Below, piece by piece: positions 1 to 32,000 of a DNA stretch of 32,000 nucleotides. The stretch is from Nitrososphaerota archaeon (lineage in GTDB: Archaea; Thermoproteota; Nitrososphaeria; Nitrososphaerales; Nitrosopumilaceae). Position numbers and translations under genes: made by a program. The notes below the pieces were generated by a model. It worked only from the letters and a program-made list of their open reading frames with translations. It did not search any database and had not been told where the DNA came from. The DNA lies in contig JABGTD010000061.1 of the NCBI GenBank assembly GCA_018647405.1, positions 26,570 through 58,569 of the forward strand. The letters are read 5' to 3'. Numbering within the stretch: position 1 is the first letter of the stretch; every line of letters begins with the position of its first letter.

Positions 1-522
1 AATCCACAATCTGTAACTTTACTAATTCGTGGTGGTTCTCAACGTGTAGTTGATGAAGTAGACCGTTCTATTCATGATTCACTAATGGTTGTTAAAGATG
101 TAATTGAAAAACCAGAAATTGTAGCAGGTGGTGGTGCACCTGAAGCTGTATTGGCATCATTCTTGAAAGATTGGTCTGAAAGATTTGAAGGTCGACAACA
201 ATTAGCAATTAACAAATTTGCTGAAGCATTAGAAGTTATTCCATTAACTATTGCAGAGAATGCAGGTATGGATCCAATTGATACCATGGTTAAACTACGT
301 GCAAGACAAAGTGAAGGCAAAAAATGGACTGGAATTGATGCAAAAGAAGGAAGAGTAGCTGACATGTTATCCAAAAATATTGTTGAACCCGTTGTTGTAA
401 AAGAGCAAATTATAAAGTCTGCAACAGAAGCTGCATCAATGATTCTTAGAATTGATGATGTAATTGCAATCTCTGGTGGTTCTGGTGGCGGTATGCCTCC
501 TGGAATGCCACCAATGGGATAA
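1..522 (+). CDS. ths: thermosome (group II chaperonin) subunit, C-terminal part; 5-prime end outside window
   Basis: Frame 1 is open from base 1 (NPQSVTLLIRGGSQRVVDEVDRSIHDSL precedes the listed Met at 85). Motifs VAGGGAPE, IPLTIAENAG and EPVVVKEQIIKSATEAASMILRIDDVI, plus the Gly/Met/Pro tail GGSGGGMPPGMPPMG, are typical of archaeal thermosomes. Stop TAA at 520-522. Confidence 0.9.
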   Translation, partial: NPQSVTLLIRGGSQRVVDEVDRSIHDSLMVVKDVIEKPEIVAGGGAPEAVLASFLKDWSERFEGRQQLAINKFAEALEVIPLTIAENAGMDPIDTMVKLRARQSEGKKWTGIDAKEGRVADMLSKNIVEPVVVKEQIIKSATEAASMILRIDDVIAISGGSGGGMPPGMPPMG

Positions 523-664
523 ATTTTTCAAAAAGCGGTTCTAGCAATAAAAAATTCTACATACAAATAATATTTCTTGTAAGGGTTGGCTATGACGACA
601 AAAATCTTGTAGTTTGCTATCTGAACCGCTTTTCATAATTAATTTGAGTGATTTTTGGATATAA

Positions 665-826
665 GATCCGCTGAGGACTTATCCATTATCCATTTTTACT
701 GGTTTATCTCCGTCATGGATACCATCTAACTCTGGTTCATACGAAGCAACAGTCTTTGTATGGGAGAGCGTAGATAATCCAACTGCTCTATCTGATACAG
801 TATCAGTAAGCATCCGAGTCATATGA
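665..826 (+). pseudogene. orphan 3-prime fragment of a surface (S-layer-like) protein gene; no start codon
   Basis: Frame 2 between stop TAA 662-664 and stop TGA 824-826 reads DPLRTYPLSIFTGLSPSWIPSNSGSYEATVFVWESVDNPTALSDTVSVSIRVI. The intact 1779-aa protein ends in ...SFSPALSWIPTSSGSYEATVFVWESVDNPSALSDTVSVSIRVV. There is no in-frame ATG, GTG or TTG with upstream context, and it is not in the ORF track. Confidence 0.75.
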
Positions 827-895
827 GGTAATTAGACATCAAACTTTCCTTTTTTTCTTTTTTTTGAACATCTCTTAACGAAAGTTATAGACAAA
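730..895 (+). repeat. left copy of a 166-bp direct repeat (partner 31423-31588)
   Basis: Manual alignment gives 162 of 166 identical, with mismatches at 782, 821, 825 and 871. Weaker similarity continues upstream to about 677-712 and downstream to about 903 with a 3-nt indel. Confidence 0.9.
845..865 (+). terminator. oligo-T tract (archaeal-type terminator), duplicated copy
   Basis: tttcctttttttcttttttttg lies directly after the fragment stop and is identical to the tract after the intact surface-protein gene. Confidence 0.5.
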
Positions 896-924
896 CTCAA
901 AACCCATTAGTTCATTCAGTATAC

Positions 925-1794
925 ATGAAGAAAATTGGAATTGATTTGGGTGGAACAAAAATTGAAGGAATACTTGTTGATGATAATTATAAAACGATAA
1001 CTCGAAAACGCATTCCAACAAATCAAGATAATGGATACAATTCAATCCTTGAATCTATTAAAAATTTATGTATGGAACTTATGCCAGAATCAAATGAAAA
1101 TATATCCATAGGTGTTTGTACTCCTGGAGCATTATCTCTTAATTCAGGCTTGATAAAAAATAGTAATACACAGTGTTTAATTGGAAAAGATCTTCAAAAT
1201 GATTTAAAAAATATTTTACATCATGATATATCCATTGAAAATGATGCTAATTGTTTTGCATTAGCAGAAGCAAACTTAGGAGCCGGTAAAGATTCTAATC
1301 TAGTATTTGGTGTAATAATGGGTACTGGTGTTGGCGGCGGAATAACCATCAATGGAAAAATTCATCATGGTAGAAACAACATTGCTGGGGAATGGGGTCA
1401 TCATTGTCTTCATAATGATGGCAATAGATGCTATTGTGGTAATAGTGGCTGTGTTGAAACGTACATTAGCGGTCCTTCATTAGAGCAAAACTGGTCTCAA
1501 CTATCTGGTTTGAATCAATCATTACCTGAAATTCTCCAGAATTTTAATAATCAGCATTTTCAAAATTGGAAAAAATCATTTATTGATAATTTTGCATTAT
1601 CATTATCAAATGTAATTGATATTTTAGATCCTGATATGATAATACTGGGAGGGGGACTTTCTAACATTGATTTTCTTTATGATGAAGCAAAAAATGCTGT
1701 TTATGATAAAGTATTCAGTGATGCAGTTGATACTCCTATTGTAAAAAATCTACTTGGTGATTCTGCAGGTGTATTTGGTGCCTGTTTGTTATAA
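925..1794 (+). CDS. ROK-family sugar kinase (Mak/NagK-like fructokinase or N-acetylglucosamine kinase type)
   Basis: N-terminal IGIDLGGTKIEG ATP-binding motif, NDANCFALAE, GEWGH, the ROK zinc motif CYCGNSGCVETYISG and ILDPDMIILGGGLSN. Collinear by eye with E. coli Mak/YajF. Confidence 0.85.
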   Translation: MKKIGIDLGGTKIEGILVDDNYKTITRKRIPTNQDNGYNSILESIKNLCMELMPESNENISIGVCTPGALSLNSGLIKNSNTQCLIGKDLQNDLKNILHHDISIENDANCFALAEANLGAGKDSNLVFGVIMGTGVGGGITINGKIHHGRNNIAGEWGHHCLHNDGNRCYCGNSGCVETYISGPSLEQNWSQLSGLNQSLPEILQNFNNQHFQNWKKSFIDNFALSLSNVIDILDPDMIILGGGLSNIDFLYDEAKNAVYDKVFSDAVDTPIVKNLLGDSAGVFGACLL

Positions 1795-1796
1795 TC

Positions 1797-3320
1797 TTAT
1801 TGAGGTTCAATTGTTGCTGGTGGTTTACTTGAAATTACATAAGAAACCCAGGTTACTTCATCAATTTCATTAGTAATTCTATTACTAATTTTTTCTAATA
1901 CTCCATTTGGAAGTCTAGTCCAGTCTGCAGTCATTGCATCAATAGAATCTACAACTCTAACTGTGACAATTCTTCCATATCTTCGTTCATCTCCTACAAC
2001 TCCAACTGCTTTATCATCACCCACTGCTGCATATGCTTGCCAAACTTTGTCATAAACTCCTGCATCCCATAATTCATCTTCAACAATTTTACTTGCTTTT
2101 CTACAGATTACTAATTTTGAAGGAGTAATCTCTCCAATAATTCGTACAGATAATCCTGGTCCTGGAAATGGATGTCTTTTTAGTAGTTTTTCTGGAACAC
2201 CTAAAATTCTAGCAATATCTCTTACTTCATCTTTATACAATTCTTTTAATGGTTCCAAAATTTTAAGATCTAACCAATCTGGTAATCCACCAACATTGTG
2301 ATGAGATTTTATTACTGCAGCTGGACCTTTTGAGACTCCACTTTCAATTATATCTGGATAAAGTGTACCTTGTGCTAACCATTTGAATGGCCCCTTCTCT
2401 TTTGCAAACTCGGTAAATACTTGAACGAATTCCTCTCCTACAATCTTTCTTTTTTGTTCAGGATCTGTTATTCCTTTTAATTTTGAAAGAAATTGTTCAC
2501 TTGCATCTCTTCTATGAAAATTCAATGAAAAATTATTTTTGAACATATCTTCAATTTCTTTTGATTCATCTAATCTCAACAATCCATTATCTACAAAAAC
2601 CCCTGTTAGTCTATTTCCTATGGCTTTGTGTATCAATAGTGCAGCAACTGTTGAATCAATACCTCCACTAACTCCACATAATACATTTCCATCAATTTCA
2701 GAGATTTCCTTGACTGTTTTTTCTACAAATCCTTCCATTGTCCATTCCTGTTTGGCTTTACAAACATTCAAAACAAAATTCTTCAAAATATCGGTTCCTC
2801 GTTCAGTATGAACTACTTCTGGATGAAATTGAATACCAAATACGGTTCTATCTGTATTTGCTATTGCAGCTGCATGTGAATTTTCTGTATGACCAATAAC
2901 TTCAAAATTTGTTGGAATCTCTTCGGCCTCATCTCCGTGACTCATCCATGCACGAATTGATTCACCAATACCATCTAACAATTTTGAATCTTTATCCATT
3001 GAAAGAAGAGATGAACCATATTCTTTATTTGCACGTTTCACTTTCCCTCCAAATTTATTTACAATTAATTGATGGCCATAACAAATTCCTAATAATGGCA
3101 AGTCAAAATTGAATAATTCTTCATCAGGTTTTGGTGCATCTTCATTATAGACGCTTGACGGTCCGCCTGAAAAAATAATTCCCTTTGGATTCATCTTCTT
3201 TAGTTCTTCAGCTGATATGTCGTATGGAACTAATTCTGCATAAACTGAAAACTCTCTAATTCTTCTACAAATCAAATGACTATACTGTGACCCAAAATCT
3301 AGAACAATTATTTTTTCCAT
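1797..3320 (-). CDS. guaA: GMP synthase (glutamine-hydrolysing), fused GATase plus ATP-pyrophosphatase form
   Basis: VLDFGSQYSHLICRRIRE, GICYGHQL and FHPEV (GATase triad region), SGGIDSTV (PP-loop), C-terminal dimerisation region ending ATIEPQ. 507 aa. Confidence 0.95.
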   Translation of the reverse strand: MEKIIVLDFGSQYSHLICRRIREFSVYAELVPYDISAEELKKMNPKGIIFSGGPSSVYNEDAPKPDEELFNFDLPLLGICYGHQLIVNKFGGKVKRANKEYGSSLLSMDKDSKLLDGIGESIRAWMSHGDEAEEIPTNFEVIGHTENSHAAAIANTDRTVFGIQFHPEVVHTERGTDILKNFVLNVCKAKQEWTMEGFVEKTVKEISEIDGNVLCGVSGGIDSTVAALLIHKAIGNRLTGVFVDNGLLRLDESKEIEDMFKNNFSLNFHRRDASEQFLSKLKGITDPEQKRKIVGEEFVQVFTEFAKEKGPFKWLAQGTLYPDIIESGVSKGPAAVIKSHHNVGGLPDWLDLKILEPLKELYKDEVRDIARILGVPEKLLKRHPFPGPGLSVRIIGEITPSKLVICRKASKIVEDELWDAGVYDKVWQAYAAVGDDKAVGVVGDERRYGRIVTVRVVDSIDAMTADWTRLPNGVLEKISNRITNEIDEVTWVSYVISSKPPATIEPQ

Positions 3321-3324
3321 TTTC

Positions 3325-3945
3325 TTACTTAGCTGAATTTTCTAGCATTCTTGTAAGTGACCATGTAGCTGTATTGATTATCTCATCCAATCTCTCTTTT
3401 TGTCTATAATTTTTTATGATTATTTCTCTAATCGCTGGTCCATTTTTATTAATTACACAATCAATTACTGAACTCTGATCAATTTTTCCATTTTTGACAT
3501 CTGCACTATCTATTTTTTTCATTTCTCCAATAATTCTCTCGATAAAAAATGATCTGAGTGGTGGTATTTCATCTGTGAGTCCAATTCCTTCACTCATTAT
3601 TATGGAAATTTTTTCAGGAGTCACAAATGCATTGGCGATAACTTCTCCATCTTTATTTTTCTTAATTTGAATTGATTCTGCTGTATCTTTTTTCTCCACT
3701 ATGGTTTCTACACTTGGTTCTTTTTTCTCCACTATGGTTTCTACACTTGGTTCTGATTTTCTTGGTAATGAAGATGCTTTGGTAAAACTAGATCCTTTCA
3801 AAACTACATCTAGTATGTCCAAATTTTTCTGTAGAAAGTCTAATTCTTCTTGATGTTTTGCCATTTTATCTACTATTGATTCTTTTAATTGTAACATTTT
3901 TTCGATCTGCTCGTCAGTATACTGCATAACTATTAGAAAACTCAT
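3325..3945 (-). CDS. hypothetical protein with predicted N-terminal coiled coil and an internal perfect 11-aa tandem repeat
   Basis: The ORF ends 4 nt upstream of the guaA start on the same strand, so it is probably co-transcribed. Contains EPSVETIVEKK twice. No family recognised. Confidence 0.6.
   Translation of the reverse strand: MSFLIVMQYTDEQIEKMLQLKESIVDKMAKHQEELDFLQKNLDILDVVLKGSSFTKASSLPRKSEPSVETIVEKKEPSVETIVEKKDTAESIQIKKNKDGEVIANAFVTPEKISIIMSEGIGLTDEIPPLRSFFIERIIGEMKKIDSADVKNGKIDQSSVIDCVINKNGPAIREIIIKNYRQKERLDEIINTATWSLTRMLENSAK
3688..3753. repeat. perfect tandem duplication, 2 x 33 bp, in frame inside the 206-aa ORF
   Basis: ttttttctccactatggtttctacacttggttc occurs at 3688-3720 and again at 3721-3753 with no mismatch. 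Confidence 0.95.
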
Positions 3946-3963
3946 TCAGTATTAAAACGCATT

Positions 3964-4710
3964 CTAAAAGTTTTCAATAAACTCTAGGTCAATCATTCTA
4001 ATAGTTTTGTAACCCTTCATTCTTTTCGTTGAATACAACTCTGCTTTTGATTTTGTTGCAAACCATTCAATAATCATTTTTCCAAATTTCAATTTTTTTA
4101 TCTTTGTTCTACGATTGATTACTTTGTGTTTTGAATATTTTCCAATTTTTTGGCCAAAATCCATTCCAATTAAAATAATTTTACTTGCATTGAAATATTC
4201 TGCGAGAAATACACATCTATCTCCATCTGTAAATCCACCAAAATTCTCTAATTTCCCAAATTCTCTTGTTTGCGTAGTACCTATCACATTTGAAAGTTCT
4301 TTTACAATTTCTAATCTATTTGAATTATCTCCATGTGCATGAACTATTATCGGAATTTTTGTTTTTCCAATTTTTTTAATACTTTTCAAGTCTCCATCTA
4401 GGTCAGTAACTAAAATATCTGGTTTGATATTTTTTTCTAATAATGCCCTCACTGCACCATCAGCTACAATTTTTGTAACATTCTTAGATTTTTTAATATA
4501 TTTTAATGATTTAGATAATGATGGTCCTGCACCAATAACGAAAACTGTTTTACCTCTAATTATATTTTGAATTTGTTTTATTGAATTTTTTCTTTTTAAT
4601 AAAAAGTTTAATTTTTTAGCAGAAATAAGATCCTCTTTTTCTGAATATCCAAAACTCTTTCTAATTTCATTGAATTTAGTTTTCCATCCACGAATTGTCA
4701 TATCACTCAA
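3964..4710 (-). CDS. mptE: MptE-like 6-hydroxymethyl-7,8-dihydropterin pyrophosphokinase (archaeal DUF115 family)
   Basis: VIGAGPSL, VADGA, LVTDLDGD and VHAHGDN motifs are characteristic of the archaeal MptE family as I remember it. Divergently paired with a dihydropteroate-synthase-family gene. Confidence 0.65.
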   Translation of the reverse strand: MSDMTIRGWKTKFNEIRKSFGYSEKEDLISAKKLNFLLKRKNSIKQIQNIIRGKTVFVIGAGPSLSKSLKYIKKSKNVTKIVADGAVRALLEKNIKPDILVTDLDGDLKSIKKIGKTKIPIIVHAHGDNSNRLEIVKELSNVIGTTQTREFGKLENFGGFTDGDRCVFLAEYFNASKIILIGMDFGQKIGKYSKHKVINRRTKIKKLKFGKMIIEWFATKSKAELYSTKRMKGYKTIRMIDLEFIENF

Positions 4711-4734
4711 ATAGATTACCTTATCATAAATGAT

Positions 4735-5613
4735 ATGACAAAATTAGGTAATCTTGTAGTTGGAAGAAAAAATAAAATTACCATTATGGGAATTTTGAAC
4801 ATTAGTCCTGAATCATTTTATAAAAAATCTGTAAAATCCACAAAATCAGAAATATCAAAGTATTTGTTAGATATGGAGGAAAATGGTGCCAATATTATAG
4901 ATATTGGAGGAATGTCTACTGCGCCATATCTCAAAACAATTGTTTCTGAAAAAACTGAATCTAAACGAATAACAAAAACAATCAAAATTATACAAAATTT
5001 ATCTAACATTCCAATCTCTGTTGATACTTGTAGAGCATCAGTTGCAAAAGATGCACTTGAATTAGGAATTGATGTAATTAATGATATTTCTGGTTTAAAG
5101 CACGATGCGAATATGCCAAAAATTATAGAAAAATATAGCCCATCTGTAATTTTATGTTCATACAGTAAACAACTTGTAAAAGGTAATTTGATATCCACAA
5201 CAAAAAAACTTTTGAATGAAAGTGTAAAAATTGCAAAAAGTGCACAAATATCTGAAGACAAAATTGTAGTCGATCCATCTATTGGTTTCTTTAGACGTTC
5301 TTCTGATGTAAAAAATAAACTTCCATATACAAAAATTAATTCTGATTGGGCTCAACGTGATGTTGAAATTATTAAAAAATTAAAACTTCTAAAAACAAAT
5401 TTTCCAATTTTAGTTTCTATTTCGAATAAATCGTTTATAGGACGACTACTCGGAAAAGAAAATCCTGATGATCGAAATACTGGAACTGCAATTGCTGAAA
5501 TGTTATCAATAATCAATGGTGCATCGATAATTCGAACCCATAATCCACAAATTACCTCTGATGTTATCAAACTTACAAAATCCCTCACAAAAAAATCCAA
5601 GAAAGGCTTATAA
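4735..5613 (+). CDS. folP: dihydropteroate synthase family protein (pterin-binding TIM barrel)
   Basis: IMGILNISPESFY, IIDIGGMSTAPY, SVDT, VINDISG and VDPSIGF match the DHPS motif order, with the canonical GGESTRPG loop altered to GGMSTAPY. Confidence 0.8.
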   Translation: MTKLGNLVVGRKNKITIMGILNISPESFYKKSVKSTKSEISKYLLDMEENGANIIDIGGMSTAPYLKTIVSEKTESKRITKTIKIIQNLSNIPISVDTCRASVAKDALELGIDVINDISGLKHDANMPKIIEKYSPSVILCSYSKQLVKGNLISTTKKLLNESVKIAKSAQISEDKIVVDPSIGFFRRSSDVKNKLPYTKINSDWAQRDVEIIKKLKLLKTNFPILVSISNKSFIGRLLGKENPDDRNTGTAIAEMLSIINGASIIRTHNPQITSDVIKLTKSLTKKSKKGL

Positions 5614-5643
5614 CAGATTTTTTCTCTCTGGTAAAAGGTTCAT

Positions 5644-7080
5644 TTGACAATAAGAGAGGGATTTACTTTTGATGATGTTCTCCTTGTACCCAAATTTTCA
5701 GATATAACTAGTCGTTCACAAACAAATCTTTCAACAAATTTATCACGAAATATAAAACTCAATATTCCTTTAGTTAGCGCAAACATGGATACCGTCACTG
5801 AATCTATGATGGCTACAACAATGGCTAGACAAGGTGGAATTGGAATCCTTCATAGATTTTTAACAATAGAAGAAGAAGCAAATCAAGTTCTAAAAGTTAA
5901 ACGTTCTGGAAGTGTAATGATTGATAATCCATATCAAATATCTTCTGAAAAATCTATTGAAGAGGCTATGGATTTGATGAATGAAAAAGAAGTATCAGGA
6001 TTATTAGTTGTTGATTCTGATTCTAAACTTGTTGGAATTTTAACTGAACGTGATGTACTTTTTGAATCTATCACTTCGAAGAAAACTGTATCTGAATTAA
6101 TGACTAAAGATGTAATTTCTTCAAACGAAAATACATCATTAGATGATGCAAAAGATATTCTAAAAAGTCATAGAATTGAAAAATTACCCTTAGTTAATGA
6201 TAAAAATCAAATTGTTGGACTTTACACTACACAAGATATTATGAATATTGAGAATTTTCCCAATGCTTCAAAAGATAAGAAAGGTAGACCTCTTGTTGGT
6301 GCTGCAGTTGGAGTAAAGGGTGACTTTCTAGATAGAACTGAAGCATTACTTACAGCTGGTGCAGATGCGATTGTTGTTGATATTGCACATGGTCACAGCG
6401 AAAATGCAATTAGTACTGTAAAAAATATCAAAAAAGCATTTCCTGATTGTGAACTTATTGCTGGAAATGTAGCAACAGCACAAGGCACTGAAGATTTGAT
6501 TAAAGCTGGAGTTGATGCTGTAAAAGTTGGAGTTGGTTCTGGTTCTATTTGTATTACAAGAGTCATTACTGGTTCTGGTGTACCTCAATTAACTGCAGTT
6601 ATGGATTGTGCTGAAATTGGTAAACAATATGATATTCCAATTATATCTGACGGTGGAACAAGAACTTCTGGTGATGCCACAAAAGCACTTGCAGCCGGTG
6701 CCTCTGCTGTTATGCTAGGTGGCATGTTAGGTGGTACTGATGAGAGTCCTGGTTCAACAATTACAAAGAATGGAAAAAGATACAAGTTTTACAGTGGAAT
6801 GGCATCTTTAGGTGCTGCTCGAAGAAGAAAATCAAAAGAAACCACTCAAAGTGATGCTGATGATGATCTAAATGATTATGTTGCTGAAGGTGTAGAAGCA
6901 ATGGTTCCATACAAAGGAACTGTACTTGATATTCTTGTTCAGATTACTGGAGGAATACGTTCTGGTTTGAGTTATTGTGGAGGACATGATATTAAACAAA
7001 TGCAAAATAATGCTGAATTTATTAAAATGTCACGTGCTGGCTTTGCAGAAAGTCAACCACATGACGTTGATGTACTATAG
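5644..7080 (+). CDS. guaB: IMP dehydrogenase with CBS-pair insert; apparent TTG start
   Basis: FDDVLLVP, SANMDTVTE, tandem CBS region, VVDIAHGHS, GVGSGSICITRV (catalytic Cys loop), ISDGG and GEGV-like AEGVEAMVPYKG. Confidence 0.93.
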   Translation: MTIREGFTFDDVLLVPKFSDITSRSQTNLSTNLSRNIKLNIPLVSANMDTVTESMMATTMARQGGIGILHRFLTIEEEANQVLKVKRSGSVMIDNPYQISSEKSIEEAMDLMNEKEVSGLLVVDSDSKLVGILTERDVLFESITSKKTVSELMTKDVISSNENTSLDDAKDILKSHRIEKLPLVNDKNQIVGLYTTQDIMNIENFPNASKDKKGRPLVGAAVGVKGDFLDRTEALLTAGADAIVVDIAHGHSENAISTVKNIKKAFPDCELIAGNVATAQGTEDLIKAGVDAVKVGVGSGSICITRVITGSGVPQLTAVMDCAEIGKQYDIPIISDGGTRTSGDATKALAAGASAVMLGGMLGGTDESPGSTITKNGKRYKFYSGMASLGAARRRKSKETTQSDADDDLNDYVAEGVEAMVPYKGTVLDILVQITGGIRSGLSYCGGHDIKQMQNNAEFIKMSRAGFAESQPHDVDVL

Positions 7081-7114
7081 CTAATCTTTTATTGATTTAA
7101 AATCCAGTTTTTTT

Positions 7115-7585
7115 ATGTTAAATAAGCTCACAATAATTGGAATAATTATTGGAAGTGGAATTTCAATTCTTGGGGCAGCTTCTATGGTTACTTCATTAAA
7201 TTCTCCAAATGAAATTCAAGAAGATACTGCAACGTTTGGAGTTGGTGGTCTAGACAAAATCAACTTTAACGCACCTGAAAATTCATCTCAATCATTAACT
7301 GTAACTGGTGCTTCATTTGATATCAAAATTACAACTCCTGATTCAAGTAATGATGTAGATGCAAGTTTTAAAGATAAAGCAAGTTTTTCATGGACATCAA
7401 ATACTGCAGGTCAGACAATAATTGCAATACAGAATACTGGTGATTCTGAATTTACTGAAAATTATAAATTTGAATTAGCACGTGATCCATTATTTTTCAC
7501 ATATTCAGTTTTAGTAATTATTGCAGGAGTTGTGGTAATTGGATTTAGTGCTGGATTTAGTGCAAAAAAACCAAAAGGATTCTAA
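7115..7585 (+). CDS. hypothetical membrane protein with N- and C-terminal hydrophobic segments around a Ser/Thr/Asp-rich ~100-aa domain
   Basis: N-terminal IIGIIIGSGISILGAASMV; C-terminal LFFTYSVLVIIAGVVVIGFSAGF followed by the basic tail KKPKGF. No family recognised. Confidence 0.55.
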   Translation: MLNKLTIIGIIIGSGISILGAASMVTSLNSPNEIQEDTATFGVGGLDKINFNAPENSSQSLTVTGASFDIKITTPDSSNDVDASFKDKASFSWTSNTAGQTIIAIQNTGDSEFTENYKFELARDPLFFTYSVLVIIAGVVVIGFSAGFSAKKPKGF

Positions 7586-8397
7586 TCTAAATCTGCAATT
7601 GGGTATGAACCGATTATTTTAAGGAATATTGTATTTTTAGAAATTATATCTAAGACTGATTTAATTTTTGAATTTGAATAGTGTCCTAGAAAATCCACAA
7701 AAAAATTATACTCCCAATTTTTATTTTTGTTAGGTCTAGACTCAATCTTTGTTAAATTGATATCATTATCATTAAACTCTTTCAATATTTGATGTAATGC
7801 TCCGGGTTCATGTTTCACTGAAAATATAATTGATGTTTTATCTTTTGTACCCTCAATAGAATTTTCTTTTGAGAATATCAAAAAACGTGTATAATTATTT
7901 GGATTATTTTCAATTCCCTGTTTTACAATAGGTATGTTATACAAATTTCCTGCATTATTACTTGCAATTGCTGCAAAATGTATGTCATTCATTTCTTTAA
8001 TAATTTTTACACTTCCTGCTGTATCATATGTTGGCACAGTTTTCAATTTTTTATTTTGAATAAAATCACTACATTGTCCTAATGCTTGTGGATGTGAATA
8101 TACTGTTTCAATATCTTCTACTTTTCCAGTACTGATAAGACAATGTTCAACTTTGAAATATTGTTCACCTATTGCATGTAATTTTGTATGTGTAATTGCA
8201 TCGATACTTTGTCCAACCGTTCCCTCAATAGAGTTCTCAACAGGTAGGATACAATAATCACTATCCTCATTCTCAGTTATTTTCAATGTATCTTCAAAAC
8301 TATTGCATGGCACAGTTTCTATTTTTTCTTTAAAGAATTTCTTTATTGCACTTTCACTGTATGCTCCGTGTTCACCTTGAAATGATACTTTCTTCAT
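7582..8397 (-). CDS. pheA: prephenate dehydratase (PDT plus ACT domain)
   Basis: VSFQGEHGAYSE start, YSHPQALGQC, TRFLIF, and ACT region with LTKIESRP. 271 aa. Confidence 0.88.
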   Translation of the reverse strand: MKKVSFQGEHGAYSESAIKKFFKEKIETVPCNSFEDTLKITENEDSDYCILPVENSIEGTVGQSIDAITHTKLHAIGEQYFKVEHCLISTGKVEDIETVYSHPQALGQCSDFIQNKKLKTVPTYDTAGSVKIIKEMNDIHFAAIASNNAGNLYNIPIVKQGIENNPNNYTRFLIFSKENSIEGTKDKTSIIFSVKHEPGALHQILKEFNDNDINLTKIESRPNKNKNWEYNFFVDFLGHYSNSKIKSVLDIISKNTIFLKIIGSYPIADLD

Positions 8398-8398
8398 C

Positions 8399-8947
8399 TT
8401 AATTTTGAGTTAAAAATTCACTTTTCCCAAAGTCTAAGGATAGTTTTCTATCGTCAATCCATCCACAATCTTTACACTTTACTGCATCTCTCATTTTTAC
8501 AACAGTTCCAAAACATTTTCTACATTTTGTGAATAATACACCTAGTTCTTGTGAATCAATGCTTGCATGTATTGTTCCATTAATGTGACTGATTATCTCT
8601 ACTTTAACAACATCTTTTGCTAAAGCAATATTCTTTTTTCTAATATGTCTTGTAACACAAATACATTCCAAATCTGCAACTACTTTTTTTCCATTCACAT
8701 ACTTTATCATTATCGCAATCATCGATGGTAAGTTTGCTTCAACAACTCCTATGATGATATCTCCTACTTTTGGAACTGTTATCTGTGTTTGACTATTCAC
8801 TGAAGCTAATCTTTCAGAAGAATCTAGATTAATTTCTCCAATTGTTGTTGCTCTAATAGATTCATCATCTTCGAATGTATTTTCACCTGGAAGATATTCT
8901 TCAATTTGGGCAATTTTTTCACCTGGAATCTTCTGATTTTCATTCAT
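8399..8947 (-). CDS. csl4: exosome complex RNA-binding subunit Csl4 (N-terminal domain, S1 domain, C-terminal zinc ribbon)
   Basis: PGEKIAQIEEYLPGENTF N-terminal motif, VGDIIIGVV S1 start, and C-terminal CRKC...CKDC four-Cys ribbon. It ends 1 nt upstream of the pheA start. Confidence 0.7.
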   Translation of the reverse strand: MNENQKIPGEKIAQIEEYLPGENTFEDDESIRATTIGEINLDSSERLASVNSQTQITVPKVGDIIIGVVEANLPSMIAIMIKYVNGKKVVADLECICVTRHIRKKNIALAKDVVKVEIISHINGTIHASIDSQELGVLFTKCRKCFGTVVKMRDAVKCKDCGWIDDRKLSLDFGKSEFLTQN

Positions 8948-9026
8948 ATCAGTACACGGAAAATTTTACTTTTAATTGTTTTTAGAGCTACACATAATTG
9001 ATTAAGTACGATATTTTTAGCTCATT

Positions 9027-10256
9027 ATGAGTGAAACTAGAATTAGTAAAATCATCACTAATACTACATTTCTGTTTTCAATTGGAATTATTGGTATCAG
9101 TGTAATCTCAGTTATTTTCCCAGCACTAATCATTTCACAAACATATGAATTCCCTTTAGATCTAAATCCTTTTGAAACTAGTCCTTGGTTATTACCAATA
9201 TTTTTTTCAGTTATTTCTTTACTTACTTTTGGTTTCTTACATTACAAAAAAAAGTTACCATTTTCATTAAGTAATACTATTGACCTAATCCTAAATTTTG
9301 AACTTTCAAAAAGGATTTCAATTATTTTAGGACTTTCTATTTTAGCTATTTACATAGGATTCACAATTCCAGAACTCTTCATTGATGAATCTGAACAATG
9401 GCCTGATTACATTGTTTTAGAATCAGCTTTGAATATTTGGCCATCAACTGATCATCTTAGTGTGTACATTAAAGAACAAAATACAAGATATGTTCGAATG
9501 ATTTTACTTGAATTTTCACAAGATATTTTTCAAAATATTAAATTTTTACCATTTGTTGCAAGTGTATTTACTGTAATATTCACCGCATTAATTACTATTC
9601 AACTTTCAAAAAAACGATTTGCAGGAATAATTGCAATGTTAGTGTTATTATCTAGTGTAACATTTACTGACTTTGATACTATAGCTGTTTATGAAAATTT
9701 TTGGGTATTATTTTATTTAATTTCATTATATTCAATAAATAAAAGATGGTGGCATGCATCTCCTGTTAATTTCATTTTGTCAATATTTACCAAAGCGTTT
9801 ACTGCAACTTATTTTTGGATGAATTTCTTTTACATATATCGTGCAACAATTCCAACTAAGACTAAACTTTTACTTTTTGCTTCGTATGGAATTGTTTTAG
9901 GTATAACATACTGGATTTTTGAAAATGGTAGAAGTATAATTTATGATGACATTATTCGATATGATTTTAATGCATTTTTAGATGGATTTACTGGTTGGGG
10001 AAATTCAATGCAATTGGAACCCTTTGTTTTACTCTTTATACTTCCGTTAACTGTAATGTTATTTTTCAAGTCACGTAATGGATTAAAACAAGCCGATTCA
10101 ATCATGATACTTCTTGCAGGCTCAATACTTGCAGGACCACTTATCTCTCTTGTTACTGATTTCTATTTTATTTTACCATATCGTTTTATTCCATTTGTTA
10201 TCTTCATGGCAATTGCAGTTGGTTTGCTTTTCTCTAAAAAAATTAACCCTGAGTAA
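9027..10256 (+). CDS. polytopic integral membrane protein, function unknown
   Basis: About 10 or more long hydrophobic segments across 409 aa; Phe/Ile/Leu-rich. No catalytic motif that I can name with confidence. Confidence 0.65.
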   Translation: MSETRISKIITNTTFLFSIGIIGISVISVIFPALIISQTYEFPLDLNPFETSPWLLPIFFSVISLLTFGFLHYKKKLPFSLSNTIDLILNFELSKRISIILGLSILAIYIGFTIPELFIDESEQWPDYIVLESALNIWPSTDHLSVYIKEQNTRYVRMILLEFSQDIFQNIKFLPFVASVFTVIFTALITIQLSKKRFAGIIAMLVLLSSVTFTDFDTIAVYENFWVLFYLISLYSINKRWWHASPVNFILSIFTKAFTATYFWMNFFYIYRATIPTKTKLLLFASYGIVLGITYWIFENGRSIIYDDIIRYDFNAFLDGFTGWGNSMQLEPFVLLFILPLTVMLFFKSRNGLKQADSIMILLAGSILAGPLISLVTDFYFILPYRFIPFVIFMAIAVGLLFSKKINPE

Positions 10257-10770
10257 TAATGTGCCAAATGGTTGTTACATCATCTAAAGATTTTACTGTA
10301 TACACGTGATTTAACCCTCTGAATATTGTATGTGATTCACCTTCCTCATCATTAATTCCTAACATTGTCACAAACGCTCTATGATAATACTCACATGGAT
10401 CTGAATATCCTGGAATTTGATACAAGTTTGTCAAACATTCTGGATTATTATAATCGACTTCAACTTTGTGTAAACTAACTCTTTCACCGTTAATTGTTCC
10501 TTGTTTTACGAGATAATCGGGATTAGATTTTAAAAATCTGTCCACAACTGGGTCATTTAGATATCTTGTTGCATCAACTCTAACTACGCTAATTAATCCT
10601 CCATCAGAATTTCTTAACACGGAAATACCTGTAGCTCTGTATTTTGATTCTTCAATTGGATCCATATCTCCAACTGACACATCCACGTAAAGTGATTGTG
10701 CATAAACCTGTGAAATACAAATAGGTACAACCAAAATCATTGCAAGAAAAAGAAGATGTATTTTTTTCAT
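10243..10770 (-). CDS. hypothetical secreted protein
   Basis: Signal-peptide-like N-terminus MKKIHLLFLAMILVVPICISQVYA followed by QS. It ends 6 nt... more precisely, it starts 6 nt downstream of the dph2 stop on the same strand. Confidence 0.55.
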   Translation of the reverse strand: MKKIHLLFLAMILVVPICISQVYAQSLYVDVSVGDMDPIEESKYRATGISVLRNSDGGLISVVRVDATRYLNDPVVDRFLKSNPDYLVKQGTINGERVSLHKVEVDYNNPECLTNLYQIPGYSDPCEYYHRAFVTMLGINDEEGESHTIFRGLNHVYTVKSLDDVTTIWHIITQG

Positions 10771-10776
10771 AACTGA

Positions 10777-11781
10777 CTATAACCAGTGTGGTATTTCTAA
10801 GTAATTATCTAATTTTTCATTTTTGAGCATTTTCAATAATGCGTTTGCTTGTGGTGTTGATAACATTGGCTTATCAAATTCATTATCTGTCGAAATTCTT
10901 GGGCATGCAACTTGGATGAACGCATCAATTCCTGTAAAGTTTTTCAATCTATCACTAGTAATGTCTGTTAAAGCTAACAGTTGAACTTCTTTACCTCTTT
11001 CTTCCAATTCTTTTTTAAATTTTAAGGCTGTAACTTTTGCAAATTGACCTTCTTTTAGACCTACAATCACTCCAAAAACTTTTGCCTCTGTTGCTTTGAA
11101 AATTTTCAATGTAGCCTTTTTTTCTAATTTTTCTGCAAAGCTAGTAACGTCTCTTACTTCGTTAAAATAAGGATCTAAAATGTAAGTTGTTACTTTGGTT
11201 GATATTGCAACTCCTGCTGCATGAAAGTTACTTTGTCCTAAAAATAAATTTGCATCAACTTGTTCTTTAATTTCCATAGCCGGATAAAATTCACACCCAA
11301 AAACTTGTCCATCATTTAATTGTCCTTTACCTTTTCCAATTTTCACCATAATTCCTCCTTCTTCAAGTTTTTTCCTAACAGGCTCAACTTGGTGAAGATG
11401 TTGACTATCTGTAATTAATGAAATTGTTTTTCCTTTCAAAAGTTTAATCGCTTTTAGTATTACATCATCAAAAGGCACATCATCAAATGCATCAATCATC
11501 ATAACATTATCTTGTTCACCTGGAAATGTTTCAAGTTTGTTTGTGTGACCTATATTGAACAAAATTTCTGCACCCAACACTTTTGCACCATTTGAATTTA
11601 GATCACATGTTCCCCAGGTTGTATCTGCCAAAACAAATGCAGGAATATCAAATTTTTTTGTAATATTTATCGCAGTTTGCTGTACTTGTGGTAACATCCC
11701 ATCTGGAGCATTTAATGCAACAGTGACTGGTTTTCTTTGAGATATTATCTCGAAAATTCTCTTTTCATCAATTATTATCAT
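10777..11781 (-). CDS. dph2: diphthamide synthesis radical-SAM enzyme Dph2 (2-(3-amino-3-carboxypropyl)histidine synthase)
   Basis: VALNAPDGML, FVLADTTWGTCDL, LFNIGHT, and the later conserved Cys in QVACPRIS. Size and motif order as in archaeal Dph2. Confidence 0.8.
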   Translation of the reverse strand: MIIIDEKRIFEIISQRKPVTVALNAPDGMLPQVQQTAINITKKFDIPAFVLADTTWGTCDLNSNGAKVLGAEILFNIGHTNKLETFPGEQDNVMMIDAFDDVPFDDVILKAIKLLKGKTISLITDSQHLHQVEPVRKKLEEGGIMVKIGKGKGQLNDGQVFGCEFYPAMEIKEQVDANLFLGQSNFHAAGVAISTKVTTYILDPYFNEVRDVTSFAEKLEKKATLKIFKATEAKVFGVIVGLKEGQFAKVTALKFKKELEERGKEVQLLALTDITSDRLKNFTGIDAFIQVACPRISTDNEFDKPMLSTPQANALLKMLKNEKLDNYLEIPHWL

Positions 11782-11861
11782 TTGTTCTCAAAAGTGTCAT
11801 TTTGAATTTAAACCAAACTCTTTGACAAATCACTAAAATTCCTATATTTTATTGGTAAAAC

Positions 11862-13181
11862 ATGTCTAAACAGATACTCCATATTGGTATTGATGACACT
11901 GATTCACCTAAGGGCATGTGTACTACATTTTTAGCTTACAAAATTATTAATCGATTAAAAAAAGAAAATGTAGATTTTCTTGATTTTCCAAATTTGGTAA
12001 GATTTAATCCCAACATCCCTTGGAAAACTAGAGGTAATGGAGCTGTTGGAATTAAAATCTCTACTTCTAATCCTAAAAAAATTAAAAACCTAGTGAAAAA
12101 ATTTGTTAAACAATATTCTGATGTAAAAAATGGAGCAAATCCAGGTCTTGTTTTTTGCCAAGATGAAAATATCCCTGATGAATTTTTAAAGCTAAGTTCA
12201 GATGCAATGTGGAAATTGATTCATAGAAATGAGGCTAAAAAAATTCTTTCAAAATATAATCTTGATTTTTTTTATCTTGGAAATGGTCAAGGATTAGTTG
12301 GTGCTACTGGCGTAATAGGTTATATCTTTCAGGATGAAACATACGAACTACTTTCTTATCGTAAATCATCACAATTTGGAAAAAAACGAATCTTGGATAA
12401 ATCTAAGGTGAAAGAAATGCAAGAAAAAACATATCCGAATACATTCAATAGTTTTGATTCAAAGAAAAATAAAGTCCTGTTAATGCCTCATGGTCCTGAT
12501 CCTGTTTTTTATGGAGTTCGTGGAGAGGATTCAACAACATTAATTTCTGCATCAAAAATGATCCAACCAAAGGAGAAACTAGCTGGATATCTTATTTTTA
12601 AATCAAACCAAGGAACAGGTGATCATTTAAAAAATGAAATTGATGTAAATAATTTTTTACCTTATACATCTGGAACATTACGGGGTGTCATTATCACAAA
12701 ACCTATTGTCACTAAAGGTGGTCATGTATTTTTCTCAATAACTGTAAATAATATAAAAATTAATTGTGCAGTCTATAAACCAACACGAATAACTGATGTT
12801 GCAAAAGAGTTGATTGTTGGAGATATTATTAAAGTGGGAGGTGGTATTAGAAAAGCAACAAAAACACATCCAAGAATTTTAAATCTTGAATTCATTCAAA
12901 TTATAAAACTTGAAAAAAAATCTAAATTAATAAATCCATTTTGTAAATCTTGTCACAAACATATGAAATCAAAGGGTAAAAATCAAGGTTTTGAATGTGT
13001 AAAATGTAAAAAAACATCTAATCATAAAAATCGCCAATTTTTCACACGTTCGCTTAAAGAACAAATCTACATACCTGATGTTTCTGCACACCGTCACCTC
13101 ACAAAACCTGTTCAACGTATGAAACAAAACCCAAAATCTGAAAAATTTAATCCAAACTCTTCATGGATCACTAATTTTTAA
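11862..13181 (+). CDS. tiaS: tRNA(Ile2) 2-agmatinylcytidine synthetase TiaS
   Basis: N-terminal LHIGIDDTDSPKGMCTTFLAY is the TiaS (DUF1743) signature. OB-like middle region and C-terminal Cys cluster CKSC...CVKC. Confidence 0.8.
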   Translation: MSKQILHIGIDDTDSPKGMCTTFLAYKIINRLKKENVDFLDFPNLVRFNPNIPWKTRGNGAVGIKISTSNPKKIKNLVKKFVKQYSDVKNGANPGLVFCQDENIPDEFLKLSSDAMWKLIHRNEAKKILSKYNLDFFYLGNGQGLVGATGVIGYIFQDETYELLSYRKSSQFGKKRILDKSKVKEMQEKTYPNTFNSFDSKKNKVLLMPHGPDPVFYGVRGEDSTTLISASKMIQPKEKLAGYLIFKSNQGTGDHLKNEIDVNNFLPYTSGTLRGVIITKPIVTKGGHVFFSITVNNIKINCAVYKPTRITDVAKELIVGDIIKVGGGIRKATKTHPRILNLEFIQIIKLEKKSKLINPFCKSCHKHMKSKGKNQGFECVKCKKTSNHKNRQFFTRSLKEQIYIPDVSAHRHLTKPVQRMKQNPKSEKFNPNSSWITNF

Positions 13182-13189
13182 AATCATAA

Positions 13190-13264
13190 TAGCGGGGAGT
13201 AGATTTGAACTACTGATTTTCGGGTTATGAGCCCGACGGGATGACCTGACTTCCCCACCCCGCT
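13190..13264 (-). tRNA. tRNA-Met, anticodon CAT, most likely the archaeal initiator; no intron, CCA not encoded
   Basis: The reverse complement folds by hand into a cloverleaf: acceptor AGCGGGG/CCCCGCT, D stem GGGA/TCCC, anticodon stem TCGGG/CCCGA with loop CTCATAA, T stem AGTAG/CTACT with loop TTCAAAT, discriminator A. The A1:U72 pair and three G:C pairs closing the anticodon stem are initiator hallmarks. Confidence 0.9.
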
Positions 13265-13285
13265 GAACAAAAATTCCTTATGAGG

Positions 13286-13291
13286 TATATA
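13286..13291 (-). promoter_or_regulatory. TATA-like box upstream of the tRNA gene
   Basis: TATATA is centred about 24-25 nt upstream of tRNA position 1 on the minus strand. Confidence 0.4.
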
Positions 13292-13341
13292 CGCGTTTCA
13301 AATTCGGAAATGAATAAAAGGATTCCAACCAATTTTTTAAC

Positions 13342-14445
13342 ATGCTTAGAAAATTCCAAATTATTGGTATTGCAGGTGCTCTGATATTTTCTGCCGTAAT
13401 TCTGACCGATACAATACCTTCAAATCCACCACCACTTCCTGAACCTATTGTTCAAAATGTTTCAACAGATTCTGTAGAAATTGTAATAACAAATTTAGAA
13501 AAACCTTGGTCAATCGCTTTTGCTGATGAACGAATATTTGTTTCAGAAAAATCTGGAAAAATTAAAATAATTACTCCATTAGGTTTACTTGAAACTCCAT
13601 TAATCACATTACGTACACCTGAAATTTTTGGTGGTGGATTGCTTGGAATAACAACCCATCCTGATTTTACAAATAATCATTTTCTTTATGCATATTACAC
13701 ATATGAAGAAAATGAAAAATTATGGAATAAAATAATTAGAATTACAGAAGAAAAAAATAAAGCTACTGAAATTATTACTATACTTGATAAAATTCCTGGT
13801 TCAGCATTTAGTAATGGTGGAGTAATCAAATTTGGCCCTGATGAAAAATTATATGTTGGAACCGGTTCTGTATCTGATTTTTCAGATGAATCGCAAAACC
13901 TTGATTCTCTTACTGGAAAAATTCTTAGATTAAATGATGATGGCACAATACCTGCTGATAATCCATTTGAAGAATCATATGTGTTTACACTTGGACATCG
14001 GAATCCAACAGGTTTTGCATGGAATAATGATAGACAAATGTATGCCACTGAATCTGGCCCAACAAAAAATGATGAAATTAACTTGATAAATGCAGGTTCT
14101 AACTATGGTTGGCCTGAAGTTCAGTGTTACTCGAACAATAATAAATTTGCAAACCCCCTAGAATGTTTTGATCCTGAATTGGAACCTGGTGGAATTATCT
14201 TCTATTCAGGAGACAAACTCGACTTTGATAATAAAATGATCCTTGCTACACAAAAAGCAACAAATTTGTTCATAGTTGAAATTAATGACGATGATGCAAA
14301 CCTTGAACGTATTTTGAGTGGTGTAGGTAGAATTAGAGATGTAGCACAGGGTCCTGATGGATATGTATACATCATAACTACAAATACGGATGGAAAAGCA
14401 TTTCCCGCACCTGATGATGACAAATTATTGAGGATATTGAAATAA
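13342..14445 (+). CDS. PQQ-dependent (soluble glucose/sorbosone dehydrogenase-type) beta-propeller sugar dehydrogenase, membrane-anchored or secreted
   Basis: N-terminal hydrophobic segment, then LEKPWSIAF, GLLGITTHPDF, GGVIKFGPDEKLYVGTG, GKILRLNDDGTIPADNPF, LGHRNPTGFAW, GPTKNDEINLI and NYGWPE. Confidence 0.8.
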   Translation: MLRKFQIIGIAGALIFSAVILTDTIPSNPPPLPEPIVQNVSTDSVEIVITNLEKPWSIAFADERIFVSEKSGKIKIITPLGLLETPLITLRTPEIFGGGLLGITTHPDFTNNHFLYAYYTYEENEKLWNKIIRITEEKNKATEIITILDKIPGSAFSNGGVIKFGPDEKLYVGTGSVSDFSDESQNLDSLTGKILRLNDDGTIPADNPFEESYVFTLGHRNPTGFAWNNDRQMYATESGPTKNDEINLINAGSNYGWPEVQCYSNNNKFANPLECFDPELEPGGIIFYSGDKLDFDNKMILATQKATNLFIVEINDDDANLERILSGVGRIRDVAQGPDGYVYIITTNTDGKAFPAPDDDKLLRILK

Positions 14446-14446
14446 A

Positions 14447-15607
14447 ATGACTGATTCATCCATTCCTAAATTTTTTGAAAAATCACATGAGGAAAAATTA
14501 GATATTATTTGTAATTTTTCTGATTTAGATGATGATGAATTAAATTATCTAAAAAATGCAACTGGTGGAATAAATTTTGAGCATGCAAATAAAATGATTG
14601 AAAACGCAATTAGCACATTTTCTCTTCCACTTGGAATTGCAACAAATTTTAAAATAAATGGTAATGATTATCTTGTTCCTATGGTAATTGAAGAGCCATC
14701 TGTAATTGCAGCTGCATCAAAGGCTGCAAAAATTGCTAAACTTCATGGTGGTTTTACTGCAAAAGTTGAAGGAAATATCAGTATTGGACAAATTCAAGTA
14801 TTGGATGTAAATATTCAAGAGTCAATTTCTATTATAAATTCTAACTCAAATGATATTATTGAATTAGCAAATTCTGCAAGTAAAACATTGCCAAAATTAG
14901 GTAAGGGCGCAAAAGAAGTACAATGTAAAGAAATCAAAACTTCATCATCATCTATGTTGATTGTGGAATTAATGATCGATGTAGGTGATGCAATGGGTGC
15001 AAATGTAACTAATACAATGTGTGAAACTGTTGCACCATTAATTGAAAAATTAACTGGTGGAAAAATTCTACTAAGAATTCTTTCTAATTATTCCACAAAA
15101 CGAATGGTTTCTGTTTCTGCAACTTTTGATAAAGATGCGGTTGGTGGTGAACAAGTTGTTAATGACATGATCTCTGCATTTGAGTTTGCTGATAATGATG
15201 TTTATCGTGCTGTTACACATAACAAAGGGGTAATGAATGGAACAATTTCTGTTGCAAATGCAACTGGACAAGATAGTAGAGCTATAGAAGCTGCTGCACA
15301 TGCATATGCATCACATACAGGAAAATATCGTTCATTAACTAAATGGAGAAAAGATGATTCAGGAAATTTAGTAGGTAATTTTGAGATTCCTTTATCTGTT
15401 GGAATTGTTGGTGGAGTAACAAATGATCATCCTATAGCAAAAATTTGTACCAAAATTTTGAAATTACAAAATGTACAGGAATTAGCTTGTATAATGGCTG
15501 CAACTGGATTGGCACAAAATTTTGCTGCGATGCGTGCATTGGTTACTGAAGGTATTCAGAAAGGACACATGAAATTACACGCTCGAAAACAGGCAAGTAA
15601 TTCCTAA
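14447..15607 (+). CDS. hmgA: HMG-CoA reductase, class II type
   Basis: ENAISTFSLPLGIATNFKINGNDYLVPMVIEEPSVIAAAS matches the class II signature (Pseudomonas mevalonii type) rather than the class I PMATTEGCLVAS. Also DAMGAN and C-terminal GHMKLHAR. Confidence 0.88.
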   Translation: MTDSSIPKFFEKSHEEKLDIICNFSDLDDDELNYLKNATGGINFEHANKMIENAISTFSLPLGIATNFKINGNDYLVPMVIEEPSVIAAASKAAKIAKLHGGFTAKVEGNISIGQIQVLDVNIQESISIINSNSNDIIELANSASKTLPKLGKGAKEVQCKEIKTSSSSMLIVELMIDVGDAMGANVTNTMCETVAPLIEKLTGGKILLRILSNYSTKRMVSVSATFDKDAVGGEQVVNDMISAFEFADNDVYRAVTHNKGVMNGTISVANATGQDSRAIEAAAHAYASHTGKYRSLTKWRKDDSGNLVGNFEIPLSVGIVGGVTNDHPIAKICTKILKLQNVQELACIMAATGLAQNFAAMRALVTEGIQKGHMKLHARKQASNS

Positions 15608-15649
15608 CAAAATACCCAAAGAAAATTTTCTACGTGTTTTAACCATCCA

Positions 15650-15657
15650 TTATATTA
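15650..15657 (+). promoter_or_regulatory. TATA-like box of the his operon
   Basis: TTATATTA is centred about 26 nt upstream of the hisG ATG (15679), implying a leaderless or near-leaderless transcript. Confidence 0.4.
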
Positions 15658-15678
15658 CGTATAGTAGTTCGTATAGAA

Positions 15679-16656
15679 ATGTCCAAAGTAAAATTTGCAA
15701 TCCCCAAAGGAAGCCTAGAAGAAGCTACATTCAAGCTTCTTGAAAACTCATGGACTAAAGTTAGCAGAAAGAGTAGAACATATCGTGTTTTTCTAGATGA
15801 TCCTGAAATCATGGTAAAAATGCTTAGACCTCAAGAAATACCTAATCTAGTTTCTGATGGATTGTATGACGTTGGTATTACTGGAAAAGACTGGATCAAT
15901 GAAACTAAATCTGATGTTGAACTATTACTTGATCTTGAATATGGAAAAATAAAATTAGTAATTGCAATTCCAGATACACTAAAGTTCAAAAATTTTGATC
16001 AAATGATTGCAGAATACGCAAAAAAGAAAAAAATTCTACGTTTATCTTCTGAATATCTAACAAATGCTTCAAAATTTATCAAGAGTTGTAAATCATACAA
16101 AAAAGCATTTGGAAATAAAGATCCAATGATTATTACCCCATGGATGAGAGTTGGAACTAACAAAAATGTCCAAATTCACTTATCATTTGGTGCAACAGAA
16201 GCAAAACCTCCAGAAGATGTAGATGCAATCATGGATGTTACAGAAACAGGAACAACTTTGAAACAAAATGGTCTAAAAATTATTGATACAGTAATGAAGT
16301 CTAGTGCACATTTGATTGCAAATAAAAAATCTCTAAAGGATAAAAACAAACGTGAAAAAATATTTGATATTGTGACTTTAATGAGTGGTGCAGTACAAGG
16401 AAAAAAATACTTACACTTGTATCTTAATATCAAAGAAAATAATTTGAAAAAGCTTCTCAAGGAACTTCCTTCATTAAAGAAACCTACTGTTAGCCCATTA
16501 AGTGAAAAAGGTTGGGTCGGTGTAAACACTGTAATCTTAAAAACTGACTTCCACAAACTAATACCAAAACTTCGAAAGATTGCTCAAGGAATAGTTGTAC
16601 ATGAACCACGACAAATTCTTCAGTTAGAGGAGATAAAGCGTGACGAAGAGAATTGA
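15679..16656 (+). CDS. hisG: ATP phosphoribosyltransferase, long form with C-terminal regulatory domain
   Basis: KFAIPKGSL, DVGITGKDW, IMDVTETGTTLKQNGLK (PRPP loop) and a C-terminal HisG_C-like region. Contains a roughly 20-aa Lys-rich insertion relative to what I recall of canonical HisG. Confidence 0.85.
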   Translation: MSKVKFAIPKGSLEEATFKLLENSWTKVSRKSRTYRVFLDDPEIMVKMLRPQEIPNLVSDGLYDVGITGKDWINETKSDVELLLDLEYGKIKLVIAIPDTLKFKNFDQMIAEYAKKKKILRLSSEYLTNASKFIKSCKSYKKAFGNKDPMIITPWMRVGTNKNVQIHLSFGATEAKPPEDVDAIMDVTETGTTLKQNGLKIIDTVMKSSAHLIANKKSLKDKNKREKIFDIVTLMSGAVQGKKYLHLYLNIKENNLKKLLKELPSLKKPTVSPLSEKGWVGVNTVILKTDFHKLIPKLRKIAQGIVVHEPRQILQLEEIKRDEEN

Positions 16657-17906
16657 TCAAGATATTACAGGTTAGTAATGTTGACAGTTTTGTAGAAACC
16701 AGACGTCAAAAAACCTCACAAAAAGATAGAAAAATTGTACAATCTATTTTAGATGATGTTAGAAAAAATGGTGATTCTGCTGTCAAAAAATACGAGCAAA
16801 AATTCAATGGTAAAAAAACAATACAATTACGTGTCAGTAAGCAAGACTCAAAAAATGCAAAAATTACTGATACAGAATTTGCTGCACTACAATTGTCAGC
16901 AATAAAACTATCAAAAACACAAAGAATTCTAAATAAAACATTACTTCAATCTGTTAAAAAAATTCCAAATGTTTCATTTGTTCCTATTTCAAGTGTTGGT
17001 TGTTACATACCTGGAGGTCAAGCTAGGTATCCAAGTTCAGCAATAATGTCTGTAATTACTGCTGCTGAAGCTGGAGTTAAGAGAATTGTAGTTGTTTCTC
17101 CTCCTGATTCTAATGGAAAAATTGATCCAATGACAATCACTGTTTCACACAATTGTGGTGCAGAAATTTACAAAGTAGGTGGAGCACAAGCAATTGCTGC
17201 ACTTGCATATGGGACAAAATCAATACCTAAAGTTGATAAAATTGTTGGACCTGGAGGAAAGTTTGTTAGTATTGCCAAGGCAATTGTCAGCGAAGAAACT
17301 TCAATTGATATGATTGCAGGACCAACTGAACTTGGAATTATAGTAGACTCAAGCACTGATCCTGAATTGGTGGCATATGATCTTGTATCACAAGCAGAAC
17401 ACAGCAATGATACAATGTGTTTTGTTATCACAACATCAAAATCTAAGGCAACACAAATTCAAAAATCACTTGAAAAATTAATTCCAAATGTAGAAAGAAG
17501 TTCTATTGTTAAACAAAGTATATCTAAAAATGGATTTATTGCAATTTGTAAAAATCAAAATGATGTAATTGAATTAGCAAATAAAATTGCACCTGAACAC
17601 ATGGAATTAATGGTTAAAGGTGCAAAAGCATTATCCAAAAAGATTACTGGTCCCGGTCTAGTCTTAATTGGAAATAATACTCCTTCATCAGCAAGTGATT
17701 ATCTCTTGGGTACAAATCACATACTTCCTACTAATGGATTTGGTAGAACTAGAGGTGGATTGTCTGTATTGGACTTTCTAAAATTACAAACTGTGGTTGA
17801 AACAAAAAAATCAGATCTTAATGAAATTTCTGATAACTTAAAAATACTTACTGATGCAGAAGGATTACCGAATCACTACAAAGCTGTAGAAAGGAGACTA
17901 AAATGA
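16653..17906 (+). CDS. hisD: histidinol dehydrogenase; apparent TTG start overlapping the hisG stop by 4 nt
   Basis: GGAQAIAALAYGT, VDKIVGPGGKFV, AGPTE, SQAEHS, APEHMEL and GTNHILPT. Confidence 0.93.
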   Translation: MIKILQVSNVDSFVETRRQKTSQKDRKIVQSILDDVRKNGDSAVKKYEQKFNGKKTIQLRVSKQDSKNAKITDTEFAALQLSAIKLSKTQRILNKTLLQSVKKIPNVSFVPISSVGCYIPGGQARYPSSAIMSVITAAEAGVKRIVVVSPPDSNGKIDPMTITVSHNCGAEIYKVGGAQAIAALAYGTKSIPKVDKIVGPGGKFVSIAKAIVSEETSIDMIAGPTELGIIVDSSTDPELVAYDLVSQAEHSNDTMCFVITTSKSKATQIQKSLEKLIPNVERSSIVKQSISKNGFIAICKNQNDVIELANKIAPEHMELMVKGAKALSKKITGPGLVLIGNNTPSSASDYLLGTNHILPTNGFGRTRGGLSVLDFLKLQTVVETKKSDLNEISDNLKILTDAEGLPNHYKAVERRLK

Positions 17907-18970
17907 ATAAAAAATTTGAAAAGAGATTAAATGAATTAGAAAAACTTTCTGGATATCAAAAACCAGCTAAAGTTGATGATGTATTGAAACTAGATTCAAA
18001 TGAAAATCTTGCAATCAAAAAAGAATTTCAAACAGAACTAATTCGTGAAGCTCAAAAACGAACTGACATTCGAACATATCCACTTGGTGGAGTTGAGAAT
18101 TTCATTAATTCACTTGCAAAATATCTCAAAGTACCAAAAAATATGATTTCAGTTGGCAACGGTTCTGATCAAATTCTTGATTTAATCTTAGCAAACCTCT
18201 GTACAAATTCAACTAAAGTTCTAACATCTGATCCTACATTTGGATTTTTTGAAGAAAGATGCAAACTTTATTCAATAAAACAAGTTAAAATTTCATTTTC
18301 AAAAAATATGGATTTACGTATTGAAGATTTCATCAAAAAAGCAAAATCTGTAGACATGATTTATCTTGATTCACCAAATAATCCAACCGGTTTCCAATTT
18401 TCTAATAAAGACTTGGAAAAGTTGATCAAATCTTTCTCAGGACCTATCATAATTGATGAGGCATATGGTGAATTCTCAAATTCATCTGTTCTTAGCTTGG
18501 TAAAAAAACACCCTAACATAATTTTAGTAAAAACACTATCCAAGGCTTTTGGATTGGCTGGATTACGTATTGGATATATGATTGCAGACAAAAAATTAAC
18601 TGAAGTTTTTTCAAATGTCATACAATATCCATATCCACTAAATACACTCGCTATTGAATGTGGGATTTTAGCAATAGAAAAATCAAAACAAATTATTTCA
18701 ATTTTTGAAGTTATCAAAAAACAAAGGTCAAGAATCATACAAAATCTAAAAAAATATGATGCTTTTGATGTCTTTGATTCTAATGCAAATTTTGTATTAT
18801 TTGATGCTAAAGGTGCTGATACTCGAGTGTATAATGCACTAATCGAACAAGGAATTTCTATTAGAAAACTTGGAAAATTGGCATCACACAAGGGATGTCT
18901 GCGTGTAACAATTGGAACTCCTGATATGAACTCTAAATTTTTACTAGCAATACGTGATCTTTTAGAATGA
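17903..18970 (+). CDS. hisC: histidinol-phosphate aminotransferase
   Basis: LDSNEN, YLDSPNNPTG, IIDEAYGEF and TLSKAFGLAGLRIGY (PLP lysine). ATGA overlap with hisD. Confidence 0.9.
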   Translation: MNKKFEKRLNELEKLSGYQKPAKVDDVLKLDSNENLAIKKEFQTELIREAQKRTDIRTYPLGGVENFINSLAKYLKVPKNMISVGNGSDQILDLILANLCTNSTKVLTSDPTFGFFEERCKLYSIKQVKISFSKNMDLRIEDFIKKAKSVDMIYLDSPNNPTGFQFSNKDLEKLIKSFSGPIIIDEAYGEFSNSSVLSLVKKHPNIILVKTLSKAFGLAGLRIGYMIADKKLTEVFSNVIQYPYPLNTLAIECGILAIEKSKQIISIFEVIKKQRSRIIQNLKKYDAFDVFDSNANFVLFDAKGADTRVYNALIEQGISIRKLGKLASHKGCLRVTIGTPDMNSKFLLAIRDLLE

Positions 18971-19929
18971 CTAAAGAAATTTACATTTCTGATGATATGA
19001 TTCAGAAAATACAAAAATTCGATTCAATAATTTTTGATTGCGATGGTGTTCTAGTAGATATTAGAAATTCATATGATTATGCTATTAACAAAACAATTTC
19101 TGCAATAATGAATGAACTATTTGATGATAAAATTTCTGATGTTGTAAATTCAAAAATATTATACGGTTTAAAGGCTTCTGGAGGTTTTAATGATGAAGTT
19201 GCAGTTGTCTATGCTGTTGTTATGACATTAGTTGCATCTAAAAAATCAAATTTGAAATTCAAAAAATTAATTATTGATGTAATTAATAATGCTAATGAAT
19301 CTGGAATAAATTCCATTGATAATTATTTTATTAATCAAAATATAGATTTGAAAGAAATTAAATTAAAATTAGATTATGAGAATTCTCGAAAAATAAGTTA
19401 CATACACAGAATTTTTAATCAATTATTTTATGGACCTAAACTCTATGAAGAAATCTTTAAAGAAAAATCTCAGTTTTCTGAAAAACCATTGATTGATTTA
19501 GATAATATTGTTTTAGATGATAATCTTATGTCTAAATTAAAAACTAGATTTGGAAATAAAATTTCTACTGTTACTGGCAGAGGAAATTTTGCATTTTCAT
19601 ACTCAATGAAAAATTATCTAGATAATTTTGATATGAAAAATTCTGTATTTCTAGAGGATCGTTCATTGGAACTAGCAAAACCTAATCCTGAATCTCTGAT
19701 AGAATCAATCTCTGGAATTAATTCTAAATGTTCATTATACATTGGTGATTCAATGGAGGATCTCATGATGGTTGAGAAATGCAAAGAACATGGTTATGAT
19801 GTATCATTTTGTGGGATTTATGGTTCTAGTGATGAACCAGAATTAAAATATGAATTATTTCAAAAAAATAAAGCATCATTTATTCTTGAATCAATACGGG
19901 AACTTCCGAAGGCATTAAATCTGGTATAA
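18967..19929 (+). CDS. HAD-superfamily phosphatase with large cap insertion; candidate histidinol-phosphate phosphatase
   Basis: HAD motif I FDCDGVLVD, motif II STVTGR, motif III AKPNP, motif IV GDSMEDL. About 170 aa lie between motifs I and II. ATGA overlap with hisC, and hisB follows after 21 nt. Confidence 0.8.
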   Translation: MTKEIYISDDMIQKIQKFDSIIFDCDGVLVDIRNSYDYAINKTISAIMNELFDDKISDVVNSKILYGLKASGGFNDEVAVVYAVVMTLVASKKSNLKFKKLIIDVINNANESGINSIDNYFINQNIDLKEIKLKLDYENSRKISYIHRIFNQLFYGPKLYEEIFKEKSQFSEKPLIDLDNIVLDDNLMSKLKTRFGNKISTVTGRGNFAFSYSMKNYLDNFDMKNSVFLEDRSLELAKPNPESLIESISGINSKCSLYIGDSMEDLMMVEKCKEHGYDVSFCGIYGSSDEPELKYELFQKNKASFILESIRELPKALNLV

Positions 19930-19950
19930 TGCAAATCAAACAAGTATATC

Positions 19951-20538
19951 ATGAAACCTAGAAAAACAACTATCAAGCGGGAAACAAAGGAAACTAACGT
20001 TTCAGTTACCATTAATTTGGATGGAACTGGCAAAACCACAATCAATACAGGAATTAAATTTCTAGATCACTTGATTGGTTCTTTTGGAAAACATTCTATG
20101 ATGGATTTGATTGTTAAAGCAAAATCAAAAGATGGAATTGAACATCACTTGATTGAAGATACAGGAATAACAATTGGAAGTGCAATTGATAAAGCATTAG
20201 GAAATAGAAGTGGAATTACAAGATTCAGTTTTTCATCTGTACCTATGGATGAAGCTCTAGCTGAAACATCACTTGATCTAGTCAAAAGACAGTATCAAAA
20301 AATAACTCTCTTAACCAAAAGAACAAAGATTGAGGGTATCTCGAAAGAAGATTTAGAACACTTTTTCTTCTCTTTGGCACAAAATCTGAATTGTTGTATT
20401 CACGTTACTGTAAAGTATGGTGATAATGATCACCACAAAGTTGAAGCTGCTATAAAATCGATGGCTGTAGCAATACGTAATGCAGTATCTAATGATCCTA
20501 AACAAAAAGGCATACCAAGTACTAAAGGCGCAATGTAA
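19951..20538 (+). CDS. hisB: imidazoleglycerol-phosphate dehydratase (monofunctional)
   Basis: [46 protein letters not shown]. 195 aa, with no N-terminal phosphatase domain. Confidence 0.93.
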
Positions 20539-21146
20539 TGGTAGATGTAGCAATATTTGATTACGGAGCAGGAAATATCTTTAGTCTAAAGACTGCACTT
20601 GAAAAAAATGATGCTAATGTTGATATCATTACTAGTTTTGATCAATCAAAGAAGTATGATGGTTTATTATTACCTGGTGTAGGAAATTTTGATCCAGCAA
20701 TTAGAAGCATTAGAGATTATTCTGCATTAGGATTTCATGATTTTGTAAAAGAAAAAATTCCGGTTCTTGGAATATGTTTGGGTATGGAAATGTTTTTCCA
20801 ACAAAGTCAAGAGGGTAAAGAAAAAGGTCTTGATGTAATGAATGGTGAAGTTGTATTACTTCCAAATGATATGAAAATTCCACATATGGGATGGAATAGT
20901 TTAGAGATTACAAAAGATAGTAAAATTTTGGAAGGTGTAGAAAATGATTCATGGGTATATTTTGTTCATTCGTATAGAGCTAAACCTGATAATGAAGATA
21001 TTATTGTGGCTAGTGCAGATTATGGAATTAAAGTTCCTGCTGTTGTTGAAGATAAATTATTCTTTGGAACTCAGTTTCATCCTGAAAAATCAGGTAAAGT
21101 TGGATCATTAATGATCAAAAATTTCCTTAGAGTGTGTAGTAAATGA
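20538..21146 (+). CDS. hisH: imidazole glycerol phosphate synthase, glutaminase subunit
   Basis: IFDYGAGNIFS, LPGVGNF, GICLGMEMF, PHMGWN, YFVHSY, GTQFHPEKS. Confidence 0.93.
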   Translation: MVDVAIFDYGAGNIFSLKTALEKNDANVDIITSFDQSKKYDGLLLPGVGNFDPAIRSIRDYSALGFHDFVKEKIPVLGICLGMEMFFQQSQEGKEKGLDVMNGEVVLLPNDMKIPHMGWNSLEITKDSKILEGVENDSWVYFVHSYRAKPDNEDIIVASADYGIKVPAVVEDKLFFGTQFHPEKSGKVGSLMIKNFLRVCSK

Positions 21147-21871
21147 AAATCATTCCTTCAATTGATCTGATGGATGGTAAAGTTGTACGTTTGTACAAAG
21201 GTGATCCTAACAATAAAACAATTTACAGTGATAATCCTGTAGAGATTGCAAAAAAATGGGAATTGCTTGGAGGTGATATTTTACATATTGTTGATTTAGA
21301 TGCAACTCTTGGTAGCGGCGGAAATTTTAAAACAATTAAAGAAATATCTGAAAATACATCAATTCCTTTACAAGTTGCTGGTGGACTTAGGACTGAAGAA
21401 AAAATCTCTGAAGTTTTAGATTTTGCATCTCGTGCAGTAATTGGAACTATTGCAATGCAACTTAAAGAAAGTGAACAAGATAACATTTTAGGTGATTTTA
21501 TTCAAACATTTGGATCTGAACGAATTGTAATCTCTATTGATCATGTTGATGGAAAAATTGTCACTCATGGGTGGCAAAAAAGTACTGATATTGATCTGTA
21601 CGATGCAACCAATGAATTTGTGAAGTATGGTTTCACCGAATTTTTAACTACGAATGTTTCAAAGGATGGAACATTAGAAGGCCCTGATCTTGAATCACTA
21701 AAAAAAATATGTCAAATAGAAAATTGTAATGCAATTGCTAGTGGTGGAATATCTAAAATGCAAGATATACGAGATGTAAATGAAATAAATCCATTTGGAG
21801 TAATTTTAGGAAAGGCACTTTATGAAGGGCTAGTTTCAATAGAGGAGGCAAAGAAAATTGGTTCTAACTAA
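21143..21871 (+). CDS. hisA: ProFAR isomerase (1-(5-phosphoribosyl)-5-[(5-phosphoribosylamino)methylideneamino]imidazole-4-carboxamide isomerase)
   Basis: KIIPSIDLMDGKVVRLYKGD, HIVDLDA, QVAGGLR, ASGGIS, ILGKALYEG. Confidence 0.9.
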   Translation: MKIIPSIDLMDGKVVRLYKGDPNNKTIYSDNPVEIAKKWELLGGDILHIVDLDATLGSGGNFKTIKEISENTSIPLQVAGGLRTEEKISEVLDFASRAVIGTIAMQLKESEQDNILGDFIQTFGSERIVISIDHVDGKIVTHGWQKSTDIDLYDATNEFVKYGFTEFLTTNVSKDGTLEGPDLESLKKICQIENCNAIASGGISKMQDIRDVNEINPFGVILGKALYEGLVSIEEAKKIGSN

Positions 21872-22661
21872 AAGAATTATTCCATGTTTGGATGTTGCAA
21901 ACGGACGTGTTGTTAAAGGATTGAATTTTGAATCAATAAAAGATGCAGGCGATCCTGTACAATTAGCTGAAAAATATTCAAATGAAGGTGCAGACGAATT
22001 AGTTTTTTTGGATATTACTGCTTCATCTGAACAACGTGAGACAATAAAATCACTTGTTAAAAAAATTGCAGAAGTAATTGATATTCCATTTACGGTCGGT
22101 GGTGGTGTTAAATCATTACAACATGCAAGAGATATCTTACTTAATGGTGCTGATAAGGTTGCAATTAATACTGGTGCTGTAAAAAACCCTGAAGTCATTA
22201 CTGAATTAATGGAATTATTTGGTAAACAATGTGTAGTAGTTGCAATTGATTCAAGGAGAAATTATAATATTGAAAAAGGAAAAAATATCTTTTCAGAAAA
22301 TGGAAAACAATTTTGGTTTGAGGTATTCATTTATGGTGGAAAAAAAGGTACAGGATTAGATGTTATTGATTGGTCTAAAAAAATTGAAGAATTAGGTGCA
22401 GGTGAAATTTTACTTACGAGTATTGATCGAGATGGCACAAAAGATGGTTATGACATTCTATTAACAAATGAAATTGTTCATGCAGTAGGAATTCCTGTTA
22501 TTGCATCAGGTGGTTGTGGAAAGCCAGAAGATATGATTGATGTTTTTAAAAACACTGAGGTTAATGCTGCATTAGCTGCATCAATTTTTCACTATGAAAC
22601 ACATTCTGTAAATCGTGTTAAGGAATTAATACGAGAAAATAATATTCCTGTACGCTACTAA
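21858..22661 (+). CDS. hisF: imidazole glycerol phosphate synthase, cyclase subunit; apparent TTG start, 14-nt overlap with hisA
   Basis: KRIIPCLDV, GRVVKG, ELVFLDITAS, TVGGGV, DKVAINTGA, LTSIDRDGT, IASGG. Confidence 0.93.
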   Translation: MVLTKRIIPCLDVANGRVVKGLNFESIKDAGDPVQLAEKYSNEGADELVFLDITASSEQRETIKSLVKKIAEVIDIPFTVGGGVKSLQHARDILLNGADKVAINTGAVKNPEVITELMELFGKQCVVVAIDSRRNYNIEKGKNIFSENGKQFWFEVFIYGGKKGTGLDVIDWSKKIEELGAGEILLTSIDRDGTKDGYDILLTNEIVHAVGIPVIASGGCGKPEDMIDVFKNTEVNAALAASIFHYETHSVNRVKELIRENNIPVRY

Positions 22662-22663
22662 AT

Positions 22664-23206
22664 TTATGGAGCTGTTATATCAATCTCATATGCTACATTA
22701 CATGTTTCATATTGCCATTCATGATTTGGTAATGTATCTGCAAGCATTTCAAAATGTAATTTTGACATTTCATAACCTTTGAACACAACTGTCCATTCAC
22801 CTACTAGATCTTCTTTTTCACATAGATTTTTTCCTTTTAATAATTGTGGTTTAAAATATTTTTTTTGAGACTCTCTTTCATTTCCATTAAATCCCCACTC
22901 GTTATAAATTATATTTCCAGGCGTTATGAATAAAATTGACCCTTGATCACCTGGTCTCAAATTTTTTAAAATTACATAGACATTTTCTCCTAGCAGATAC
23001 TTGTCTTTGTTAATTTGTAATGGGCCCAAAATTTGAGGATTATCAGGATATACAACTCCTGCTACACGTCCACCTTTTTCATAATATTCTTCAACAGAAA
23101 CTTGTTCCCACATAGTTTCATTAATTTGAAAAATTATGACTCCAATAATTACTGCAATACCTATCCCTGTTGCAATTCCGACATTTTTATTCATGAGTTT
23201 CACCAA
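22664..23206 (-). CDS. hypothetical protein with N-terminal membrane anchor
   Basis: N-terminus MNKNVGIATGIGIAVIIGVIIF, then a soluble ~150-aa domain. No family recognised. Confidence 0.5.
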   Translation of the reverse strand: MVKLMNKNVGIATGIGIAVIIGVIIFQINETMWEQVSVEEYYEKGGRVAGVVYPDNPQILGPLQINKDKYLLGENVYVILKNLRPGDQGSILFITPGNIIYNEWGFNGNERESQKKYFKPQLLKGKNLCEKEDLVGEWTVVFKGYEMSKLHFEMLADTLPNHEWQYETCNVAYEIDITAP

Positions 23207-23382
23207 TTTTTTAATTCTATAAAACTTTCTTATCAGAAATCTCTGTTAATTTTTCCAATTTTTGAACAAATTTCATTTTATTTTCATTCAAAATACATTT
23301 TTTTCTTTATTTTAGTTTAAATCAAAAATTTATTATTAATTATCATTCTAATTCTAGACAATAAAATTAAGTAATACTTAAT

Positions 23383-23392
23383 CTAATATTAG
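23383..23392. promoter_or_regulatory. perfect 10-bp palindrome CTAATATTAG just upstream of the putative TATA box of the thrC-like gene
   Basis: Self-complementary by inspection. It lies in the 221-bp AT-rich intergenic region. Confidence 0.3.
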
Positions 23393-23415
23393 GATATTTT
23401 ATGAATCAATTCTAA

Positions 23416-23425
23416 TCTGATCAGA
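23416..23425. promoter_or_regulatory. perfect 10-bp palindrome TCTGATCAGA between the putative TATA box (TATTTTAT, 23395-23402) and the ATG at 23428
   Basis: Self-complementary by inspection. It overlaps the predicted transcription start, the usual position of an archaeal repressor operator. Confidence 0.3.
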
Positions 23426-23427
23426 AT

Positions 23428-24642
23428 ATGGGTAAAAATCATCTTGAATGTAGAGAATGTAAGAAAGAGTATGAGCCTACTTTCAAGTATATTTGTGATG
23501 AGTGTTTTGGCCCATTAGATGTGAAATATGATTTTCCATCTGTGAATAAAAATACGTTCAAAGATAGAGAACAAACATACTGGCGTTATTTTGAATTATT
23601 GCCAATATCTGATAAAAACAATATTGTTAGTATTGAAGCTGGAATGACTCCGCTTGTAAAAGCAGAAAAACTTGGAAAAGAATTAGGACTAAACAATCTT
23701 TACATAAAAAATGATTCTGTAAATCCAACATTTTCATTTAAAGACAGACCAGCAGGTGTTGCGATATCAAAAGCAAAAGAATTTGGTTTAGAATCTGTTG
23801 GATGTGCTTCTACTGGTAATCTGGCATCTGCAACTGCCGCACATGCTGCCAAAGCAAACATGCCATGTTATATTTTTGCACCAAGTAACATTGAAACTGC
23901 AAAAATCGCTCAAGCATTATCATATGGTGCTGAATACATTTCTGTTGATGGTACATACGATGAAGCAAATAGAATTGCAGCACAAATTGGTGATAGAAAG
24001 GGAGTCGGTGTAGTAAATATCAATATGCGCTCATACTATGTCGAAGGTTCTAAAACTTTAGCTTATGAAGTTGCAGAACAATTGGATTGGAATGTTCCAA
24101 ATCATCTAATAGTCCCTACTGGAAGTGGTGCTATGTTAAATGCAATTTGTAAAGGATTTGAAGAATTACAAAGTGTTTCATTACTTGACGATCTTTCATC
24201 AATGCACATGCATTGTGCACAACCACATGGATGTGCCCCAATAGTTGATGCATTTGATAAAAATTCTGATAAGGTAATTCCAGTAGAACAACCAGATACG
24301 GTTGCAAAAAGTTTAGCAATTGGTGATCCTGGTGATGGTCGTTATGTTTTAAAAAGATTGAAACAATACAATGGAATTGCAAAAGAAACAAATGATAAAG
24401 AAATTTTAGATGCAATTTTACTTTTAGCAAAAACAGAAGGAATATTCACGGAACCTGCTGGTGGTGTATCTATTTCTGTTTTGAAAAAAATGGTTGAAGA
24501 AGGAAAAATTGACAAAGATGAAACTACTGTTTGTTATGTGACCGGTAATGGTTTGAAAGCTACTGAATCAATTATGACTGTATTGAAAAAACCACAGGTA
24601 ATGCAAGCTGATGTTGCAAAAATCTCAGCAGTAATAGGATGA
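23428..24642 (+). CDS. thrC: threonine synthase family PLP enzyme (ThrC or ThrC-like) with N-terminal four-Cys zinc ribbon
   Basis: CRECKKEY...CDECFG ribbon (about 23449-23505), PLP-lysine motif PTFSFKDRPA, ASTGNLA, and VPTGSGAMLNA glycine loop. 404 aa. Confidence 0.85.
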   Translation: MGKNHLECRECKKEYEPTFKYICDECFGPLDVKYDFPSVNKNTFKDREQTYWRYFELLPISDKNNIVSIEAGMTPLVKAEKLGKELGLNNLYIKNDSVNPTFSFKDRPAGVAISKAKEFGLESVGCASTGNLASATAAHAAKANMPCYIFAPSNIETAKIAQALSYGAEYISVDGTYDEANRIAAQIGDRKGVGVVNINMRSYYVEGSKTLAYEVAEQLDWNVPNHLIVPTGSGAMLNAICKGFEELQSVSLLDDLSSMHMHCAQPHGCAPIVDAFDKNSDKVIPVEQPDTVAKSLAIGDPGDGRYVLKRLKQYNGIAKETNDKEILDAILLLAKTEGIFTEPAGGVSISVLKKMVEEGKIDKDETTVCYVTGNGLKATESIMTVLKKPQVMQADVAKISAVIG

Positions 24643-24649
24643 TTGTATA

Positions 24650-25981
24650 ATGACCAAAATTACCTTTACAATTCCATCTGTTCTAAATGCAGGTGGTGGT
24701 GAAAAGAAAACTGAACTTGAAGCATCAACTCTTAAGGAATCTTTTGCAAAAATCTCCGAAATTATGGGTGATGACTTTAAGAGAAAAGTTTTGGAAGCCG
24801 ATGGTTCTCCACGTTCTCTAATCAATATTTACATCAATGGAAAAAATGCTGCATTTGATAGTGGTCTTGATACTCCATTAAATGAAAATGATGATGTTTA
24901 CATTTTACCTGCAGTAGCAGGTGGTTCAGATTTATCTGAAAAAGAATTAGATAGATTTTCACGTCAAGTCATGTTAGAACAAATTGGATATGATGGACAA
25001 TTAAAATTAAAAAATTCTAAAGTTTGTGTTGTTGGTGTTGGTGGTTTAGGAAATCCAATTACAACTAGACTAGCTACAATGGGTATTGGTAAATTAAGAA
25101 TTGTTGATAGAGATGTAATTGAATTATCAAACTTGCATAGACAAACAATGTTTGATGAAAATGATGTTGGTCAAGTTAAAGTTGAGGTTGCACAAAAGAA
25201 ATTAAAAAAATTAAATCCTGAAGTAGAAATAGAAGCATTACCAATTTCTATTAATGATTATAATGCTGCAGATGTTATTGATGGATGTGATGTTGTAATT
25301 GATGCACTTGATAGTGTCAATGCACGTTATGCATTAAACAAAGCATGTGTAGAAAAAAACATTCCATTTGTAACTGGTGCTGCAGTTGGTGTTACAGGAC
25401 AAGTTTTTACAGTTTTACCAAAAGAAACTGCATGTTATTATTGCATGTTTCCTGCATTAGATGAAGATGCAATGCCAACATGTAGTATACAAGGTGTACA
25501 CCCTCCAATACTTTCTATTGTTGGTGGACTAGAGGTGTATGAAGCTGTTAATGTTTTAATTGGCAAAAAACCAAAGTCTTCAGAAAAATTCATATCCATT
25601 GATTTAGAGAACTTGGAATTTTCATCTGTTAAAACTTTCAAACAAGATGCTTGTTCTGTTTGTGGTTCTGGCAAAAAAATTGAAACTCCAAAACAAGAAT
25701 TAATTTTAGAAGAGTTATGTGGCAGAAACATGGGAAAACGTACATTTTCAATTACTCCTACATACGAAGTAAATTTGAATGTGAAAGACGTAACTACTGT
25801 GGCTAAAGAAAAAGGATTCACAGTTGAGAATCAGGGGGACTTAGGATTATCTATGCGAACAAATGATCTTTCAGTGAATTTCATGAAGAAAGGTTCTGCA
25901 GTAGTTGTTGGTCCAGATAATGAAGAAGCAGCAATTACTCTTTACAAGAGTCTTTTAGGCACGAAATCAGTTAGTGCATAG
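24650..25981 (+). CDS. fusion protein: MoaD/ThiS-type ubiquitin-like beta-grasp domain (aa 1-92, ends AVAGG), E1-like MoeB/ThiF/UbaA adenylyltransferase (aa ~100-340), unassigned C-terminal ~100-aa domain
   Basis: The Ubl C-terminus NENDDVYILPAVAGG matches the MoaD DGDEV..PPVSGG pattern. E1 motifs are FSRQ, VVGVGGLGNP, IVDRDVIELSNLHRQ, Zn tetrad CYYC (C262/C265) plus CSVC (C335/C338), and candidate catalytic Cys in PTCSIQGV. The start is 7 nt after the thrC-like stop. Confidence 0.8.
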   Translation: MTKITFTIPSVLNAGGGEKKTELEASTLKESFAKISEIMGDDFKRKVLEADGSPRSLINIYINGKNAAFDSGLDTPLNENDDVYILPAVAGGSDLSEKELDRFSRQVMLEQIGYDGQLKLKNSKVCVVGVGGLGNPITTRLATMGIGKLRIVDRDVIELSNLHRQTMFDENDVGQVKVEVAQKKLKKLNPEVEIEALPISINDYNAADVIDGCDVVIDALDSVNARYALNKACVEKNIPFVTGAAVGVTGQVFTVLPKETACYYCMFPALDEDAMPTCSIQGVHPPILSIVGGLEVYEAVNVLIGKKPKSSEKFISIDLENLEFSSVKTFKQDACSVCGSGKKIETPKQELILEELCGRNMGKRTFSITPTYEVNLNVKDVTTVAKEKGFTVENQGDLGLSMRTNDLSVNFMKKGSAVVVGPDNEEAAITLYKSLLGTKSVSA

Positions 25982-26145
25982 TGTATTTTCCACTAAAAAA
26001 TTTGTAAAAATTACAATTTATAATAGAAAACTCATACGTTTAGTCGAATTATATGTGGCAAATGATCAATAATTACATCAAAAAATTGATAATGATCGAT
26101 AAATTATAAAAAATAAACAAAAAATGTGTAATTCGTTCATTAAGG

Positions 26146-26152
26146 TTATATA
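26146..26152 (+). promoter_or_regulatory. TATA box of the surface-protein gene
   Basis: AAGGTTATATAC; the TTATATA core is centred about 30 nt upstream of the ATG at 26180, predicting a very short 5-prime UTR. Confidence 0.45.
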
Positions 26153-26179
26153 CTTACTTTTGCAAAAAATGCCAATAAC

Positions 26180-29100
26180 ATGAATAAAGAATTAGGACGA
26201 AAAATAACTAGTCTAACCTTAATGACTATTATGCTAGCAGGTGGAGTTAGCTTCGCTGTTCCTGGTGTTATGCCAGAAGCAGAGGCAGCTAACCAATACT
26301 TGTGGGTATCAGCAGAAGACGCCGGTGGAAATAATTTCTACGGCGGTCAGGTTTTAGAAATCGTAGTTTCTGATCCAGCTATTAATAGACTGGATGAGGC
26401 ATACGGTATGCCTGACGTTACAATTGACGGTAAGAAAGTTATCATGGCACAAGGTGTTGACGGTTCTTGGTATGCATACATTGCTGATGGCAAGAGTGCA
26501 ACCGGAATTGACAGCAACTATCCAGAAGTTGAAGATGGAAAAGGAGCAGATTATGGTCGCTTCTGTAAAGCAGATACAAACTTAGAGTTTGGACCAAATG
26601 ATGCATTTGTATCACAACTGATTCCTTCGGAATCACGTGGTGTTGCACTTCCTCACCAACTGGGTAACACAACAATTCCAGGTACCTCCTCATCAGGACC
26701 ACATACATACATTGGTTCAGCTACACAAAGTAGTTACACCCAAGGTACAGGTATCACACAAAAATGTGATAACGATGTTGAAGGATCATCCGCAAACGGA
26801 ATTGAAGGTGCACCTGGTATCTGGCTAAATGCATCTGCACAACTTGCACACACTGGTAAACTTGCAACAGGTGTTAACGCATCTGATCAAGCTATCAACA
26901 ATGTTGTAAGAGAAGCAAGAGCATTATCCAATGGTACAACTACTGATTACTATGGTAACATTGCCTTAGGTCCAAACCTATGGCCATTTATCCAATTGTA
27001 CGACTTCACACGATATCAATCATATGACTTAGTTTACGAACGAGGCGGAAATGACGAAACAATTGCTTTGTCTTTTGACAGACCAGGCGCTACAAACGGC
27101 GGCGGACTATCATTTGATAAAGATCACTATGGTTTAACTCATGAAATCGGTGTAACAATCGGCAACAATGAAATGAACATAGACCCAACTGACGAAGACA
27201 GTTGGACTTTCGGCACACTTCCAACAAACGCAACCACATTCTATCAACTATTTGATGAAAACGGTGCAATGGATGCATCAGCAACAGCAGGTGCAATTAA
27301 ATTCACTGCAGGTACACAGCCATTCGGCTTTGATACCGGTGTTCTTCAAATCGATAGAAATGGTCCTGAAGATGCAACAAACAATGTTTTGATGTTCCAG
27401 GACAATGGTGATCAAGTAGTAGCATGTAGCAGTGGAACCTGTGCAACAAGTAACATTAGCACAGCAAGCCAAGCAGTTACATTTACTGAAACCGGTGCAA
27501 ACACTGGTATTTTCACCAATTGGGATGACGCTTTGAAAACAAACATGTACGTTAACGCAGCAGCAGACAGAGGTACACAAGCCACATTCAAGTGGGATGA
27601 TGTAGAATTCTCTGTTCTTTACATGCCTTTCTGGGGAACAATTGCATTCAATACTGATGGCTCCGACGGTGCAACCACCGGCGCAGCAATTGGTGCAGAA
27701 TGGAACTCTGGAGAAATTGTAGAAATTGTATTAGACGATAACGACATGAACCTCGACGCACGAAGTCAAGAGCAAATGACAGTTGGTTCAAATACCACAA
27801 TCGTACCAGCAGTAAAGATTGGTTCACCAATCACACTATCTACACTAGATACATTGACATATCTTGATGAGACCGGAACAAATGCAATTACATTTGACGA
27901 GAACATCAATGATACACAATGTAGTAGTGATTATGGTTCAGCAGGAACTGCTGCATCATATGTCTCCTGTTATGAAAAATACAGTGAGAGAGCAATAGTG
28001 ACTTCTAGTACAAGTGCTATTACAGTTGCAGACAATGATCAATTGAGATTTGTCTTCAACGGTACAACTGTCGGTGATCTTAAAGATTTGATATCCGGTG
28101 CTAACGGTACAGCAGCTTACACTTACATCCAATACGATTTCCGTTCACTTAACGGCGGTGGAAATGATGTAAACTATTACTTGAACTTCACCATTGGTGA
28201 TGATTCAATTAACAGTTGTACAGCAAACAGTGCAACATCCTATACAAATGGACATTGTTCTGAAGCAAGATTTAACACCGGTCTTATTGGTCAAACACTA
28301 ATTAATGATCCAAGCGACACCCTAAAGGGACTGGGCAGCTCAAGCACTAACGCTTTAACTGACTCACAAGCTTTGAGAATTACAGTGCAAATGAACAGCA
28401 TTAGCGGTTCATTTGATGAAACACTAAGCGCAGGTACCTCATACCCATTAACTATGGATGTTGTAACATTCGGTCAATCAAATGACGGTGTTGCATCTTC
28501 TGATAGACACAACAACGCAATCTATAGATTGGAAGTTGATGAAGTTGACGCCAACGGAGGAATCTTCGTAGGTGAATTAGATTTCATCATGCTCAATCAA
28601 TTGAACGTTAACCAAACTTCCACATACAATAATACTAAGACAGATCACGAAGAAAACAGAATCATTGTTCACAATGACTTAACTGATGAAGACGAGATCC
28701 GAATTAATTATTTAGATATGGGAGCTGACGGCGTTGAGACACAAGTAGCAGACCAATTAGCAGCACCAACACACTCAGGTGTAGTTGAATTTGACAATGA
28801 CAGTTACAAAGAAGCAGACACTGTAGTCATAACATTAACTGACTCAGACCTAAACACTAACCCAGATATCATCAATATTTACACTGTTGTAAACACTGGT
28901 GGTGATTATGCAGAAGACATGGTTGGTAAATCCAGTTACGGAAAGAATTCCGTTGGAGATGCCAATGGTCGAATGCTAGACATTACCTTTGATGACGAAA
29001 TATGGTTAGAATCAAGTTCCACTAACAATACTACTACTTGTAGTACTGCAACAACTGGAACTGATGGTTTAGCAGAATCTGGATTTACTTTAGTAGAGAC

Positions 29101-31519
29101 CGGTAGAGATACTGGTGTCTTCACAGGTGACTTCCAGGTTCCAGCAGAGTATTGTGCACGTTCCTCAGGAACAGGTACAACAACCTCAACCATGGGTACT
29201 GATATTGAAGTTAATTATGTAGATTACAGAGACGCATCTGGAGAAATCATCGAAGTAGGTGATGGCGCAGGAATTAGAGGCAATACTGGATCAGTTAGCT
29301 TAGACAGAACAGTCTATCCAGTTCCATTCGGAACTGTAGCTGACTTTGCAGCAGAAACCTCAAAGAGTACACCTAACGGTAGATCTCTATTCCCAATCCA
29401 TGCTGATGGAATCAGTACACTTGATAGTGATTCTGAAACACTCGGCAGTGGTGACTTGACCATACACATTCGTGTAGATGACCCAGATTACGACGTATCA
29501 GCAACAGGTGAAGACCAAATTGCAGAGAATACAACAACAACCTCTAACCGTGGACCTCTAAAGATCTACGTTTCAAGAGGATCTGATGCTGTAGTACTCG
29601 CAACTGCAGGTGGTGATACCGCACAAAATGGTAAAATCACTACAGATGGTAATTCAGTCGTTGACGGCGGTGCCGTAAACGGTACTGTTGAACTTGGCCC
29701 AATCTTAGAGACTGCTCCAGATTCTGGAGTATTCGAACTTGACATGACAGTCAGATATACTGACGGTCCTGCAAGCACAGATTGTTCTTCCAAGACTGAC
29801 AATTGGACACCTCTAAACGGTGACTCCAATATCACTGATACTTCTGCTAACAACGCTGAACTAACTAGATTCGATGCGGTCGCAACCTCTGGTGATTATT
29901 GTCTCTTACAAGGAGATGTACTCACAGTAGAGTATACTGACCAAAACGATGCATCTGGTAACTCAGCAGTAGCTTACGATTCAGCAACATTTGACTTAAG
30001 AAACGGTGTAATTCAAACAGACAAATCTGTCTACATCATTGGAAGTGATATTATCATGACCTTGATTGAACCAGATCTTGACTTAGAATCTGATGAATCA
30101 GAAACATGGGACCTCGATTTAATCGAATGGGACTCTGACGCATTTACCAACACAATGGGTAATGCAGGCGGAGCCGCAGCATCCTTTGATCCTGAACCAT
30201 CTGACTTTAGAGAAACAGGTGACTCTACTGGAATCTTCCAGATTGTTATCGAAACCCCAGCAACACTTGGCGGTACTTCTCTAGACAGAGGTGAACTCAT
30301 CGATCTTGAATACACAGATTGGGCCCCAGCTGGCGCCAATTATGTTGGTGAAGAGTATACAGACATAGGACTTTCAATCTACACATCTAACTTCGGTGCA
30401 ACTATCGAAATGGACCAAAAAGTATACACATGGACTGATAAAATCTATGTAACTATTGTCGCTCCAGATCACAACTTTGACAGCGGACTCGTTGATCAAA
30501 TTGGTGATACTGATGACGACCCATTAATCGTACAAACCAGATCCCAGAAACTCACTGGCTACAAACTAGCAGAGACTGGAACTGATACAGGCATCTTCAG
30601 TGGTGAAGTTATCCTCAAAGGATTCTCACATGACGCTGATGGTGACCCATCAACTGGTACAAGCGGTTATGATGTTACAGGAATTTCATCTGCAAGTGGA
30701 TCAGGACCAACCGATGGTGCAATTAAAGCCGAAGATGATGACGGAGTTACAATTTCATACGAGTTTAACGAGGATGAAGTTGTAGTAGGCTCTGCATTAA
30801 TCAGATGGAACGTAGGTGAAGTTCAATGGCTTGAATCAAGCTATCCTGCAGGCGGTAATGGTGTAGTAAGAGTAGTCGACCCAGATATGAACTGGGATCC
30901 AGAAAATGTAGATAACTTCTCAATCGACGTCTGGTCAGATTCTGACGCAGGCGGTATTTCCTTAATGATCACTGAGACAAATGAGGCAACTGGAATATTC
31001 GAAGGAACTGTATCATTTACAGCTGACGACGAATCATCCGGACACAGACTCAGAGTCGCAGAAGGTGACACAATCACCGCAGAATATGAGGATAATACAC
31101 TTCCAGATCCATATACTAGAAGCGATGACCTCGATATCACTGGCACAGCCATAATCGGCACAATCGTACCTCCTCTTGAGCGCGCTCCAGCAGCAAACGC
31201 AAGAGTAGTTGATTCATTCGGTAACTCCATGAGTGAGGTATCAGTAGATCAACAAGTACAGATTGAAGCAGACTTGGTAAACGGTCAGGATAGAGATCAA
31301 TCATTCGCATACTTAGTACAGGTTCAGGATGGCGATGGAGTAACTGTCTCACTAGCATGGATTACAGGTCAACTGGCTGCTGGACAATCATTTAGCCCAG
31401 CACTGTCATGGATTCCAACTTCCTCTGGTTCATACGAAGCAACAGTCTTTGTATGGGAGAGCGTAGATAATCCATCTGCTCTATCTGATACAGTATCAGT
31501 AAGCATCCGAGTCGTATAA
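26180..31519 (+). CDS. giant acidic secreted surface protein, probable S-layer (glyco)protein built of repeated Ig-like modules with a CARDB-like C-terminal domain
   Basis: 1779 aa. Signal peptide MNKELGRKITSLTLMTIMLAGGVSFAVPGVMPEAEA. At least six recurrences of the module motif ETGxxTGxF (TETGANTGIF, VETGRDTGVF, ETAPDSGVF, RETGDSTGIF, AETGTDTGIF, TETNEATGIF), each followed by a ..Y.D strand. Large excess of D/E over K/R, many N-x-S/T sequons, no C-terminal membrane anchor. Strong TATA box and oligo-T terminator. Confidence 0.7.
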   Translation: MNKELGRKITSLTLMTIMLAGGVSFAVPGVMPEAEAANQYLWVSAEDAGGNNFYGGQVLEIVVSDPAINRLDEAYGMPDVTIDGKKVIMAQGVDGSWYAYIADGKSATGIDSNYPEVEDGKGADYGRFCKADTNLEFGPNDAFVSQLIPSESRGVALPHQLGNTTIPGTSSSGPHTYIGSATQSSYTQGTGITQKCDNDVEGSSANGIEGAPGIWLNASAQLAHTGKLATGVNASDQAINNVVREARALSNGTTTDYYGNIALGPNLWPFIQLYDFTRYQSYDLVYERGGNDETIALSFDRPGATNGGGLSFDKDHYGLTHEIGVTIGNNEMNIDPTDEDSWTFGTLPTNATTFYQLFDENGAMDASATAGAIKFTAGTQPFGFDTGVLQIDRNGPEDATNNVLMFQDNGDQVVACSSGTCATSNISTASQAVTFTETGANTGIFTNWDDALKTNMYVNAAADRGTQATFKWDDVEFSVLYMPFWGTIAFNTDGSDGATTGAAIGAEWNSGEIVEIVLDDNDMNLDARSQEQMTVGSNTTIVPAVKIGSPITLSTLDTLTYLDETGTNAITFDENINDTQCSSDYGSAGTAASYVSCYEKYSERAIVTSSTSAITVADNDQLRFVFNGTTVGDLKDLISGANGTAAYTYIQYDFRSLNGGGNDVNYYLNFTIGDDSINSCTANSATSYTNGHCSEARFNTGLIGQTLINDPSDTLKGLGSSSTNALTDSQALRITVQMNSISGSFDETLSAGTSYPLTMDVVTFGQSNDGVASSDRHNNAIYRLEVDEVDANGGIFVGELDFIMLNQLNVNQTSTYNNTKTDHEENRIIVHNDLTDEDEIRINYLDMGADGVETQVADQLAAPTHSGVVEFDNDSYKEADTVVITLTDSDLNTNPDIINIYTVVNTGGDYAEDMVGKSSYGKNSVGDANGRMLDITFDDEIWLESSSTNNTTTCSTATTGTDGLAESGFTLVETGRDTGVFTGDFQVPAEYCARSSGTGTTTSTMGTDIEVNYVDYRDASGEIIEVGDGAGIRGNTGSVSLDRTVYPVPFGTVADFAAETSKSTPNGRSLFPIHADGISTLDSDSETLGSGDLTIHIRVDDPDYDVSATGEDQIAENTTTTSNRGPLKIYVSRGSDAVVLATAGGDTAQNGKITTDGNSVVDGGAVNGTVELGPILETAPDSGVFELDMTVRYTDGPASTDCSSKTDNWTPLNGDSNITDTSANNAELTRFDAVATSGDYCLLQGDVLTVEYTDQNDASGNSAVAYDSATFDLRNGVIQTDKSVYIIGSDIIMTLIEPDLDLESDESETWDLDLIEWDSDAFTNTMGNAGGAAASFDPEPSDFRETGDSTGIFQIVIETPATLGGTSLDRGELIDLEYTDWAPAGANYVGEEYTDIGLSIYTSNFGATIEMDQKVYTWTDKIYVTIVAPDHNFDSGLVDQIGDTDDDPLIVQTRSQKLTGYKLAETGTDTGIFSGEVILKGFSHDADGDPSTGTSGYDVTGISSASGSGPTDGAIKAEDDDGVTISYEFNEDEVVVGSALIRWNVGEVQWLESSYPAGGNGVVRVVDPDMNWDPENVDNFSIDVWSDSDAGGISLMITETNEATGIFEGTVSFTADDESSGHRLRVAEGDTITAEYEDNTLPDPYTRSDDLDITGTAIIGTIVPPLERAPAANARVVDSFGNSMSEVSVDQQVQIEADLVNGQDRDQSFAYLVQVQDGDGVTVSLAWITGQLAAGQSFSPALSWIPTSSGSYEATVFVWESVDNPSALSDTVSVSIRVV

Positions 31520-31588
31520 GGTAATTAGACATCAAACTTTCCTTTTTTTCTTTTTTTTGAACACCTCTTAACGAAAGTTATAGACAAA
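31423..31588 (+). repeat. right copy of the 166-bp direct repeat (partner 730-895)
   Basis: Covers the last 32 codons plus stop of the surface-protein gene, the oligo-T terminator and the AAAGTTATAGACAAA box. Confidence 0.9.
31538..31558 (+). terminator. oligo-T terminator of the surface-protein gene
   Basis: tttcctttttttcttttttttg begins 19 nt after the TAA stop at 31517-31519. Confidence 0.6.
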
Positions 31589-31643
31589 ATTCTCAAACAA
31601 AATTTTCACAAGTAATATCTATTAGAATTCAAGCAATTAATTA

Positions 31644-32000
31644 TTGAATTATAATGTAATATTCTTCTCAATTCTTTTACTATCTTTTACACCTATGACG
31701 TTTGTAAATGCTGAAGTATTTCAGGAAAGATTAGAAGGTACTTTGGATGTCTATACTAATCAATTAGTATTTGCTCCTGGAGAACCAATATTTGTACATG
31801 GTCAGGGTGTGCCAAAAGAACCTATCATCATAAGATTATTTAGTCCTGATGATACAATTGCAGAATTTGAACAATTAATGACAGGTGAAGATGGATCTTT
31901 CCATCATTTCTTAATGGAATGGGATCAACCAACAACAAATCTTCCATATGGAACATACATTCTAGAGGTTATCTCTAATCAACAAGGAGGAATATCAAAA
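31644..32000 (+). CDS. hypothetical secreted protein, N-terminal part (runs off window); start uncertain (TTG 31644 or ATG 31695)
   Basis: Frame 3 is open from stop TAA 31638-31640 to the window end. From TTG 31644 it reads (M)NYNVIFFSILLLSFTPMTFVNA then EVFQERLEG, a signal-peptide-like hydrophobic core with a VNA cleavage motif. The ATG at 31695 would remove that segment. Confidence 0.5.
   Translation, partial: MNYNVIFFSILLLSFTPMTFVNAEVFQERLEGTLDVYTNQLVFAPGEPIFVHGQGVPKEPIIIRLFSPDDTIAEFEQLMTGEDGSFHHFLMEWDQPTTNLPYGTYILEVISNQQGGISK

Follow-up and report, generated by a model that had tools for sequence, protein, structure and literature searches.

We found that a two-gene operon in a 32,000-nucleotide stretch of archaeal DNA (the window) probably encodes a protein-thiocarboxylate-dependent homocysteine synthase system of the MetM/MetO type, in which the carrier, an orthologue of MetO, would be made as an N-terminal extension of the E1 that activates it. 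The basis computed here consists of the domains of the two proteins, the clade membership of the enzyme, the pairing of the genes, the homology between the fused Ubl and free carriers, and methionine-type regulation in bacterial members of the clade. A first-pass annotation, made from the DNA letters, had proposed such a route, in which the fused Ubl would donate the sulfur, and the clade, the pairing and the riboswitches described below support that proposal. The annotation had also pointed, correctly, to a MetM/MetO system in Streptomyces: in S. albulus, MetM and MetO, with MoeZ and Mec, convert O-phosphohomoserine to homocysteine by a thiocarboxylate-dependent route (Hasebe et al. 2024, cited in bioRxiv 10.1101/2024.10.14.618325 and PMC12172450).

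The first gene, ORF A (positions 23428-24642; all features of the operon are on the + strand), specifies a 404-aa PLP enzyme of the ThrC family that appears to be M-type (MetM-like), and the second, ORF B (24650-25981), a 443-aa Ubl-E1 fusion. The 7-nt spacer that forms the operon junction between them (24643-24649) and both sets of gene boundaries are exactly as first annotated, and the domain calls also held: ORF A matches Pfam PALP (E = 3.4e-72) and TIGR00260 and has a CxxC-x11-CxxC ribbon at its N-terminus, and ORF B combines a MoaD/ThiS-type carrier (Pfam ThiS, residues 19-92, E = 6e-8) with an E1-like adenylyltransferase (Pfam ThiF, residues 103-336, E = 3e-75). Upstream lies an AT-rich intergenic region (23207-23427) that, as read from its sequence, we presume to be the promoter. 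A scan of the whole window at Rfam gathering thresholds detected no riboswitch or other Rfam element 5' of the operon, the sole match being a tRNA at 13190-13264. Public assemblies contain the identical 443-aa sequence in 139 indexed blocks, and gene order is unchanged at the six places displayed among them, so ORF A and ORF B are real genes and not chance open reading frames.

The ORF A enzyme is named threonine synthase in all databases. It exceeds the cut-offs of TIGR00260 (thrC; 291.8 bits, cut-off 167.1) and NF006050 (310.1 bits, cut-off 303), and its best solved relatives are the threonine synthases 6cgq, 2zsj, 1uim and 2d1f, with canonical ThrC scoring about 220 bits in a phmmer search of the PDB sequence set. 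TIGR00260 is also passed by riboswitch-linked MetM-type proteins, however, so the curated thrC models do not discriminate. The N-terminal Cys4 zinc ribbon (C8-x2-C11-x11-C23-x2-C26; CRECKKEYEPTFKYICDEC, positions 23449-23505) has its first and third cysteines invariant, and its second and fourth nearly so, in a 26-sequence family alignment (A1). It occurs in many canonical-type homologues too and is therefore not diagnostic of MetM.

Four canonical motifs (NPTGSFKDRG, STGNTS, the phosphate loop N-S-x-N-P-x-R, and NPxSW) are all altered in ORF A. Its PLP-lysine motif SFKDR (K105; 23734-23748), whose residues S103, K105, D106 and R107 are invariant in alignment A1, lies inside NPTFSFKDRP at the site where canonical ThrCs have NPTGSFKDRG. 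The canonical STGNTS loop is STGNLA (residues 128-133; 23809-23826), in which Leu replaces Thr at specificity position 132 and Ala replaces Ser at 133. Comparison of motifs and specificity positions identified the sequence VNINMRSYYVEGSKT (24013-24057) as an M-type signature with a 4-residue insertion, in which Tyr204 takes the place of the canonical arginine (R204Y) and a new arginine appears at 201 (N201R); the phosphate-loop signature is entirely M-type. The tryptophan of NPxSW is absent.

In a set of the 150 best representatives at 50% identity, one subgroup shares with ORF A the motifs NPT[FHN]SFKDR[VP] and CASTGNLA and the insertion VN(I/V)N(L/M)R(P/S)YY(A/V)EGSKT, whereas all five solved ThrCs have NPTGSFKDRG, CASTGNTS and VNPxRxEGQKT. 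This subgroup forms a clade in a neighbour-joining (not maximum-likelihood) tree built on a fast alignment; over 100 bootstraps the clade was recovered exactly in 13, with at most two taxa misplaced in 92, and with at most four misplaced in 100. Twenty-four positions tell canonical and bacterial M-type sequences apart; ORF A has the M state at 16 of these and the canonical state at four. These comparisons support placing the ORF A enzyme in a distinct M-type clade and not with canonical ThrC. In the phylogeny, which had been suggested as a check on the original proposal, it groups with ThrC paralogues controlled by SAM riboswitches, apart from all structurally characterised ThrCs.

The link between this clade and methionine comes from its bacterial members. 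We found a SAM-I riboswitch (RF00162) directly 5' of the M-type gene of Micromonospora coriariae (69.2 bits), and others 5' of M-type genes in two Chloroflexota (75.8 and 76.5 bits) whose products are 49-50% identical to ORF A. SAM-I elements turn genes off when SAM is high, and such control fits a methionine gene, not thrC. The three clade members that lie behind SAM riboswitches can therefore be taken as methionine genes of the MetM type. Nostoc has both an M-type copy, 48% identical to ORF A, and a separate canonical copy, 35% identical. The cyanobacterial loci in our set match the arrangement in Microcystis, where a "thrC" beside a metO-like gene has a product for which PMC12172450 gives 51.6% identity with the MetM characterised from S. 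albulus. Since our clade analysis was run without the MetM and MetO of S. albulus, its functional anchor is the riboswitches together with this quoted 51.6%.

An M-type enzyme might nevertheless make threonine as well. In ammonia-oxidising archaea it could be the sole ThrC-family member and serve as a dual-function branch point, using water to form threonine and the Ubl-thiocarboxylate to form homocysteine, with the supply of processed and charged carrier setting the split between threonine and methionine. If these archaea have no other ThrC, the M-type enzyme must make threonine too, and a look through the window, some 10 kb upstream of it and about 25 thaumarchaeal loci, at a coverage of a few per cent per genome, showed no second ThrC. 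A further search, seeded with P0222, reached only Nitrososphaeria that do not oxidise ammonia. Also in keeping with a branch point are the thrC equivalog thresholds that ORF A passes, the canonical state at 4 of the 24 discriminating positions in ammonia oxidisers, and the threonine synthase activity of the Microcystis MetM homologue, which is described in PMC12172450 as making some threonine in vitro. The wholly M-type phosphate loop and the presence of both ThrC types in Nostoc, and perhaps in Archaeoglobus fulgidus, count against it, and on balance we find a branch point rather doubtful. An extended version, in which proteolysis that frees the carrier from the attached E1 sets the switch at this branch point, a metabolic valve resembling the processing of a ubiquitin precursor and built on a single E1 that has no other known use, strikes us as unlikely.

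The pairing of the two genes is widely conserved. When genomes were scanned with the clade alignment, the family being retrieved by the pattern R[PSA][YF]YxEG[SAG]KT, 80 loci were obtained, 78 of them informative because downstream sequence was available. In 73 of these 78 the gene that follows encodes a homologue of the Ubl domain of ORF B (tblastn). The paired loci belong to Nitrosopumilales, Nitrosotalea, Nitrososphaerales, Nitrosocaldus, Bathyarchaeia, Chloroflexota, Cyanobacteria, Nitrospirota and Syntrophaceae; conservation of the pair, another of the checks first suggested, extends through each of the four ammonia-oxidiser orders sampled and to lineages outside them. Where flanks were compared, the flanking genes vary between loci and the pairing is kept. 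The Ubl of ORF B aligns end to end with the stand-alone carriers encoded beside bacterial M-type genes (hhalign probability 99.7%, E = 4e-27, 89 columns). In Nitrospirota and Syntrophaceae, an E1 gene and an adjoining JAB gene are added to the enzyme-carrier pair, making those clusters complete; neither the window nor any of the archaeal loci examined yielded an ORF with a JAMM motif. The literature already contains two examples of the pairing, the same 404-aa plus 443-aa pair in a neighbourhood table for N. maritimus and a ThrC(404)-Ubl(88)-E1(267) operon in A. fulgidus (PMC2948915). Intergenic spacing at most loci of other ammonia oxidisers is about 2 to 50 nt; two apparent gene overlaps among them are start-codon artefacts.

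Pairing on this scale, in Archaea and Bacteria and despite differing flanks, argues against the proposal that ORF A is an ordinary threonine synthase standing by accident next to an unrelated housekeeping Ubl-E1, one that would serve tRNA 2-thiolation through NcsA, SAMP-like conjugation, or both. The name threonine synthase favours this proposal, as does the finding that N. maritimus and C. symbiosum each have one arCOG01676 E1, their only E1, and one NcsA-type PP-loop ATPase (PMC2948915 Table S1). The best NCBIfam matches of the Ubl are SAMP1 and archaeal MoaD. The SAMP1 model NF041918, however, scores only 37.6 with the whole protein and 40.6 with the Ubl domain alone (cut-off 60), the UbaA model NF047750 scores 202.7 (cut-off 450), and an ordinary ThrC does not sit easily with clade members behind SAM riboswitches. 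We consider the proposal very unlikely. Released Ubl may still take part in tRNA thiolation, as an extra role that adds to the main function rather than replacing it.

In ORF B, residues 1-92 (24650-24925) form a MetO-like Ubl of the MoaD/ThiS type, recognised by Pfam, hhalign and tblastn, that ends in ILPAVAGG; in its AF2 model the pattern of strands and helices is like that of a beta-grasp fold. The E1 part, a MoeB/ThiF-type adenylyltransferase domain (residues 94-339; 24929-25666), aligns from residue 94 to residues 3-248 of E. coli MoeB (E = 1.7e-48), and its top Foldseek matches are MoeB and ThiF. Its GxGxxG motif (GVGGLG, 129-134), its two zinc pairs (C262/C265 and C335/C338) and Cys278 are invariant in 24 close homologues, as are G91, G92 and S93. 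There is no rhodanese domain in ORF B, and the MoeZ model NF005902 scores 149.6 against a cut-off of 647. Residues 346-443 (25685-25981, including the stop codon) form a C-terminal alpha/beta domain of about 100 aa, of the PRK12475 or "TBP-like" type, for which AF2 gives secondary structure over residues 351-436. This domain was matched in archaeal loci only (tblastn), and the model NF009123 (PRK12475) covers residues 101-437 end to end. The fused architecture, of which the first-pass annotation knew no characterised example in this lineage, is already in the literature, as Ubl-E1-TBP with the "TBP-like" domain of Makarova and Koonin (PMC2948915) and in PMC11237513; the literature searched does not connect it with methionine or the ThrC-like gene.

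The diglycine of the Ubl is internal, with the single residue S93 joining it to the native E1 N-terminus (G91-G92-S93, 24920-24928), so adenylation can only follow processing of the primary product, and we predict a cut after Gly92. AVAGG is invariant in 21 fused loci of ammonia oxidisers, all of the form GG-(S/A/G)-linker-RYSRQ, and the linker that follows it varies from 6 to 18 aa. Bacteria and Bathyarchaeia instead have a free Ubl of about 91 aa with its stop codon right after GG, followed in Bathyarchaeia by an E1 gene, and the Ubl of one Nitrososphaerota MAG that is not an ammonia oxidiser is likewise free with a GG-stop. Among the loci compared, then, the fusion is confined to ammonia-oxidising archaea, and on this distribution it is a late event. 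The Ubl might instead never be released and either regulate the E1 in cis or serve it as a pseudo-substrate, with the ThrC-like enzyme using free sulfide or another donor. This would suit an operon that has no protease gene and only one residue between GG and the E1. A strictly kept AVAGG followed by a linker of variable length is, however, what one would expect of a cleavage site and not of a structural hinge, sister lineages have free orthologues that end in GG, and JAMM proteases are reported to cut linear Ubl fusions: PMC4443979 describes cleavage of the SAMP1-MoaE linkage by HvJAMM1, and Yang et al. 2018, as cited in PMC11237513, cleavage of MoaD-MoaE by DR0402. We judge permanent fusion improbable, slightly more so than accidental adjacency.

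That ORF B is a MoaD-MoeB fusion for molybdenum-cofactor biosynthesis, as it is labelled in some database names and in PMC11237513, which reports the fusion in 61 of 98 genomes and treats it under cofactor biosynthesis, can virtually be dismissed, because although its domains do belong to the MoaD and MoeB superfamilies, it falls below the cut-off of the MoeB equivalog TIGR02355 (188 against 376.6), its Ubl is homologous to carriers found 3' of M-type ThrC genes, and N. maritimus and C. symbiosum, with their single E1 and two JAB proteases encoded elsewhere in the genome, lack MoaA, MoaB, MoaC, MoaE, MoeA, MobA and ThiS (PMC2948915 Table S1). The gene content of these two species leaves the single E1 few other tasks, which favours the MetM/MetO reading. 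A fusion this widespread in ammonia-oxidising archaea, two of them without genes for making the cofactor, would thereby acquire a different interpretation.

Under the MetM/MetO reading, the pathway would run in four steps. The Ubl-E1 polyprotein would be cut after Gly92, probably by a JAB/MPN+ metalloprotease encoded elsewhere, freeing the carboxylate of AVAGG. The E1 would adenylate this carboxylate, as expected from the chemistry of its family, and a sulfide or persulfide donor, which must work in trans since the E1 has no rhodanese domain, would convert it to a thiocarboxylate. By homology to MetM, the PLP enzyme would then remove phosphate from O-phospho-L-homoserine and accept the carrier thiocarboxylate, in place of water, at C-gamma. 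Finally, hydrolysis of the carrier-homocysteine adduct, comparable to the action of Mec in the CysO and MetO systems, would yield homocysteine for MetE or MetH.

Ammonia-oxidising archaea rank with the most abundant microbes of oceans and soils and need no added amino acids for growth. We found no description of their homocysteine route in the literature searched. A MetM/MetO assignment would give them a concrete, testable sulfur pathway to methionine and SAM and, if true, would explain how sulfur enters methionine in some of the ocean's most abundant microbes. The mixing of MetM-type proteins with ThrC in TIGR00260 and NF006050 also affects metabolic reconstructions in Cyanobacteria, Chloroflexota, Nitrospirota and Archaea.

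The closest known system is MetM/MetO itself, which shares with the archaeal operon a ThrC-family enzyme of the same clade encoded directly 5' of a MoaD/ThiS-type carrier with GG, a need for an E1 in thiocarboxylation, and, in bacterial members of the clade, control by SAM riboswitches. It differs in that the archaeal carrier is fused to the N-terminus of its E1 and requires cleavage, the E1 has a C-terminal "TBP-like" domain and not the rhodanese domain of MoeZ, the operon has neither a riboswitch nor a Mec/JAB gene, and the host is archaeal. In the CysO/CysM/MoeZ/Mec system of M. tuberculosis an E1-charged carrier thiocarboxylate similarly attacks a PLP-bound O-phospho-amino-acid intermediate and a JAB protease frees the amino acid, but the enzyme is CysM, of the cysteine synthase family and not the ThrC family, and converts O-phosphoserine to cysteine. 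In the HcyS/HcyF/HcyD/MetY system of Wolinella succinogenes, a carrier thiocarboxylate reportedly feeds homocysteine synthesis after a JAB protease has removed an extension beyond GG, as proposed here, but the extension is said to be one residue and not a whole E1, and the enzyme a MetY-type sulfhydrylase that uses O-acetylhomoserine. Canonical threonine synthase shares its fold and PLP lysine with the ORF A enzyme, and probably its substrate O-phosphohomoserine too. The ORF A enzyme differs from it in clade, in the relocated phosphate-loop arginine, in STGNLA, in the loss of the tryptophan of NPxSW, and in its obligatory pairing with a carrier gene.

As a fusion, ORF B resembles ThiS-ThiF, MoaD-MoaE and SAMP1-MoaE, in all of which a Ubl with an internal GG lies upstream of its partner enzyme and release by a protease has been shown or proposed; the pathways of those fusions are thiazole and molybdopterin synthesis. 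ThiS-ThiF fusions are found among delta/epsilon-proteobacteria and Firmicutes, in thiamin operons (PMC1779556) that, unlike the operon described here, encode a second, free ThiS. With its predicted cut after GG, the carrier-E1 polyprotein would be a simple prokaryotic example of a Ubl fusion precursor, comparable to those of eukaryotic ubiquitin.

The ThrC-family gene and its neighbor form a compact pair on the forward strand. The first gene (23428–24642) encodes a 404-residue PLP enzyme (PALP, E = 3.4e-72; TIGR00260, 291.8 bits) with a CxxC-x11-CxxC ribbon at its N-terminus, and its closest solved relatives are the ThrC structures 6cgq, 2zsj, 1uim and 2d1f. The second (24650–25981), beginning after a gap of 7 nt, encodes a 443-residue fusion protein in which residues 1–92 are a ThiS/MoaD-type ubiquitin-like (Ubl) carrier domain ending in ILPAVAGG, followed by a MoeB/ThiF-type E1 from residue 94 and a C-terminal domain of about 100 residues. 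Both ORFs, their spacing and their domain content agree with the first-pass annotation. The alignment of the E1 enters E. coli MoeB at its third residue and retains every nucleotide-binding, zinc and catalytic-cysteine position, and the diglycine of the carrier is internal, one residue from the native E1 N-terminus. A predicted structure of the fusion (AF2; moderate confidence, pLDDT 68.6, with a disordered linker at residues 88–111) confirms the E1 fold at the level of a model, the cis geometry and the C-terminal domain being not reliably modelled. Public assemblies contain the exact 443-residue sequence in 139 indexed blocks, with identical gene order in the six places shown. The names that databases give to near-identical proteins put the window in marine Nitrosopumilaceae, near Ca. 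Nitrosopelagicus.

By searching 1.84 billion protein cluster representatives and aligning the best 150 with five solved ThrCs, we found that these sequences fall into two types. The canonical type, which includes the solved enzymes and many ribbon-bearing homologs, has the motifs NPTGSFKDRG, CASTGNTS and VNPxRxEGQKT. The other, which we call M-type and which comprises the window enzyme and about 45 of the best 150 representatives, has NPT[FHN]SFKDR[VP], CASTGNLA and, with a four-residue insertion, VN(I/V)N(L/M)R(P/S)YY(A/V)EGSKT. Class membership was assigned by regular expression, and the tree and bootstraps were made by neighbor-joining in numpy. The M-type sequences form a single clade, which differs from the motif-defined set by at most two taxa in 92 of 100 bootstraps and by at most four in all 100. 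At 24 positions that cleanly separate canonical from bacterial M-type proteins, the window enzyme matches the M-type at 16 and the canonical type at 4; canonical N201 and R204 are replaced by R201 and Y204, and the tryptophan of the NPxSW motif is gone. We take the motif with the relocated arginine (201/204) to be the substrate-phosphate loop, after the Thermus enzyme.

Two other candidate markers did not discriminate between the types. The zinc ribbon is uninformative as a marker of MetM, because most of the 150 representatives have it, proteins with canonical motifs among them. Similarly, canonical proteins and every M-type protein tested pass TIGR00260, and NCBIfam has no MetM model. Some ribbon-bearing proteins with canonical motifs are themselves fusions, either to a LeuA allosteric/dimerisation domain (approximately 610–627 residues, in NC10 and Peregrinibacteria) or to a PadR winged-helix domain (approximately 480–500 residues); representatives of the two kinds together include P0148, P0150, P0157, P0162 and P0165, among others, and P0140, P0175, P0176 and P0178. 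Such architectures suggest that feedback by amino acids, or DNA binding, is built into the enzyme itself.

The bacterial M-type genes are linked to methionine by their regulation. At high SAM levels, SAM-I elements turn down the genes they control. This is how a methionine gene is expected to be regulated; a threonine synthase, as a competitor for O-phosphohomoserine, would need the reverse. A Micromonosporaceae representative led us to a gene of Micromonospora coriariae that is preceded by a SAM-I riboswitch (RF00162, 69.2 bits), and SAM-I riboswitches are also present upstream of two Chloroflexota genes (75.8 and 76.5 bits) whose products are 49–50% identical to the window enzyme. The metM gene of Streptomyces albulus, which acts with the carrier MetO in thiocarboxylate-dependent homocysteine synthesis from O-phosphohomoserine, is described as carrying a SAM riboswitch, and a Microcystis thrC located beside a metO-like gene encodes a protein 51.6% identical to S. 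albulus MetM (PMC12172450). The cyanobacterial loci we retrieved match the Microcystis arrangement, with an M-type gene beside a metO-like gene, and in Nostoc an M-type copy (48% identical to the window enzyme) coexists with a separate canonical ThrC (35%). No riboswitch was found in the window, and hence none upstream of the archaeal enzyme gene.

We also found that M-type genes are paired with carriers. We scanned one genome per GTDB species using the M-type alignment as the query, took the best 80 loci, and searched them by TBLASTN with the Ubl, E1 and C-terminal domains from the window. Downstream sequence is available for 78 of these loci, and in 73 of them a Ubl homolog lies directly 3′ of the M-type gene. 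The carrier of Chloroflexota, Cyanobacteria, Nitrospirota and Syntrophaceae is a free protein of 90–97 residues ending in (I/V)PA(V/I)AGG, usually with the stop codon right after GG but sometimes with 1–6 residues between, and in three Nitrospirota/Syntrophaceae loci the cluster is completed by E1 and JAB protease genes. In Bathyarchaeia the genes follow one another as enzyme, free Ubl (GG-stop) and E1, the E1 having the same C-terminal domain as in the window. A single ORF encodes both Ubl and E1 in 21 loci (Nitrosopumilales, Nitrosotalea and Nitrososphaerales), with the pattern AVAGG-(S/A/G)-linker-RYSRQ, where AVAGG is invariant and is followed by a linker of 6–18 variable residues. Compared as profiles, the fused domain and the free bacterial carriers match over their full length (hhalign probability 99.7%, E = 4e-27). 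Together with the conserved pairing, this match indicates that the fused domain and the MetO-type carrier are, by sequence, orthologs. Two adjacent genes became fused within the ammonia-oxidizer lineage, when the stop and start codons that separated them were lost.

Some individual loci depart from these arrangements. In a Ca. Nitrosocaldus schleperae MAG (locus L029, 11221–12674), the Ubl and E1 are separate ORFs in different frames with a 10-nt overlap, and the 113-residue Ubl has a 15-residue tail past GG; this is either an intermediate stage of fusion or an assembly frameshift error. Three Nitrospirota loci (L069, 7700–11692; L074, 9158–12541; L082, 7726–11854) have two different E1 genes, one on each side of the M-type enzyme and Ubl, and in L069 and L082 a JAB protease gene lies past the downstream E1. 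In a Syntrophaceae MAG (L080, 11270–11785), a MetO-like Ubl continues past GG (AIAGGSFLKRR...) into a 171-residue ORF, another fusion of a carrier to a further C-terminal part. Next to it come genes for an E1 and a JAB protease, and a weak PALP match. Gaps between the M-type and carrier genes are unusually long (150–600 nt) in Chloroflexota loci L039, L041, L055, L066, L068, L070 and L086 and in several cyanobacterial loci, against 2–50 nt in archaea.

We consider it probable that the operon is a MetM/MetO-type homocysteine system, as the first-pass annotation mainly proposed; the M-type clade, the SAM-I riboswitches of its relatives and the conserved carrier pairing all support this route. 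Direct support covers the parts and their homologies, the conservation of their linkage, and the methionine-type regulation of the bacterial relatives; the following steps would connect them. Cleavage after Gly92 would release the carrier: the invariant AVAGG and variable linker look like a processing site, and cleavage of linear Ubl fusions by JAMM proteases has been reported (PMC4443979; DR0402, as cited in PMC11237513). No JAB protease was found in the window or in the archaeal loci examined, and the window also has no rhodanese, second PALP enzyme or methionine gene. The E1 would then adenylate and thiocarboxylate the carrier, with a sulfur donor that must act in trans because the E1 has no rhodanese domain. 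Finally, the PLP enzyme would carry out a γ-replacement on O-phosphohomoserine, and hydrolysis would release homocysteine. What would set this system apart from the known MetM/MetO system is a carrier encoded in one polyprotein with an E1 that has no rhodanese domain.

If ammonia oxidizers do not have a second, canonical ThrC, the M-type enzyme must supply threonine too, and may then be a dual-function, carrier-gated branch point making threonine and homocysteine. The Microcystis homolog formed some threonine in vitro (PMC12172450). No separate canonical thrC of ammonia oxidizers was reported in the literature we searched, and the cluster names of 30 representatives included no thaumarchaeal canonical ThrC. 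A search seeded with representative P0222, chosen for its similarity to the window proteins in amino-acid composition, reached only heterotroph-like Nitrososphaeria MAGs. A related contig extends the window upstream by 10 kb, and this stretch contains asd and cobalamin genes but no ThrC. The released Ubl may also have a further role in tRNA thiolation or protein conjugation. The supplementary tables of Makarova & Koonin (2010; PMC2948915) give, for both Nitrosopumilus maritimus and Cenarchaeum symbiosum, one NcsA-type PP-loop ATPase, two JAB proteases, one MoeB/ThiF-family E1 (the Ubl-E1 fusion itself), no ThiS- or Urm1-family proteins, and two MoaD-family domains (the Ubl of the fusion and a Cgi121 fusion). 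A role in molybdopterin synthesis, under which the fusion is listed as 'MoaD-MoeB' in 61 of 98 Thaumarchaeota (PMC11237513), is hard to keep because N. maritimus and C. symbiosum do not have the pathway: MoaA, MoaB, MoaC, MoaE, MoeA and MobA are all absent (PMC2948915).

According to the same tables, N. maritimus has the 404- and 443-residue pair, and Archaeoglobus fulgidus has an enzyme-Ubl-E1 operon; the text of that paper discusses neither and never mentions threonine synthase. In this lineage the two genes are now annotated as threonine synthase and as a molybdopterin or thiamin enzyme. If the homocysteine route is right, this is a systematic annotation error in ecologically important organisms, and the predictions of the route are directly testable.

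Upstream of the operon is a histidine operon (hisG, D, C, a HAD hydrolase gene, hisB, H, A, F). The 320-residue HAD-family hydrolase (18967–19929, forward strand), between hisC (17903–18970) and hisB (19951–20538), matches known families only weakly (TIGR01548 at 51.5 bits, where the cut-off is 140) and could supply the histidinol-phosphate phosphatase (hisN) step, reported as the commonest unexplained gap in prototrophs (GapMind 2026). Divergent from the enzyme-carrier operon is a 180-residue ORF (22664–23206, reverse strand) whose N-terminal segment is hydrophobic and which matches no family. It is conserved at this position in close relatives, and C. symbiosum and N. maritimus have an arCOG08828 gene at the corresponding site. 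A tRNA gene (13190–13264, reverse strand, 65.2 bits) adjoins tiaS (tRNA-Ile2 agmatidine synthetase; 11862–13181, forward) and a diphthamide synthase gene (10777–11781, reverse), an ordinary housekeeping group. On the related contig (L089), asd (aspartate-semialdehyde dehydrogenase, 294–1367) is located approximately 9 kb upstream of the window start, accompanied by a cobalamin-biosynthesis block (CobD/CbiB, CobS, CbiA-like); these would provide the homoserine precursor and the cofactor of a cobalamin-dependent methionine synthase. On the other side of the operon, 198 AT-rich nucleotides separate the fusion from a 1779-residue ORF (26180–31519, forward strand), rich in Thr, Ser, Gly and Asp and without a Pfam match, whose GC content (~0.40–0.41) is clearly above that of the remaining, gene-dense part of the window (about 0.28–0.34). 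The exact sequence of this ORF is not on record although its neighbors are, which suggests a hypervariable gene, and because a fragment from a neighboring strain has a faint SlaA-like match, the product may be an S-layer or surface protein.
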